From an uncultured Ruminococcus sp. (GTDB lineage: Bacteria > Bacillota > Clostridia > Oscillospirales > Ruminococcaceae): a stretch of DNA of 64,000 nt. The stretch lies in contig CAYOAV010000003.1 in NCBI GenBank assembly GCA_964402055.1, positions 5,900 through 69,899 of the forward strand, given 5' to 3'. Positions 1 through 64,000 of the stretch are shown piece by piece (position 1 is the first letter of the stretch; each line of letters opens with the position of its first letter). Position numbers and translations under genes: made by a program. The notes below the pieces were generated by a model that was not told the DNA's origin, made no database searches, and saw nothing but the letters and a program-made list of their open reading frames with translations.

Positions 1-674
1 TCATTAAGCTGCTCTCTTACCTTATTCTGGATATGAAATTCAATATCAAGGACTTCATTTTCTCTTGAAAGCATTGCAAGCAGCATACCAAGCCTTGAAA
101 CAAGATAATCCTCTTCAAGAAGCTGCTGTCTGTCCTCAACAGGCAGCGGCACATTGCTCACGATAACATCAAAAAATCTTGAAGCGTCATTTTCATTTAA
201 AATTTCGTTTACAAGCTCCTTTGGCATTCTAGGAACATATCCACAATATTGACGGAATGCATTTTTAACCGCACGGACAACAGCTTCTGTTTCAACATCC
301 TCATCAACACATTCAATGTAATTCGGAAGCTCCTTAACAATAGATTTAAGGTATTTATCATCATTTTCAAGCTTCATAAGCTTAGCACGATATTTTCCCT
401 CAATAAGAACTCTTGTAACTTTATCGGGAGTTTTTACGATCTGACGAACCTCTGCGACCGTACCTATTTTATATAGATCCTTTTTTTCAGGAATATCAAC
501 TGAACTATCCATCAGAGCATCGAGAAAAATAAGCTTATCCTCGCTCATTGCAGCTTTGACCGCAAGCACAGAGCTTTCCCTTGAAATATCAAAATGCACA
601 ACAGTATTCGGGAAAACAACAAACCCATTGAGTGCAATCATAGGCATAAGCTTTGTTTCTGCTTTAGTTCTCAT
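1..674 (-). CDS. lon: Lon protease, N-terminal part only (gene runs off the left edge of the window)
   Basis: Absent from the ORF track because no stop lies inside the window. Reverse-strand translation from the ATG at 674-672 gives MRTKAETKLMPMIALNGFVVFPNTVVHFDISRESSVLAVKAAMSEDKLIFL...DLYKIGTVAEVRQIVKTPDKVTRVLIEGKYRAKL, the LON N-terminal substrate-binding domain pattern. An AAGAGG SD lies upstream. The gene follows tig-clpP-clpX. Confidence 0.8.
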   Translation of the reverse strand, partial: MRTKAETKLMPMIALNGFVVFPNTVVHFDISRESSVLAVKAAMSEDKLIFLDALMDSSVDIPEKKDLYKIGTVAEVRQIVKTPDKVTRVLIEGKYRAKLMKLENDDKYLKSIVKELPNYIECVDEDVETEAVVRAVKNAFRQYCGYVPRMPKELVNEILNENDASRFFDVIVSNVPLPVEDRQQLLEEDYLVSRLGMLLAMLSRENEVLDIEFHIQNKVREQLN

Positions 675-794
675 TATAACCTCTTTTCTCCGCCGACATA
701 AAATAGTCTCATATATTCCTGCCCTCGGCGGAAGCAGGACAGTTCAAAGCACGGGATTTGCATAAAATGCATCACAAAGAATTCCCATTTAAAT

Positions 795-823
795 ATTATA
801 TATGAAAATCTATTATTTTGCAA
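795..823 (-). promoter_or_regulatory. Candidate sigma-A promoter for lon (TTGCAA-17 nt-TATAAT)
   Basis: On the minus strand TTGCAA (823-818), a 17-nt spacer and TATAAT (800-795) lie about 120 nt upstream of the lon ATG. Sequence match only. Confidence 0.45.
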
Positions 824-987
824 GTCACATTTTTTATATATTTATTGTCATTTTTAAGCATTTTTGGTTGAAAATATTGATTTTGCCATAAATCTGCCGC
901 TTTTATAGCGAAAACTATAAAAAAAGCCTTAAAAACACTTAAAAATAAGCATTTATAAGACTTTTTTGAACATAATAACAATTTATG

Positions 988-2244
988 TTATTTTTTTCTT
1001 TTTATTTCAGGTGAGCTTCCGCCGTCAACACATTCCTTTGTGATAACAATTTCCGTAATATCACTATCAGACGGAGCTTCAAACATAACAGGCTGGAGTA
1101 TTTTTTCAATTATAGAGCGAAGCCCTCTCGCACCTGTATCCTTATCTATAGCCTGCTTTGCAATAGCCTTAAGAGCATCCTCTTCAATTTCAAGATTGAT
1201 ATTATCCATCTCAAAGAGCTTTTTATACTGCTTTACAAGGGCATTTTTAGGTTCTTTGAGAATACGAACGAGTGCATCCTCGTCAAGCTCATCAAGAACT
1301 GTTATTACAGGCAAACGTCCGACAAGCTCGGGAACAATTCCGTATTTTACGAGATCCTGTGAAGCAACATCCTTATAGATGCCCTTCTGCTTTTCGTTCT
1401 TGGATCTAATTTCCGCACCGAAACCGAGTGAAGATGATTCTGTCCTTCTCTGGATAATCTTATCAAGTCCGTCAAAAGCACCGCCGCAGATAAAGAGGAT
1501 ATTTCTTGTATCGACCTGAATACACTCCTGATTGGGATGCTTTCTACCGCCCTGTGGAGGAACATTTGAAACCGTACCCTCAATTATCTTCAAGAGTGCC
1601 TGCTGAACTCCCTCGCCGCTTACATCACGAGTAATGGAAGTATTTTCCGATTTACGGGCAATCTTGTCGATTTCGTCAATGTATATGATGCCCCTCTGTG
1701 CGGCTTCAACGTCATAATCAGCCGCCTGAAGTAGACGTACAAGTACATTTTCAACATCATCGCCGACATAACCTGCTTCGGTAAGGGTTGTTGCGTCAGC
1801 AATTGCGAATGGTACATTTATAATCTTCGCAAGAGTTTGTGCAATATAGGTTTTACCTACACCAGTAGGACCGAGAAGTATAAGGTTGCTCTTTTGCAAT
1901 TCAACCTCATTATCCTCTGCGTTCATATTATTTATACGCTTATAATGATTATAAACTGCGACTGCAAGTGATGTTTTTGCACCATCCTGACCGATAACAT
2001 ACTCATCGAGAACCTTTTTTATTTCCGCAGGCTTCATAAGCTTGATCGGTGTGTTGGACTTTCTTCCCTCTACACTTCTTGAAGAACGTCTGCCAGGTAC
2101 AAGCAAGTCATTGCCTGCGAGCATTTCGTAGCAATAAACTACGCAATCATCACAAATATTGCAGCTTCCTGCGGAAAACATATTTCTGACCTGATTTTCA
2201 GGCTTTCCACAGAAGTTACATCTTTTCATTCCTTTTTCTGCCAT
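988..2244 (-). CDS. clpX: ATP-dependent Clp protease ATP-binding subunit ClpX
   Basis: 418 aa. It has an N-terminal C4 zinc ribbon (CNFCGK...CDDC), Walker A GPTGVGKT and Walker [10 protein letters not shown], and is collinear with ClpX. It lies directly downstream of clpP. Confidence 0.97.
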
Positions 2245-2258
2245 ATCATAACTCCAAA

Positions 2259-2849
2259 TTATCTTTTATAGATAACCTTATCAATAAGTCCGTATTCAAC
2301 TGCTTCCTCTGCAGACATATAATTGTCACGTTCAGTATCCTGTTTAATAATATCAAGCGGCTTTCCCGTATTTTCAGAGAGAATATTATTAAGCTTTTCT
2401 CTTGTTCTTACGAGATGGTCGGCATGAATCTTAATATCGGTACACTGACCTGAAAGACCGCCGCCGCCGATAAGAGGCTGATGTATGAGTATTTCGGAAT
2501 TAGGCAAAGCAAGACGCTTTCCTTTTGCACCCGAAGAAAGAATGAGCGAACCCATTGATGCGGCAAGCCCCATACAAATTGTGGAAACGTCACATTTGAT
2601 ATAATTCATTGTATCAACGATAGCAAGACCTGCTGTTACAGAACCTCCAGGGCTGTTGATATACATACAGATATCCTTTTCAGGATCCTGCCCCTCAAGA
2701 TGAAGAAGCTGTGCGATAACAACGCTCGCAGAAGCGTCTGAAACCTCCTCTGAAAGGACGATTATTCTATCATTGAGAAGTCGGGAAAAAATATCATAAG
2801 AGCGTTCTCCCCTGCCTGTCTGCTCAACAACATATGGAACTAAACTCAT
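2259..2849 (-). CDS. clpP: ATP-dependent Clp protease proteolytic subunit ClpP
   Basis: The ORF-track ORF (2259..2930) starts at an upstream TTG. The ATG at 2849 ([25 protein letters not shown]) gives a canonical ClpP of about 196 aa. The catalytic Ser context GLAASMGS and the His context ILIHQP are present. Confidence 0.95.
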
Positions 2850-2967
2850 AGCTGTACCTCGCTTTCTGTTTTCGGCGTAAAAATGACATTTTACGCAATA
2901 TGCCGATATACCATACAAACCACCCTCCAAAAATGAGGATGGTTTGCAATTCTATATTTAAACTCAA

Positions 2968-4251
2968 TTAGCCTTCGATTTTTGCGCTATCTTTAACAAT
3001 CTTAGCTGCTTCTGCAACCTTCATATCTGCCTTAAGACCTTCAACGCTGATATACATCTTAACCTGTTCAACAGGCATATTATACTGTTCAGCGATCTTA
3101 GCATATTCCTCGTCAGCCTTTTCATCGCTGATCTCAACGTTCTCAAGCTCTGCAATCTTTTCAAGAGCAAGACGAATCTTAACTTCCTTTTCAGCTCTGT
3201 CAGCAAATGTCTTTCTGAAATCAGCCATCTGCATACCTGTATATGTGAGATAAAGATCAAGTGTAAGACCCTGCTGTGAAAGCTGCATCTCAAAGTTACG
3301 AACCATCTCGTCAATCTGAGCTTCAAACATAACCTGTGGGATTTCAGCAGTCATCTTACCGATAAGAGCTTCATAAAGCTGATTGTCAGCGGCATTTTCA
3401 GCAGCCTTTTCAGCACTTTCTTCGAGCTTCTTTCTATAATCAGCCTTAAGCTCATCAAGTGTATCGAAATCTGTTGCGTCCTTAACAAATTCATCATCAA
3501 GGTCAGGGAGTTCCTTAGCTCTGAGTTCGTGAAGCTTAATCTTGAACTCGGCAGGCTGACCTGCAAGCTCCTTCATCTGATAATTTTCAGGGAAGGTTAC
3601 ATTGATAGTGAATTCCTCGCCAGCATTCTTGCCAACGATCTGATCCTCAAAGCCAGGTATAAACTGACCTGAACCAAGGTTAAGCTCATAATTCTTTTCA
3701 GAACCGCCGTCGAATGCAACACCATCCTTAAAGCCTTCAAAATCAATAACAGCAACATCCCCGTTCTGTGCAGCTCTGCCTTCAACAGTTACAAGTCTGC
3801 CGTTTCTTTCACGGAGAGCTTCAATTGCCTTATCGATCTTTTCGTCTGTAACCTCTTCTACAGTCTTCTTAACTTCAATTCCTTTATAATCGGAAACTTC
3901 TACTTCAGGCTTAGCTGTGCAAGTAACTTCGTAAACTACGCCATCATTCTTATTAATGCTCTTAACATTGATTTCAGGATTAGCAACAAGCTTAATACCT
4001 GCTTCTTCAACTGCAGGAGCAACAACTACAGGGATAAGCTCGTTTACAGCGTCCTCCCAGAACACATTTTCACCGTAAAGCTTCTCAACCATTTTTCTGG
4101 GAGCATTACCCTTTCTAAAGCCCTTTACAGCGATATTCTTCTTTGCTTTTCTATAAGCTTTTTCAACAGCCTCTTCAAACTGAGCTGCGTCAGCACTGAT
4201 TTCAAGCACATAAGTATTTGCTTCTGTTTTATTATTTGATACTAAACTCAT
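2968..4251 (-). CDS. tig: Trigger factor (ribosome-associated PPIase chaperone)
   Basis: About 427 aa from the ATG at 4251, which has a GGAGG SD (the track start at 4278 is 9 codons upstream). GFRKGNAPRKMVEKLYG is the ribosome-binding signature and an FKBP-type middle domain is present. The tig-clpP-clpX order is conserved. Confidence 0.95.
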   Translation of the reverse strand: MSLVSNNKTEANTYVLEISADAAQFEEAVEKAYRKAKKNIAVKGFRKGNAPRKMVEKLYGENVFWEDAVNELIPVVVAPAVEEAGIKLVANPEINVKSINKNDGVVYEVTCTAKPEVEVSDYKGIEVKKTVEEVTDEKIDKAIEALRERNGRLVTVEGRAAQNGDVAVIDFEGFKDGVAFDGGSEKNYELNLGSGQFIPGFEDQIVGKNAGEEFTINVTFPENYQMKELAGQPAEFKIKLHELRAKELPDLDDEFVKDATDFDTLDELKADYRKKLEESAEKAAENAADNQLYEALIGKMTAEIPQVMFEAQIDEMVRNFEMQLSQQGLTLDLYLTYTGMQMADFRKTFADRAEKEVKIRLALEKIAELENVEISDEKADEEYAKIAEQYNMPVEQVKMYISVEGLKADMKVAEAAKIVKDSAKIEG

Positions 4252-4348
4252 TATTAACTTCCTCCATATAATAAACAATACAATTGATTATATCATATTT
4301 TTACTTACATTACCATATTTTTGCCCATTTTTCCACGTTATAAACAAT

Positions 4349-5035
4349 TTACATAATCAATTTAGGGCAAAATTGCACAAAATCACCCGCAATAAGCTGA
4401 TAATTTATTCCGTCCACCTCACCACATACAGCAAACCTGTGTGCATTTCCATGAAGATGACCGTAATAGCAATTTTTAATGTCATATTTAAACAGCACCG
4501 CAAGTATTTCACGGTTATAATCATTAGCGAAAATCGGCGGATAATGCAGAAAAACGATAGGCTTTTTACCGTCATTAAGAGCTGATTTTATTGATGCTTC
4601 AAGCCTTCCTGCTTCACGAGCAAGAACCTTTACATCGGCAGGCTCCTCGGAATCCTTTATCCAGCCTCTTGTACCGCAGATACCGTATTCACCGTATGGA
4701 TAATGATTATTATGCAATATTGTAATCGTGTCAAAATGATTTTCTTCAAGAAATCGGTTCATCTTAGCCATGGAATTCCACCAATAATCGTGATTTCCTT
4801 TAAGAATGACCTTTTTTCCGTTAAGACGATTGATGAAATCGAAATCCGCTTTTGCTTCATCAAAATTTATCGCCCAGGAAATATCCCCAGGAATAACGAC
4901 CGTATCACCTTCCGAAACAGTATTCTGCCAATTATTTTCCAGACGTTCAACGTGGTTGTCCCAGCCTGCAAAAATATTCATCGGCTTATTCGCCGAAAGC
5001 GAAAGGTGAAGATCGGCAATTGCATATAATGACAT
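4349..5035 (-). CDS. Calcineurin-like metallophosphoesterase
   Basis: 228 aa with the motifs DLHL, GDISW and GNHDYWW, plus His residues in the HGHLHG region. Its start overlaps the thrC stop by 1 nt (TAATG). Confidence 0.8.
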   Translation of the reverse strand: MSLYAIADLHLSLSANKPMNIFAGWDNHVERLENNWQNTVSEGDTVVIPGDISWAINFDEAKADFDFINRLNGKKVILKGNHDYWWNSMAKMNRFLEENHFDTITILHNNHYPYGEYGICGTRGWIKDSEEPADVKVLAREAGRLEASIKSALNDGKKPIVFLHYPPIFANDYNREILAVLFKYDIKNCYYGHLHGNAHRFAVCGEVDGINYQLIAGDFVQFCPKLIM

Positions 5036-6528
5036 TACAAACCAAGCTCGGCAAGAACGTAATCCTTCTGTTCGTCCTTGGAAATTACCTTGCTGAAACG
5101 TACAGGCTTTGTACGGAGAGCGGCAAGTGACTCGGGAACAGGATAACCAGAAAGCTCATTAAGTCTGTCAATCATATCATATTCATCAAGCTCGGACTTT
5201 TTGCCCTCGATAGCTTCAAGAACGCTCGCACTGAACTTGTATGGGCTTGCAGTCGAAGCAATTACAGTCTTGGTATTATCACCTGTTGCAGCCTTATAAT
5301 CCTCATAAACCTTGACAGCAACAGCGGAATGTGTATCAAGGGTATAAGAATACTTATCAAAGATAGCCTTGATAGTAGCCTTTGTTTCCTCATCTGTGCA
5401 GAAGCCTGCGGAAAATTCTTCCTTAAGCTTTGCCTTGATATCATCGGAAACCTCATATCTTCCCTCGGAAGAAAGCTTACCGAACCACTCTCTGATCTGA
5501 GCGTCGTTATAGCCTGTCATAATATAGAGAAGTCTTTCAAGGTTGCTTGAAATAAGAATATCCATTGACGGAGAAATAGTTGTAATAAAATCTCTGTTTC
5601 TGTCATAAATACCAGTTGTGAGGAAATCAGTAAGAACCTTATTTGAGTTAGAAGCACAAATAAGCTTATTAACAGGAAGTCCCATATTCTTAGCATAATA
5701 AGCGGCAAGAATATTACCAAAGTTACCTGTCGGAACAACAATATTTATCTTATCTCCTGCCTTTATCTCATTATCCTTAACGAGGGAAGCATAAGCGGAG
5801 ATATAATAAATAATCTGCGGAGCAAGACGTCCCCAGTTGATAGAGTTAGCGCTAGAGAACATAAGCTTATTTTCTTCAAGCTTCGCTGCAATTTCAGAGT
5901 TACCGAAGATATTTTTAACTCCTGTCTGACAATCGTCAAAATTGCCTTTAAGGGCACATACAGCAACGTTTTCGCCGTCCTGTGTTGTCATCTGACGCTT
6001 CTGCATCGGGCTAACGCCGTCCTCAGGATAGAATACCATTATCTGTGTGCCGGGAACATCAGCAAAGCCTTCAAGAGCAGCCTTTCCTGTATCGCCTGAT
6101 GTTGCAACAAGGATAACGATCTTCTTATCTATATTTATTTTCTTAGCTGAGGTTGTGAGAAGGTATGGCAAAATCTGGAGAGCCATATCCTTGAATGCAC
6201 AGGTAGGTCCATGCCAAAGCTCAAGCACATAAGTACCCTCAAAAAGATGGGATATTTCAGCAATATTTTCACTTTCAAAATTCTTTACAGAATAAGCGTT
6301 ATCAGTACAATAACGAATTTCTGCGTCAGTGAAATCGGAAAGATACTTTGCAAAAATATAAGTAGCTCTTTCGGAGTAGCTCATATCGCCAAGCTTAACG
6401 ATCTCTTCCATTGAAACAGAGGGGATCTCAGCGGGAACAAAAAGTCCTCCATCCTTAGAAATTCCCTGAACGATTGCTTCTGCAGACGTAATTTTTACGC
6501 TGCTGTCACGGGTGCTTTTGTAATACAT
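5035..6528 (-). CDS. thrC: Threonine synthase (long form)
   Basis: 497 aa. The PLP-lysine context is GPTCAFKDMALQ and the protein is collinear with long-type ThrC. Confidence 0.9.
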   Translation of the reverse strand: MYYKSTRDSSVKITSAEAIVQGISKDGGLFVPAEIPSVSMEEIVKLGDMSYSERATYIFAKYLSDFTDAEIRYCTDNAYSVKNFESENIAEISHLFEGTYVLELWHGPTCAFKDMALQILPYLLTTSAKKINIDKKIVILVATSGDTGKAALEGFADVPGTQIMVFYPEDGVSPMQKRQMTTQDGENVAVCALKGNFDDCQTGVKNIFGNSEIAAKLEENKLMFSSANSINWGRLAPQIIYYISAYASLVKDNEIKAGDKINIVVPTGNFGNILAAYYAKNMGLPVNKLICASNSNKVLTDFLTTGIYDRNRDFITTISPSMDILISSNLERLLYIMTGYNDAQIREWFGKLSSEGRYEVSDDIKAKLKEEFSAGFCTDEETKATIKAIFDKYSYTLDTHSAVAVKVYEDYKAATGDNTKTVIASTASPYKFSASVLEAIEGKKSELDEYDMIDRLNELSGYPVPESLAALRTKPVRFSKVISKDEQKDYVLAELGL

Positions 6529-6543
6529 AATTCAACAATCCTT

Positions 6544-6921
6544 TTATAATATAGTCATTATATCGCTTGCATCAAAGGCATTTTCGATATAATTAAATCC
6601 AACAATTTTCCTGCCGTCGGCAATTATCTGTACGACATCAAACCTCGGCTGAAGTTCATGCGGGAATTTGACGGAATAAACCTGCGAGGCACGGATAATA
6701 AGCCGTTTTTTTCGCATAGTAACAGCGTCAAAGCCGCTTTCGATAAAATCAGGAGTACGGGTCTTTACTTCGACAAATGTGATAATACCATCCTTTTCGG
6801 CGATAATATCAATTTCTCCGCCCTTTATCCGAAAATTTCTCTTTAAGATTTTATATCCCTTTTTTTCAAGATAAAACGCAGCAACCTTTTCTCCAAACTC
6901 GCCCAATTCCTTAGCCGTCAT
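6544..6921 (-). CDS. yraN: YraN family (UPF0102) endonuclease-like protein
   Basis: 125 aa with GEIDIIAEKDGIITFVEVKTR, the typical UPF0102 core. It follows rnhB as in other Firmicutes. Confidence 0.85.
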   Translation of the reverse strand: MTAKELGEFGEKVAAFYLEKKGYKILKRNFRIKGGEIDIIAEKDGIITFVEVKTRTPDFIESGFDAVTMRKKRLIIRASQVYSVKFPHELQPRFDVVQIIADGRKIVGFNYIENAFDASDIMTIL

Positions 6922-7535
6922 AGCTTCTCGCCGCCGTTTTTAGCATACAGCTTACGCAAAAAGGTTTTTCTATGGACAGGTGATGCACCATATTTGAGTA
7001 TCATCTCGTTATGGAGCTTTGTTCCATAGCCCTTATGACGTTCAAACTGATACTGGGGATATTCCTCAGCAAGCTTCATCATATATCTGTCACGCTCAAC
7101 CTTTGCAAGAATTGAAGCGGCAGCAATACTCGCCGAAGTTCCGTCACCCTTTACAAGCGTTTTAACATCGCAGTCAAGGTGCGGTGTTCTGTTACCATCA
7201 ACAAGTGCAAGCTGAACGTCCTTTCCAAGACCTTCAACCGCTCTTTTCATCGCAAGGAAGGTTGCTTCAAGAATATTTATTTCATCAATTTCCTCAACGC
7301 TTGCAGCTGCGATGCAGTATGCTTCTGCTTTTGCGATTATCTCGTCATAGAGCAGTTCTCGTTTTTTTTCAGAAAGCTTTTTACTATCATTAAGACCTTC
7401 GATAACAATTCCCTCAGGCAATATCACAGCGGCAGCATAGACATCACCTGCAAGAGGACCTCTACCAGCCTCATCAACACCGCAGAAAATACCATTTTCA
7501 GCACGGAACTCACTATCATACTCAAACAGCGTCAT
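6918..7535 (-). CDS. rnhB: Ribonuclease HII
   Basis: GVDEAGRGPLAG catalytic motif. The likely start is the ATG at 7535 (MTLFEYDSEF); the track start at 7610 lies inside rbgA. Confidence 0.9.
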   Translation of the reverse strand: MTLFEYDSEFRAENGIFCGVDEAGRGPLAGDVYAAAVILPEGIVIEGLNDSKKLSEKKRELLYDEIIAKAEAYCIAAASVEEIDEINILEATFLAMKRAVEGLGKDVQLALVDGNRTPHLDCDVKTLVKGDGTSASIAAASILAKVERDRYMMKLAEEYPQYQFERHKGYGTKLHNEMILKYGASPVHRKTFLRKLYAKNGGEKL

Positions 7536-8415
7536 TATCCTTAGTCCTTTCGCCCTTTTCGGGAAGTTCAAGAGTGACCCTGCCAAGCTTACCACTTCTG
7601 AACTCGTCAAGCACGGTAATAGCGGCTCTTTCTGTGTTTATCTCTCCGCCCGATATAAGCATTCCGCGAGCCTTGCCGACCTTTTGCAGTAGCTCATAGC
7701 CGTCCTCATCGTGTTCAGTTGATATCTTATACCTTGTACAAAGCGTGTCCTTATACATATCGTTAAGAACAAAAAGCAAACGTGACGCAAGAGCTTCAAC
7801 GTCCACAACATCGTCCTTGACAGCACCTGTAAAGGCAAGCCTTTCGCCGACAATTTTATCTTCAAATTTTGGCCAAAGAACACCAGGCATATCAAGCAAT
7901 TCAACATCATCGGCAATTTTCACCCATTGTTTATTGAGCGTTACACCAGGTCTGTCCTCAACCTTAGCTTTTTTCTGTTTTGCGAGGCGGTTTATCAGCG
8001 AAGATTTTCCGACATTCGGAATACCAACGATCATAACGTGCAGAACACGTCCCGACATACCCTTTGCCTCAAATTTTGCAATAGTATCCTTCAGAACAGT
8101 TTTCACAGCAGGAACGAACTTATTTACTCCTCTGCCGCTGCGGCAATCTGTCGGTATAGCTGTTATCCCGATACTATTATAATATGATATCCATTTCTGA
8201 ACAGCCTGTTCATCGGCGGTATCACACTTATTAAGAATAACTATTCTTGGTTTTCCCTCGATGAGGTTCTGCAAATCGGGATTTCTGCTTGAAACAGGAA
8301 TCCTTGCATCAATAACCTCTGCAACAGCGTCAACAAGCGGAAGAGATGATTTTATCATTCGCTTGGTTTTCGCCATATGCCCAGGGAACCATTGAATAGA
8401 TGGTATTTCAGTCAT
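7522..8415 (-). CDS. rbgA: Ribosome biogenesis GTPase A (YlqF/RbgA)
   Basis: 297 aa circularly permuted GTPase with WFPGHMAK, NKCD and GIPNVGKSSLINRL. Confidence 0.9.
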   Translation of the reverse strand: MTEIPSIQWFPGHMAKTKRMIKSSLPLVDAVAEVIDARIPVSSRNPDLQNLIEGKPRIVILNKCDTADEQAVQKWISYYNSIGITAIPTDCRSGRGVNKFVPAVKTVLKDTIAKFEAKGMSGRVLHVMIVGIPNVGKSSLINRLAKQKKAKVEDRPGVTLNKQWVKIADDVELLDMPGVLWPKFEDKIVGERLAFTGAVKDDVVDVEALASRLLFVLNDMYKDTLCTRYKISTEHDEDGYELLQKVGKARGMLISGGEINTERAAITVLDEFRSGKLGRVTLELPEKGERTKDNDAV

Positions 8416-8428
8416 TTACGCCTCCGTT

Positions 8429-9010
8429 TCAGGCAGGGATGCCAAAGCTTGAAAACGGGAATATTCTGAGAACAACCTTACCGAGAATTTCGTCCTCTGA
8501 AACAAATCCGACAAGCTCGCTTCGGCTGTCTGTTGAGTTCATTCTGTTATCACCCATAACGAATACACAATCCTTAGGAACAGTCACGGGATAATCATGT
8601 CCGTTTTCGTCAAGTAAAGTGAGATTATTGATATAATCCTCCTGCAAAACCTTTCCGTCAACAGTTACCTCGCCGCTGTCAAAATCGATATCAACAATCT
8701 GACCGCCTGTTGCGATAACTCTCTTAACGATAACCTTATCAAGGGAAGGATTATCGTTGTCAATGATAACAATATCGCCGTTCTTTGGAGTATAGAAAAG
8801 ATATGAAACGATCAGTCTGTCCTTGTCAACAAGTGTGGGTAGCATAGATTCTCCGTTCACTGCGGCAAGTCTGAAAACAAAGGTAAAAAAGAGTATAACA
8901 GCAAAAAATGCAACAACAAGCGTTTCAACCCATTCAAACAGGTTTTCGGAGCTTGAAATCTTCTTTTCTTCCTCGTCAAGAACCTCATAATTAAGCTCAT
9001 ATTTTCCCAT
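8429..9010 (-). CDS. lepB: Signal peptidase I
   Basis: An N-terminal TM segment is followed by GESMLPTL (catalytic Ser box), KRVIATGG (Lys box) and GDNRMNSTDSR. The likely ATG is at 9010; the track start is 9094. Confidence 0.88.
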   Translation of the reverse strand: MGKYELNYEVLDEEEKKISSSENLFEWVETLVVAFFAVILFFTFVFRLAAVNGESMLPTLVDKDRLIVSYLFYTPKNGDIVIIDNDNPSLDKVIVKRVIATGGQIVDIDFDSGEVTVDGKVLQEDYINNLTLLDENGHDYPVTVPKDCVFVMGDNRMNSTDSRSELVGFVSEDEILGKVVLRIFPFSSFGIPA

Positions 9011-9091
9011 AATCGTCAACCCTTTCCAATATTTTATTGATTTTAATGTTCCGACAACCTGCATGCTATCGGCACAGCATTGACTATGTAG

Positions 9092-9116
9092 CAAAAAAGG
9101 GACAAAGCTGTCCCTT
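9092..9116 (-). terminator. Intrinsic terminator downstream of rplS
   Basis: The minus strand reads AAGGGACA-GCTT-TGTCCCTT followed by TTTTTT, directly after the rplS stop. Confidence 0.75.
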
Positions 9117-9129
9117 ATATGCGATAAAA

Positions 9130-9474
9130 TTACTTGATCTGCTCCTTAACCTTAGCAGCCTTACCAACTCTGCCACGGATATAATAGAGCTTGCTGCGGC
9201 GAACCTTACCGCTTCTTACGAGTTCAACCTTCTCAATGATGGGAGAATGAACAGGGAATACCCTTTCAACGCCGCATCCGTAGGAAAGACGTCTAACTGT
9301 GAATGTTTCGTTGATACCGCCGTGCTTCTTAGCGATTACAGTACCCTCGAAGATCTGGATTCTGTACTTGTCGCCTTCCTTGATTCTAACGTGTACCTTT
9401 ACTGTGTCACCAACGTTTACAACGGGTGCGTTTTCTTTCATGCTACTCTGGCTAATAAGCTTAAGTGCGTCCAT
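9130..9474 (-). CDS. rplS: 50S ribosomal protein L19
   Basis: About 114 aa from the ATG at 9474 with a [40 protein letters not shown]...FTVRR is the L19 signature. Confidence 0.95.
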
Positions 9475-9644
9475 GGATAAATTCCTCCTAATAATTTCAG
9501 ACATTCTTACCTCACGCAAGCTGACCGATACAACGATCTGTGGCAGCGGACTGTCCTTTTAATGTCAACCGTATTTACGGCGGCACTAATCTCGTGTCAT
9601 AGCATATTTCTACGTCTACGAAACGGATTTTCAAATGCTATTTA

Positions 9645-9673
9645 ATTTTAACACATCATTCCGAAAATTACAA
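9645..9673 (-). promoter_or_regulatory. Candidate rplS promoter (TTGTAA-17 nt-TAAAAT) preceding a leader of about 170 nt
   Basis: The minus strand has TTGTAA (9673-9668), a 17-nt spacer and TAAAAT (9650-9645). Sequence match only. The leader contains an ATAGCAT...ATGCTAT stem. Confidence 0.35.
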
Positions 9674-9705
9674 GTGATTTCACGAAAAAAATCATAATCT
9701 GCTGA

Positions 9706-10377
9706 TTATACAAACAAATCGCCATTATTTTTTAGGATTTTTGTGCGTTTTGTACTAATTTTCAAGTTATCAACACCGCAATACCTTTGCAAAGCTTCGC
9801 AAAACACATTTGAATTAATGTTAAGCTCCTGACCTGCCGGCAAATTCACCGTCAGAATGACCGAATCACCGTATTTTTCACAGGAAACAAGTGTAATATT
9901 CGGTCTTATATCAATAAGTATCATTCCCTTTTTCTTTGAATGCTTTTCGACCTCGATTTTTTCAAGGCTCATCATATGACCGAAGCCTGCAATTATATCC
10001 TCAGGTGTTTTATTTTCACAAATAAGAGTAAATTCATACTCGGAAAAAGCAATTTCCTTATTTTTACTCTGAGGTGCTGTCATAGAAATGAAATGCAGTC
10101 CTTCGGGAAGAACCGCATTCAGCCTTTTGCACATTTCATCATATGGCAGCTGCTCCACCGTTTCAAAATCCATAATTTCGCAGTCACTTTCCACTCCAAG
10201 AGCAAGTGCAAGCGGAAAATTCAGATAGATTCTTGGGTTAAAGCCCTCCGAATACCAGACAGGAAGCCTTGAACGCTTCATCGCACGCTGCATAGTTCTG
10301 AAAAGATCAAGATGCGAAATAAAAACAGCACGTCCTTTTTTTTCAAAAACTCCCCTTACCTCATATTTTTCAGTCAA
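9706..10377 (-). CDS. TIGR03936-family (DUF2344) radical-SAM-associated protein
   Basis: 223 aa. It overlaps the upstream TIGR03960-type radical SAM gene by 8 nt, the usual paired arrangement. N-terminal FISHLDLFRTMQRAMKRSRLP is typical of the family. Confidence 0.75.
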   Translation of the reverse strand: MTEKYEVRGVFEKKGRAVFISHLDLFRTMQRAMKRSRLPVWYSEGFNPRIYLNFPLALALGVESDCEIMDFETVEQLPYDEMCKRLNAVLPEGLHFISMTAPQSKNKEIAFSEYEFTLICENKTPEDIIAGFGHMMSLEKIEVEKHSKKKGMILIDIRPNITLVSCEKYGDSVILTVNLPAGQELNINSNVFCEALQRYCGVDNLKISTKRTKILKNNGDLFV

Positions 10378-12214
10378 AGCAAGGTCCTCCTATACATTTA
10401 CTTACGCCACAACCAGCACATTTTTCACGGCAATTCGGTGTAGTTACTCCATTATGTGCAGTTTTATTCTCACGGATAAGGAATTCCTTTGTAACATAAT
10501 AATCAAAGCTATCCCACGGAAAAAGCTCGTCAAATTCACGTCTGCGGCAGGCATAGAAATTCATATCAAGATTATTTTTTTCAAATGCTTCAACCCAGGC
10601 TTCATAATTATAATGCTCATCCCAGCTGTCGAATTTACAGCCGTTTTTCCATGCGTCATATATGACCTGGGATATACGTCTGTCGCCCCTTGCAAGCACT
10701 GCTTCAAGGACAGAAATTCGGTATTTGCTCCAGCTGACATTTATATTCCTTATACCCTTTGTTTCAGAAAGAAGGATATCCTGCTTATGCTTTATCTCCT
10801 CCTCTGTTGCCTGAGGTTCAAATTCAAAGGGTGTAAACGGCTTAGGCACAAAGGTAGCACAGCTGATAGAGATCTGAATATGCTTTCCTCTCGGACGGTT
10901 TGGATTCTGATAAAAAAGGTCGCATATTTTCTTAGCAAGCTCTGCAATACCTCTTATATCGTCATCAGTTTCAGTTGGCAAGCCAAGCATAAAATAAAGC
11001 TTAACAGCTGTATATCCTCCATCAAAGGCAAGCTTACAGGCACGGAATATCTCCTCCTCGGTGATATTCTTATTGATAACATCACGAAGCCTTTGCGTTC
11101 CCGCTTCGGGGGCAAAGGTCAGACCGCTCTTACGCACCTTTTGTATCTGATCCATAAGCTCCTTACTGAAACGGTCAATACGCATTGACGGAAGTGAGAG
11201 ATTTATACGTTCATCCTCTGTATAGTCTGAAAGCTTTACAAGCATATTTTCAATATCTGAATGATCGCTTGTACTCAATGATGAAAGCGATATTTCCTCA
11301 TAGCCTGTACTTTCGCAGAGATTTTTCGCTTCATCACAGATTACACCTGTTGATTTTTCTCGGAAAGGACGATATATATACCCTGCCTGACAAAATCTGC
11401 AGCCTCTTATACAGCCACGCAGAACCTCTACAATAGCTCTGTCATGCACGACCTCACAATATGGTACGACAAATTTTTCGGGATAATAAACTGTACTCAG
11501 ATCCTTGATTATACGCTTCTTTATAACAGGCGATGCACAAGCTATATTCGGTGTAAAGGAAGTTACCTTGCCGCCATCATCGTATGTTACATCATAAAAA
11601 GAAGGAACATAAACCCCTTCAAGCTTTGCGGCAGCTTCAAGAAACTCATTCTTTGAAGCATTTTTCTTTTTCATTTCAACATATAAGTCATAAACCGCAA
11701 GATTAATTTCCTCACCCTCGCCGAGAATAAACAAATCAAAAAATTCTGCTATCGGTTCAGGGTTACATACACACGGTCCGCCGCCTATAACAATAGGCGA
11801 AAGCGCTGTACGGTCTTTCGCCTTTACAGGTACTCCTGCAAGGTCGAGCATATTAAGAATATTGGTATAACACATTTCATACTGAATGGTGAAGCCGATG
11901 AAATCAAAATCCTTTATCGGTTCAAGGCTTTCCAAGCCATAAAGCGGAATATCATTTTCACGCATAAGCCTTTCAAAATCAACATCAGGTGCAAAAACTC
12001 GTTCGCACCAGAAATTTTCACGTTCATTTGTAAGCGAATAAAGTATCTTCATTCCGAGATGTGACATTCCGATCTCATATGTATCGGGAAAACAGAATGC
12101 AAACCTCATATCAATTTTGCTTTTATCCTTAACAACGCTGTTAAGCTCACCGCCAATATAACGTGACGGCGTTTTAACTTCAAGCAAAAGCTTTTCTATT
12201 TTTTCCTTTAACAT
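10370..12214 (-). CDS. TIGR03960-family B12-binding-domain radical SAM protein
   Basis: 614 aa. The radical SAM cluster motif CIRGCRFCQAG is preceded by a B12-binding-like N-terminal domain. Confidence 0.85.
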   Translation of the reverse strand: MLKEKIEKLLLEVKTPSRYIGGELNSVVKDKSKIDMRFAFCFPDTYEIGMSHLGMKILYSLTNERENFWCERVFAPDVDFERLMRENDIPLYGLESLEPIKDFDFIGFTIQYEMCYTNILNMLDLAGVPVKAKDRTALSPIVIGGGPCVCNPEPIAEFFDLFILGEGEEINLAVYDLYVEMKKKNASKNEFLEAAAKLEGVYVPSFYDVTYDDGGKVTSFTPNIACASPVIKKRIIKDLSTVYYPEKFVVPYCEVVHDRAIVEVLRGCIRGCRFCQAGYIYRPFREKSTGVICDEAKNLCESTGYEEISLSSLSTSDHSDIENMLVKLSDYTEDERINLSLPSMRIDRFSKELMDQIQKVRKSGLTFAPEAGTQRLRDVINKNITEEEIFRACKLAFDGGYTAVKLYFMLGLPTETDDDIRGIAELAKKICDLFYQNPNRPRGKHIQISISCATFVPKPFTPFEFEPQATEEEIKHKQDILLSETKGIRNINVSWSKYRISVLEAVLARGDRRISQVIYDAWKNGCKFDSWDEHYNYEAWVEAFEKNNLDMNFYACRRREFDELFPWDSFDYYVTKEFLIRENKTAHNGVTTPNCREKCAGCGVSKCIGGPCFD

Positions 12215-12222
12215 ATATCCTC

Positions 12223-12798
12223 CTAAACCGACACAGCCGTAAAAAGCAAAAACAACAGCGTCAGATATATTGTAAAATTTCTTGTTCCTGTCATAAAAAG
12301 AACGACCGCCGCCGCAGGAACAGTAACTATGCTCGCATAATTCAAAGCAGATTCCGCCTTAAGGGCAAATCTATAAGGCAGAAAACGGTAAAAAACAGCA
12401 GTCATAAGCTTGCCGCCGTCAAGAAAGCTTATTGGCAAAGCATTAAAAAGCCCGACTGCAAGATTTATAACTGCGAAATCGTAAGCTTTCATAAGAGTTG
12501 CCGTCACATACATAACGAAATTCACCAAACAACCCGAGGAAAGAACGGCAAGCTCCTTTGGAAAGCTGCATATATTATTCGGACGGACTATTTTTATTCC
12601 TGCACCATAGAAAACAAGCTTTTTTATGCTCATTCCCATAAGAAGCATAACTATCAAATGACCTGTTTCATGGAGAATACACGCATAAAGGCTGTAAAGG
12701 GCATAATCATTACAGCCGATGAGCATAAGTATCGAAACTGCCGCAAAAAAGCTAAAATCGAAGCATACCTTTACCCTGCCGATGCAAAACTCAATCAT
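12223..12798 (-). CDS. Polytopic membrane metalloprotease-like protein (HExxH; M50/site-2-protease-like)
   Basis: 191 aa with several hydrophobic segments and the motif LHETGHLIVM. Family assignment is tentative. Confidence 0.5.
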   Translation of the reverse strand: MIEFCIGRVKVCFDFSFFAAVSILMLIGCNDYALYSLYACILHETGHLIVMLLMGMSIKKLVFYGAGIKIVRPNNICSFPKELAVLSSGCLVNFVMYVTATLMKAYDFAVINLAVGLFNALPISFLDGGKLMTAVFYRFLPYRFALKAESALNYASIVTVPAAAVVLFMTGTRNFTIYLTLLFLLFTAVSV

Positions 12799-13054
12799 AG
12801 GAAACAGGCTTTGAATTTATGAAATCCAATATTTTTTCAACAAAGTCGTCAGACGTTTCTGAAAAACAAGCTTTCTCAAATCTTTCAGAAAGTGAAACGG
12901 AAATTTCAGGAAAAAACATATTTGACACAATAAATGCAATTGAAATAACAATACAGAGCATAGCCTGTACTGTAACGGTTTCATCTAACGTCCTGCGTTT
13001 TATGTCATTTTGCAAAACCTTATTTTCAGTTATTTCTGTTATATTTTCGTCCAT
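12791..13054 (-). CDS. Small membrane protein, function unknown
   Basis: ATG at 13054 with a GGGAGGGG SD and one TM segment (AMLCIVISIAFIVSNMFF). It overlaps the downstream gene by 8 nt. Confidence 0.4.
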   Translation of the reverse strand: MDENITEITENKVLQNDIKRRTLDETVTVQAMLCIVISIAFIVSNMFFPEISVSLSERFEKACFSETSDDFVEKILDFINSKPVSYD

Positions 13055-13126
13055 AATATCCCCTCCCGAACAGACAATAGCTTTCATAACAAGTCTATTA
13101 CGGAAGTTGGAAAAATATTCTATGAA

Positions 13127-14347
13127 TTACTTTTTCATTCTGATGATAGAGCCTGACGGATACTCCTTTTCACAAGGAATAACGAGCTTCATCATTGCAT
13201 GATTGGCATTTTCAACAAGCTCACCGTTTTCGTCATACATTTCACTAATAGTCATACTATCAAAATGACGATTCGGAGCAAGAATTTCAACCTCTGCTCC
13301 CTTTTCAAAACGGTTACGTTGGGTAGCATATATTACGCCGTCCTTACATTCGTCAACAATGGCGATAACATCATATTCACGGATATATCCGCTGTTTTCG
13401 TAATACTGGCAATCCTTAGGGTGTCCGTAAAAGAAGCCTGTACAGTATTTTCTATGGCTAACCTTGAACACCTCGTCACGAATCCAATCGGGAAGAACAT
13501 AATTATCGGGTGAAGCCTTAAAAATATCCATTGCCATACGGTAAGCGTTTGTCACAACCGAGGTATAATATGATGATTTTGCTCTACCCTCTATCTTAAA
13601 GCTCATAACTCCTGCTTTAGCCAAATCGTCTATATGGTCGATCATACACATATCCTTAGCATTAAGGATATACGAACCCTTTTCGTCCTCGAAAACAGGA
13701 TAGAACTCATTCGGTCGCTTTTCCTCCATAAGATGATATCCCCAGCGGCATGGCTGTGAACACTCTCCCCTGTTTGCATCACGGTTGGTAAGATATGCAG
13801 AAAGCAAGCATCTTCCCGAAAAAGACATACACATTGCACCATGCACAAAAACCTCAATATCAAGGTCATCGGGAGTTTTAGCACGAATTTCCGCAATTTC
13901 ATCGATAGAAAGCTCACGGGCAAGAACTACACGCTTTGCTCCCATATTATAAAGCTCATTTGCAGAAACATAGTTGACAATACCTGTCTGCGTAGACATA
14001 TGAATTCCCATATCGGGTGCAAATTTCTTTACGAGCGACATCAATCCAAGGTCGGCAACGATAACAGCGTCTATTCCACTTGCCACAGCCTGCTCCATAA
14101 AGCCCTCAAACTGCGGAATTTCATTATTTCTCGGCAAGGTATTACAGGTCAGATAGACCTTAACTCCCTTTGCGTGAGCTTCATCAACAGCGGCTTTCAT
14201 ACCATCGCCGTCAAAATTCTTCGGAGCGGCTCTCATACTGAAAGCCTGTCCACCTATATATATTGCGTCTGCACCGTAATCAAGTGCAGCCTTGAAACGT
14301 TCATAGTCACCTGCAGGTGCAAGAACCTCAAGCTTATTCAGATCCAT
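13127..14347 (-). CDS. U32-family protein (peptidase U32; TrhP/YrrO-like)
   Basis: LEVLAPAGDYERFKAALDYGADAIYIGG is a typical U32 N-terminus. A Cys-rich segment (CMSFSGRCLLS...CSQPCR) is present. It lies next to mltG as in the B. subtilis yrrL-yrrO region. The likely start is the ATG at 14347. Confidence 0.8.
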   Translation of the reverse strand: MDLNKLEVLAPAGDYERFKAALDYGADAIYIGGQAFSMRAAPKNFDGDGMKAAVDEAHAKGVKVYLTCNTLPRNNEIPQFEGFMEQAVASGIDAVIVADLGLMSLVKKFAPDMGIHMSTQTGIVNYVSANELYNMGAKRVVLARELSIDEIAEIRAKTPDDLDIEVFVHGAMCMSFSGRCLLSAYLTNRDANRGECSQPCRWGYHLMEEKRPNEFYPVFEDEKGSYILNAKDMCMIDHIDDLAKAGVMSFKIEGRAKSSYYTSVVTNAYRMAMDIFKASPDNYVLPDWIRDEVFKVSHRKYCTGFFYGHPKDCQYYENSGYIREYDVIAIVDECKDGVIYATQRNRFEKGAEVEILAPNRHFDSMTISEMYDENGELVENANHAMMKLVIPCEKEYPSGSIIRMKK

Positions 14348-14357
14348 TAGTAAAACC

Positions 14358-15653
14358 TCACTTAATTCCTGCAAGGACAAGGTTAGCTTCATGCTCATCA
14401 TTTGTCATTGCATAGTAAACCTCTCCTGTATCAACATTTGCACAGAAGAATTTATAATCCGTATCGGCAGGATACAAAACAGCTTGTATTGCATCCATAC
14501 CTGGATTGCAGATAGGTCCCGGAGGAAGTCCTGCACCCTCATAGGTATTATAAGCCTTTGACATTTCCTTTGACGGAACATCTATATTCGGCTCAATTAT
14601 TTCCTCAACATATTTTCTTGTTGGGTCAGACTGGAGCAATGGGAAATTATCAGGATCGGCAAGACGATTGCGGAAAACAGACGAAACACGCTTCATATCG
14701 TAAACCGAGCTTGCTTCAGCCTGAACCATTGAAGCCAGCGTAATAACCTCCTCAAGCTCCATGTCGAGATCTTCCATTCTTGCGAACAAATCGGAGGTCA
14801 TTTTTATTGAAAAATTACGATATATCTTTTTCACAACAATTTTAGGGTCTTCATCTTTATAAAATGTATAGGTATCAGGGAAAAGATAACCCTCCATTTT
14901 ATAGAATTTCAGCGAGCTAACCTTTACAAGCTTTTCAAAATCAAATCCGAAGCTTGCATTATTAAATTCGAGGATAAACTCATCAGCATTGCATACATCA
15001 TTTTCTTCAAGACGCTGTGCCGCATCATAGAGAGTTATTCCCTCAAAAAATACAACGTCAACCGATTCTCTTGTATCGACAGCACCCTGCTGAAGCTCGT
15101 ACACGATATTTTCATAGGACATATCACCCGAAAGGACGTGCGAACCTGCAACAAATGTACCGTCCGAGCCTTTCATACGGGAATAAAAGCGGAAGAAATA
15201 TGTACTTTCAATTATTCCCTCGTCATAAAGAATATCCGCAATATCAGCCGTTCCCGAATTCATTGGTATTTCAACAACGACCTCGACCGAGGATTTACCT
15301 ATTCCAACAAAATCCTTTGCAAATTTCAATGCAAATGACGCACAGAAAACGGCTATTGTTACAACTATAGCCGTCATAACAAGACCGAAAATTAACCTGC
15401 CGCCAACTCTTTTTTTACGCCTTTTTTTATGTTGAACAGGCTTCTCGGGAGGTTCTTCCTCGTCTTCATCCTCATCCTCGTACTTATCTGTAATTCCGTC
15501 CTCATTATCCTCAGAGGGAGCAGTTATAATTTCGTCATAAAGCTCTTCAGAAGCATTATCTTCAACAGGTATTTCCTCCTGCTTTTCTTCAATTATTTCG
15601 TTAACATTTTTTTCATCATTGATGATTTCCTCGGGAATATTCATTTCGTCCAT
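14358..15653 (-). CDS. mltG: Endolytic murein transglycosylase MltG (YceG-like) with an acidic N-terminal extension
   Basis: 431 aa. An acidic tail is followed by a TM segment (LIFGLVMTAIVVTIAVFCASF) and a YceG domain (ITLASMVQAEA...VFRNRL...LQSDPT). Confidence 0.85.
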   Translation of the reverse strand: MDEMNIPEEIINDEKNVNEIIEEKQEEIPVEDNASEELYDEIITAPSEDNEDGITDKYEDEDEDEEEPPEKPVQHKKRRKKRVGGRLIFGLVMTAIVVTIAVFCASFALKFAKDFVGIGKSSVEVVVEIPMNSGTADIADILYDEGIIESTYFFRFYSRMKGSDGTFVAGSHVLSGDMSYENIVYELQQGAVDTRESVDVVFFEGITLYDAAQRLEENDVCNADEFILEFNNASFGFDFEKLVKVSSLKFYKMEGYLFPDTYTFYKDEDPKIVVKKIYRNFSIKMTSDLFARMEDLDMELEEVITLASMVQAEASSVYDMKRVSSVFRNRLADPDNFPLLQSDPTRKYVEEIIEPNIDVPSKEMSKAYNTYEGAGLPPGPICNPGMDAIQAVLYPADTDYKFFCANVDTGEVYYAMTNDEHEANLVLAGIK

Positions 15654-16255
15654 ACCGAACCTCCTTTAAGCTTTTTCACATATTTTTCGGTAACTAGCAT
15701 ATCTGCAGCAATATCAAATTTTCCTCTGACAAGGCTTGTAACTGTACAGCAACAGTATTCTATTCCGATATTGTACAATCCTTTATGCGAGGAAAGAAAT
15801 CTGTCATAATACCCTTTTCCATAACCAAGGCGATATCCCTGCATATCATAAGCAAGAGCAGGAACAATACATATTGCATCACTAAAATCGGTCAGAAGCT
15901 CACAACGTTCGGGAACAGGTTCAAGCACACCGAACGAACCAGCTTCAAGCTGCTTGTCCGAGGTTATGATATAAAAATCCATATTGCGTGTACCTTCGAT
16001 ACATCTCGGAACGGCAACGACCTTACCGTCATTCACTGCCGTATGTATCAACTTCATTGTATCGACCTCAATTTCAGTAGAAACATAAGTCAGAATACAT
16101 TTGCAATTTTTATACGCTTCTGTCGAAGTAAGCTTACGGAAAATCATATCATCAAGCTTTTCTTTATGCTCCTGCGTCATATCCCTGCGAAGCTGCTTGA
16201 ACTTTGCTCTAAGCTCTTTTTTATATTCCCTTATATCAAAACGGCTTACCTGCAT
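15641..16255 (-). CDS. 5-formyltetrahydrofolate cyclo-ligase
   Basis: 204 aa with the C-terminal GYGKGYYDRFL motif and typical family length. Confidence 0.8.
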   Translation of the reverse strand: MQVSRFDIREYKKELRAKFKQLRRDMTQEHKEKLDDMIFRKLTSTEAYKNCKCILTYVSTEIEVDTMKLIHTAVNDGKVVAVPRCIEGTRNMDFYIITSDKQLEAGSFGVLEPVPERCELLTDFSDAICIVPALAYDMQGYRLGYGKGYYDRFLSSHKGLYNIGIEYCCCTVTSLVRGKFDIAADMLVTEKYVKKLKGGSVWTK

Positions 16256-16788
16256 AAAAGATCTCCGCTGATTTTGTCAGATACATTTTTTCCATTAAGA
16301 ATTTCTGCAAGCTTCAAAGCAAGCTCCATTGCCGTTGCAGGACCTCTTGAGGTTACAACATTTCCATCAACAGTAACAGCGTCATATGTTATTTCAGCAC
16401 CATGAAGTTCCTTTTCAAATCCGGGATAACAGCAAGCCTTTTTACCATTCAGCACTCCATTATGTCCAAGAACTGATGGAGAAGCACACATTGCTGAAAT
16501 GTAAAGGTTTTTATCTTGACAGTACGAAATTGCCCTTGTAACATTTTCCGATGAATCAAGGTTCAACATTCCTGGCATACCGCCCGGGAGATAAATCATT
16601 TCAAGCTTATCATCAAGCACAAGTGAGCTATCATCAATATCCGCACAGAATGTGATACCATGAGCACCCTTGATATTTTTCTCTCCAATACCAACAGAAA
16701 CGACCTCCGAGCCGCTTCTTCTAAGAATATCCATAACTGTTACAGCCTCGATTTCCTCAAAGCCGTTTGCAAGAAAAACATAAACCAT
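16246..16788 (-). CDS. DJ-1/PfpI (ThiJ) family protein
   Basis: The nucleophile-elbow Cys context is ISAMCASPSVL. The likely start is the ATG at 16788 (MVYVFLANGFEEIE). Confidence 0.85.
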   Translation of the reverse strand: MVYVFLANGFEEIEAVTVMDILRRSGSEVVSVGIGEKNIKGAHGITFCADIDDSSLVLDDKLEMIYLPGGMPGMLNLDSSENVTRAISYCQDKNLYISAMCASPSVLGHNGVLNGKKACCYPGFEKELHGAEITYDAVTVDGNVVTSRGPATAMELALKLAEILNGKNVSDKISGDLLCR

Positions 16789-16799
16789 AATAAAACTCC

Positions 16800-17681
16800 T
16801 CATTTAAAAATTATAGTATTTTTTTTGATCTGAAATTCAGGGCAATATGACCTCTTCGATTTCCGCAAACCATCAAGTCCAAGATCCTCTTCCCTGTTTA
16901 TATAGATAAAATCCCGTGCCTCCGCTTTTGCAAATTCATTCATTACAGCAGTATAAGCACCATTAATACCAGGCAGAGCTTTTTCAATATGAATATCAAT
17001 TGTATCAGAATTTGTACGGCTGCCAACTGTAAAGCCAACAACCTTTCCATCAATTCTTACAACTCCACCTTTTAAACCAAGCTCTGCAAAATAGTTAAAA
17101 AAGGTATTTATTGCATACTGTTCTCCGACAGCGGATTCATCATCATACATATCGTTATAGTTATAGCTTTCAACAGCAAAAAGAATGCATTCATCATAAT
17201 CCTTTTCAGTCAGTGAAGAATAGCTCCAGCTATTTTCATAAAATCTGTTAAGGTGATTACGTTTACCGTGGAGCTTTTTACCTGACAAGGTTATGAGCTT
17301 TTCAGCAAGATAAACATAATCATAATCGGCCTCATCTGTTGTAACGTTAAATTCGCCAGCGAAATTCTCCTCAAAAAAACCAAGCTGTTCATCCGAAACA
17401 GATGTTACGCATAGCGGCGAGCCTTTTTCCTCCGAATATTTTTTTAATTCGTCAAAAAGCTCCTTTCTATCACCCTGACCGGCAGGGTAAGTGAAGTGCA
17501 GACCGTTTTTTTCTGATTTTGAGATATAAAAATCCTTAAACCGGCAAATTTCTGTTTCATAAAGCCTATGCCAAGCAAAATTATTTGCAAAGGAATATTC
17601 ACAGCCGCGAAAATCGGATATTCTCAACAGACTATCTATCCAAGGCTTATCGGCAAGTTCAATTTTTCTGAAATCAAGCAT
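16800..17681 (-). CDS. DUF2156-like (GNAT-fold) protein
   Basis: 293 aa. Its overall resemblance is to the DUF2156 / lysyl-PG-synthase C-terminal-like family. The assignment comes from sequence recognition only. Confidence 0.55.
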   Translation of the reverse strand: MLDFRKIELADKPWIDSLLRISDFRGCEYSFANNFAWHRLYETEICRFKDFYISKSEKNGLHFTYPAGQGDRKELFDELKKYSEEKGSPLCVTSVSDEQLGFFEENFAGEFNVTTDEADYDYVYLAEKLITLSGKKLHGKRNHLNRFYENSWSYSSLTEKDYDECILFAVESYNYNDMYDDESAVGEQYAINTFFNYFAELGLKGGVVRIDGKVVGFTVGSRTNSDTIDIHIEKALPGINGAYTAVMNEFAKAEARDFIYINREEDLGLDGLRKSKRSYCPEFQIKKNTIIFK

Positions 17682-17702
17682 TTATTACTCTTCTCCGTAT
17701 TC

Positions 17703-18374
17703 TCATTCTGCATTAACAGAACTGTATATAAGCTCGGAAAGTCCGCGTGAAATTTCCTCAACAGGCAGCGGTGAAGCCCCGTCACTGCATGGAACAACAT
17801 TCCAGCCGAGCTTTTCTGCGGCATAAAGTGCAGAACGTCGGCAAGCTTTAAGATATTCAACATTCGCTTCGTGAATGTCCTTTTTACTTTCATCACCCTT
17901 ATAACGTTCGCTCATAAGCCTTTGGGATATTTCTATCGGCATATCAAGGAAAATAACGCAGTCAGGTCTTGGAAGCCCAAGCTTAGAATATTCATAATCT
18001 TCAAGCCATTCAAGATAAGAATCCCATTCATTTTCAGGAAGCTTTGACATCTGATGAATAGCATTTGATGTGACATATCTTCCTGCAAGGATAATCTCAC
18101 CGTTTTTATAGCTTTCCTCCCAATATTTTTTATAGCTTATGTATCTGTCAGCCGCATAGAAGCTTGAAGCCGCATATGCGTTGATATCAGCCGCATTTTC
18201 CGATATTTCGCCCGAAAGATACATCTTTACAAGCGTTGAAGATGGCTTATCATAATCTGGAAAGCTGATAGCCTTTACAGCATAATCATGCGATAGTTTT
18301 TCTTTTATAATATCAAATTGTGTTGTTTTTCCGCTTCCGTCAAGTCCGTCTATAACAATAAGCATATTTTTCAT
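17703..18374 (-). CDS. tmk: Thymidylate kinase-like nucleotide kinase
   Basis: P-loop IDGLDGSGKTTQ. The likely start is the ATG at 18374 (MKNMLIVIDG). Confidence 0.7.
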   Translation of the reverse strand: MKNMLIVIDGLDGSGKTTQFDIIKEKLSHDYAVKAISFPDYDKPSSTLVKMYLSGEISENAADINAYAASSFYAADRYISYKKYWEESYKNGEIILAGRYVTSNAIHQMSKLPENEWDSYLEWLEDYEYSKLGLPRPDCVIFLDMPIEISQRLMSERYKGDESKKDIHEANVEYLKACRRSALYAAEKLGWNVVPCSDGASPLPVEEISRGLSELIYSSVNAE

Positions 18375-18479
18375 TAAAATCACCCTAAAAAAATTAATAC
18401 ATACAGTTATTATACCATTTTTTCTTGATATCGTCAAGGAATTACAAATTTTTTATAAGGTAGCTTTCCTGAGTTACAT

Positions 18480-19040
18480 TCATTCGCTGTAAACCTTATC
18501 AAAACCAGCAAAAACAGCTTTAATTTCCTGTGAAACACTGCTTAAGCTAAAAAAAATATAATTATCGCCATTATATTCATATAGATAGCAGGCTCTGTCA
18601 GTAAAATCTGCATTTACAAAATATCGTGCATAAACATATTCGGGAACGGAATTACCATAGGGGTATATTTCAAGTCTATGTTCATCACTTGAATCATCCT
18701 CGACATAGCTTTCAAAATTTTCAGCGAAATCCGAATAAGCTCCCACATTATATAGTATTTCCACAAAAAAAGTATTATTCTCCTTGATAAGTCTTAGCTG
18801 TTCGGGTTCAGAAAAATCCATTTCAATCTCATTATTGATAACAGCAAGCTGTTCAGCTGTAAGACTTGTTCCCTTTACATCAATAATATAATCACGAAAA
18901 AGCATATTTTTTCCAAATTGAAGGGCTGTATAAAGAATCGCAAAAAGAAGTATCGAAATAATAGTATAAATCACATAATTTTGTTTTGGTTCTTTATGAT
19001 ACGGCTCTTCAATGAGGTTATTTTGTTGAATTTCATTCAT
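18480..19040 (-). CDS. Hypothetical membrane-anchored protein
   Basis: 186 aa with one N-terminal TM segment (YVIYTIISILLFAILYTALQF). No family was recognised. Confidence 0.4.
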   Translation of the reverse strand: MNEIQQNNLIEEPYHKEPKQNYVIYTIISILLFAILYTALQFGKNMLFRDYIIDVKGTSLTAEQLAVINNEIEMDFSEPEQLRLIKENNTFFVEILYNVGAYSDFAENFESYVEDDSSDEHRLEIYPYGNSVPEYVYARYFVNADFTDRACYLYEYNGDNYIFFSLSSVSQEIKAVFAGFDKVYSE

Positions 19041-19173
19041 ATAGACTGCTCCTTTTTATGCAATATATTTAAAATATACCACTAAAAATAAAATTGGTCA
19101 AGTAGTAGTGCAATTTTTCTGAAAATATGTTATAATAAAGGTATCAATTCTGAAAGAGGAAAACCGTTACCAT

Positions 19174-20184
19174 ATGAACTACAAAGTAAACTGGAGCAAT
19201 TCTGAAGGAGCTTTTGCCGTTCCTGATAATACACTTGACAGTATAAAGCTCGCAAGTGGAAAAAATGTAAAGGTACTGCTCTACATAATGAAATATAAAA
19301 CAGCTTCTACCGAAGATGCCGCTGAAATTGCGTCATCGCTTGATAAAAATATGACAGCGGAGGACGTTGAGGATTCTTTATCCTTTTGGGAACAGATCGG
19401 TATTCTATGTCAAGCAAGTGCTTCAACTAAAATCCAATCAGAAAACAAGGTTGAAAACGAACCTAAACCTGTTGCAAAAACTCCGCTCTCCCCTGCAAGA
19501 GCTGTTGAAAGGGCGACTAAAATGCTTACCCCTGCTGAAATTGCCGAAAAAATTAAAAGCTCGCCTGATATTGCATTTTTATTTTCGAGTGCAGAATCAA
19601 TACTGGGCAAGCCTTTGACAAACACAGAACAGCGTTCGCTCATACATTGGGTTGAATATTACTCAATAGGCTGTGACATTATTCTTATGTTGATAGAATA
19701 TTGCAAATCCATTGACAAAGCAAGATTAGACTACATCCAAAAAATCATTCAGAGCTGGGCGGAAAAAGAGATCAACACTCATGAGCTTGCAGATGCTGAA
19801 ATCAAAAAAATGCAGAAAAATTATTCGCTTGAAGGAAAAATTAAAACACGCCTTGAGCTTAACCGTGCATTAACTCAAAAGGAGCTTGATATTGTCAATG
19901 AATGGTCAGCTAAGGGAGTTTCGCTTGAACTTATCGAGCTTGCTTATGAAAGAACCGTTCAGGCGACAGGCAAAGCCTCATTTCCGTATATGAATAAAAT
20001 CATTGAAAACTGGCTTAATGAGAATATACGAACACCTGCCGCCGTTGAAAAATATGAACAAAAGCGTGCTGCAAACGCTCCCATGCGTCAGAATGTTAAT
20101 GAAAATAACAATCATTCATATGACCTTGACAAGCTTCTTGAACACGCTAAAAACAATATTCCAAGCCTGAAGGGAGAGCAATAA
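19174..20184 (+). CDS. DnaD-domain replication protein (DnaB_2/DnaD-like helicase-loading partner)
   Basis: 336 aa. The central region LTNTEQRSLIHWVEYYSIGCDIILMLIEYC...IQSWAEKEINT is typical of DnaD/DnaB_2 C-terminal domains. It is followed at a 1-nt gap by a DnaC/DnaI-like ATPase. Confidence 0.75.
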   Translation: MNYKVNWSNSEGAFAVPDNTLDSIKLASGKNVKVLLYIMKYKTASTEDAAEIASSLDKNMTAEDVEDSLSFWEQIGILCQASASTKIQSENKVENEPKPVAKTPLSPARAVERATKMLTPAEIAEKIKSSPDIAFLFSSAESILGKPLTNTEQRSLIHWVEYYSIGCDIILMLIEYCKSIDKARLDYIQKIIQSWAEKEINTHELADAEIKKMQKNYSLEGKIKTRLELNRALTQKELDIVNEWSAKGVSLELIELAYERTVQATGKASFPYMNKIIENWLNENIRTPAAVEKYEQKRAANAPMRQNVNENNNHSYDLDKLLEHAKNNIPSLKGEQ

Positions 20185-20185
20185 T

Positions 20186-21184
20186 ATGAGCTATGACAGA
20201 CAGACCTACGAAAAAGCAGAAGCAGTGATCAGTAGCAGACGACTTGCCGCACAGGACGAAAATAACCGCAGAATAAAGGAAATAGAAGAAAGAATACCCG
20301 AAATAAGAGAAATAAATTCACAGCTTGCACATACAATCGTAGATATTTCAAAGATGATATTAACCAAAAAAGCTGATACAACAAAATGCCTTGAAGATAT
20401 AAAGGAAAAAAATTTACAGGCTCAGAATCTTATAACCGAGTTGCTAACAGCAAATGGATACCCCGCAGATTATCTGAAAACCAAGTTTTATTGCGAAAAA
20501 TGCGAAGACAAGGGTTATGTCAGTGACGGAAGATGTACCTGCCTGCTTAATCTTCTAAAAAAATACAGCATTGACAGGCTTAACGGTCAGGCAAATCTCC
20601 CTGACTGTGATTTTAACCATTTTTCACTTGAATATTACAGGGGGAAAAAGGATGAGGACGGAAATGACTGCCTTGATAAAATGAGCAGAATATACGATTT
20701 CTGCCGTGAATATTCGGATAATTTTTCCATCAAGCGTCCAAGCCTGCTTATGTATGGAAAAACAGGTGTTGGCAAAACTCATCTGTCACTCTCTATTGCA
20801 AAGGAAGTTGCAGGAAAGGGATTTAATGCCGCATACGGCTCAATCGTTAATCTACTGACGATAATTGAGCGTGAGCATTTCGGAAAAATTCCCGAGGACG
20901 AAAATATGGACACAGTAAATCTGCTGATAAATGCAGACCTGCTTGTGCTTGATGACCTGGGAGCGGAATTTTCCTCGCAGTTCTATGAATCTGTTACATA
21001 TAACATCATAAACAGTCGAATAAATCTCGGTCTGCCAACGATCATCAGCACAAATCTTACTGCAGCTGAGCTTCAGAAAAAATATAATGAACGAATCATA
21101 TCAAGATTGTTCGGAGAATTCTCCGCATTATATCTAGTCGGCGAGGATATTCGTCAAATTAAACGTCTGAATGGAGAAAAATAA
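20186..21184 (+). CDS. DnaC/DnaI-like AAA+ helicase loader
   Basis: 332 aa. Cys cluster CEKCEDKGYV..DGRCTC, Walker A GKTGVGKTHL and Walker B LLVLDDLG. Confidence 0.8.
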   Translation: MSYDRQTYEKAEAVISSRRLAAQDENNRRIKEIEERIPEIREINSQLAHTIVDISKMILTKKADTTKCLEDIKEKNLQAQNLITELLTANGYPADYLKTKFYCEKCEDKGYVSDGRCTCLLNLLKKYSIDRLNGQANLPDCDFNHFSLEYYRGKKDEDGNDCLDKMSRIYDFCREYSDNFSIKRPSLLMYGKTGVGKTHLSLSIAKEVAGKGFNAAYGSIVNLLTIIEREHFGKIPEDENMDTVNLLINADLLVLDDLGAEFSSQFYESVTYNIINSRINLGLPTIISTNLTAAELQKKYNERIISRLFGEFSALYLVGEDIRQIKRLNGEK

Positions 21185-21213
21185 AAAAATTCATACAAAA
21201 ATGCAAAAAACTA

Positions 21214-21242
21214 TTGCAATTATCGTAAAAGTGTTGTATAAT
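21214..21242 (+). promoter_or_regulatory. Candidate sigma-A promoter for cheV (TTGCAA-17 nt-TATAAT)
   Basis: TTGCAA at 21214-21219, a 17-nt spacer and TATAAT at 21237-21242, about 30 nt before the cheV ATG, which has an AAGGAG SD. Confidence 0.55.
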
Positions 21243-21273
21243 AGTTACAACAACCTAAAAGGAGTGTTTTTCT

Positions 21274-22191
21274 ATGGACACAAATATTCTTCTTGAAAGC
21301 GGTACTAATGAACTTCAGCTTCTCGAATTTGAAGTTGGCGACAGCACCTTCGGCATCAATATTTCTAAGGTAGTTGAAATTATGATGGATCAGGAGGTCA
21401 CACCTGTTCCAAATTCACCCGAAGAGGTAGAGGGTGTGTTTATCCCAAGAGATAAGCTCATTTCTGTTATTGATTTACATAAAGTTGTAAAAAAGCCTTA
21501 CAAGAACACAGGCAAGGAAATTTTCATTATAAGTGAATTCAACCGTATGCAGGTTGCTTTCCACGTTAGCCGTGTAAAGGGCATTCAGCGTATTTCTTGG
21601 TCGGATATTTCCGATCCGCCGTCCATTACATCTGGCGGTTATGATGACAATGCTGCTGGTCTTGCAACGGGTGTTGTAAAGCTTAACGGAAATATTATCA
21701 TTATTCTTGACTTTGAAAAAATCGTTTCAAAGCTTAATAAGGATGCTGGTCTTGACACTACAGGCCTTGATCATATGGAGCATGCAAGTGGTGCTATCGC
21801 AAGGAAAAAGCTTGTAGTTGCTGATGACTCCAAGTTCCTTAATAAGATGATCACTGAGTCGCTTGAACATATCGGCTTCACCAACATTGAATCCTTTACC
21901 AATGGTCAGGACGCTTGGGATTATGTTCTCTCACACAGAGGTGCAGGTGACAGAATCACCGATGAGATTGCTTGCGTAATAAGTGATATTGAAATGCCTA
22001 AGATGGACGGTCACAGACTTACCAAGCTTATCAAGGACGATGCTGTTCTCAAAAAGATACCTGTTCTGCTCTTCTCCTCGCTTATCAACGATCAGATGAT
22101 TGCAAAGGGAAAATCAGTCGGAGCTGACGGTCAGTTCTCCAAACCACAGATAAAAGAGCTTATAGATTATCTAATTAAACTGCTTTCATAA
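21274..22191 (+). CDS. cheV: Chemotaxis protein CheV (CheW-like domain plus receiver domain)
   Basis: 305 aa. An N-terminal CheW-like domain is followed by a REC domain (VVADDS...ISDIEMPKMDG...FSKP). Confidence 0.85.
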   Translation: MDTNILLESGTNELQLLEFEVGDSTFGINISKVVEIMMDQEVTPVPNSPEEVEGVFIPRDKLISVIDLHKVVKKPYKNTGKEIFIISEFNRMQVAFHVSRVKGIQRISWSDISDPPSITSGGYDDNAAGLATGVVKLNGNIIIILDFEKIVSKLNKDAGLDTTGLDHMEHASGAIARKKLVVADDSKFLNKMITESLEHIGFTNIESFTNGQDAWDYVLSHRGAGDRITDEIACVISDIEMPKMDGHRLTKLIKDDAVLKKIPVLLFSSLINDQMIAKGKSVGADGQFSKPQIKELIDYLIKLLS

Positions 22192-22198
22192 AATTTCC

Positions 22199-22226
22199 TA
22201 TCCCCCGATTTTTCGGGGGATTTTTT
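22199..22226 (+). terminator. Intrinsic terminator of cheV
   Basis: CCCCCG-ATTTTT-CGGGGG (22202-22219) followed by ATTTTTT. Confidence 0.8.
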
Positions 22227-22228
22227 CT

Positions 22229-22269
22229 ATGTGCAATGTATTGACAATGCACATAATATGTAGTAAAAT
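22229..22269 (+). promoter_or_regulatory. relB/dinJ promoter (TTGACA-17 nt-TAAAAT) with an overlapping inverted repeat (putative autoregulatory operator)
   Basis: TTGACA at 22241-22246 and TAAAAT at 22264-22269. The inverted repeat ATGTGCA (22229-22235) / TGCACAT (22248-22254) brackets the -35 box. Confidence 0.5.
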
Positions 22270-22290
22270 GTAAATGAAGGAGTTGATAGC

Positions 22291-22566
22291 ATGGCAACAA
22301 CAAATATTACTATACGAATGGACGCTGAATTAAAAAAGCAGGCAGAAGTTCTCTTAAATGAGCTTGGTATGAATATGACAACTGCCTTTACAATATTCAC
22401 TAAGCAGTTGGTAAGAGATGGATGTTTTCCGTTTGTTCCCGATGCACATATGCCAAATGAAGAAACACTTGCCGCCTCGGAGGAAGTTATGGCAATGGAA
22501 AATGATCCAAGCATAGGTAAAGAATACACAAATGTTTCTGATATGTTCAGGGAGCTTCTTGAATGA
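22291..22566 (+). CDS. relB: Type II antitoxin, RelB/DinJ family
   Basis: 91 aa. The N-terminus ITIRMDAELKKQAEVLLNELGMNMTTAFTIFTKQLV is the DinJ/RelB ribbon-helix-helix pattern. Its stop overlaps the following ATG (ATGA). Confidence 0.85.
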   Translation: MATTNITIRMDAELKKQAEVLLNELGMNMTTAFTIFTKQLVRDGCFPFVPDAHMPNEETLAASEEVMAMENDPSIGKEYTNVSDMFRELLE

Positions 22567-23001
22567 AATATATTGTTAAACCTACATCTAGATTTGCAAA
22601 AGATATTAGACTAATGAAAAAAGAGGCTATTGCTCTACCAATTAAATCTTGAAGATTTATGCGAAGAACCACAGCAGAAAGCCTAGGAAGAAAACCGCAG
22701 GAATATGCAAATATTTCAAGGTTTTCTGACGACGGATTTCGGCTGTGGGGCAAGCAGAAAATTCAGGAGTTAATTGGGGGAGCAATACGATATCTCCCTT
22801 GCCGAAAAAGTAATTACAGCTCTTGCAAATGGTGAAAAACTCCCTGATAAATACTGCGATCATAATTTAACAGGCAATTTTTCAGGTTGCCGTGAATGTC
22901 ATATTACTCCTGATTGGCTATTGATTTACAAAATTTCAAATGACACAATTTATCTTTATCTTATAAGAACTGGCTCTCACAGCGATTTATTCGGGAAATA
23001 G
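22563..23001 (+). pseudogene. yafQ: YafQ-family mRNA-interferase toxin gene, interrupted by a 160-bp insertion
   Basis: The N-terminal fragment MKYIVKPTSRFAKDIRLMKK runs into a stop at 22650-22652. The C-terminal fragment (frame +1, from about 22786) reads YDISLAEKVITALANGEKLPDKYCDHNLTGNFSGCRECHITPDWLLIYKISNDTIYLYLIRTGSHSDLFGK, the YafQ/RelE-fold core. Confidence 0.78.
22628..22787. repeat. 160-bp imperfect palindrome (long hairpin; MITE/PATE-like insertion) inside yafQ
   Basis: There are nested complementary arms around a centre at about 22708. They are TATTGCTCTACCAATTAA/TTAATTGGGGGAGCAATA (16 of 18), CCACAGCAGAAAGCC/GGATTTCGGCTGTGG (13 of 15), AGAAAACC/GGTTTTCT and GAATAT/ATATTT. The element has no ORF of its own. 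Confidence 0.65.
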
Positions 23002-23017
23002 TTTCCCCCGATTTTTT

Positions 23018-23071
23018 AACCAGCCACCAAAAGTTAGACCAAAAATCTAACGATTGGGAGGTCGGTTTTTT
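23018..23071 (+). terminator. Probable intrinsic terminator after the yafQ remnant
   Basis: An imperfect hairpin AACCAGCCACCAAAAGTTAGA...TCTAACGATTGGGAGGTCGGTT (15 of 21 complementary, core GTTAGA/TCTAAC) is followed by TTTTTT. Confidence 0.4.
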
Positions 23072-23098
23072 ATGGCAAAATTTATAAAACACACCTCA

Positions 23099-23132
23099 AT
23101 CGACAGTTTTTTATACGAATTGCAATTATAAT
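23099..23132 (+). promoter_or_regulatory. Candidate spoIIG promoter: Spo0A-box-like ATCGACA, a 21-nt spacer, then TATAAT
   Basis: ATCGACA at 23099-23105 resembles both the 0A box (TTCGACA orientation) and a -35. TATAAT at 23127-23132 lies about 50 nt upstream of spoIIGA. Confidence 0.35.
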
Positions 23133-23181
23133 ATAGAAAAAGCTAATCAACATTTTTTCACAGAAAGGTATTATAGCAATT

Positions 23182-24018
23182 ATGTATATTTATGCGGATA
23201 TTCTTATTATTACAAATATATACTCTAATTATTTTCTGCTAAAAGCCGCCTCAAAGCTTACTCATAACTCAATTAGGAAAAGTAGATGTATTTTTTCTTC
23301 AATAATAGGGAGTCTTTTTTCTCTCGTGATACTTCTGCCTGAGCTTAATACTTTTTCACTTCTCCTTGTAAGAATCGTTTCTGCAGCACTTATGGTAATG
23401 CTTTCATTCAATGGAAAAAGTTTCTCCGAGCTTTACAGGATAGGCTTGATCTTCTTTTTTATAAGCTTTCTTTTTGCAGGAACTGAATACGCTTTTTCAC
23501 TGCTTGATAAAAAAGACAGAATGTTTTTCCATAATTCAGTGCTATACATAAATATATCACTTCTGACGCTTGTTATTTCAACTGTTTCTGCTTATGCGGC
23601 ACTTTCGCTTTTCCGACGATACCTTGACAAAAGCAATGGCTTTGACGGAGATTACAGCGTTATCATAATCAAGGGTGATAAACAGCTATGCCTTAAGGCT
23701 GTATGCGACAGCTGTAATAATCTGACGGATTCTTTTACAGGCAAGCCTGTTATAATCTGTGGAAAAAAGAGTATTGAACCAATTTTCGGCAAAGATGAGC
23801 TTATAAACGCAATAACCGAAGCAGGCAGAGCAAATCCAGGCTGGAGATTCATACCGTTTTCAACCATAAATTCAAATGGACTTATACCATCATTCCGCCC
23901 GACAGGGATATACATAAAAAACAACGAAAGCGGAAAAATAAAATATATTGAGGCTTATATCGGAATAGTTGAACGTGAGTTTGACCATGCGATTTTTAAC
24001 CCCAAGCTTCTAGGATAA
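23182..24018 (+). CDS. spoIIGA: Sigma-E processing peptidase SpoIIGA
   Basis: 278 aa with five N-terminal TM segments and a C-terminal protease region ([19 protein letters not shown]). It lies immediately upstream of sigE. Confidence 0.85.
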
Positions 24019-24028
24019 GGAAAGGATA

Positions 24029-24745
24029 TTGATAAAAATGATTTTTACAGCTCTGATTGAAAAAATACGCATTATATTTTTTAAACGTCCAAAAGATGTA
24101 TTTTACATAAATGGTCCTGATACTTTGCCTGCTCCCCTCACCCGTGAACAGGAGGAAAAGGCTTTTGAAATGCTTGAAACAGACGCAAGTTCCGCACGGC
24201 AATTATTAATAACGCATAATCTACGGCTTGTGGTATACATTGCCAAAAAATTTGAATCCACAGGCATTGAAATTGAAGATCTTGTTTCAATCGGAACGAT
24301 TGGACTTATAAAAGCGGTAAATACCTTTTGTCCCAGCAAGAATATCAAGCTTGCAACCTATGCATCACGCTGTATTGAAAATGAGATCCTTATGTTTCTT
24401 CGTAAATCATCACAATATAAAAACGAGCTTTCCTTTGATGAGCCGCTGAACATTGATTGGGACGGAAATGAGCTTCTTCTTTCGGATATCCTTGGTACAG
24501 ATGAAAATATCGTCAACAGCGGAATTGAATGTGAAGCCGAACGCAATGTTTTACTTGAAGCAATTGAACGTTTGCCTGAACGTGAAAAAGAAATAATGAA
24601 AATGCGTTTCGGCATTAATACAGGGCGTGAAATGACACAAAAGGAAGTCGCAGATATGATTGGAATATCACAATCCTACATATCAAGACTGGAAAAACGC
24701 ATTATAAAAAAGCTGAAAAAGGAGCTTGAAGCACTCATCAATTAA
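24029..24745 (+). CDS. sigE: Sporulation sigma factor SigE (pro-sigma-E)
   Basis: 238 aa. It has a pro-sequence, [17 protein letters not shown], region 2 [12 protein letters not shown], and region 4 [23 protein letters not shown]. Confidence 0.92.
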
Positions 24746-25512
24746 AGCTTGCCCTTTATTCTGTCGAGCGAATATTTTTCAAGACGTGAAACCTGTGCTT
24801 GTGAAATTCCTATCTCATCAGCAACCTCAACCTGTGTTTTACCAAGAGCAAATCGGAGATACAAAATCTTTTTTTCACGTTTATCAAGTGAGGTTATCGC
24901 TTCTTTAAGAGATATTTCATCTATCCAGCTTGAATCATCGCTTTTATCACCTATCTGGTCGAGGACATAAAGCGTATCTCCCGAATCGGAAAAAACAGGC
25001 TCATAAAGTGAAATAGGTTCTGAAATACTTTCAAGTGCAGTGACTACATCACGTTCCTTTACGTCAATTATCTGGGCAAGCTCTGCAATAGTAGGTTCAT
25101 TTTTATGCTCGGCTATATAATGCTCCTTCGCCTGCATAGCCTTATATGCAATATCACGCAATGAACGGCTTATGCGTATGGGTCCTGTATCACGGATATA
25201 GCGTCTTACTTCACCCTGGATCATGGGAACAGCATATGTGCTAAATCTTACATCGAGTTCCGTGTTAAAATTATCTATCGCTTTCATAAGCCCGATACAA
25301 CCGACTTGAAAAAGATCGTCAGGATTTTCATTTCTGCCCGAAAACTTCTGAATAACGCTCAATACAAGCCTTAAATTACCGTTTATAAGCTGTTTTCTTG
25401 CGTTTTTATCGCCTGCTTTATATTTTTTCAGAAGCTCCATTTTTTCAGCTTCCTTTAAGACCTTAAGCTTTGAAGTATCAACTCCGCATATTTCAACCTT
25501 ATTGTAATACAT
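24742..25512 (-). CDS. sigG: Sporulation sigma factor SigG
   Basis: The N-terminus [16 protein letters not shown] is SigG-specific. [32 protein letters not shown] and [12 protein letters not shown] are present. The ATG at 25512 has a GGGAG SD. Confidence 0.9.
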
Positions 25513-25593
25513 AAAAAATACTCCCGACAATAATTACTTATGTGATAATTATTGCCGTGAGTAATTTTTCTTATTCAAGTAATTTTTTCCATA

Positions 25594-26052
25594 TCATAGT
25601 TCAAGACGCATTTCAGTATTTCCTCGTTCGATAAATCCATTTTTCAAATAGAGCGGTTTACCCATTTTAGTTGCAGAAAGGTCAATACAGGTAACTCCCT
25701 GCTCCCTTGCGTCCGAAATAATTCTGCGGAGGATAGCAGTTGCCAATCCCTTTCTACGGAATTCCTCCATTGTATAAACATTCATCAAGAGAGCCGTTTT
25801 TCCGTTGAGAAAATGAGTATTTGCAGGACGTTCAACAGTAATATAGAAGATAACAGCCGCAGGTATACCGTTTTCCTCGGCGATATATGCGGTAAAGTCC
25901 TTACCGATATGACGTTTAAAATAATCAGGAAGCTGGCTGTTAAGCTTATCGGTCTGCTCCTTTGAAAGTGGCCCCATATCGTCATTAATATATGCAAAAC
26001 GGAAGCGTACCAGTAGCTCAATATCCGCTGTTGTAGCAGTTCTTATCTCCAT
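25594..26052 (-). CDS. GNAT family N-acetyltransferase
   Basis: About 152 aa from the ATG at 26052 (MEIRTATTADIELL). The acetyl-CoA motif is RRKGLATAILRRII. The start overlaps the potD stop by 1 nt (TAATG). Confidence 0.8.
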   Translation of the reverse strand: MEIRTATTADIELLVRFRFAYINDDMGPLSKEQTDKLNSQLPDYFKRHIGKDFTAYIAEENGIPAAVIFYITVERPANTHFLNGKTALLMNVYTMEEFRRKGLATAILRRIISDAREQGVTCIDLSATKMGKPLYLKNGFIERGNTEMRLEL

Positions 26053-27320
26053 TAAAAAACGTCCTTCTTTCTGACAATATGCCGTCTGATTATTATTCCT
26101 ATTGACAAAGCAACACAACCGAGCAGGAAAATCGGAACGAGCCATTTATTCTCTGATTCGTCCTGAGCAGATTTAAGGTCTGTCCAGAGATCCTGAAGCT
26201 TCTGATTTGCTTCGTCCGAAAGATTGCAATATATAGTTGAATAATTATCAAGATACTCACTATCAGGATAGGAAATTTTATCCGTTTCAGCCTTTTCTCC
26301 GAGCATTTCAAGTGCCGCACTATGCGGAGTAGAATATCCGATATAGGTCGTTGTGGAATATGCAATATCGGGTTCGCACATAAAATTGATGTACATTTCT
26401 GCAGCTTCTTTCTGCTTTGCTCCGCTCGGAATGCACATTGCGTCAACAAAAAGATTTGTTCCGCTTTTCGGGATAACAAAATCAAGATCCTCAAATTCAC
26501 TCATAAGCGTAAGAGCGTCACCAGCGTAATACGGTGCAATAAGAGCCTCGCCAGCACCGATTTTGTCAAATATTTCGTCCATAACATATGCCTGAATTAC
26601 CTTTTTCTGCTCCTTTAGAAGCTCCGCACAGCTTTCAAGCTCCTCTTCACTTTCTGTATTAAGAGAATATCCAAGTCTTAATTCAGCTATTGCAAAAGCG
26701 TCACGGGGGTTATCAAACATAAGTATTCTATCGGTATAGTCTTCATTCCAAAGCAGATCCCAGTCAATATCCTCTTTCGGAATATCTATCATAGTCTTAT
26801 CATAGATAATTCCGATAGTTCCCCATGTATACGGCACGGTATACTCATTTTCAGGGTCATATTCGGGGTCAACAAAGGTATCCGTGATATATTTAAAATT
26901 CGGGATATTGTCAAAATCGAGCTTTTGGAGCATATTTTCATGTATCATTCTTGATATCATATAATCCGAGGGAATTATTATATCGTAGCTTGCTCCGCCG
27001 CCTTTCAGCTTTGCATAAAGCTCCTCATTCGTAGCATAGTTTGTATAATTCACCTTAATACCAGTCAACTTTGTAAATTCAGCATTGACATTAAGCGTAA
27101 TATCGTCCGAACCATCTGAAATATATTCGCCCCAGTTATATACATTTATTGATATACCCTTATCACGGAAGCGTGAATAATACTCCTCATCGGAAATATT
27201 CAAGGTAAGAGCGGCAGTTTCCTCCTCCGATTCCTCTGATATTTCAGAATTCTGCTCCGAACAGGCTGAAAAGGAAAGACAGATAGCCAAGGCTATGGCA
27301 AAAGGAAAAAGCTTTTTCAT
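26052..27320 (-). CDS. potD: Spermidine/putrescine ABC transporter substrate-binding lipoprotein with an extra C-terminal TM helix
   Basis: 422 aa. It has a signal peptide with a lipobox-like LSFSAC, a PotD/PotF-type body, and the C-terminal hydrophobic segment WLVPIFLLGCVALSIGIII followed by RRHIVRKK. Confidence 0.82.
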   Translation of the reverse strand: MKKLFPFAIALAICLSFSACSEQNSEISEESEEETAALTLNISDEEYYSRFRDKGISINVYNWGEYISDGSDDITLNVNAEFTKLTGIKVNYTNYATNEELYAKLKGGGASYDIIIPSDYMISRMIHENMLQKLDFDNIPNFKYITDTFVDPEYDPENEYTVPYTWGTIGIIYDKTMIDIPKEDIDWDLLWNEDYTDRILMFDNPRDAFAIAELRLGYSLNTESEEELESCAELLKEQKKVIQAYVMDEIFDKIGAGEALIAPYYAGDALTLMSEFEDLDFVIPKSGTNLFVDAMCIPSGAKQKEAAEMYINFMCEPDIAYSTTTYIGYSTPHSAALEMLGEKAETDKISYPDSEYLDNYSTIYCNLSDEANQKLQDLWTDLKSAQDESENKWLVPIFLLGCVALSIGIIIRRHIVRKKDVF

Positions 27321-27321
27321 T

Positions 27322-28119
27322 TTATCTTTCCTCCTTGATTTTTTTGCTTGATTTTATCTCAATAACATTCTTTATGACAAGGATTATAACTACAACAATG
27401 AAAATCAAGGTTGAAAGAGCGTTTATTTCAGGGCTTACCTTACGTCTTGTCATTGAATATATCGTTACAGGCAGGGTTTGCATACTTGAACCGCAGGTAA
27501 AATAGCTGATAATAAAATCATCAAGCGAATATGTGAATGAAATCAGAAATCCCGAAACAACACCTGGCATAATTTCAGGCAAAACCACCTTAAAAAAGGC
27601 GTGCAGCGGATTACAGCCAAGATCCTGAGCCGCTTCATAAAGAAACGGGTCAAGCTGCCTGAGCTTCGGCATAACATTCAATATCACATACGGAACGTCA
27701 AATGTAATATGTGCAATAAGAAGCGTTACAAAACCGAACTCGAAATTCATTCTTGCGGCAAAAAACACAAACAGGAGCATAAGAGAAACACCTGTTACAA
27801 TTTCAGGATTTATTATCGGGAAATTGGTAATATTCATTACAATTGATTTCGGCAGCTTTTTCATATTATTGATTCCGACAGCCGCCGCAGTTCCGAGAAT
27901 AGTTGAAGCTATCGATGCCAGCACCGCAATTATTATAGTATTGATAAGCGAGGACATTATTATCTCGTTTTTGAACAGCTTTATATACCAATCAAGCGTA
28001 AATCCCGACATAACAGAGCGGCTTTTTGTTGTATTGAATGAAAATACTATCAGCACAAAAATCGGAACATACAAAAACATCAGGACAAGTCCGAGATACA
28101 CCTTAGAAAACTTTTTCAT
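27322..28119 (-). CDS. potC: Spermidine/putrescine ABC transporter permease PotC
   Basis: 265 aa with 6 TM segments and the EAA loop YEAAQDLGCNPLHAFFKVVLP. Confidence 0.85.
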   Translation of the reverse strand: MKKFSKVYLGLVLMFLYVPIFVLIVFSFNTTKSRSVMSGFTLDWYIKLFKNEIIMSSLINTIIIAVLASIASTILGTAAAVGINNMKKLPKSIVMNITNFPIINPEIVTGVSLMLLFVFFAARMNFEFGFVTLLIAHITFDVPYVILNVMPKLRQLDPFLYEAAQDLGCNPLHAFFKVVLPEIMPGVVSGFLISFTYSLDDFIISYFTCGSSMQTLPVTIYSMTRRKVSPEINALSTLIFIVVVIILVIKNVIEIKSSKKIKEER

Positions 28120-28132
28120 AGACCTTTCCCCC

Positions 28133-28945
28133 TTAAACTACCATAACACCGTCCTCATCAGCTCCGAACTGGTTGAGGATAGTCATTATCAGCAGGACTA
28201 TAACCATAAGCACCAGCGATATTGCCGCACCGAGGTTTATATTATAGGAATTACCTAAAAACTGCATTTCGATAAGGTCGCCTATCAGCAAATTTCCGCC
28301 GCCGCCCAACATTCTTGAAATAATAAACGTACTTATTGCAGGCACAAAAACCATTGTTATCCCTGAAAATACACCTGGCAGGCTTAAAGGAAATACAACC
28401 TTGAGCATAGTCTTGGACGGGTTACAGCCGAGATCAGCGGCAGCTTCGAGGACGCTTTTATCAATTTTCACCATAACCGAATATATCGGAAGTATCATAA
28501 ACGGCAGATAATTATACACCATTCCAAGCACGACCGCACCTTGCGTATTAAGCATTTTATAAGGTCCAAGTCCGATAAGTCCAAGCAACGAATTGATAAG
28601 CCCATTATTACCGAGCAAGGTCATCCAGGCATAGGTTCTTAACAGAAAATTCATCCACATTGGCAGCATAACTATCATCAGCATTGTACCCTGTATGCTT
28701 GTTTTCATTCCGATAAGGATATATGCAAGCGGATATGCAATCAGCAGGCATATTACCGTAGCGATAAGTGCAAGCCAAATCGAACGCACGAAAATAGGCG
28801 TATATTGAGCAACATTTGAAACATAATCAAGTGTAAAGTTACCGTCCTTGTCAGTAAATGCAAAATATCCTACCATAATAAGCGGCACAAGGATAAAAAC
28901 TACCATCCAGACAAGATACGGAGCGGAGGCTATTTTATTCTTCAT
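28133..28945 (-). CDS. potB: Spermidine/putrescine ABC transporter permease PotB
   Basis: 270 aa with the EAA loop [21 protein letters not shown]. Confidence 0.85.
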
Positions 28946-30014
28946 TTTCCGTTGCTTCCTCCTTTTCGTTATTCTCCTTCATACGGTGCATAATATGAAT
29001 ATCATCGGGAGTAAAGGAAATTCCTACCGATGCACCCTTTTCAGCCGCCTTTGTTGAATGAACTATCCAGCGGAAATCATAGCTTTCTATAAGCATTTCA
29101 TAATGAACGCCCTTGAAAATTACCGATTCAACTATTCCTCCAAGCTTAGCCTGTTCGGGCGGAACAAGTGTTATATCCTCTGGGCGGATAACAATATCAA
29201 CAGGAGTATTTTCACCAAATCCGCTATCCACACATTCAAACTGATGACCTGATATTTCAACAAGCCTGTCCTTTATCATAAGTCCTCGGAGAATGTTGCT
29301 TTCGCCGATAAAATCCGCTACAAATGCGTTGGTAGGTTCATTATATATATCAACCGGAGAGCCGATCTGCTGAATTTTACCGCCATTCATTACAACAACG
29401 GTATCACTCATTGTAAGAGCCTCTTCCTGATCGTGAGTAACATAGATAAATGTAATTTCAAGCTGTTCCTGAATACGCTTCAATTCTATCTGCATTTCCT
29501 TACGAAGCTTCAAGTCCAAAGCTCCGAGCGGTTCATCGAGCAAAAGTACCTTAGGGTGATTCACCAAAGCTCTTGCGATAGCTACACGTTGCTGCTGACC
29601 GCCTGAAAGACGGTGAATGCTTCTTTTTTCATAACCTGAAAGATTTACCAGCTTCAGCATTTCGGCAACACGCTTTGAAATCTCCTTTTCGGGAGTTTTT
29701 TTAACACGAAGTCCAAAAGCAATATTATCATAAACATTCAGATGAGGGAAAAGTGCATAACGCTGGAAAACGGTATTTACATTTCTTTTATACGGAGGAA
29801 GTCCGTTCACCCTCTGACCATCGAACATAACATCTCCGCTGTCGGGGTTTAAAAAGCCTCCGATGATACGAAGTGTAGTTGTTTTTCCGCAACCCGAAGG
29901 TCCGAGAAGAGTTACAAACTCCTTATCCTTTATTTCAAGGTTTATTTTATCAAGTATTCTTTCGCCGTCAAAATCAACGACAATGTCACTAAGAGTAACG
30001 ATATTTTCACTCAT
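28935..30014 (-). CDS. potA: Spermidine/putrescine ABC transporter ATPase PotA
   Basis: Walker [10 protein letters not shown], signature [15 protein letters not shown] and Walker B LLLDEPL. The ATG at 30014 has a GGAGG SD; the track start at 30152 lies in the promoter region. Confidence 0.9.
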
Positions 30015-30135
30015 AATAATAAAGCCTCCCAATGCTCCAAAATAACATACAATAATAACTGTATAATTATTTGCAGGAAATGTCAAGAGATATTTCATTA
30101 ATTTATATAAAATTACAAAATTCCGCTTATTTTTA

Positions 30136-30168
30136 ATAAAAATCGGCGGCACAAGTTATGCACCGCCG
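30136..30168 (-). terminator. Intrinsic terminator after the M18 aminopeptidase gene
   Basis: The minus strand reads CGGCGG-tgcataacttgtg-CCGCCG followed by ATTTTTATT. Confidence 0.6.
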
Positions 30169-30174
30169 TAATAA

Positions 30175-31578
30175 TTATTCGCAGAAAAAAACGTAGAATG
30201 ACTTGTATGTCATATAAACATCAGTCTTTGCAACGACCTCAAAGGGTGCGTGCATTGAAATTACAGGAACACCAACGTCAATAACGTCCATATTCATATT
30301 CGCAAGATAAGCCGCAACTGTACCGCCGCCGCCACCGTCAACCTTACCAAGCTCTCCTGTCTGCCAGATAACATTTTTTTCATCAAGCATTGAACGTACT
30401 CTTGCAACAAATTCAGCCGAAGCGTCAGAAGTACCCGATTTTCCTCTTGCACCAGTAAATTTTGTTACGCAAACACCGTAATTCATAAATGCACAGTTTC
30501 TCTTATCCATAACATCGGGGAAAGTCGGATCAAATGCGGCATTTACATCTGCGGAGAGGCACTCTGTATTTGCGATAACAGTTCTGCCGTTAGCACCGAA
30601 GCAATCAGCAAGATTATAGAAGAAATGCTCAAGATAATCGGAGCAAAGGCCTGTATTACCGTCGCTGCCTGTTTCTTCCTTATCGGTAAGGACAACAACT
30701 GCTGTTTTATTTACGTTTGTGCAGTCAAGAATTGCTTTAAGTGCGGTATATGCACAGACCTTATCATCGTGACCGTATGCACCTACCATACTTCTGTCGA
30801 AGCCAACGTCCTTTGCCTTGAATGCAGGAACGGCTTCAAGCTCTGCTGAAAGGAAGTCCTCTTCAATGATACCGTATTTTTCGTTAAGAATAGCCGCAAT
30901 ATTGAGCTTTACCTTCTCGCTTACTTCATCGTCCTTGAATGGCATTGAGCCGACAAGAATATTAAGCTCCTCTCCCCTGATAAGCTCTGCAGGGGTACGC
31001 TTCATCTGATCTGTTGCAAGGTGCGGAAGAAGATCTGTAACGCAGAAAACAGGATCGTTTTCGTCCTCGCCGATATTTACATCGACTTTAGTGCCGTCCT
31101 TTCTGATAATAACACCATGGAGAGCAAGAGGGATAGCCGCCCACTGATATTTTTTAATTCCACCATAATAATGTGTTTTAAAGAGAGCTGTTTCGCTGTC
31201 CTCATAAAGTGGAAGCTGCTTTAAATCAAGTCTTGGCGAGTCGATATGTGCAGCGGCAAGGTGAACGCCCTTTTCAATTGGCTCACTGCCGATAACAGCA
31301 AGGATTATTGCCTTTCCTCTGTTATTGAAATAAATCTTGTCGCCTGCTTTAAGGCTCATACCGTTTGAAAAAGCCTTGAAGCCGCATTTTTCAGCAAGAG
31401 TTATAGTTTCAGTAACTGCTTCTCTTTCAATCTTTGCTTTATTGAGGAAGCTCTTATAATCCTCACAAAAGTCAAAACAGGTCTTGATCTCATCTGCATT
31501 CAATCTAAGTCCTGCGTGCTTTTTTGATATGCAGAGCTTTTCCTTAAGGAGCTGACCCTGCGATTTTTCTTTTGACAT
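30175..31578 (-). CDS. M18-family aminopeptidase
   Basis: About 467 aa. HLAAAHIDSPRLDLK and the C-terminal region ...ISMHAPFE are typical of M18 aminopeptidases. Confidence 0.8.
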   Translation of the reverse strand: MSKEKSQGQLLKEKLCISKKHAGLRLNADEIKTCFDFCEDYKSFLNKAKIEREAVTETITLAEKCGFKAFSNGMSLKAGDKIYFNNRGKAIILAVIGSEPIEKGVHLAAAHIDSPRLDLKQLPLYEDSETALFKTHYYGGIKKYQWAAIPLALHGVIIRKDGTKVDVNIGEDENDPVFCVTDLLPHLATDQMKRTPAELIRGEELNILVGSMPFKDDEVSEKVKLNIAAILNEKYGIIEEDFLSAELEAVPAFKAKDVGFDRSMVGAYGHDDKVCAYTALKAILDCTNVNKTAVVVLTDKEETGSDGNTGLCSDYLEHFFYNLADCFGANGRTVIANTECLSADVNAAFDPTFPDVMDKRNCAFMNYGVCVTKFTGARGKSGTSDASAEFVARVRSMLDEKNVIWQTGELGKVDGGGGGTVAAYLANMNMDVIDVGVPVISMHAPFEVVAKTDVYMTYKSFYVFFCE

Positions 31579-31591
31579 AAACATCGTCCTT

Positions 31592-32149
31592 TCATTTGTA
31601 TAAATTGGTGTAACTGCGATAGGCAGTCATAACCTTATGAACATAGTGAGCTGATGAGGAAGAGGGTATTTTATCAAGAGTTTTACCGTCAAGGCTGTAT
31701 TCCTTTTCGGAAAGCCATTTATTTACGCTTCCTCTTCCTGAAAAATATGCGGCAAGAGCAGTTTCCTCATCGTTATATTCGCTGTAAAGAAGCGAAAGCA
31801 GATAAGTGCCGTACTTGATATTCGATTCGGCAGTAAACATATCATCATATGTTATACCGTCATTATCATTCATACGGTAATCCACCCAATCGAAAGCGTC
31901 CTCCATAAGCTGCATAAGACCTCTTGCACCGACATCTGAAACAGCCTGCTCATCAAATCCGCTTTCAATTTTTATAACGGCATAAACCAAATATTTATCC
32001 ACACCGTAAGCCGCAGAATACTTCTCAACGTACTGATTATAATTCAGCGGATAGATATATTTTCTGCATAGTGCCTCGGCATTTACTCCGACATAAACAC
32101 CTGCGGCAATAATCAGCACCAGAAACAGTGACGCAAGCCTTTTACGCAT
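31592..32149 (-). CDS. Lytic transglycosylase (SLT domain), membrane-anchored
   Basis: IKIESGFDEQAVSDVGARGLMQL contains the catalytic Glu motif. The likely ATG is at 32149 (MRKRLASLFLVLII); the track start at 32209 lies inside coaE. Confidence 0.8.
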   Translation of the reverse strand: MRKRLASLFLVLIIAAGVYVGVNAEALCRKYIYPLNYNQYVEKYSAAYGVDKYLVYAVIKIESGFDEQAVSDVGARGLMQLMEDAFDWVDYRMNDNDGITYDDMFTAESNIKYGTYLLSLLYSEYNDEETALAAYFSGRGSVNKWLSEKEYSLDGKTLDKIPSSSSAHYVHKVMTAYRSYTNLYK

Positions 32150-32768
32150 TATTGCAATACTCCTTGACCTTGTCAGCGACTTCATTTGCCTTTTCAAGCA
32201 AAACATCAACGGATTTATTGTTTTTTATGATAAAATCAGAATGATTTACAAAAAATCTTTCGGAATGCTGAGATGAAAAACGCTCCTTTATCCTCTCGGC
32301 AGGCAGATCGTCACGCTTTGAAATGCGGCTTATTCTTGTAGCCTCGGGTGCTGTAACGCTTATTATCAGGTCGCAGAAGTCGTCAGCCCTGCTTTCAAAA
32401 AGAGTGGGTGCATCAAGCAGTACATATTTATTCCCATTCCGTGAATATTCCTTTATTTTCTGCAATATTTCAAATATTATGTATGGGTAAGAAATTGCGT
32501 TGAGCTGCTTGAGCTTAGTTTTATCGGTAAAAACAATTGCGGCAAGAGCCTTTCTATCAAGCTCTCCGTTTTCGGTGATAACTCCGCTTCCAAAGCATTC
32601 CTCAACCTCTTTAAGGCATGGCTTTCCTTTTTCCATAACCTCATGGGCGATAAGATCGGCATTTATAATATCAAAGCCTTTTTCTGAAAAAACCTTGCAT
32701 ACGGTGGTTTTCCCCGCTCCGCTCTGACCTGTAAGTCCGACCACAAATATATCGTCATTTTTACTCAT
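32142..32768 (-). CDS. coaE: Dephospho-CoA kinase
   Basis: 208 aa with the P-loop GLTGQSGAGKTT and family-typical length and order. Confidence 0.9.
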   Translation of the reverse strand: MSKNDDIFVVGLTGQSGAGKTTVCKVFSEKGFDIINADLIAHEVMEKGKPCLKEVEECFGSGVITENGELDRKALAAIVFTDKTKLKQLNAISYPYIIFEILQKIKEYSRNGNKYVLLDAPTLFESRADDFCDLIISVTAPEATRISRISKRDDLPAERIKERFSSQHSERFFVNHSDFIIKNNKSVDVLLEKANEVADKVKEYCNNA

Positions 32769-33778
32769 ACATTCACCACCTCGAATCCTGCCGCCCTCAA
32801 AAGCCTGTTATAAACAGCAAGTCCAACACCGCTTCTTGACGGACAACGGACATAAAGCTGTGAGATCCCCTGCTCGTCCGCATTCCGCAATGCCGCAAAA
32901 AGCTGTGCCGCCTGTTCCTCTGCGGTATCGCCGTAAGTCATATTTATCACATTTTCACACGGATTATCGCTGTCAAATATCATAGCACAAACGCCGTTGC
33001 CTGTATGCTCCTCAACATATTTGCAAAAGGAATCGTAATCTCCGCAAACTATTGTTACATTTGCTTTCGGAGAATAATGCTTATATTTCATTCCTGGAGA
33101 AAGCACTCTTTCGCCCTCGGCGACAGGCTCAACAATGCCCTTATCCGTAAAAACAGGAACATTAAATAATCCTAACTCCTCGGCGGAAACATATCCGGGG
33201 CGAAGCAGTCTTATCCCATTATTTTCAAAGGAAATGACCGTGCTTTCTACACCTACTCCGCAAGCACCGCCGTCAATTATTGCAGGTATTCTTCCGTTCA
33301 TATCGTCCATAACGTGACGTGCGGTTGTCGGGCTGGGACTTCCTGAAAGATTTGCTGACGGAGCGGCAATAGCCTTACCGCTTAATTCTATGAGCTGACG
33401 TGCTGTTTTATGAAAAGGGATACGAATACCAACAGTTTCAAGACCGCCGCTTGTGGTATATGGGATATTATCACGCTTCGGAAGTATCATAGTAATAGGA
33501 CCAGGGCAGAATTTTTCCGCAATTTTATACGCAAGCTCAGGAACATTACATACATATTTTTCCATATCATTCACCGATGCAAGATGAACGATAAGTGGAT
33601 TATCGGCAGGTCTGCCCTTAGCGGCAAAAATTTTCCTTACAGCGTCCTCATTTTCAGCGTCTGCGGCAAGACCATAAACGGTTTCCGTAGGCATACCGAC
33701 AACCTCGCCATTTTTTATAAGCTCAGCGGCATATTCAACATCGGCAATATCCGATGAAAGCAGCTTTGTTTCAAACAT
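32765..33778 (-). CDS. tsaC: L-threonylcarbamoyladenylate synthase (Sua5/YwlC type, TsaC domain plus Sua5 C-terminal domain)
   Basis: 337 aa with PTETVYGLAADA and KGRPADNPLIVH motifs. It lies next to prfA as in Bacillus (prfA...ywlC). Confidence 0.9.
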   Translation of the reverse strand: MFETKLLSSDIADVEYAAELIKNGEVVGMPTETVYGLAADAENEDAVRKIFAAKGRPADNPLIVHLASVNDMEKYVCNVPELAYKIAEKFCPGPITMILPKRDNIPYTTSGGLETVGIRIPFHKTARQLIELSGKAIAAPSANLSGSPSPTTARHVMDDMNGRIPAIIDGGACGVGVESTVISFENNGIRLLRPGYVSAEELGLFNVPVFTDKGIVEPVAEGERVLSPGMKYKHYSPKANVTIVCGDYDSFCKYVEEHTGNGVCAMIFDSDNPCENVINMTYGDTAEEQAAQLFAALRNADEQGISQLYVRCPSRSGVGLAVYNRLLRAAGFEVVNV

Positions 33779-33792
33779 TTCTGTGCAGCTCC

Positions 33793-34866
33793 TTATTCAT
33801 CTCTTGCAGAAAGCTTTGCAGCTGCGTCTGCCGTAGCAAGAGCGTCAATTACCTCGTCAAGATTTCCGTTAAGTATACTTTCAAGACGATAAATAGTCAA
33901 GCCTATACGATGATCGGTAAGACGGCTTTCTGGAAAATTATAGGTTCTGATACGCTCGGAGCGGTTTCCAGTTCCGACCTGCGAACGTCTTTCAGAAGCT
34001 ATTTTTTCATTCTGTTCTTCAAGCATTGCTTCATAAAGCCTTGAACGAAGTATCTTCATAGCTCTGTCCTTATTCTTGTACTGACTGCGTTCGTCCTGAC
34101 ACTCGACAACAACACCTGTCGGAAGATGCGTTATTCTGACAGCAGATTCAGTCTTATTGATATGCTGACCGCCCGCACCTGAAGCACGGAAAACATCTAT
34201 TTTAAGATCAGTCGGATTAATTTCAAGCTCAACCTCGTCAGCTTCGACAAGGACAGCGACAGTTACCGTTGAGGTATGCACTCTGCCCTGCGATTCAGTT
34301 TCGGGAACTCGCTGAACACGATGAACTCCGCTTTCATATTTTAATCTTGAATATGCACCCTCACCGATGACATTAAAGCTTATTTCCTTTATACCGCCAA
34401 GCTCTGTTCCGTTAATGTTAAGAACCTCGGTTTTCCAGCGTTTGCTCTCGGCATACATTGAATACATTCTATAAAGCGAATTTGCAAACAATGCCGCTTC
34501 CTCGCCGCCTGCACCGCCTCTTATCTCAATAATAACGTTTTTGTCATCGTTTGGATCCTTAGGAAGAAGCATAATTTTAAGCTCCTCGGAAATTTCCTCA
34601 AGCTTTGCCTTAGCGTCCTCAAGCTCCGCTTCTGCAAGCTCCTTCATCTCGCTGTCAGTCATTTTATCAGCAAGAAGCTCCTCTGCGTCTGTTTTATCGG
34701 AAAGTATCTTACAATATTCACGATATTTCTCCACAACGGGAGTAAGGTTCTTATACTCCTTCATATAAGAGGCATATGCCTTTGTATCGCTGATAATATC
34801 GGGATTCATAAGCTTTTCAGCAATATCGTTATATTTTTCTTCAGTAAGTTTAAGCTTTTCGAGCAT
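33793..34866 (-). CDS. prfA: Peptide chain release factor 1
   Basis: 357 aa with the GGQ motif ([19 protein letters not shown]) and a PxT-type tripeptide (PET). Confidence 0.95.
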
Positions 34867-34878
34867 AGCTATCTCCTT

Positions 34879-35073
34879 TTATTCTTCTGTATTTTCATCA
34901 CGGCTGACTTTTTTTATATTTTTTTCAATTTTATTTCTTGGCGTCATAAATTCACGTCCACAGCCCTCACATCGGAGTTTAAAATCCATTCCCGAACGCA
35001 GAACAAACATTTTATTACTGCCGCATGGGTGATTTTTTTTCATAGTAAGTACATCATTCGGGCGAATATCCAT
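34879..35073 (-). CDS. DUF951 family small protein
   Basis: 64 aa. LTMKKNHPCGSN...CEGCGR is the DUF951 pattern. Confidence 0.7.
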   Translation of the reverse strand: MDIRPNDVLTMKKNHPCGSNKMFVLRSGMDFKLRCEGCGREFMTPRNKIEKNIKKVSRDENTEE

Positions 35074-35276
35074 TTTTCAAGCTCCTTTTATCCGATTATT
35101 ACCGTAATTATTTTACCCCTATCGGGCAATACTAAGGAAACACTGATTAATACGTTTCTGCCGTTTTTCAAAATATCCTCAAAGACGGAAACTCGCTCAT
35201 TTTTCAAAACGGCGAAACGAGCGCTTCGCTTTAATCAGCGTATTCCTAAAAAAACAAAGAAAGGAAAATCATAAAT

Positions 35277-35624
35277 ATGAAAATCACAGCTGAATTTAAT
35301 TCCATAAACTCCGCAGACCTTGCCGCCGCAAGCATACGAAAAAATATATCGCCGTTTTCCGATATAAAAACAACAAATCTGAGCCATCATTCCGAAATAT
35401 CCTTCAACCGTCTTACAGCCGCTTTTGGAAACGGAAATCCTGCTATAGGTCCTAATATGTACACCTATCCTCTGCCGTATACATCGCTTAATTCGCAAGG
35501 AATTGATACGGAACAGGAGCATAACAAGGTCATACTTGAAGTAGTATGCACCGCCGAGGACAGAAAAAAAGTATCATCAATAATAATCAACGGCGGCGGC
35601 TATGAAATATCGGAACAAAACTGA
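35277..35624 (+). CDS. Hypothetical protein
   Basis: 115 aa with an AAAGGAAAA SD-like stretch upstream. No family was recognised. Confidence 0.35.
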   Translation: MKITAEFNSINSADLAAASIRKNISPFSDIKTTNLSHHSEISFNRLTAAFGNGNPAIGPNMYTYPLPYTSLNSQGIDTEQEHNKVILEVVCTAEDRKKVSSIIINGGGYEISEQN

Positions 35625-35791
35625 TCCAACAACAATGAACCACACAAAAATCCGCACTTTCAGAAAAATGACAATCTGCGGATTTTTCTATGCTTCTGCG
35701 TTTTTTTAGTTTTTGTCTTATTGCATATATTCCCATACATCGGCATAAACTTGAAGAGAAAAATCCGATACCAAAATATGGGAGGTACAAA

Positions 35792-36724
35792 ATGAACAAC
35801 TATTACCCTGAGGGTTGGCTTATCACATCACCCGAAAACACCGCCGCTTTAAAAAATATTTTTTCGCTCCGAACAGCGATGTCACAAGAAAAAATTCTTG
35901 AAGCAAGAGCGGTTGTATGCGATAATGAACACAATCTTATTGTAGAATTGCCCTGTTCCGAATGCCCGAAAGGAATTATCCCCCGAATCGAGGGAGCGAT
36001 AGGCATTGAGGACGGCTCAACAAAGGATATTGCACTCATAACCAAGGTCAACAAGCCTGTTTGCTTCAAAATATTAAAGCTCATAAAAAATCCCGATGGG
36101 ATATTTACTGCGATCCTTTCAAGACGTGCGGCTCAGGAGGAATGTTACGAAAATTACATCTCGTCACTTCAAAACGGAGATATAATTCCTGCTCGTGTTA
36201 CTCATCTTGAACAATTCGGTGCTTTTGTAGATGTAGGATGCGGTATTCCGTCGCTTATTCCAATTGATTCAATATCCGTTTCAAGAATATCACACCCCTC
36301 TGACCGTTTTTCGCAATTTCAGGACATAAGAGTCATAGTCAAGGGTACGAACGGCAATAAGCTACTTTTATCACACAAAGAGCTTCTCGGAACATGGGAA
36401 GAAAACGCCACTCTGTTCAACTGCGGCGAAACAGTTTCGGGAATAGTTCGTTCCGTTGAGGATTACGGTGTATTTGTTGAGCTTGCACCTAATCTTGCAG
36501 GACTTGCCGAACCTAAAGAAAACATCCGTGCAGGTGACAATGCAAGCGTATACATAAAATCCATAATTCCTGAAAAAATGAAGATAAAGCTGATTATAGT
36601 TGATGTTTTCAAGGAACAGCGAACAAAACAACCGTTAAATTATTTTTACAGCGGCGAACATATTTCGCACTGGATATATTCCTCTCCAGATTCGGGTAAG
36701 CTTATCGAAAGCTATTTTTGCTGA
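35792..36724 (+). CDS. S1 RNA-binding domain protein (two S1 domains)
   Basis: The ATG at 35792 has a GGGAGG SD. The S1 cores are GDIIPARVTHLEQFGAFVDVG and GETVSGIVRSVEDYGVFVELA. Confidence 0.75.
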   Translation: MNNYYPEGWLITSPENTAALKNIFSLRTAMSQEKILEARAVVCDNEHNLIVELPCSECPKGIIPRIEGAIGIEDGSTKDIALITKVNKPVCFKILKLIKNPDGIFTAILSRRAAQEECYENYISSLQNGDIIPARVTHLEQFGAFVDVGCGIPSLIPIDSISVSRISHPSDRFSQFQDIRVIVKGTNGNKLLLSHKELLGTWEENATLFNCGETVSGIVRSVEDYGVFVELAPNLAGLAEPKENIRAGDNASVYIKSIIPEKMKIKLIIVDVFKEQRTKQPLNYFYSGEHISHWIYSSPDSGKLIESYFC

Positions 36725-37998
36725 CGTTTTTCCTCATCGGCAAGTATTTTATTTCTGTAAGCAAGTGCCGCCTGTTCGGTTTTATTCTCACCGAATTTAT
36801 AATAAACCTTATTTTTGAGCGGATCAGGAAGATATTGCTGTCTTACATAATGATTGGGATAATCATGTGGATAAAGGTAATGCTGACCTCTAACAGCCGC
36901 TCCCTCTCCGTCAAAATGCGTATTCTGAAGATGACGTGGAAAATCACCGATCTCACCGTTTTGTATATCGGATAAAGCGTCATTTATTGCAAGGTAGGCA
37001 CTATTTGATTTTGGGGCGGTCGCAAGCAGGATAACAGCCTGTGCAAGAGGTATCCTCGCTTCAGGCAGACCGAGCTGCATAGCATTATCAACACAGGCTT
37101 TTACGATGACTGCCGCCTGTGGATAAGCCAAACCTACATCTTCACTTGCAATAACAAGAAGCCGCCTTGAAAGTGAAATAATATCGCCTGTTTCGATAAG
37201 ACGTGCGGCATAGTGTATCGCCGCATTCTCATCCGAACCCCGAATTGACTTTTGCAAGGCTGAAAGAATATCATAATGCTGGTCGCCGTCACGGTCATAT
37301 TTCATATTGCTTCGTTGAGTAAGCTCCTCAGCGATCTCCATTGTAACACGTATTTCAGAGCCGTCATTTTCTCCCGAAAGCACGCAAAGCTCGGCGGTAT
37401 TTATAGATTTACGGACATCACCGCCGCAGCCTCTTGCGATATATTCAGCCGCACCCTTTTCCACCTTTACTGTCATACCAAGCTGTTCAGCCGCCAGTCT
37501 GAAAGCACGGTTCACCGCAGGGACAAGCTCCTCTGCGGAAACAGGCTTGAACTCAAAGACAGTTGAACGGCTTATAATTGCATTATAAACATAAAAATAT
37601 GGATTTTCCGTAGTTGAAGCTATAAGCGTTATCTGACCGTTTTCAATATATTCAAGAAGTGACTGCTGCTGTTTTTTATTAAGATACTGTATCTCATCGA
37701 GATAAAGCAATATTCCGCCGATACCATCAATAGTATTGGTATCATCTATGACTTCCTTAATATCGGCAATTGAAGCAGATGTACCATTTAACTTATGCAG
37801 CTTCATACCTGCATTTTCGGCGATAATTCGTGCAACAGTAGTTTTACCGATACCTGCACTGCCATAGAAAATCATATTCGGTATTTTACCGCCCTCAATT
37901 ATCCTGCGAAGCGGCTTACCCTCGCCGAGAATATGCTTCTGACCGACAACATCGTCAAGGGTTTTAGGACGTATTCTGTCAGCAAGCGGTATATTCAT
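36712..37998 (-). CDS. rarA: Replication-associated recombination protein A (RarA/MgsA AAA+ ATPase)
   Basis: 428 aa. RPKTLDDVVGQKHILG, Walker A GSAGIGKTT, LYLDEIQYLNK and the C-terminal MgsA domain (HYDILSALQKSIRGSD) are present. Confidence 0.9.
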   Translation of the reverse strand: MNIPLADRIRPKTLDDVVGQKHILGEGKPLRRIIEGGKIPNMIFYGSAGIGKTTVARIIAENAGMKLHKLNGTSASIADIKEVIDDTNTIDGIGGILLYLDEIQYLNKKQQQSLLEYIENGQITLIASTTENPYFYVYNAIISRSTVFEFKPVSAEELVPAVNRAFRLAAEQLGMTVKVEKGAAEYIARGCGGDVRKSINTAELCVLSGENDGSEIRVTMEIAEELTQRSNMKYDRDGDQHYDILSALQKSIRGSDENAAIHYAARLIETGDIISLSRRLLVIASEDVGLAYPQAAVIVKACVDNAMQLGLPEARIPLAQAVILLATAPKSNSAYLAINDALSDIQNGEIGDFPRHLQNTHFDGEGAAVRGQHYLYPHDYPNHYVRQQYLPDPLKNKVYYKFGENKTEQAALAYRNKILADEEKRQQK

Positions 37999-38075
37999 GT
38001 CAGTCCTCCCTTTCCGACATTTTTCGGGGAACAGAAAGCACCGTTCCCCGATAAAAGATATATTTCATTTTTTTC

Positions 38076-39329
38076 TTACATATAAAGAGGATACTTAGCA
38101 CATATCTCATTAACGCCATTTCTGATTTCATCAGCCTTAGCTTCAAAATCAGTTGCAGTGAGATACATAAACTCTGCTATCTTTTCCATATCCTCAACAC
38201 CAAGACCTCTTGTTGTAACTGCGGGAGTTCCAACTCTTATTCCGCTTGTAACAAACGGCTTTTCAGGATCGTTAGGAATAGCATTCTTATTTACGGTGAT
38301 ATAAACCTCGTCAAGACGATGCTCAAATTCCTTACCTGTAAGCTTGAAAGGACGGAGATCAACAAGCATAAGGTGATTATCCGTACCGCCCGAAACAAGG
38401 TCAAAGCCTCTGTCAAGCAATCCCTTTGCAAGAGCCTGTGCATTTGCAACGATGTTTTTTCCATATTCCTTAAATTCAGGCTTAAGAGCCTCGCCGAAGC
38501 ATACAGCCTTACCTGCGATAACGTGCATAAGAGGGCCGCCCTGAATACCAGGGAAAATAGCCTTATTTATCTTCTTAGCAAGCTCCTCATCATTTGTAAG
38601 GATAAGACCGCCTCTTGGACCACGGAGAGTTTTATGTGTAGTTGTGGTTGTGATATGAGCATAAGGAACAGGAGATGGGTGAACACCAGCGGCAACAAGA
38701 CCAGCGATATGAGCCATATCCACCATAAGCATAGCACCGACTTCATCTGCGATAGCACGAAGTCTTGGGAAATCAATGATTCTCGGATAAGCAGAAGCAC
38801 CTGCGACTATAAGCTTAGGCTTGCATTCCTTAGCCATTGCTTCAACCTTATCATAATCAATAGTTTCATCATCGCCAAGTCCATAGGAAACGAAATTGAA
38901 ATACTTACCCGAAAGATTTACAGGAGAACCATGTGTAAGATGACCGCCATGTGCAAGCGACATACCCATTACAGTATCGCCCGGTTCAAGCAGAGCGAAA
39001 TAAACTGCTGTATTAGCCTGTGCACCTGAATGAGCCTGAACATTTGCAAAGCCTGCACCGAAAAGCTCTTTAGCTCTTTCGATAGCTATATTTTCAACGA
39101 TATCAACGTCCTCACAGCCGCCGTAATAACGCTTTCCGGGGTAGCCCTCGGCATACTTATTTGTAAGCACGCTTCCCATAGCAGCCATAACGGCAGGAGT
39201 AACGATATTTTCACTTGCGATAAGCTCAAGATTGCGACGCTGTCTGCCAAGCTCAAGCTCCATAGCAGAGCCGACCTCGGGATCAGCATTCTTGACAAAG
39301 CCTATTGTATCCATAATATTCTCGTACAT
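38076..39329 (-). CDS. glyA: Serine hydroxymethyltransferase
   Basis: LELIASEN, the PLP-Lys context [14 protein letters not shown]. The ATG at 39329 lies 8 nt after an AAAGGA SD; the track start is a TTG at 39353. Confidence 0.95.
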
Positions 39330-39484
39330 AGTGATCATCCTTTCATCTGACAAATATATAACAGTATTATACTACATTTATACAATTTTGGCAAGTGTTT
39401 TCAGCCATTTAGGCATATTTATTTTAATTTTGAGAAAATTTCTCTTTTTTAAGCAAAAATATTTCGCATTTTTCATCATATTGC

Positions 39485-39517
39485 AAAAAATCCGCCCATT
39501 TTTCAACGGACGGATTT
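39485..39517 (-). terminator. Intrinsic terminator of the glutamine synthetase gene
   Basis: The minus strand reads AATCCGTCC-gttgaaaaat-GGGCGGATT followed by TTTTTT, 5 nt after the stop. Confidence 0.7.
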
Positions 39518-39521
39518 AATG

Positions 39522-41624
39522 CTATTCTGTAAAAAGAAGCTGTGTATATGTAGGATAAGGCCAGATATCAGACGGAGTTATTGTTTCAAGCTCATCAACA
39601 ACTGCACGGAGCGACTGCATTGCACTGAAAACCTCTTCACGGAAAAATCTTGCATTTTCAAGTGTATCGGTCTTTTCCTTGCTGTCGATGACCTTTTTAT
39701 CAAGCACATCTACAGCCGCAAGGACCTCATTCGTAAGGGAAGAAACCTTATCGGCGAGCCTTTTTTCTGCGTCATAATTTACGTCAACAGCCTTTTTGGA
39801 CACCATTGCATCTGCAAGCTGCTTTGAAAATTTAAGAGCCGCAGGGATTATCTGCTTTTTGGACATATCAAGCATTGTAAGAGCTTCTATATTTATTATC
39901 TTGGAATAATTTTCAAGAAGTATTTCACGTCTTGATTCTACCTCTGTTCTTGAAAGAACCTTGAATTCCTCAAAAAGCTTGATATTTTTCTCATCGTTAT
40001 AATGCTCAACAGCGTCAACGGTTGAAACATAGTTAGGCAGACCTCTGCGTTTTGCCTCCTCTACCCAAGCGTCATCATAGCCGTTGCCGTTAAAAATAAC
40101 ACGCTTATGCTCCTTAATTGTTTTCACAAGAAGCTTATTAAGGTCGTTGGCAAAATCATCGGATTTTTCAAGCTCGTCAGCAAATTCCTTAAGAACCTTG
40201 GCAACGCTTGTATTGATAATATAATTCGTGCAGGAAATCGTATCTGCCGAACCAAGTGAGCGGAACTCAAACTTATTTCCTGTGAAAGCGAATGACGAAG
40301 TTCTGTTGCGGTCGGTAGTATCCTTAGGAAAATTCGGAAGAGCGTCAACGCCGATAACAAATTCCTTATTGGTATTTTCCTTTATCATTTTTCCTGATTC
40401 AAGTGCGTCAACTATCTGCTGAAGCTCATCGCCGAGGAACACCGAAATAATTGCAGGAGGAGCTTCGTTTGCACCAAGTCTGTGATCGTTTCCTGCTGAC
40501 GCTGTGGATATTCTTAACAGATCCGCATACTCGTCAACAGCCTTGATAACAGCACAAAGCACTGTAAGGAACTGGAAATTTTCCTTTGGATTATCCCCTG
40601 GTTCAAGAAGATTCTGACCATCGTTTGTTGACATAGACCAGTTATTATGCTTACCCGAACCATTTACGCCTGCATAAGGCTTTTCGTGAAGCAGACACAC
40701 AAATCCGTGACGAAGAGCAACCTTTTTCATAATCTCCATAGTCAGTGCATTCTGGTCTGCGGCAACATTTGATGTCGTAAAGATTGGAGCCATTTCATGC
40801 TGTGCAGGAGCGGCTTCATTATGCTTTGTTTTAGAATAAATGCCCAGTTTCCATAATTCCTCATCGAGATCCTGCATATATTCCTGAACACGTTTTTTGA
40901 TATTGCCGAAATAATGATCCTCAAGCTCCTGACCTTTGGGAGCTTTTGCACCGAAAAGAGTTCTTCCCGTAAGAATAAGATCCTCACGCTTATCATAGAG
41001 CTTTTTATCAACAAGGAAATATTCCTGTTCAGGGCCTACGGTGGTAGTAACTCTTGTAGCGGTCGTATTACCAAAAAGTCTTACGATACGGAGTGCCTGC
41101 TCGGAAAGAACGTCCATTGAACGGAGCAAAGGCGTTTTCTTATCAAGTATCTCGCCCGTATATGAACAGAATGCTGTCGGGATATAAAGTGAGCCGTCTT
41201 TTACAAAAACAGGCGAGGTTGGATCCCAAGCGGTATATCCCCTTGCCTCAAAGGTAGTACGCAAACCGCCTGACGGGAACGAAGAAGCATCAGGCTCACC
41301 CTTGATAAGCTCCTTGCCTGAAAATTCCATTATAATTTTTCCGTCCGCCGTCGGAGAAATAAAGGAATCGTGCTTTTCCGCAGTAACGCCTGTCATAGGG
41401 TGGAACCAATGCGTATAATGCGTTGCACCCTTTTCTATCGCCCATTCCTTCATTGCAGAAGCAACAACCTCAGCCGCATCTGTTTCAAGAGGAATGCCCA
41501 ACTGCTTGGTTTTAAGCAGGGATTTATAGACATTTTTCGGCAAACGTGCCTTCATGATCTCCTCATTGAATACGTTACAGCCGAAATAATCGGGAACAGA
41601 TTTTACACCGCTTGACTCATTCAT
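39522..41624 (-). CDS. glnN: Type III glutamine synthetase (GlnN, about 700 aa)
   Basis: The length and the N-terminus FGCNVFNEEIMKARLPKNVYKSL are characteristic of GSIII. The ATG at 41624 has a GGAGGA SD. Confidence 0.9.
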   Translation of the reverse strand: MNESSGVKSVPDYFGCNVFNEEIMKARLPKNVYKSLLKTKQLGIPLETDAAEVVASAMKEWAIEKGATHYTHWFHPMTGVTAEKHDSFISPTADGKIIMEFSGKELIKGEPDASSFPSGGLRTTFEARGYTAWDPTSPVFVKDGSLYIPTAFCSYTGEILDKKTPLLRSMDVLSEQALRIVRLFGNTTATRVTTTVGPEQEYFLVDKKLYDKREDLILTGRTLFGAKAPKGQELEDHYFGNIKKRVQEYMQDLDEELWKLGIYSKTKHNEAAPAQHEMAPIFTTSNVAADQNALTMEIMKKVALRHGFVCLLHEKPYAGVNGSGKHNNWSMSTNDGQNLLEPGDNPKENFQFLTVLCAVIKAVDEYADLLRISTASAGNDHRLGANEAPPAIISVFLGDELQQIVDALESGKMIKENTNKEFVIGVDALPNFPKDTTDRNRTSSFAFTGNKFEFRSLGSADTISCTNYIINTSVAKVLKEFADELEKSDDFANDLNKLLVKTIKEHKRVIFNGNGYDDAWVEEAKRRGLPNYVSTVDAVEHYNDEKNIKLFEEFKVLSRTEVESRREILLENYSKIINIEALTMLDMSKKQIIPAALKFSKQLADAMVSKKAVDVNYDAEKRLADKVSSLTNEVLAAVDVLDKKVIDSKEKTDTLENARFFREEVFSAMQSLRAVVDELETITPSDIWPYPTYTQLLFTE

Positions 41625-41642
41625 AAAAAATCCTCCTAAATT

Positions 41643-41686
41643 CAAAAAACGCTTCGGCAGACAGTTCACCCGTCAGCCGAAGCGTC
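41643..41686 (-). terminator. Strong intrinsic terminator hairpin located between the ynbB-like stop and the glnN SD
   Basis: The minus strand reads ACGCTTCGGC-17 nt-GCCGAAGCGT followed by TTTTTT. It ends about 20 nt before the glnN ATG. Confidence 0.7.
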
Positions 41687-41710
41687 ATTGCTTCATATAA
41701 CTATACTATT

Positions 41711-41739
41711 ATTTTACACCAAAAACTAAATATTGTCAA
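41711..41739 (-). promoter_or_regulatory. Candidate sigma-A promoter (TTGACA-17 nt-TAAAAT) upstream of the hairpin and glnN
   Basis: The minus strand has TTGACA (41739-41734), a 17-nt spacer and TAAAAT (41716-41711). Confidence 0.45.
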
Positions 41740-41755
41740 TACTTTCCGATAAATT

Positions 41756-43060
41756 TTATGAAATATTTATTCTGATGCAATGTCTGTCGTACATTTCCTG
41801 AACAGCTGTAAGTATGCCAAGCCTTGCAACAGGGAATGTCAATCCACCCTGAACATATGCGGCAAATGGTTCACGGAGCGGAGCGTCTGCTGAAAGCTCT
41901 ATTGAAGCTCCCATATTGAACGCACCTGCCGCCATAATAACCTGTGAATCATAACCGGGCATATCCCATGGTTCAGGTGTAACATAGCTGTCAACAGGCG
42001 AGCCTTTCTGTATTCCCTGACAGAAAGCAACAAGATTTTCTGCATTTTTCATAAGTACAGTTGTAATAATATCGCCCCTTTTCTGACCTGAAGCAGGCAG
42101 ACACTCAAATCCGAGCATTGACATAAGGCTGCCTGTAAAAGCGGCAGTCTTTACAGCACTGCATACAACTTCAGGAGCCATAAGCAGACCCTGATACATA
42201 AGCTTATTCTGGTTAAGGGTACAACCAACCTCTTTTCCCATTCCAACGCAGGTCATTCTGTAGGAACAAAGCTCAACAAGCTTCTTTTTTCCCGCAATAT
42301 ATCCGCCTGTTTCCGCAATTCCTGCACCAGGGTTCTTGATAAGTGAACCTATAATAAGATCCGCACCGACAGAAAGCGGCTCAGAAGCTTCTACAAACTC
42401 ACCATAGCAGTTATCGACCATAACGATAGCGTTCGGGTTTGCATTCTTCACGCTTTTAACTATTTCAGCAATATCATCAACGGTAAGCGTAGGACGGAGA
42501 GCATAGCCTCTTGAACGCTGGATATAAGCAACCTTTGCGTCCTTGACTTTTTTAAATATATCCGCAAGATTAACCTTGCCATCGGGAAGAAAATCGACCT
42601 GATCGTATTCTATCCCGAAATCCTTGAGAGAACCATTGCCGCTTCCTCTTATGCCGATAACCTCGTCAAGAGTATCATAAGGCTTACCTGTAAGGCTGAC
42701 AATTTTGTCACCTGTTCTCAACACGCCGAAAAGAGCGACTGTAAGAGCATGAGTACCCGATACAAAGGAATGACGCACAAGAGCGTCCTCCGCACCGAAA
42801 ACCTCCGCATACACCTTATCAAGCGTATCTCTGCCCACATCGTCATAACCATAACCAGTAGTTCCGACCATACATGAGGAGCTTACCTTGTTATTAATAA
42901 ACGCATAAAGCACCTTTTCACTGTTTTTGCGTGCGATTTTCTCTGCAAGAGCGAATACTTCACTGCACTCCGCTTCAGCCTTTTCCGCAAGCTTAAGTAT
43001 TCTTTCATCAAATTCAAAGCCTTTCTGTACGACAGGCTTCGGATCAAAAATTTCTGCCAT
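41756..43060 (-). CDS. YnbB-like PLP-dependent protein (methionine gamma-lyase family, aluminium-resistance protein type)
   Basis: About 434 aa, collinear with the YnbB/PF06838-type family. The position directly upstream of a glutamine synthetase gene mirrors B. subtilis ynbB-glnR-glnA. The ATG is at 43060. Confidence 0.75.
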   Translation of the reverse strand: MAEIFDPKPVVQKGFEFDERILKLAEKAEAECSEVFALAEKIARKNSEKVLYAFINNKVSSSCMVGTTGYGYDDVGRDTLDKVYAEVFGAEDALVRHSFVSGTHALTVALFGVLRTGDKIVSLTGKPYDTLDEVIGIRGSGNGSLKDFGIEYDQVDFLPDGKVNLADIFKKVKDAKVAYIQRSRGYALRPTLTVDDIAEIVKSVKNANPNAIVMVDNCYGEFVEASEPLSVGADLIIGSLIKNPGAGIAETGGYIAGKKKLVELCSYRMTCVGMGKEVGCTLNQNKLMYQGLLMAPEVVCSAVKTAAFTGSLMSMLGFECLPASGQKRGDIITTVLMKNAENLVAFCQGIQKGSPVDSYVTPEPWDMPGYDSQVIMAAGAFNMGASIELSADAPLREPFAAYVQGGLTFPVARLGILTAVQEMYDRHCIRINIS

Positions 43061-43769
43061 TATCCAAACCTCTTTCATAAACAATATCTGCCGTTACTTC
43101 TTCAAATCCGAGCGAACGGTAGAATGTGTATCTTTCCTTTTTACTGTAAAGATAAATTTCTTTACACTCTTTCCTTAATTCACAGCAAAGCCAATTCAAT
43201 AGCCTTGCCGCATTTCCTTTTCCCCTGTCGGCTTTCGCTGTTGCGATATGTGATAAAAAAGCAAAGCCGTCAATATCAAATGCTTTTTGTACAGTCGTTG
43301 TTTCATAAAGGTAAATATCCGAAACACCATGACGTATTCTATGCGAAATATCAACATACCAGGCATCAAACTCATCTATTCCGAAAGCTTCGGACAAAAT
43401 CGGGAAATTATCTGCTATAAAGGTATTGTGCTTTACATCTAAAGCTTCGTTACAGCATAATTTATCTGTTGCCTTGAAAAGTGTTCTTTCGCAAGGAAGA
43501 TAATCTCCGCTTGGAACAAAGCCGATTTCAGCAGGTATTTCAACAGTCACAGGTGAAAGCATTCCGATAAAGCTGTCAAGCTCTTCATTATCAAATTTCC
43601 CGTCAACTATCATTGTGCCGTTATAAATCAGAACAGCACCGCCGATCTCATTTTCATAAAATCTGCAAAAATCATACGATGTACCGTAAGCATTCAAATA
43701 CGAACGTATTTTGTAACCATAATAGCTGTCAGAAAGCCTTACGTCAGTACAAAAGCTCCTGCTTATCAA
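43044..43769 (-). CDS. GNAT-like acetyltransferase (C-terminal GNAT core)
   Basis: 241 aa. The C-terminal AKADRGKGNAARLLNWL...YRSLGFEE resembles GNAT motifs A and B. The start codon is uncertain (the track uses TTG). Confidence 0.55.
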   Translation of the reverse strand: MISRSFCTDVRLSDSYYGYKIRSYLNAYGTSYDFCRFYENEIGGAVLIYNGTMIVDGKFDNEELDSFIGMLSPVTVEIPAEIGFVPSGDYLPCERTLFKATDKLCCNEALDVKHNTFIADNFPILSEAFGIDEFDAWYVDISHRIRHGVSDIYLYETTTVQKAFDIDGFAFLSHIATAKADRGKGNAARLLNWLCCELRKECKEIYLYSKKERYTFYRSLGFEEVTADIVYERGLDNGRNF

Positions 43770-44785
43770 AGCTCACACACCCGATTCATCATAAGGCTTA
43801 CAAGCTTCAATGAATTTTCCATATCCGAAATTCTCGCCGCACTTGCAGGTGAATGAAGGTATCTGCAAGGCACTGAAACCGCAAGAGTTCTTACGCCACC
43901 TCTTGAAATATGAATAGCTCCGCTGTCATTACCGCCTGCGACCATTGTTTTCGTCTGCCATGGGATATTGTTTTCCTCTGCAAGCTGTTTTGAAAGCTCA
44001 TACATTTCACGGTCATATATAGTTGAACGATCCATATAAGAAACAACAGGGCCTTTCCCAAGCTCACAGCAACGTTCAGCACCGCTCACAGACGGAATAT
44101 CAGCCGCTGTTGTCGCTTCAAGAACAAGTGCAAAATCGGGATCAACTGTAAACGCCGCTGCCCTTGCACCTCTAAGACCAACCTCTTCCTGAACAACAAA
44201 GGTGAATGTTGTATCATATTCAAGCTCACTGTTTATGAGCATTATCATTATAGCACAGCCAAAACGATCGTCAATAGCCTTTGAACAAAGCAGATCCTCA
44301 CCAAGCTTGATTATTTCAGAGTCGAAATATGCGTAATCACCTAGAGAAACAAGCTTTTCAGTTTCTTCGGCAGACTGCGTGCCTATATCAATATAAAGCC
44401 CCGAAAATTCAGCCGCCTTTTCTCTTTCCGATGATGAAAGGTTATGCACTGCCTTTGAGCCGATAACTCCTCTGACATTTCCGGCCTTGACATTCCTGCC
44501 TATAACTACTCTTGGATCTATTCCTCCAACAGGCGAAAACGTAAGCGTACCGTCAGATTTCACCGATGTGATTATCATTCCAACCTCGTCCATATGAGCG
44601 GAAATCATAAGCTTTTTTGGCGGTGTTTTTTTTCCCTTGACAAAAGCTATTATATTTCCGAGATTATCTGTCTTATACTCGCATTTATCCTTTATACGCT
44701 CAATGATATATTCACGGACGTTCTTTTCATCTCCCGAAGTGCCGTTAATTGAACAAAGCTCCTTTAAAAGCGTTACAAACTCCAT
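43766..44785 (-). CDS. M42 family metallopeptidase
   Basis: The ATG at 44785 gives MEFVTLLKELCSINGTSGDE. AHMDEVG, DDRFGC and QEEVGLRGA metal-ligand motifs are present. Confidence 0.85.
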   Translation of the reverse strand: MEFVTLLKELCSINGTSGDEKNVREYIIERIKDKCEYKTDNLGNIIAFVKGKKTPPKKLMISAHMDEVGMIITSVKSDGTLTFSPVGGIDPRVVIGRNVKAGNVRGVIGSKAVHNLSSSEREKAAEFSGLYIDIGTQSAEETEKLVSLGDYAYFDSEIIKLGEDLLCSKAIDDRFGCAIMIMLINSELEYDTTFTFVVQEEVGLRGARAAAFTVDPDFALVLEATTAADIPSVSGAERCCELGKGPVVSYMDRSTIYDREMYELSKQLAEENNIPWQTKTMVAGGNDSGAIHISRGGVRTLAVSVPCRYLHSPASAARISDMENSLKLVSLMMNRVCEL

Positions 44786-44786
44786 A

Positions 44787-45806
44787 TCAACGCACCTCCA
44801 TAATATATTCCGCAATAAGTTTTGCCGTATTTTCAACGTCCTGAACGGAAATAACCTCAACAGGCGTGTGCATATATTTCAGAGGCATTGACAAGGTAAC
44901 AGCCTTGACACCGCCTGCATTCACAGAAAACCTATCGGCATTCGTTCCCGTTTCATCATTCATAATTTCAAGCTGATACGGAATTTCCTTTTCCTTGGCA
45001 AGCCTTTTAAAGTCGTCCGAAAGCTCACGGTCAAGCGTTGGTGCAAGGCCTATCATAGCACCCTTGCCCATTTTTCCGCATTTCAGCTCGGAATCGTCCG
45101 ATGTAAGAGCAAAGCTCACGTCTACCGCAATGGCAATATCTGGCGAAACATCATAAACACCGATCTTAGCTCCTCTTTCACCGACCTCTTCCTGCGATGA
45201 AAACATTATTGTATATGAACAATCTGTTTTCTTATCCTTAAGCATTTCTGCCACACGAAGCAGGCAGGCAACACCGCATCTGTCGTCAAGAGCCGCTCCT
45301 GCGATTCTATCACCCTGCAAATCACGGCAATTCTGAAGAAATTCAACCTTTGAGCCGAGTGGAATAACCTTTTCTGCTTCTTCCTTTGTCATACCTACAT
45401 CAATAGATATATCGGAATAGGACGGGACCTTGCTTTCATCGGATTTTTTTTCAAGATGCGGAGGAATAGAGCAAATCACTCCGTAAATCTCCTTTTTTCC
45501 GAGTATTCTGACCTGTTGAGCAAGCAAAAGCCGCCTGTCTATACCGCCGCAGTTTGCAATTTTCAGAAAGCCGTCATCTGTGATATAGGTTACAACAAAG
45601 CCTACCCTATCAATATGAGCGTCAAGCAGGATATGAGGTTTCCCCTCGCTTCTTACTCCGAAATTACCGAACACGCAGTTATTTTTGATATAACAATCGT
45701 CAGTATATTCCTTAAGATAATCAAGTGCAAGCTCTGCCGCAGGATATTCGTCACCCGAAACACCACTGCAGTCTGCAAGCTTTTTTATAGTTTCTTTTAA
45801 ATCCAT
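44787..45806 (-). CDS. M42 family metallopeptidase (paralogue)
   Basis: 339 aa with AHIDRVG, DDRCGV and QEEVGERGA motifs. It is in tandem with the previous M42 gene. Confidence 0.85.
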   Translation of the reverse strand: MDLKETIKKLADCSGVSGDEYPAAELALDYLKEYTDDCYIKNNCVFGNFGVRSEGKPHILLDAHIDRVGFVVTYITDDGFLKIANCGGIDRRLLLAQQVRILGKKEIYGVICSIPPHLEKKSDESKVPSYSDISIDVGMTKEEAEKVIPLGSKVEFLQNCRDLQGDRIAGAALDDRCGVACLLRVAEMLKDKKTDCSYTIMFSSQEEVGERGAKIGVYDVSPDIAIAVDVSFALTSDDSELKCGKMGKGAMIGLAPTLDRELSDDFKRLAKEKEIPYQLEIMNDETGTNADRFSVNAGGVKAVTLSMPLKYMHTPVEVISVQDVENTAKLIAEYIMEVR

Positions 45807-45818
45807 ATTTCTACCCTA

Positions 45819-47207
45819 TCAGAGAGCATTTACTATATTCTTGTAATGCTTTCCACGTTCCTCAAAGTTTTTATAGCTGTCAAAGCTTGCACTTGCAGGC
45901 GAAAGCGTTACAATATCGCCATTTTCCGCAATACTGCAAGCAGTTTTTACAGCTTCTTCCATTGTTTTAACACGATAAATACGGCAATTATCCTCGTCAT
46001 ATCCACCGTAAGCACGGACAGCCGCTTCTATCTTATCAGCAGTCGCACCGAGCAATATAAGCGACCTTACCTTTTTATTGATAGCTTCGGACATTGTACT
46101 GTAATCAAGCTTTTTATCCGAACCCCCTGCGATAACGATAAGCCTTTGCTCAAACGCATTAAGACCGGCAATTACACTCACTGGGCTTGTAGCAATACTG
46201 TCATTATAATATTTTACTCCGTCAAGCTCACGGACAAATTCTATTCTATGCTCAACTCCGCCAAAGCTCTCAGCAGTCTGCTTTATAGCCTCTGTTGGAA
46301 CGTCACCATAAACAGCCGCAATAGCCGCAAGATAATTCTCAACATTATGCAAACCAGGGATCTTTATGCTGTCCTTATGGATAATTCTTTCCGTTTTCTT
46401 TCCGTCATTAAAGCATAACCAACCGCTTTCATCGAGAAACGAACCATATTCAGGCTTTGTGATTCTGCTGAATTTAACAAGATGACCTCTTACCTCATCG
46501 GAAAGAGCATTTACCTTTTCATTATCAAGGTTAAGTACAGTCTTGGAAAAAGCATTCTGATGAAGAATAAGATTTTTCTTTGCACCAATATACTCTTCCA
46601 TATTTTTATGCACATTCAGATGATCGGGATAGATATTTGTGATTATTGCGGTATCAGGCGAATGCCGCATACTGATCAGCTGAAAGCTTGACAGCTCGAC
46701 AACTGCAATATCGTCGGGGGAAATGCTCTCTATTATCGGCAATAATGCACGGCCAATATTCCCTCCCTTATGCACTTTTTTTCCACTTCGTTCAAGTATT
46801 TCGGAAATTATGGTGGTTGTAGTGGTCTTACCGTCAGTTCCTGTTATGCCATATATTTTACACGGACATAAATCGAAGAACACTTCCATTTCAGAGGTTA
46901 CTGCGATACCCATATCTCTTGCTTTTTTCAGCTCAGGCGAAAGGAAATACATTCCGGGAGTTCTGAACACAATATCGGAATTATAAATTTCATCAAGATA
47001 ATTTTCTCCGAGTGAAAGCCTTGCTCCCTCGCTTTCCAGTCTGTCGGCAAGCTCCCCCATTTCATCACGGGATTTCTTATCGCATACAGTAACTGAAATT
47101 CCCTTTTTAAGCAGCAGCTCTATCAATTCCATATGGCTTACGCCCGTACCGATAAGAGCCACCCTTTTATTTTTCAGATCTGCAAAAAAAGCTTCTGCAG
47201 TATTCAT
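45819..47207 (-). CDS. murD: UDP-N-acetylmuramoylalanine--D-glutamate ligase
   Basis: The likely start is the ATG at 47207 (MNTAEAFFADLKNKRVALIGTGVSH). The P-loop is GITGTDGKTTTT and the Mur ligase middle and C-terminal domains are present. Confidence 0.9.
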   Translation of the reverse strand: MNTAEAFFADLKNKRVALIGTGVSHMELIELLLKKGISVTVCDKKSRDEMGELADRLESEGARLSLGENYLDEIYNSDIVFRTPGMYFLSPELKKARDMGIAVTSEMEVFFDLCPCKIYGITGTDGKTTTTTIISEILERSGKKVHKGGNIGRALLPIIESISPDDIAVVELSSFQLISMRHSPDTAIITNIYPDHLNVHKNMEEYIGAKKNLILHQNAFSKTVLNLDNEKVNALSDEVRGHLVKFSRITKPEYGSFLDESGWLCFNDGKKTERIIHKDSIKIPGLHNVENYLAAIAAVYGDVPTEAIKQTAESFGGVEHRIEFVRELDGVKYYNDSIATSPVSVIAGLNAFEQRLIVIAGGSDKKLDYSTMSEAINKKVRSLILLGATADKIEAAVRAYGGYDEDNCRIYRVKTMEEAVKTACSIAENGDIVTLSPASASFDSYKNFEERGKHYKNIVNAL

Positions 47208-47333
47208 TATCAACACCGTCTTTTCTATACAATCATACACAAATAATTATATACAAATTTTTCCGAAATATCAAGTTTTTGCATAGAATTGGGTTTATTT
47301 TCATAAATTTAACCAAGAAATGAGGTAAACAAA

Positions 47334-48869
47334 ATGAAAATTTATATAAATAAAATGGCAAAGGATACCTTTCGTCTGACATTTGTTACACTTATACTGG
47401 ACCTGCTCGGCATATTTCTTAATTCTGTTATCTCCGAAAGGCTTGGAACTGCCTCCGTGGGCATAATGACGCTCATATTTACCGTTTTCGGTTTTATTAT
47501 GGTTCTCGCCAACGGAAATATCTTTTTATCCACAAGTAGACTTGTTTCGGAGGAAATTGGCTTCGGGAACTGCAACCATTCAAAAATAATGCGGTATTCT
47601 CTTAGCTTTTCGATATGTCTTTCCTGCTTTTTTTCCGTTGCGTCAATACTTCTTGCGAAAAAGCTGTCTGTTATTTCAGGAAGCGGCATTGACCTTTCAC
47701 AACCGATAAGAATAATATCACTTTCGCTCCCCTTTGCCGCAGTCGGTTCATGTATAAAGGGATATCTTAACGCAATCGGAAAGGTTGGAAAAGCCTGCCT
47801 TGGTGAAATTATAGAATTTACAGCAAAATGGTGTTTTCTTCTAATATCCGTTGTTTTCCTCATAAACAAGGATATTAGCATTTACAACCTAATAGCCTTT
47901 TCAATTTTTACAGGCGAAGCAATAAGCTTTTTCTATTATCTGGCAAATTTCATTCCTGAACATCGTATATTCTGCCGCAAAGAGCATACCGTTCCGAAGC
48001 TTGATTCATTCGGAAAATATATTAAGCTTTCATTGCCGATACTTGCAAGCGGTTATGTTCAGATGATTTTATCAACTGCCAACGACCTGCTCGTTCCTAT
48101 AGCACTTGTCAGGTTCAATTCCTCTGCTGAACGTGGAATGAGCGAATATGGAATGTTTGAAGCGATGATAATTCCAACTCTTTTCTTCCCGACTGCGATA
48201 CTGACCTCTCTTTCAAACGTTCTTTTGCCCGAAATTGCCCGTGCAAATTCTTCTAACTGCTCCGAACGGATAAAAAGTCTTGTTACCAAAGCTCTGACAA
48301 GCTCGTTCATATATTCTTTTTTCATCGGTGGAATTTTTTTATGCGCTGGCAGGGCTATCGGAAATGTTGTCTGCTGCAGTGATCCCCTTGTCGGAGAAAC
48401 GCTTGTAAAAATGTTCCCTGTTATTCCGTTTATATATCTTGAAATAGTGCTTGAATGCATTTTAAAGGGACTTGGCAAGCAGAATTTTTCAACTATCAAT
48501 TCCCTTTGTGAATATATTATCAGAATAGCCTGCGTTGTAATATTTGTAAAGCTATATGGGTTTACAGGTGTACTGATATCATATTATGCAAGCAATATTT
48601 ACAGCAACATAATCCGCATTATAGTTGTATGCAAAGCAACAAATGTCAGATTTTCGCCAAAGCTTTTTATCCTTATTCCGTTTTTATACAGCTTCTCTGC
48701 CTGTATAACAGCTTCCGCACTGACCAAGCTTATTTCGCCTGTTAATGCTATGCTTGAAGCGATAATTTTCATCTGTATAGCTTCGATAATCTTTATTACT
48801 ATATACGAGCTTGGAAAGAAGCTATTCAGCGACAATCGTGGTTTTATAACTGTATATTCCACGCAATAA
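47334..48869 (+). CDS. MOP-superfamily flippase (SpoVB / polysaccharide biosynthesis protein type)
   Basis: 511 aa with about 14 TM segments, of SpoVB/MurJ-like architecture. It is divergent from murD. Confidence 0.7.
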   Translation: MKIYINKMAKDTFRLTFVTLILDLLGIFLNSVISERLGTASVGIMTLIFTVFGFIMVLANGNIFLSTSRLVSEEIGFGNCNHSKIMRYSLSFSICLSCFFSVASILLAKKLSVISGSGIDLSQPIRIISLSLPFAAVGSCIKGYLNAIGKVGKACLGEIIEFTAKWCFLLISVVFLINKDISIYNLIAFSIFTGEAISFFYYLANFIPEHRIFCRKEHTVPKLDSFGKYIKLSLPILASGYVQMILSTANDLLVPIALVRFNSSAERGMSEYGMFEAMIIPTLFFPTAILTSLSNVLLPEIARANSSNCSERIKSLVTKALTSSFIYSFFIGGIFLCAGRAIGNVVCCSDPLVGETLVKMFPVIPFIYLEIVLECILKGLGKQNFSTINSLCEYIIRIACVVIFVKLYGFTGVLISYYASNIYSNIIRIIVVCKATNVRFSPKLFILIPFLYSFSACITASALTKLISPVNAMLEAIIFICIASIIFITIYELGKKLFSDNRGFITVYSTQ

Positions 48870-48896
48870 AGGGAATGCCACAAAAAGCATTCCCTT
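48869..48896. terminator. Bidirectional terminator hairpin between convergent genes
   Basis: AAGGGAATGC-cacaaaaa-GCATTCCCTT with T-rich sequence on the plus side. It separates the flippase gene (+) from the GH5 gene (-). Confidence 0.75.
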
Positions 48897-48901
48897 ATCT
48901 T

Positions 48902-50542
48902 TTATTTTTGTATTCTTTTAAAAGCCTTTTTAAGCTCCTTATTAAGTCCGTCAGGATAATCTGTATAAAGTCCGAACGTTTCTGTACTATATCCGAAATA
49001 GTCGTAGCTGATACCGTATTTTTCACATATGGATATCATATCGCTTACCCATTCGATACCGCCTCTGCCGTCCTCAAAGCAGCTCTGTATAAGTCCAAAT
49101 TCGCCAAGGTAAAGAGGAGCATTCCGCTCCTTGGAAAGCTTTATATAAGCTTCAAAGCCTGATTCGAGATATTCCTTATCAAACGTGTCATAATTCTCAT
49201 ACAAAGCTCTGTCCATTCTTATCTGAATATTTCCACCTTCTGATTTGACATATCCCGAAACGATATATTTACAGCCTTTTTTCATTTCAACAGGACTGAA
49301 ATTATGAACATAATCTGCTTTTGAACCGCTTATTTTTAAGCAACCCTTTTCATTGTACCCATCTTCTGCGTAATACACCGTTGTACCGCTTCCGTCTGCA
49401 CTCCATGAACTGCCGTTTAATGCTCCGTCACTGAAATCAGCCTTGAAAATGACCTGCTTCTTGCCGTTTTTCGATATTTCCGTCACGGTTATATCATCGA
49501 AATATGCGGATTTTCCGTTGCCGAGTGCTGAAGCCATAACGACAGCGTTAAGCACGTTTGCATCATCTGCAGCTGTAAAGGCATTGCTCTCGTAATAAGT
49601 CCAACCGTCGCTCCGGGATTTCTTATTTCCCTGAGTAAGTCCGATCCATTTAATATAATCGCCGCCTATAATCTCTCTTGACGGATAACTCATAGTCCTG
49701 CCTGCCGTGCCTGCCCATTCCTGATTCTGATGTGTGTATGAATAAGTATCATATTTATGAAATTCATAGACTACATTATCATCATCTATTTTTGCATAAG
49801 CAGAATCGGGAGAATAATATGTCGTTTCGCCGTTATCATCAATGCTGTAGCCTATCGGTTCAACAAAAATCATCTGATAAGGTGCAACCTTTCTTACAGC
49901 CTTTGCAAGCCTGTTCATAAGCTTATTATATTGCTCAAGGGTTTTCTTCTCTGTTTCCAGCGTGGGAACGTTAGGTTCATTTATAAGACCATAACCAAGC
50001 ACTGTCGGTTCATTCGCATACCGTTTAGCTATTTTCTTCCATAATGCGGTAAGCCTGTCCTGACAGCTTTTATCCGTCCAAAGCTTCAATCCCTCTCCAA
50101 GCGACTGAAAACCGCCCTGAGGGCAGTGCATATTGATAATTATGCCGATATTGTATTTTTTTGCCCATTTTATATTCTTATCGAGCCAGTCAAAGCCGCT
50201 TTTCTTGTATGAATAAGGCTTACTGTCGTCTTCAAATGCCTGATAGCTTATATGGAAACGAACGCAGTTAAAACCCATTTCAGCAAGCTCTTTGTATGAT
50301 TTTTCATTGCTATACGTCATATCAGGATACGGCGAATATGCAAGTATATCATTAGTAAACGCTATTCCCTTCAAAAGCATCTTGTTTCCGTCCGTTCCAA
50401 TAATTTTCGTACCGTCCGTATGCACAAAATCAGCTGCTTTTAGCTTTTTAGAACTTTTTGCATATGCAACCATACTCATTGATGATAACATCATAACAAC
50501 AGCCGTCGTTAATGCAACCGCTCTTTTAAAAAGCTTTTTCAT
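48902..50542 (-). CDS. Secreted glycoside hydrolase family 5 enzyme with an internal CBM-like beta-sandwich segment
   Basis: 546 aa with a signal peptide (AVVMMLSSMSMVAYA). The GH5 acid/base motif is GLINEPN, then FHKY, and the nucleophile motif LYLGEFG lies about 280 aa after the acid/base. Confidence 0.85.
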   Translation of the reverse strand: MKKLFKRAVALTTAVVMMLSSMSMVAYAKSSKKLKAADFVHTDGTKIIGTDGNKMLLKGIAFTNDILAYSPYPDMTYSNEKSYKELAEMGFNCVRFHISYQAFEDDSKPYSYKKSGFDWLDKNIKWAKKYNIGIIINMHCPQGGFQSLGEGLKLWTDKSCQDRLTALWKKIAKRYANEPTVLGYGLINEPNVPTLETEKKTLEQYNKLMNRLAKAVRKVAPYQMIFVEPIGYSIDDNGETTYYSPDSAYAKIDDDNVVYEFHKYDTYSYTHQNQEWAGTAGRTMSYPSREIIGGDYIKWIGLTQGNKKSRSDGWTYYESNAFTAADDANVLNAVVMASALGNGKSAYFDDITVTEISKNGKKQVIFKADFSDGALNGSSWSADGSGTTVYYAEDGYNEKGCLKISGSKADYVHNFSPVEMKKGCKYIVSGYVKSEGGNIQIRMDRALYENYDTFDKEYLESGFEAYIKLSKERNAPLYLGEFGLIQSCFEDGRGGIEWVSDMISICEKYGISYDYFGYSTETFGLYTDYPDGLNKELKKAFKRIQK

Positions 50543-50548
50543 AATATT

Positions 50549-52336
50549 TTACTCCTCATCACTTGCATTTTTCGGAAGTGTTATCCTTACTTTTGTTCCC
50601 TTGCCAGGCTTACTGCTGAAAGTCAATCCATAGCTTTCACCGTGAAACATTTTTATTCGCTTGTTTACATTTGTAAGACCAATGCTTTTTCCTGACGAGG
50701 TATCATTTTCCTCCAGCTTCCAACGAAGCTCTGACATCTTATCATCGGGAATGCCTTGTCCGTTATCATCTACCTCGATAATTACATTTTCGCCCGAATA
50801 TTTAATGCTTATATCTATCCTGCCGTTGCCCTTGATACCCTCGATACCATGAACGAATGCATTTTCAACTATCGGCTGTATTATCAGCGGCAAAACGGGA
50901 TAGCTGCCGTCAATTTCATTTTCAATTGAATAGGAAACTCTGTCGCCAAAGCGTGCAGACTGCAATTCAAGATAGCTTTTTGTAAATTCCAGCTCCGATT
51001 CAAGCGAAACCATACTGTTTTTCACTTCAAGGCAACGGCGCATAAATTTTCCGAGCTTTTTTACAAGGTCAGCTGTTTCCTTATCGTTATTCACATAAGC
51101 CTTCATTCTTATTGTTTCAAGCGTATTATAGAGAAAATGTGGATTTATCTGGCTTGCAAGGGTTTTGAACTCGGCTTCCACCTGATTAAGTCTGAATGTT
51201 TCTGTTTGTATCTTAGCCTCATATGCTTCGTTCATAAGCTCCTGCATACTTTTTACCATTACCTGCAAATCGCCGTACAGCTCATTTATTTCATCCTCGC
51301 CGCTTATATTTTCATCAAGGTCAAAATCCCCGACAGCGACCTTATGCATCTGATCTTTAAGAAACTTTATTCTGCGGACAAAATAAGATGTAAAAAGCAC
51401 CGCTATAAGCATCGACAACAAGAAGCATGATGTAATATAAAACGTATATCCGAACGAAAGCTGCTTTGTCGCACCTGTTACAATAGCATAGGGCTTGACA
51501 AGATATATCTGAAAAAAGCTTCCTTTGTAATTAAAATTAGCCGCAACGGTATAACCCTTTTCCGTTAAGGGCGAGCTTTCCGTAAGCTCAACAGCTTCAA
51601 CCTCCTTTCCGTCAAGCTCAAATTCCGGAGTTGTAAAAACCTTTCCGAGGTCATATTCCGCCATATTACTGTAAAAAACCATTCCGTTCTTTACGGCGAA
51701 AATTACGTTAAAAACCTCTTCCTCCATAAGCGTTTCTATCCAGTCACGGTTTATATATACAACCATAACTCCGAGAGGTTCTCCGCTTTCGGAATATTTT
51801 TTTCTTATATAGCTAAGATAAAATTCTCCGTCCGATGGATTTTTAAGCACGCTCCACACAGGCACATCGGAAGACATTGCTTCATTGAACCAATTGGAAC
51901 CTCTTATCTGCGAGGTTATACGCTGGAACGAAATATTATACAAAAAGCCGTTCGGATCTTCGCCCATATCAACAAAAAAGGTTATATCTGAGATCTGTGA
52001 ATACACGTTGGTATAATTCTTAATAATGCTATGCTCGGCATAATATTCGAGATATTCGTTATGCGTCATACCGCTGTTAAGGATATAATTTATATTTTCG
52101 TCGTTATATATAACATCAGCCGCCGCAGAGGTAGTGAAAAGCGTATCGGAAAGTCTTAGCTTCAAGCTTTCAACGTCCTTATAGGCTTCTCTTACTGTGC
52201 TTTCCTGAAGAACGCCTATCGTGTTGCTTATAAGATAAACTCCTGCAACAAAAACAGGCACTATAACGACTATAAACATCGCAATAAGCTTTGTTTTTAT
52301 ATTGGTATTAAGAAATTTATCAATAAGCTTCTTCAT
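50549..52336 (-). CDS. Sensor histidine kinase, YesM/LytS-type (His_kinase plus HATPase_c) with an extracytoplasmic sensor domain and HAMP
   Basis: 595 aa with two TM segments flanking a sensor of about 270 aa. The H-box is QINPHFLYNTLETI and the ATPase region is DDNGQGIP...GLTNV. Confidence 0.85.
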   Translation of the reverse strand: MKKLIDKFLNTNIKTKLIAMFIVVIVPVFVAGVYLISNTIGVLQESTVREAYKDVESLKLRLSDTLFTTSAAADVIYNDENINYILNSGMTHNEYLEYYAEHSIIKNYTNVYSQISDITFFVDMGEDPNGFLYNISFQRITSQIRGSNWFNEAMSSDVPVWSVLKNPSDGEFYLSYIRKKYSESGEPLGVMVVYINRDWIETLMEEEVFNVIFAVKNGMVFYSNMAEYDLGKVFTTPEFELDGKEVEAVELTESSPLTEKGYTVAANFNYKGSFFQIYLVKPYAIVTGATKQLSFGYTFYITSCFLLSMLIAVLFTSYFVRRIKFLKDQMHKVAVGDFDLDENISGEDEINELYGDLQVMVKSMQELMNEAYEAKIQTETFRLNQVEAEFKTLASQINPHFLYNTLETIRMKAYVNNDKETADLVKKLGKFMRRCLEVKNSMVSLESELEFTKSYLELQSARFGDRVSYSIENEIDGSYPVLPLIIQPIVENAFVHGIEGIKGNGRIDISIKYSGENVIIEVDDNGQGIPDDKMSELRWKLEENDTSSGKSIGLTNVNKRIKMFHGESYGLTFSSKPGKGTKVRITLPKNASDEE

Positions 52337-53010
52337 ATTTCCGCCTCTTCTGACATTTTTTCTGCTTTAAGTAAAAGCTTATAGACAGGTGCAAGCTGTT
52401 CAAATTCATTTTTTATGAACGGAATAAGCCTGTCACTGAAAAGAAGCTCATAATCATTGCTTGAAGCATTGACCGAAACCGATTTTCTGTTCAGCCAGCC
52501 TTGTTTATCCTCATTTTCGTTTGGAAATCTGTTTTTCTTATACATTTCTCCGTCAAGATGATACTGCGGCGAGATTTCAAGCATATTTATCACATCAATA
52601 TACTCTTTTTCATCATCAAGAATCATTTTCCGCAGACCTTCCATAACCTTTGTCGGCGTCTGGTAATAACCGCAACCGTAAGAAAATCCAGTCTGCATTA
52701 TACAGAAATAAAAGGATAATGTATTGCCCATACGCTCTCTCGGTCTGCTGACGTTAAGCCAGATATGATCTCTGAAAAGCGACTTATCGTGCGTAAACCT
52801 TGTATCACGGCGAACTCTTGAAACGCATTTCGGAGTGCATACAAGCTCGCTGTCTATATTCTTGAAAACTGGTTCAAGCTCGGCGGCAAGCTCTGCAAAC
52901 GGCTCTGTTACAAACTTTTTATACTCTAGCTTTCGTTCCTCATAATATTCCTTGCTATCACGCAATTTAAGCTCAAAAAGTATATCTATAGATTCTCTTG
53001 AAAATTTCAT
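52333..53010 (-). CDS. DUF2461 (TIGR02453) family protein
   Basis: The ATG at 53010 has a GAGGAA SD. The track start is a TTG at 53034 inside the terminator stem. The central R-D-T-R-F pattern (RVRRDTRFTHDKSLF) is typical. Confidence 0.7.
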   Translation of the reverse strand: MKFSRESIDILFELKLRDSKEYYEERKLEYKKFVTEPFAELAAELEPVFKNIDSELVCTPKCVSRVRRDTRFTHDKSLFRDHIWLNVSRPRERMGNTLSFYFCIMQTGFSYGCGYYQTPTKVMEGLRKMILDDEKEYIDVINMLEISPQYHLDGEMYKKNRFPNENEDKQGWLNRKSVSVNASSNDYELLFSDRLIPFIKNEFEQLAPVYKLLLKAEKMSEEAEI

Positions 53011-53024
53011 AATTTTTTCCTCAT

Positions 53025-53060
53025 TAAAAAACAAACCCGTTTCTTCTAAAAGAAACGGGT
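53025..53060 (-). terminator. Intrinsic terminator after the tRNA-Gln pair
   Basis: The minus strand reads ACCCGTTTCT-tttaga-AGAAACGGGT followed by TTGTTTTTT. Confidence 0.75.
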
Positions 53061-53066
53061 CTTTAC

Positions 53067-53142
53067 TGGTTGGGGTGCAGGGATTTGAACCCCGGAAATG
53101 CCTGAGTCAGAGTCAGGTGCCTTACCGCTTGGCTACACCCCA
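53067..53142 (-). tRNA. tRNA-Gln (anticodon CTG), CCA encoded
   Basis: The reverse complement reads TGGGGTGTAGCCAAGCGGTAAGGCACCTGACTCTGACTCAGGCATTTCCGGGGTTCAAATCCCTGCACCCCAACCA. It shows a cloverleaf with a 7-bp acceptor stem, anticodon arm CCTGA-CTCTGAC-TCAGG and a GGTTCAAATCC T-arm. Confidence 0.9.
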
Positions 53143-53186
53143 GTATAAGCCGCCGATTACGGCGATGTAATAACGGCAACTTACCT

Positions 53187-53263
53187 TGGTTGGGATAGTT
53201 GGATTTGAACCAACGAAATGACGGAGTCAAAGTCCGTTGCCTTAGCCGCTTGGCTATATCCCA
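53187..53263 (-). tRNA. tRNA-Gln (anticodon TTG), CCA encoded
   Basis: The reverse complement reads TGGGATATAGCCAAGCGGCTAAGGCAACGGACTTTGACTCCGTCATTTCGTTGGTTCAAATCCAACTATCCCAACCA. The anticodon arm is ACGGA-CTTTGAC-TCCGT. Confidence 0.9.
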
Positions 53264-53309
53264 ATGTTGTTCTGGAAGATAATCAAGCTTATCGTCAAGC
53301 GACTATGTT

Positions 53310-53338
53310 ATTATAGCACCATAATCTCATCTTGGCAA
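53310..53338 (-). promoter_or_regulatory. Candidate promoter for the tRNA-Gln pair (TTGCCA-17 nt-TATAAT)
   Basis: The minus strand has TTGCCA (53338-53333), a 17-nt spacer and TATAAT (53315-53310), about 45 nt upstream of the first tRNA. Confidence 0.45.
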
Positions 53339-53395
53339 TACCTTTTTTGTATTTTCGGCATTTTGTACAAAAGTTTTTTTATCCTTTGTGCATTT

Positions 53396-53995
53396 TTACA
53401 TTTCGCTTCTATTTTCCAACGCTTTAAAAAGGGTCGTTTTATCTGCATATTCGACCATTGCACCAACAGGCAAACCAAAAGCAAGCCTTGTAACCTTAAC
53501 TCCAAGCGGTTTAAGGAGCTTTGAAACATAGACAGCAGTTGCCTCGCCCTCGACCGTGGGATTTGTTGCCATTATGACCTCTCTTATGCCGCCGTTATTA
53601 ACTCTTGCAAGCAATTCTTTAAGACGAAGCATATCGGGTGTTATACCGTCCATTGGAGAAAGCAAGCCGTGAAGAACATGATAAACTCCGTTATACTCAT
53701 TTGTACGTTCAAACGCTTCTATATCCTTCGGAGCTTCAACAACGCATACAGTACTTTGATCTCTCATATCATCGTCACATATCGGACAAAGCTCCTTTTC
53801 GGTAAAATTCGCACACACAGTGCAATACTTGACCTTATTATGAGCATTCATTATCGCATCAGAAAAAGCCTGTGCTTCCTCGTCCGTCATTGTCATAACA
53901 TAATAGGCAAGCCTTTGAGCTGATTTCATACCTATACCAGGAAGCCTTGCAAACTGCTCTGCAAGCAAGACAAGCGGAAGTGCTGTTTTTGACAT
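53396..53995 (-). CDS. recR: Recombination protein RecR
   Basis: 199 aa with an HhH N-terminus (LPGIGMKSAQRLAY), zinc finger CTVCANFTEKELCPIC and a Toprim domain. Confidence 0.95.
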   Translation of the reverse strand: MSKTALPLVLLAEQFARLPGIGMKSAQRLAYYVMTMTDEEAQAFSDAIMNAHNKVKYCTVCANFTEKELCPICDDDMRDQSTVCVVEAPKDIEAFERTNEYNGVYHVLHGLLSPMDGITPDMLRLKELLARVNNGGIREVIMATNPTVEGEATAVYVSKLLKPLGVKVTRLAFGLPVGAMVEYADKTTLFKALENRSEM

Positions 53996-54067
53996 AAAGC
54001 TATCCTCCTAATATCATTGAATAACGGGAATCCAAAAAGCTCGGATTCCCGTTTGTTTTCAAAAAAA

Positions 54068-54415
54068 TCAGAAAAGTCCAGGGAAGGAAACTCCGCCTGT
54101 AATAGCTCCCATTTCTGTTTCAGATGTAGCTTCAATCTGATGAACAGCGTCATTAAATGCACTAATAACAAGATCCTGAAGCATCTCAATATCGTCCTTA
54201 TCAACAACATCAGGCTTAATTGTAAGTGCTTTTATCTCCTTTTTGCCGTTCATAACGACCTCAACTGCACCACCGCCCGAGGTTGCGGTAAACTCTCTGT
54301 TTTCGATATCCTCCTGAAGAGAAGTGATCTGCTCCTGCATTTTCTGTGCCTGCTTGATCATTCCCTGCATATTCTGAGCTCCGCCGCCCATACCCTGTGG
54401 CAATCTTGCTTTCAT
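54068..54415 (-). CDS. ybaB: YbaB/EbfC family nucleoid-associated protein
   Basis: 115 aa with MQGMIKQAQKMQEQ... It lies between dnaX and recR as usual. Confidence 0.9.
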   Translation of the reverse strand: MKARLPQGMGGGAQNMQGMIKQAQKMQEQITSLQEDIENREFTATSGGGAVEVVMNGKKEIKALTIKPDVVDKDDIEMLQDLVISAFNDAVHQIEATSETEMGAITGGVSFPGLF

Positions 54416-54485
54416 AATAAAAAACTCCTTTTAATTGTAATTACACCGCAGTTCACGGTATAGATTTTCTATATCGGAACAGGAG

Positions 54486-56069
54486 CTACGACTGTTCAGT
54501 CGGTATCCCGTTATCCTTTGCTTTTTTTAATATTGCTTCAATTGAAGGACCTGCCTCTGCACTTTCCTTTTTTGCTGTACATTTTGCACGGATATTATAA
54601 ACCTTACCAGTAACCTTAAAAATAGCACCCTTAAGCTTTTCGGCATTATCCCCCGCTTTAAGAACGGACATAAAGAAGGAATTTTCCGAAAAAATTAGCA
54701 TAATATCTCCGCTTTCCAGTGCATAAGAACCGACAAGTGCCGCCGAACCTGACGGGCAAGCCGCTTTATACTCATCAAGAATATCCAGCCATCTATCAAC
54801 AGGTTTGAAGCTCTGTGTATCTGCTTTTTCCTGCGGTTCTGCTGTTTTTACAGACTGTGAAGAACGAGGTGCAGATGAAGCTGTCGGACGGTTTTGAACC
54901 TGCGGAACTTGTGCGTTTGCCAATTTCCGCTCCAACATATCAATTTTAGCATAAATTTCAGAATTGTCAATAGAATTAGACGAATCTGCTCTTTTTGTGC
55001 AGAGCTTTATCATACACATTTCTATTTCAACACGCTTTGACGGCACTCTGCCGATACGATTTCCTGTTGCTTGCAGGATTTCCAAGGCTGAAAAAATTTC
55101 GTCCTCGGACATTTTCTGCGAAAGCTCTCTGACCTGTTCCACTTCGCTCGGCAGACAATTCAGTACAGCTTCATCATCTGGAACGGCTTTGGCAAGCATA
55201 ACATTTCTTAACTGACTGATTATTTCAGAGCAAAGCTGCTGCATATCCTTTGAGGAATCGTAAAGCTCACCGACTGTTTTCACCGCTTCGGCTGTATTAT
55301 GCTCGGCAACAGCTCTGAGAATGCGGAAAACAGGACCACTTCCTGCTATTCCTGCCGCTCCTGCGGCAATTTCCTCGGTTATATTTTCAGAATAAGCTGT
55401 ACATCTATCCAGCAGTGACAATGCATCTCTCATACCACCGTCCGAAGCCTTTGCAATAAGCATAGCCGCTTCATCAGTTATTGCAAGCTTTTCCTGTTCA
55501 GCGACCCATTTAAGCCTGTCCGCAATATCACGGGGCTTTATCCTATGAAAATCAAAACGCTGGCAACGTGAAAGGATTGTGGGCAGAACCTTGTGAATTT
55601 CTGTAGTTGCAAGAATAAACTTGACGTGAGCAGGAGGTTCTTCCATAATTTTCAGCAAGGCATTGAACGCCGCCGGCGAAAGCATATGAACCTCGTCAAT
55701 GATATAGACCTTATATTTACAGCGTTCGGGCATATAGACAGTACCCTCACGCAGATCTCTTATATCCTCAACACCGCTGTTAGAAGCTGCGTCTATTTCA
55801 ATAATATCACCAAGCGAACCATCGTCAGCGTCACGGCATATTTCACATTCAAGGCAGGGGTTTCCGTCCACGGGGTGCAGGCAGTTCATAGCCTTTGCGA
55901 GTATTCTCGCACAAGTAGTTTTTCCCGTACCTCTTGAGCCTGTAAAAATATACGCATGAGCAGTTCTGCCCGAAATAAGCTGGTTGGCAAGCGTTTGTGT
56001 GACCTGCGGCTGAGATACTACATCAGCAAAGCTCAACGGACGATATTTTCTGTACAAAGCCTGATACAA
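54486..56069 (-). CDS. dnaX: DNA polymerase III subunit gamma/tau
   Basis: 527 aa. YRKYRP, Walker A GSRGTGKTT, zinc module CLHPVDGNPCLECEIC, DEVHML and SRCQRF are present. Confidence 0.93.
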   Translation of the reverse strand: MYQALYRKYRPLSFADVVSQPQVTQTLANQLISGRTAHAYIFTGSRGTGKTTCARILAKAMNCLHPVDGNPCLECEICRDADDGSLGDIIEIDAASNSGVEDIRDLREGTVYMPERCKYKVYIIDEVHMLSPAAFNALLKIMEEPPAHVKFILATTEIHKVLPTILSRCQRFDFHRIKPRDIADRLKWVAEQEKLAITDEAAMLIAKASDGGMRDALSLLDRCTAYSENITEEIAAGAAGIAGSGPVFRILRAVAEHNTAEAVKTVGELYDSSKDMQQLCSEIISQLRNVMLAKAVPDDEAVLNCLPSEVEQVRELSQKMSEDEIFSALEILQATGNRIGRVPSKRVEIEMCMIKLCTKRADSSNSIDNSEIYAKIDMLERKLANAQVPQVQNRPTASSAPRSSQSVKTAEPQEKADTQSFKPVDRWLDILDEYKAACPSGSAALVGSYALESGDIMLIFSENSFFMSVLKAGDNAEKLKGAIFKVTGKVYNIRAKCTAKKESAEAGPSIEAILKKAKDNGIPTEQS

Positions 56070-56092
56070 CGCTTACACTCCCTTTTTGATCA

Positions 56093-56953
56093 TTAATCAT
56101 TCTTCATTTCATCGCTTATCTTATCATATAAGCCGACGCTTTCCGCAATTTTACAATAATACTGTTTAAAGCCCTCAATATCGGAAAGATTTGAGATAAG
56201 TGCTTTTTTATACATTTCACTGCTTGCGGCAAGCTGCTTCATTCCAAGAAGAGCAAGCGAACAGCCGCCAAGTGCAAAAACAGTATTTTTATGTTCAATA
56301 ACAGATTTTTCAAACCAAGTCAATGCTTCATCATAATCGCCTTTTGCAAGATAGCACATTCCGTAATCGGTATAAATAAAATCAAAACGTGCATTTGTTT
56401 CCATAAGGTTATCATATATCTCAATTGCTTTATCATAGGAACGTGTTTCAACATAGCATCTTGCAAGCAGGACATCAACTGTTCTTGTTCTATCCTCAAC
56501 ACCAAGCTCGATAGCTTCACGGAAATAATTTATCGCATTGGTATCATATCCCATAAGGCGATAGGAATTTCCAAGATAAAAATCCACAACAGCCCTTTCC
56601 CTGTCAGTAAGCTCCAGCTCAAGTATATCCTTGAAATACTCAACAGAATCTGCAATTTCGCCGCATCTTACGCACTCCATACCCTCGCTGAAAAGACGTG
56701 CTTTTTTTGAAAAGCCTTTAAAAAGATCTCTTGCTATGTAGTGATCCATACCACGTCTTAACGCTTCCTTTGAGCTGTCATATGCAGTCACGACAGCCGC
56801 ACCTGCGACTGCTATTTCAGAAATAATAAAATAAAATATTCTCAAAACGCTATCAAATTCTATTGCAAAGAACGGATAGCATAAAAGCAGCATTATTGGA
56901 AAGACATTCAACAAATTACGCTTCACTTTTTTAAAGAAAAACCAACGATCCAT
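56093..56953 (-). CDS. Membrane-anchored TPR-repeat protein
   Basis: About 286 aa from the ATG at 56953. Two N-terminal TM segments are followed by several TPR-like repeats (GNSYRLMGYDTNAINYFREAIEL; YGMCYLAKGDYDEALTWFEKS). Confidence 0.55.
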   Translation of the reverse strand: MDRWFFFKKVKRNLLNVFPIMLLLCYPFFAIEFDSVLRIFYFIISEIAVAGAAVVTAYDSSKEALRRGMDHYIARDLFKGFSKKARLFSEGMECVRCGEIADSVEYFKDILELELTDRERAVVDFYLGNSYRLMGYDTNAINYFREAIELGVEDRTRTVDVLLARCYVETRSYDKAIEIYDNLMETNARFDFIYTDYGMCYLAKGDYDEALTWFEKSVIEHKNTVFALGGCSLALLGMKQLAASSEMYKKALISNLSDIEGFKQYYCKIAESVGLYDKISDEMKND

Positions 56954-56984
56954 CAAAAACTTCCTGACTTTTTAAAATAAAAAA

Positions 56985-57110
56985 ATCCGATACATAGGTG
57001 TGCAGGCTTGCTGCGGCACACAGAGCGAACCGCTTAATGCTGCTCGGTTCCCCGCCTGACATGGTTCACGGTGTTCTGTTGCACAGGGCCCACACACCTA
57101 TATATCGGAT
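56985..57110 (-). ncRNA. ffs: Signal recognition particle RNA (short, 4.5S-like hairpin form)
   Basis: The minus strand forms one long hairpin, ATCCGATATATAGGTGTG...CACACCTATGTATCGGAT, followed by TTTTTTT. The apical region GAACCATGTCAGGCGGGGAACCGAGCAGCATTAAGCGG matches the conserved SRP domain IV motif (GTCAGG...GAAGCAGC). It lies upstream of dnaX as in Firmicutes. Ends are approximate. Confidence 0.82.
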
Positions 57111-57179
57111 AATTCCAATCTACAGATAAACGTTATACACCAAACAGCATATTCACTCCTCCGTTTGGCTTACTTGAAC

Positions 57180-57208
57180 ATAATATCATAATTCACAAAA
57201 AAAGTCAA
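57180..57208 (-). promoter_or_regulatory. Candidate promoter for the SRP RNA (TTGACT-17 nt-TATTAT)
   Basis: The minus strand has TTGACT (57208-57203), a 17-nt spacer and TATTAT (57185-57180). This implies a 5-prime leader of about 60 nt before the SRP hairpin. Confidence 0.35.
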
Positions 57209-57361
57209 GCACTTTTATAAATTTTTACGATTTTAAAATCCTGCACAAGTTTATTAAAGCTTTTTTGTGCATTTTTTAATGCGAATTTAGCAAAAATAAA
57301 CAGTCAGATGTGCTATATTTTCACTATTTATACAGAAAATTTTTTCTATTAAAAATTACTA

Positions 57362-57390
57362 TTGAAATTTTTGGGGCAATGAGTTAAAAT
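57362..57390 (+). promoter_or_regulatory. Candidate promoter for the mcrBC-like operon (TTGAAA-17 nt-TAAAAT)
   Basis: TTGAAA at 57362-57367 and TAAAAT at 57385-57390, in a very AT-rich ORF-free stretch of about 400 nt. Confidence 0.35.
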
Positions 57391-57533
57391 ATTAAGTGTG
57401 TATGTTAAACGTTTTCTGTATCATTATCATACCGAATACACATTATCAAAAACTATAAAACTATTTATGCCATAAAATGGTATAAACCAAAATTGACAAA
57501 AACATTTATAGGAAGAAAGGAATTTTCATAGCT

Positions 57534-58541
57534 ATGGGTTCAAATATCATTCTTTACGGCCCTCCGGGAACAGGTAAAACCTATAATACAATCGCTTATG
57601 CGATATCTATTATCTACGGCAGACCTATCCGTGAGGTTATGAGTGAGGATTACGGAGAGCTTCTTGAAAAATATAATGCTCTTAAAACGCTCTATGGTCA
57701 GATAGAATTCACCACCTTCCACCAGTCCTTTGGATACGAGGAATTTGTCGAGGGTATCAAGCCTGTTTTTATTCAGGTTATGAACGAAAAGGGCGAGCGT
57801 TCCCGTAAGGAAGAGATGGTTTACAAGGTAAATCAGGGTGTTTTCAAGCGTTTCTGTGATGAAGCCGCAAAAAATCCGGGCGAAAAATATGTATTCGTAA
57901 TAGATGAAATCAACCGAGGCAATGTTTCCAAGATATTCGGTGAAATGATCACTATTATCGAGCCTACAAAGCGTCTTGGGCAAGCAGAGGAAGCAACTGT
58001 TAAGCTTGCATATTCGCAGGAAGCATTCGGTGTGCCTGATAATGTTTACATAATCGGAACTATGAACACCGCCGACCGTTCGATCGCAATGCTTGACTCC
58101 GCTTTAAGGCGACGCTTTGACTTTGTTGAAATGATGCCAAATCCCGAGCTACTCCGAGGTGTTGTTATAGAGGGAATTGACGTTTGCGAGCTGATGTATA
58201 AAATCAATAAGCGTGTTGAGATACTTCTTGACAGAGATCATACCATAGGACATGCTTATTTTATGCCGCTGAGAAGCCGTCCAAGCCTTGCGGTGCTTGC
58301 ACATATATTCAAAAACTCAATCGTTCCCTTGCTTCAGGATTATTTTTACGATGATTATGAAAAGATCCGTCTTGTTCTCGGTGACGCTAACAAGGAAAAG
58401 AACGAGCAGTTTGTTGTAAAAACAGACGTTGATTATGCACAGATATTCGGTGCTAATGCAGAGCTTTACCTTGAAAATGACGATATTTATACGATAAACA
58501 ACGCCGCTTTCGGCAACATCAACGCATATCTTAAAATTTAA
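57534..58541 (+). CDS. mcrB: McrB-like AAA+ GTPase, core domain only (no N-terminal DNA-binding domain)
   Basis: 335 aa. Walker A GPPGTGKT is at residues 9-16. FHQSFGYEEFVEG, VIDEINRGNVSKIFGE, the McrB-specific GTMNTADRS and ALRRRF are collinear with the C-terminal GTPase half of E. coli McrB. Confidence 0.85.
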   Translation: MGSNIILYGPPGTGKTYNTIAYAISIIYGRPIREVMSEDYGELLEKYNALKTLYGQIEFTTFHQSFGYEEFVEGIKPVFIQVMNEKGERSRKEEMVYKVNQGVFKRFCDEAAKNPGEKYVFVIDEINRGNVSKIFGEMITIIEPTKRLGQAEEATVKLAYSQEAFGVPDNVYIIGTMNTADRSIAMLDSALRRRFDFVEMMPNPELLRGVVIEGIDVCELMYKINKRVEILLDRDHTIGHAYFMPLRSRPSLAVLAHIFKNSIVPLLQDYFYDDYEKIRLVLGDANKEKNEQFVVKTDVDYAQIFGANAELYLENDDIYTINNAAFGNINAYLKI

Positions 58542-58553
58542 GGATAAATTTCA

Positions 58554-59765
58554 ATGAATAAAGTAAAACGCTTTGTTATCACGGACGCTGATTCCTTTGT
58601 AAGAGGCGGCACATCTGACGATCCTCATATCATCCCGATTCCCGAGCATAATTTTGATCGTCTTGCCGATTTTACAGAAAATAACCGCTATCCTGTTATG
58701 CACGAAATACAGCTGCCCGATGGAAGAATGTCCATTCATCCTGCACGTTATGCAGGTATAATAACACTTCGTGACGGCACACAAATCGAGCTGATGCCGC
58801 AGATATCCGCTGATAAAAACGAAAATACTATCGTTTCAAAAATGCTGATTCTTCGTATGCTTGAAGCTATGATCGAAGTCCCTGTAAAAAGAGTAACCGA
58901 AAAATACTTCAAAAAAGAACAGCTGAATATATTCGAAATATGCGTCAGAATGTTTCTTGACGAGGTAGAAAACGTTGTAAGAGGCGGTCTGAAACAGACT
59001 TATGTTCCATACAGAGGAAATGAACCGTTTGTAAAAGGAAAAACGATTTATTCCGAACACGCTAAGAAAAATTATGCACATAAAGAAAAGTTTTTCGTTG
59101 AATACGATGTTTTCAGCATAAACCGTTCGGAAAATAAGCTTATAAAGACTACTCTCTCCGCACTTTCAAAGCTTTCCACAAACGGACTTAACCTTAAAAG
59201 GATAAGAACGTTACTAATGGATTTCGATGGAGTGGATTTTTCCACAAATCTTAAGCGTGATTTCAAAAATGTCGTTGACGACAGAAGCATGGCAAGATAT
59301 TCAAGAGCTATGGGTTGGTGCAGGCTTTTTCTCTTAAACAAGGGAACAACAGCTTTTTTTTGCGGTGGAAAGGTTGCTTATGCAATGCTCTTCCCAATTG
59401 ACAAGCTTTTTTGCGGCTGTATCGCTACAAGCCTTCGCCGTCAGATAGACCGCTCAAAATACAACTTCCTGACCCCTGAAAAAATGACAAATTCTGTCAA
59501 CAACGTTTCACTCGACCTTAATATGGAGCCTGTTTCCAATTTTTATGTTAAAAACAAGCAGGACGATTCATATATAAATATTATATTCAAATTCTACGAT
59601 TTCAAGAGCTATCACGGAAAGGATACAGACGATACTGCTGTTGTTTTTCCCGTTACAGAGGTTCTAAATCGTGAGCTTGAAGGATTGCAAAAGAACATGT
59701 ATCTTGTCGATTTAAAGGATATTGACGGAAGCGTTTCAATATTAAACGAAACCTTCTTTTTGTAA
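58554..59765 (+). CDS. mcrC: McrC-like partner protein with an apparently degenerate nuclease region
   Basis: 403 aa, 12 nt downstream of mcrB. McrC-typical N-terminal and central segments are present (IPIPEHNF, YAGIITLRDGTQIELMPQI, NKLIKTTLSAL, LFPIDKLF). The C-terminal PD-(D/E)xK positions are not recognisable (MEPV..., IIFKFYD). Confidence 0.72.
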   Translation: MNKVKRFVITDADSFVRGGTSDDPHIIPIPEHNFDRLADFTENNRYPVMHEIQLPDGRMSIHPARYAGIITLRDGTQIELMPQISADKNENTIVSKMLILRMLEAMIEVPVKRVTEKYFKKEQLNIFEICVRMFLDEVENVVRGGLKQTYVPYRGNEPFVKGKTIYSEHAKKNYAHKEKFFVEYDVFSINRSENKLIKTTLSALSKLSTNGLNLKRIRTLLMDFDGVDFSTNLKRDFKNVVDDRSMARYSRAMGWCRLFLLNKGTTAFFCGGKVAYAMLFPIDKLFCGCIATSLRRQIDRSKYNFLTPEKMTNSVNNVSLDLNMEPVSNFYVKNKQDDSYINIIFKFYDFKSYHGKDTDDTAVVFPVTEVLNRELEGLQKNMYLVDLKDIDGSVSILNETFFL

Positions 59766-59779
59766 ATTTTATGTGTTTT

Positions 59780-59803
59780 ACCGCTCTTCGGAGCGGTTTT
59801 TTT
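59780..59803 (+). terminator. Intrinsic terminator of the mcrBC-like operon
   Basis: ACCGCTC-TTCG-GAGCGGT followed by TTTTTTT, 15 nt after the mcrC stop. Confidence 0.85.
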
Positions 59804-59823
59804 CTGTTTTTTTCAAATAACTA

Positions 59824-59852
59824 TTGCATTTTTTTCAAAAAAAGTGTATAAT
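59824..59852 (+). promoter_or_regulatory. Candidate sigma-A promoter (TTGCAT-17 nt-TATAAT) preceding a non-coding stretch of about 260 nt
   Basis: TTGCAT at 59824-59829, a 17-nt spacer and TATAAT at 59847-59852. Confidence 0.5.
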
Positions 59853-60114
59853 GAATTAAAGTATCTATGTAAAATATACTAAACACCATTTAAATCGGAA
59901 AAAATCAAGCCGACAATCTCGGATATATTGGATTTTGGCACAAATTTTTCCTGTATTCTGATGGTATTTAGTATCAGGAAGCAACCGATTAAAGTAAAGC
60001 GTTCGTTTCGTCATTTTGAAAATGTACGAATTTACGTCTTTGAGTACATTTTGAAAAACGACAGAAACATATTAATCAGCGGTTCCTTAGATACTTTTGA
60101 AAGGATATGATGCT

Positions 60115-60306
60115 ATGAACGAATATTCAGAAAAAAATTCATCCGATATCCTGCATATACTTTTATGGGTAACAGGTATATTGTCATTTATTCTCGGATT
60201 TGTCCTCGGCGTATGCTCTTGGAAAAAGCTGGATAAGCTCCGCAATAAGCATAACAACGAAAAATTTGACGCTGACGAATATATCCGCAGTCTTAATCTT
60301 GAATAA
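60115..60306 (+). CDS. Small membrane protein (63 aa), function unknown
   Basis: The ATG at 60115 lies 9 nt after AAAGGA. There is one TM segment (ILHILLWVTGILSFILGFVLGVC) and a charged tail. It lies immediately upstream of ychF. Confidence 0.45.
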   Translation: MNEYSEKNSSDILHILLWVTGILSFILGFVLGVCSWKKLDKLRNKHNNEKFDADEYIRSLNLE

Positions 60307-60328
60307 AATAAAAAAGGAATTATGAAAT

Positions 60329-61423
60329 ATGAAGCTTGGTATGGTTGGTCTTCCGAATGTCGGAAAAAGTACACTTTTTAACGCACTCACAAACGCAGGT
60401 GCAGAATCCGCTAACTACCCTTTCTGCACAATTGAACCAAATGTCGGAGTTGTTTCCGTTCCCGATGAGCGTCTTTTGAAGCTCAAGGAAATGTATGAGC
60501 CGAATAAATTTACCCCTGCAACTCTTGAATTTGTTGATATTGCAGGTCTTGTAAAGGGTGCTTCAAAGGGTGAAGGTCTTGGAAATAAATTCCTTGCAAA
60601 TATCCGTGAGGTTGATGCTATCGTTCACGTTGTACGTTGCTTTGAAGGTACGGACGTTATTCACGTTGATGGTAATATCAACCCGAGAAGAGATATCGAA
60701 ACAATAGACCTTGAGCTTATTTTCTCGGATATTGAAATGCTCGACAGAAGAATCGACCGCACTAAAAAGCTTGTCAAGGGTGATAAAAAATATATCGCTG
60801 AAGTGGAATTTCTTGAAAAGCTTAAGGCTCACCTTGAAGCAGGTCACTCCGCACGTTCCTTTGACTTCACCGAGGAAGAAGCAGAAGCAATTAAAAGCAC
60901 TCCCCTCCTCTCTGCGAAGCCTGTAATTTTTGCGGCCAACCTCTCCGAGGAGGATTTCAAAAATAATATTGAAAATTCTGTGCATTATAAAACGGTGTGC
61001 GAAATAGCCGCAGAAGAAAAGGCATCCGTTTTCCCGATATGTGCTCAGCTTGAAGCCGAAATATCCGATATGGGCGACGAGGACAAGGCAATGTTTCTTT
61101 CCGAGCTTGGTCTTGAAGTTTCGGGGCTTGACAGAATAATCAAGGAGGGTTATGCTCTGCTTGGTCTTATCTCATTCCTTACAGCAGGTAAGGACGAAGT
61201 AAGAGCATGGACTATCACCAACGGCACAAAAGCTCCCAAAGCCGCAGGTAAAATACATACCGATTTTGAAAAGGGCTTTATCAGAGCAGAGGTTGTTTCC
61301 TTTGAGGATCTTATGGCTTGCGGAACAATGGCTGCTGCAAAAGAAAAGGGGCTTGTACGTCTTGAAGGAAAGGAATATGTTGTCCGTGACGGAGATATTG
61401 TTCTTTTTCGCTTTAATGTATGA
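60329..61423 (+). CDS. ychF: Redox-regulated ATPase YchF
   Basis: 364 aa with [25 protein letters not shown] and a C-terminal TGS-like domain (FIRAEV...). Confidence 0.95.
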
Positions 61424-61512
61424 TCGTAATGGGCAGTGTCCCTTATGATAGATAAACGAAAAACCGCCGAAAATAAGGTTTTTCAACAATATTTTTATTG
61501 GAGGAAATAAGA

Positions 61513-62985
61513 ATGAACACAAAAAAGATGCTCGCCGCAGTTATGGCACTCACCATGACAGCTGCACTCACCGCTTGTGGCGGAGATGACAGCAGCAGCA
61601 CTAATGACGGAGGTGAAACCACTACTACTACAGAAGCAACCACCACTACCGCAAAGACTGTTGCAATTAACACCGAAGGACTTAAGGATGATGAGCAGAC
61701 TGCTCTTGAAGGAGTTATGGAACAGCTCCAGGACGTTGATCTTGAAAACAAGACTGTTACCTACCTTGGACAGACAGATATCAACCCTTCAACTGACGGT
61801 GCAAGTAAATCTGTTGGACTTGAAATGTTCGAACAGAAATACGGCGGAAACATCGCATACATTCCTACAACCTGGGAAGACCGTTTTGATAACCTTTCCA
61901 CTCAGATCCTCAGCGGCGGCGGAGTTGATCTTTTTGATGGTGCAGATACTTCCAACTTCCCTAAGGGAATTATAAGCGGTATGTTCCAGCCTATCGATGA
62001 TTATATTGATATCAATTCTGCTATCTGGCAGAATGTTTCACAGGGACTTGAAATGTTTAAGTTCGGTGGTAAGCACTATGAATTCGTAACATCTGTATCA
62101 GCTGAACAGTTTGTTATTTATGATAAGTCTACTATCGAAGCATTCGGCTTTGATGATCCATGGGAGCTTTATGAAAAGGGCGAATGGAACTGGGATAGCT
62201 TCAAGTCAATGCTCTATGAGTTCGTTGATCCTGATGCTGATCAGTATGGTCTTGACGGCTGGTGGAACGAAAAGTCCCTCTTTATGTCCGCAGGCGTTCC
62301 TCTCGTTGGTCTTAGCGAAGACGGCGGTATCCAGAGCAATATTTACGATGCAACCGTTGAAAAGGCTATGAACTTCCAGTATGAGCTTAATCAGAATGGA
62401 TGCAGATTCCCAATGGCTGAATTCAGCTGGAGCGAGCATCCTGAATACCTCGGCGAAGGCAAGGAATTGTTCTACATAATCGGTGAATGGGGCTTCAAAG
62501 GCGATCCTTCAACATGGAGAGCTGCAGTATCTTCACCTGAAAATCTTGGTATCGCACCTGTTCCTTCCCCTGCTGGTTCTGATCCTTATCAGAGCGTATC
62601 TCTTACTGGTTATGCTCTCTGTAAGGGTGCTGCTAACCCTGAGGGTGCTGCTCTCTTCGCTGAATGCGAAACACTCTCTAAGGTTGATCCTGATACTATT
62701 GCTATTTCCGATAGAAAGGCTCTTGATGATAACCAGTGGACACAGGAAACACTTGACAAGGTTAAGGCAATTCACGAGCTTGCAAGACAGTACCCTGTTA
62801 TTGACTACTCCACAGGTTCATCCTCCGATATTGCTTCACTTACAACAGACGGCGGCGATGAAATGGGTATGAGATCTGCACTTTATGGTATTGAATGGGC
62901 TACGATGAAGGATCAGATCGGCGATACAGTTGAACTTCTCGTTGCTGAAGTTAATGAAAAGCTCCAGGCTGCTATTGCTGAATAA
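61513..62985 (+). CDS. ABC transporter extracellular solute-binding lipoprotein (sugar-type, family 1-like)
   Basis: The ATG at 61513 has a GGAGGA SD. The lipoprotein signal is MNTKKMLAAVMALTMTAALTACGG, followed by a Thr-rich linker and a large SBP body. Confidence 0.78.
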   Translation: MNTKKMLAAVMALTMTAALTACGGDDSSSTNDGGETTTTTEATTTTAKTVAINTEGLKDDEQTALEGVMEQLQDVDLENKTVTYLGQTDINPSTDGASKSVGLEMFEQKYGGNIAYIPTTWEDRFDNLSTQILSGGGVDLFDGADTSNFPKGIISGMFQPIDDYIDINSAIWQNVSQGLEMFKFGGKHYEFVTSVSAEQFVIYDKSTIEAFGFDDPWELYEKGEWNWDSFKSMLYEFVDPDADQYGLDGWWNEKSLFMSAGVPLVGLSEDGGIQSNIYDATVEKAMNFQYELNQNGCRFPMAEFSWSEHPEYLGEGKELFYIIGEWGFKGDPSTWRAAVSSPENLGIAPVPSPAGSDPYQSVSLTGYALCKGAANPEGAALFAECETLSKVDPDTIAISDRKALDDNQWTQETLDKVKAIHELARQYPVIDYSTGSSSDIASLTTDGGDEMGMRSALYGIEWATMKDQIGDTVELLVAEVNEKLQAAIAE

Positions 62986-63025
62986 TTTGTGATATTTCAG
63001 AATAATAATATTGGAGAAAAATAGA

Positions 63026-64000
63026 ATGAACACAAAAAAGATGCTTGCCGCAGTTATGGCACTCTCCATGACAGCTGCTCTTACCGCCTGTGGCGATAAT
63101 GGCGGCAGCACAAATGACGGCGACGCTACAACAACTACAGAAGCAACCACAACCACAGGTGTTACTGTAGAAGTAAACACCGAGGAGCTTAAAGATGAGG
63201 AGCAGGAAGCTCTCAACACTGTTATGGATCAGCTTCAGGATGTGGAACTTGAAAACAAGGAAATCAAGTGGTTTGCTAACTACGATCTTAACCCTACAAC
63301 CAACGGTGCTTCAAAAAAGGTTGAGGTTGAAATGTTCGAGCAGAAGTACGGCGGTACTATCAAGTACTATCCTACTGAATGGGCTGACAGATATGACAAG
63401 CTTTCTACATATCTTCTCGGCGGCGAAGGCATTGACTTCTACCCTGGCAACGATGCAAACAATCTACCGAGCGGTATCGTAAAGGGTATGTTCCAACCTG
63501 TTGATGATTATATCGACCTTGATTCTGCAATCTGGCAGAATGTTTCAAATGCAATGGAGCTTTACAACTTCGGTGGTAAGCACTGGACATTCGTAACAGC
63601 TGTTACACCTGAACAGGTACTCATCTACAACAAGGAAACAATTGAATCAAACGGTCTTGACGATCCTTGGGAGCTTTATGAGGCAGGCAACTGGAACTGG
63701 GAAACATTCAAGTCTATGCTTCTTGAATTCGTTGATCCTGATGCTGATCAGTACGGCCTTGACAACTGGTTCAATGAAAAGGCTCTTCACCTCTCCGCAG
63801 GCGTTCCCACAGTTTCCGCAGTTGACGGTCACGTTGTATGTAACATCAATGATCCTACAATTGAAAAGGCTATGAATTTCCAGTATGAGCTTTATCAGAA
63901 TGGACTTGTTCTTAACACAGAGCTTTTCAACTGGTCTATCCAGCCTCAGTTTATGGGTGAAGGCAAAGAGCTTTTCTGGCTTAACGGTACATGGGGAATT
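63026..64000 (+). CDS. Paralogous solute-binding lipoprotein, 5-prime part (runs off the right edge of the window)
   Basis: Absent from the ORF track because it has no stop in the window. Translation from the ATG at 63026 is open to 64000: MNTKKMLAAVMALSMTAALTACGDNGG...KYGGTIKYYPTEWADRYDKL...DPWELYEAGNWNWETFKSML, collinear with the preceding gene. Confidence 0.8.
   Translation, partial: MNTKKMLAAVMALSMTAALTACGDNGGSTNDGDATTTTEATTTTGVTVEVNTEELKDEEQEALNTVMDQLQDVELENKEIKWFANYDLNPTTNGASKKVEVEMFEQKYGGTIKYYPTEWADRYDKLSTYLLGGEGIDFYPGNDANNLPSGIVKGMFQPVDDYIDLDSAIWQNVSNAMELYNFGGKHWTFVTAVTPEQVLIYNKETIESNGLDDPWELYEAGNWNWETFKSMLLEFVDPDADQYGLDNWFNEKALHLSAGVPTVSAVDGHVVCNINDPTIEKAMNFQYELYQNGLVLNTELFNWSIQPQFMGEGKELFWLNGTWGI

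Follow-up and report, generated by a model that had tools for sequence, protein, structure and literature searches.

A conserved McrBC-derived gene pair from gut Ruminococcus and Oscillospiraceae that lacks a DNA-reader domain and is probably not a self-contained restriction enzyme

We find that a tandem mcrB–mcrC gene pair in the window (the whole 64-kb stretch of DNA from an uncultured Ruminococcus sp. that was analysed) encodes a bare McrB motor and an McrC protein that has lost its cutting site, and yet is conserved at the level of housekeeping genes in ~50 species; the pair has thus probably ceased to act as a self-contained restriction enzyme. The explanation that we prefer, with moderate confidence, is an exapted, non-cleaving NTPase complex derived from McrBC, or one that relies on partners encoded elsewhere; the same explanation, at the same confidence, has the pair passed on by vertical descent in a single lineage of uncultured gut Ruminococcus/Oscillospiraceae.

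Results

The pair consists of an mcrB-like gene followed, after a gap of 12 nt, by an mcrC-like gene, and both ORFs are intact at exactly the coordinates that a first-pass annotation of the sequence had given them (Table 1). That annotation had also proposed that a candidate promoter and a strong terminator frame the pair. Indeed, both are present, and the promoter element is conserved across species: 40 of 48, drawn from both of the synteny contexts described below, have it 68–172 nt upstream of mcrB. The proposal that the upstream region is free of ORFs holds for positions 56957–57533, in which a scan found no ORF of at least 50 aa; the sequence farther upstream, however, holds an SRP RNA gene. 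This gene was the only Rfam match in positions 56800–60400, and neither a riboswitch nor a leader was identified ahead of mcrB.

Table 1. Features of the mcrB–mcrC locus, in coordinates of the window
Feature	Position	Strand	Remarks
SRP RNA gene	56997-57095	-	In intergenic region farther upstream of mcrB
Sigma-A-type promoter of the mcrB–mcrC operon, TTGAAA-17 nt-TAAAAT	57362..57390	+	Consensus scan, 10/12 matches
mcrB-like gene	57534..58541	+	335-aa AAA+ NTPase core without N-terminal reader domain or N-linker
Walker A GPPGTGKT, McrB residues 9-16	57558..57581	+	Direct translation; invariant across alignments
Extended helix-2-insert beta-hairpin, McrB residues 73-101, basic tip NEKGERSRKEE	57750..57836	+	AF2
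Walker B D124-E125 (DEINRGN) of McrB	57903..57908	+	Invariant across alignments
Consensus loop MNTADRS, NxxD type, McrB residues 177-183	58062..58082	+	Invariant across alignments
R192-R193-R194 (RRRF), arginine finger / sensor region of McrB	58107..58115	+	Invariant across alignments
mcrC-like gene	58554..59765	+	403 aa: scaffold, finger and degenerate PD-(D/E)xK domain
McrC Arg244	59283..59285	+	Equivalent of TgMcrC Arg263 / EcMcrC Lys157
Degenerate PD-(D/E)xK domain, McrC residues 266-403	59349..59762	+	Alignments; QxxxY helix deleted
McrC N329, N342 and I344	59538-59540, 59577-59579, 59583-59585	+	Replace Ec D244, D257 and K259
Intrinsic terminator ACCGCTC-TTCG-GAGCGGT (59780-59797) then TTTTTTT	59780..59807	+	15 nt past mcrC stop codon

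The McrB homologue begins abruptly. Its N-terminus reads MGSNIILYGPPGTGKT, and its first residue lies 8 residues before Walker A, at strand β1; an in-frame stop is found 17 codons 5′ of the ATG with no start codon in between, and 50 loci share the start MG[SA]N[IL]ILYGPPGTGK. A 366-aa McrB call at locus L014 was rejected as an upstream-start artefact, the extension being unconserved and a good RBS preceding the MGSN start. The protein matches the profiles Pfam AAA_5 (1e-15) and NCBIfam McrB (9e-42) and, among PDB sequences, the McrB proteins of Thermococcus gammatolerans (TgMcrB, 1.7e-56) and E. coli (EcMcrB, 5e-42). The AF2 model (pLDDT 88) likewise begins at β1 and is a bare AAA+ core in which the longest predicted helix has 19 residues; a Foldseek search with this model retrieved TgMcrB (1e-23), and BsuMI R2 (9a5m_B) was among the structural matches. 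A fused N-terminal DNA-binding specificity domain is absent from both the sequence and the model, and the N-linker is absent as well, since both the alignment and the model leave no residues ahead of β1. The motifs, the upstream stop and the start at β1 thus bear out the first-pass reading of a reader-less McrB that starts at its Walker A.

The McrB-family motif set (Walker A, Walker B, MNTADRS and RRR) is complete. The statement that all GTPase hallmarks are kept was correct for these motifs but went too far, since the missing N-linker is where the guanine-specificity determinants of canonical McrB reside (preprint 10.64898/2026.08.31.748284), and the guanine specificity of the window McrB may possibly have been lost with it. 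In the alignment, the helix-2-insert hairpin (strands 73–83 and 89–101 in the AF2 model) exceeds its counterparts in the closest canonical McrBs by 4 aa and, unlike those acidic hairpins, is basic. If the flanking residues F71 and Y97 are taken as the equivalents of TgMcrB Phe260 and Tyr272, which encircle the tip of the McrC finger (PMC7680126), the hairpin would sit at the pore.

The N-terminal and central regions of McrC are as recognizable as had been supposed. The Pfam McrBC profile (PF10117) matches at 3e-47, over residues 64–301 only, which correspond to profile positions 4–235 of 318; positions 236–318 are unmatched, whereas a canonical relative (P0095) covers positions 2–318, and the window McrC is 36% identical to a canonical relative with such a full-length match. 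Similarly, a Foldseek search with the AF2 model (pLDDT 87) retrieved TgMcrC (1e-15, TM 0.67), and EcMcrC was also matched. The McrC N-terminus is an ordinary scaffold domain, common to canonical relatives, and no additional DNA-binding domain was detected there or in the McrB model. Arg244 of McrC aligns with K157 of EcMcrC, is Arg in all 47 family members, and stands opposite R263 of TgMcrC in an ungapped HMMER block; Arg263 of TgMcrC, or Lys157 of EcMcrC, stimulates GTP hydrolysis by McrB (PMC7680126).

The C-terminal domain of McrC is degenerate. We read the catalytic residues D244, D257 and K259 off the E. coli K-12 gene and aligned 47 family members with 15 canonical McrCs. The window McrC has N329, N342 and I344 in these columns, and the family has D or N in the first (Asp in 24 of the 47 members), N in the second, and R, I or V in the third; no member has an Asp or Glu in strand β3. 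The β3 register is ambiguous by 2 residues, such that MAFFT-auto leaves a Lys (K346) in the K259 column, but both catalytic acidic residues of the window McrC are lost whichever register is used. The by-eye claim that all three catalytic positions are replaced thus stands for the two acidic residues, and depends on the register for the lysine. An 18-residue alignment gap takes the place of the ‘S..D.YQMYAY’ (QxxxY) helix, and the mean length of the domain is 138 aa in the family versus 165 aa in canonical relatives, which makes the C-terminal shortening ~20–27 aa rather than the ~40 aa first estimated. A search of 1.84 billion representative proteins with the C-domain alone retrieved only 3 matches, none of them a canonical McrC. 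The order of helices and strands is kept in the AF2 model (helix 282–297, strands 329–334, 340–345, 361–367 and 382–386, helix 387–402), and acidic residues are conserved elsewhere in the domain at D283 (helix α1), E309, D386 and D391. The net charge of the domain is ~0 in the family, as it is in canonical McrCs, and so speaks neither way on whether the domain binds nucleic acid. A catalytic Asp/Asp(Glu)/Lys set was placed by neither the profile search, the multiple alignments nor the AF2 model, and McrC appears to be without nuclease activity. These approaches agree with the original proposal of a non-canonical McrBC that has neither a reader nor an obvious nuclease.

The pair, of 335 and ~403 aa, is present in ~50 GTDB species of uncultured gut Ruminococcus/Oscillospiraceae, all of the genomes compared being MAGs. 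The family McrC was found at 51 GTDB species loci, with McrB (335–339 homologous residues) directly upstream wherever the contig permits, and its relatives form ~94 clusters of 401–411 aa with 45–96% identity. Searches of IMG/VR, GenBank phages and PLSDB plasmids recovered no member of the family. Between the window and locus L012, dN/dS is 0.005 for mcrB (at dS 0.50), 0.031 for mcrC and 0.042 for the inactivated domain alone; the range for mcrB is 0.005–0.05, and that for the pair is 0.005–0.04 at dS 0.5–0.9, inactivated domain included. With these ratios and with constant gene lengths in ~50 species, the first-pass view that the pair does not look like simple decay is upheld. Conservation of McrB surpasses that of YchF and DnaX: the amino-acid identities between the window and L014 are 96% for McrB, 90% for YchF, 87% for McrC and 71% for DnaX.

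Across these ~50 species the pair occupies two stable chromosomal positions, both in housekeeping neighbourhoods. In the first, the order is dnaX-TPR-SRP RNA, the pair, and ychF; in the second, it is aminotransferase-GHMP kinase, the pair, and tpk-rsgA-pknB-pp2c-rlmN. Clustering of the flanking ORFs of 52 loci brought up only lineage-specific housekeeping neighbours, with no gene family, and so no conserved third gene, common to both positions, and no nuclease among the common neighbours read at these loci. Neither the rest of the window nor the flanks read contained a paralogue of McrB or McrC; a weak AAA match at 988–2244 on the minus strand (E 3e-4) was disregarded. PADLOC was uninformative, matching McrB only in part, to type II REase/AAA entries, and McrC not at all. 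With its loci in housekeeping surroundings and the phage and plasmid collections empty, the pair was placed neither in a variable immunity region nor on a mobile element.

Discussion

The pair shares with the canonical McrBC systems of E. coli K-12 and T. gammatolerans the tandem mcrB–mcrC operon, the McrB AAA+ core with Walker A, Walker B, MNTADRS (NxxD) and RRR, and the McrC scaffold and finger with the activating Arg/Lys, in a fold resembling that of TgMcrC. It differs from them in three respects. First, McrB is without the N-terminal modified-DNA reader and the N-linker. Second, McrC has N/N/I in place of the catalytic D/D/K and has lost the QxxxY helix. Third, the pair is embedded among housekeeping genes and conserved as they are. 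As judged from sequence, the modules that carry the two type IV activities, recognition of modified DNA and NTP-dependent cleavage, are both missing from the pair.

We propose that the two genes are an McrBC-derived operon with a conserved sigma-A-type promoter of its own, from which transcription would probably be constitutive. McrB would assemble as a nucleotide-dependent hexamer, the McrC finger would insert into or plug this hexamer, with Arg244 stimulating NTP hydrolysis, and the inactivated nuclease domain would be retained as a binding or dimerisation module. With motor and finger active and the nuclease domain inactivated, the complex would work as an NTP-driven machine without DNA cleavage, probably exapted to a role outside classical modification-dependent restriction or in need of partners encoded elsewhere. 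The first-pass annotation had left three options, namely an effector or specificity supplied in trans, a different catalytic arrangement, and a non-restriction role. The housekeeping-level constraint, the stable core-genome positions, the sigma-A-type promoter, the lack of a conserved neighbour and the absence from phages and plasmids all point towards the non-restriction role or the unlinked partner, and away from a cryptic active site. A more far-reaching version, less likely than not, is a domesticated McrBC motor, constitutive and vertically inherited, that neither cuts DNA nor reads modification; the McrB6–McrC complex would then have a housekeeping or a chromosome- or RNA-associated, non-immune function. 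Strong purifying selection and chromosomal stability may be compatible with a defence role too.

Such a role is the substance of a rather unlikely alternative, in which the DNA reader and/or nuclease effector of a defence system is encoded elsewhere, unlinked, and the pair supplies the motor and adaptor module only. The conservation of the finger domain and of Arg244 suggests that the motor is probably functional, and the inactivated domain, being under selection, could be a docking site. There is also a precedent in LlaI/BsuMI (R1 DNA binder, R2 motor, R3 nuclease), in which R2, like the window McrB, has no fused DNA-binding domain or N-linker and works alongside a separate DNA-binding subunit; R2 motors without the N-linker hydrolyse GTP, ATP, XTP and ITP (preprint 10.64898/2026.08.31.748284). 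However, the R1 gene of these systems is adjacent, in the same operon, and is accompanied by methyltransferases and by an R3 with an active PD-(D/E)xK, none of which is found at the loci of the pair, where the two synteny contexts have no neighbouring gene family in common in ~50 species. Moreover, the housekeeping-level constraint on McrB and its fixed position are commoner for core genes than for mobile defence cassettes.

The CoCoNuT systems argue against unlinked partners in the same way. CnuC has an iPD-(D/E)xK, a nuclease fold with inactivating replacements (Bell et al. 2024, PMC11090510), and the window McrC likewise keeps a PD-(D/E)xK-like fold, inactivated by replacements, that presumably serves in binding. 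CoCoNuT GTPases, however, have an NxD motif and long coiled-coils, and these systems, which are the known ones with a dead McrC, always have a HEPN or other replacement nuclease adjacent (PMC11090510). In contrast, the window McrB is a bare 335-aa core with an NxxD motif (N-T-A-D in MNTADRS), which by the classes of that study places it in the canonical McrB clade and not in the NxD CoCoNuT clade, and no nuclease adjoins the pair in any locus read. Dead McrC nucleases were previously known only from CoCoNuT systems, and a literature search on nuclease-dead McrC outside CoCoNuTs, or on McrBC in Oscillospiraceae, found nothing relevant.

It is improbable that the pair is instead an ordinary type IV restriction enzyme with a misaligned active site or a non-canonical catalytic arrangement. 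PD-(D/E)xK active sites can migrate, the predicted order of helices and strands in the C-domain is kept, and D283, E309, D386 and D391 are conserved; with about half of the family also keeping Asp at the D244 position, some members may have an unconventional metal site. Against this stand the Asn at both acidic positions in the window, the absence of a β3 acidic residue throughout the family, the deleted QxxxY helix, the profile match that ends at position 235 of 318 when a 36%-identical canonical relative is matched in full, and the failure of the C-domain to retrieve any canonical McrC. McrB is likewise without its reader domain.

Very improbable is a regulator or decoy of another, complete McrBC in the same cell. 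In E. coli, McrB-S sequesters McrC and thereby modulates restriction, and active subunits could be titrated by a dead McrC and a reader-less McrB together. McrB-S, made from an internal start (annotated in the K-12 record), is a naturally produced reader-less AAA+ core like the window McrB, but has ~40 residues before Walker A, including the N-linker, compared to only 8 here, and occurs alongside full-length McrB and active McrC, whereas the window has no McrB but the short one. The lack of a McrB or McrC paralogue in the window or the flanks read argues against a target, and a dedicated two-gene decoy held at dN/dS 0.005 in ~50 species is unlikely when the target system is usually variable. 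Finally, a decaying McrBC remnant, with a 5′-truncated mcrB and a degenerating mcrC, would fit the absence of anything before β1 and the loss of the nuclease motifs, but is refuted by the low dN/dS across the pair, the intact ORFs of constant length and the conserved promoter and terminator.

McrBC is the textbook motor-driven, modification-dependent nuclease, and the coupling of its motor to DNA is still puzzling because the McrC finger blocks the pore. That reader and nuclease are lost and the constraint is yet stronger than on YchF or DnaX implies that selection acts on some activity that the McrB6–McrC core has by itself. The non-cleaving complex that we favour would thus offer a minimal system for studying the motor-plus-finger module without cleavage, a candidate case of a defence system turned to a cellular function, and a counter-example to the published rule that a dead McrC always has a replacement nuclease next door. 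For annotation pipelines that label such pairs ‘McrBC restriction system’, the case is a warning, since the proteins are probably not restriction enzymes.

A functional analogy for a non-cleaving complex is provided by the MoxR-class AAA+/adaptor pairs NorQ/NorD and CbbQ/CbbO, which are non-nucleolytic remodelling machines built of a hexamer and an adaptor. They belong to the same AAA_5/helix-2-insert clade and were found as weaker structural matches, but their adaptor is a VWA protein rather than an McrC, and sequence identity is 13–14%.

McrB motor without a reader or an N-linker

From its sequence, we classify the mcrB-like and mcrC-like pair as a stand-alone, reader-less, nuclease-dead McrBC derivative that is under housekeeping-level constraint in ~50 uncultured gut Ruminococcus/Oscillospiraceae species (hereafter, the family). 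With minor corrections to the observations, this supports the reading in the first-pass annotation, a non-canonical McrBC without a reader or an obvious nuclease. The coordinates and spacing of the two ORFs were exactly as annotated (12 nt apart; table).

Features of the mcrBC-like locus and its surroundings (window nucleotides unless residues are stated)
Feature	Position	Strand	Details
SRP RNA gene (bacterial small)	56997-57095	-	Rfam RF00169, 68 bits, E 3e-14
Promoter TTGAAA-17-TAAAAT	57362-57390	+	element common to relatives
mcrB-like ORF	57534-58541	+	335 aa
Walker A GPPGTGKT	McrB residues 9-16		invariant in alignments
Helix-2-insert hairpin	57750-57836	+	McrB residues 73-101; basic tip NEKGERSRKEE
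Walker B D124-E125	McrB residues 124-125		invariant in alignments
Consensus loop MNTADRS, NxxD type	McrB residues 177-183		invariant in alignments
RRR	McrB residues 192-194		invariant in alignments
mcrC-like ORF	58554-59765	+	403 aa
Intrinsic terminator	15 nt past mcrC stop codon		ACCGCTC-TTCG-GAGCGGT, then seven T
69-aa ORF	60097-60306	+	predicted membrane helix
Lipoprotein-like paralogue 1	61498-62985	+	no Pfam match
Lipoprotein-like paralogue 2	about 63000-64000	+	

The McrB homologue, whose N-terminus reads MGSNIILYGPPGTGKT (translation of 57534-58541), matches Pfam AAA_5 (1e-15), the NCBIfam McrB model (residues 57-277, 9e-42), and the solved structures of the Thermococcus gammatolerans McrB AAA+ domain (1.7e-56) and Escherichia coli McrB (5e-42). 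Its AF2 model (pLDDT 88) superposes on the AAA+ domains of both proteins (Foldseek 1e-23 and 7e-22, respectively) and also on the BsuMI R2 motor. The model starts right at strand beta1 (residues 4-9), and comparison with E. coli McrB and closer relatives shows that the DNA-binding domain and the N-linker (~20-40 residues before beta1) are both absent, which bears out the description of this McrB as reader-less. A reader hidden in the last 45 residues is ruled out, since these residues are also present in McrBs that carry readers.

As annotated, the upstream region is free of ORFs (none of at least 50 aa on either strand of 56957-57533), and the mcrB ATG is preceded, 17 codons away, by an in-frame TAA, with no start codon between them. 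Only one other feature was found in this intergenic region, the SRP RNA gene, which stands at the head of a minus-strand TPR-dnaX-ybaB(-recR) cluster. In family loci, the homologous part of McrB starts without exception at MG[SA]N[IL]ILYGPPGTGK; longer ORF calls use upstream starts, and their extension is not conserved.

The McrB had been credited with all GTPase hallmarks. Judged by its motifs, the hydrolytic machinery is complete, but the claim is slightly overstated because the missing N-linker carries the guanine-specificity contacts of canonical McrB (preprint 10.64898/2026.08.31.748284). The LlaI and BsuMI R2 proteins, which are without an N-linker, hydrolyse GTP, ATP, XTP and ITP (preprint 10.64898/2026.08.31.748284), and guanine specificity may well be lost in the window McrB. 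The helix-2-insert hairpin of the family is extended and basic, whereas the loop at this site in the nearest canonical McrBs is shorter and acidic; we speculate that the basic hairpins could create a ring of positive charge close to the McrC finger tip. In other relatives (such as the protein P0153), a whole domain is inserted shortly downstream of the hairpin.

McrC with a conserved scaffold and an apparently dead nuclease domain

The N-terminal scaffold and finger domain of McrC are conserved. Pfam McrBC (PF10117, 3e-47) matches residues 64-301 only, covering profile positions 4-235 out of 318; P0095, a canonical relative with 36% identity, is matched over positions 2-318. In a PDB sequence search, only residues 74-261 align to T. 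gammatolerans McrC (TgMcrC). The AF2 model (pLDDT 87, pTM 0.84) matches full-length TgMcrC (E 1e-15, TM 0.67), and also E. coli McrC. The NEPFVKGK loop (156-163) has residues that are invariant even with respect to canonical McrCs. Arg244, which is Arg in 47/47 family members, aligns with E. coli Lys157 and lies opposite TgMcrC Arg263 in an ungapped HMMER block; the equivalent residue extends into the active site of McrB, where it stimulates the hydrolysis of GTP (PMC7680126).

We took the catalytic residues D244, D257 and K259 directly from the E. coli K-12 gene (METD...DAK) and aligned 47 family members, 15 canonical McrCs and E. coli McrC with L-INS-i. The three residues correspond to N329, N342 and I344 of the window McrC. 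Across the 47 family members, the D244 column holds 24 Asp, 20 Asn, 2 Ser and 1 Thr, the D257 column is Asn in 44, and the K259 column holds 25 Arg, 13 Ile, 5 Val, 2 Lys and two others. In support of this beta3 register, F345 falls at the Trp in the DTKWK motif of canonical McrCs; with MAFFT-auto, beta3 moves two residues and K346 comes to occupy the Lys column. No family member has Asp or Glu anywhere in beta3 in either register, and thus the D257 equivalent is gone. The reported loss of all three catalytic positions therefore stands for the two acidic positions, both Asn, but depends on the aligner for the Lys.

An 18-residue alignment gap removes the 'S..D.YQMYAY' helix, and the C-domain averages 138 aa in the family versus 165 aa in canonical relatives; the C-terminus is shortened as noted earlier, but by about 20-27 aa rather than ~40. 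The predicted order of helices and strands in this domain is retained (H282-297, E329-334, E340-345, E361-367, E382-386, H387-402; AF2 model). As a query on its own, the C-domain matched three proteins only among 1.84 billion representatives (E <= 0.001): two of 404 aa, including the family member P0084, and a fragment of 80 aa; canonical McrCs were absent.

Distribution of the family and selection on the pair

A word-index search yielded about 94 clusters of 401-411-aa proteins with 45-96% identity to the window McrC at full coverage, and all source-named clusters came from Oscillospiraceae MAGs. Among GTDB species representatives, a scan yielded 51 species loci, in uncultured Ruminococcus sp., Oscillospiraceae or Clostridia found in the guts of humans, rabbits, goats, deer, mice, chickens and termites. 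An McrB gene lies 2-36 nt 5' of the family mcrC wherever the contig permits, apart from one locus with a 380-nt gap. One family locus (L056, JAMPIC010000010.1) is in a MAG labelled Prevotella sp., all others being Ruminococcus, Oscillospiraceae or Clostridia, and probably reflects mistaken binning, not horizontal transfer. At L006 (JGI metagenome 3300042599), a HicA-HicB toxin-antitoxin cassette (L006:81-673) separates mcrB, whose C-terminus is seen at L006:3-74, from mcrC; the McrC of this lineage is 45% identical to that of the window, and in L058, a related Ruminococcus MAG, a gap of 380 nt is found at the insertion place.

The pair is under purifying selection at housekeeping level, the 'dead' domain included. 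Relative to a 95%-identical relative (L012), dN/dS by Nei-Gojobori is 0.005 for mcrB (dS 0.50, <1% of residues changed), 0.031 for mcrC and 0.042 for its dead domain (266-403), compared to 0.013 for ychF, 0.011 for ybaB, 0.053 for dnaX and 0.22 for the neighbouring TPR gene. Amino acid identity to the more distant L014 is 96% for McrB, 90% for YchF, 87% for McrC and 71% for DnaX. In the second synteny group, the identities are 89-95% for McrB, 75-86% for the flanking aminotransferase and 50-55% for the GHMP kinase. These dN/dS values (0.005-0.042) and the family-wide conservation of the pair agree with the earlier view that this is not simple decay.

Operon and genomic context

The promoter lies 68-172 nt 5' of mcrB in 40/48 species regardless of the upstream gene, and accompanies the pair in two different chromosomal contexts. 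The 5' UTR that follows is variable (60-170 nt) and matches no Rfam family. The terminator annotated after mcrC was found, as an intrinsic hairpin with seven T.

The window, L012 and L014 have the gene order recR-ybaB-dnaX-TPR-SRP RNA, mcrB-mcrC, small ORF-ychF. At 30 of 52 clustered loci, the pair directly follows an aminotransferase and a GHMP kinase, and 16-19 of these 30 have it upstream of a tpk-rsgA-pknB-pp2c-rlmN cluster; in other lineages, it adjoins glnA and rpsR-ssb-rpsF, or sits elsewhere. Clustering the flanks of the 52 loci revealed no gene family besides the pair that these contexts share, and no nuclease among the common neighbours. No McrB or McrC paralogue is present elsewhere in the 64-kb window. 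No family members were found in IMG/VR or GenBank phages, and plasmid matches are all <60% identical, annotated as McrC family proteins, and mostly confined to the finger region.

The 69-aa ORF between the mcrC terminator and ychF has counterparts of similar size in L002, L012 and L014, at the corresponding position. It seems tied to ychF, not mcrBC, because it is absent from the other synteny context. Farther downstream lie two lipoprotein-like paralogues in tandem, both with Thr-rich linkers (TTTTEATTTT) past the lipobox Cys; antisense ORFs overlapping them are artefacts of the repetitive linkers.

Possible function and comparison with known systems

The findings speak for exaptation to a role outside restriction, or for a need for unlinked partners, and against a cryptic nuclease or decay. 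The operon would be transcribed, probably constitutively, from its own sigma-A-type promoter. McrB would form nucleotide-dependent hexamers, into which the McrC finger would insert to stimulate hydrolysis via Arg244. The dead McrC domain may serve as a binding or dimerisation module, and the complex would not cleave DNA. Canonical complexes dimerise into tetradecamers through the nuclease domains of McrC (PMC7680126).

McrC homologues with inactivated PD-(D/E)xK domains are known from the CoCoNuT branch, whose GTPases have an NxD motif and coiled-coil fusions (PMC11090510); the window pair differs in its canonical NxxD and in being without coiled-coils or an adjacent nuclease. The LlaI and BsuMI R2 proteins are also reader-less McrB motors, but are accompanied by methyltransferases, an active R3 nuclease and an R1 DNA binder encoded next to them. 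Reader loss alone is not unusual among McrBs, since these R2 proteins, E. coli McrB-S and the McrB homologue P0198 are all reader-less. In the literature searched, we found no description of complete loss of reader and N-linker, a dead nuclease, no linked partner and core-genome behaviour in combination.

P0198 (364 aa, 55% identical to the window McrB) is encoded with a 448-aa McrC that retains PD...DTKWK...QVYVY (L096:6001-8497), and this pair may represent an intermediate state. It also sits amid housekeeping genes (polA, upp, hisF).
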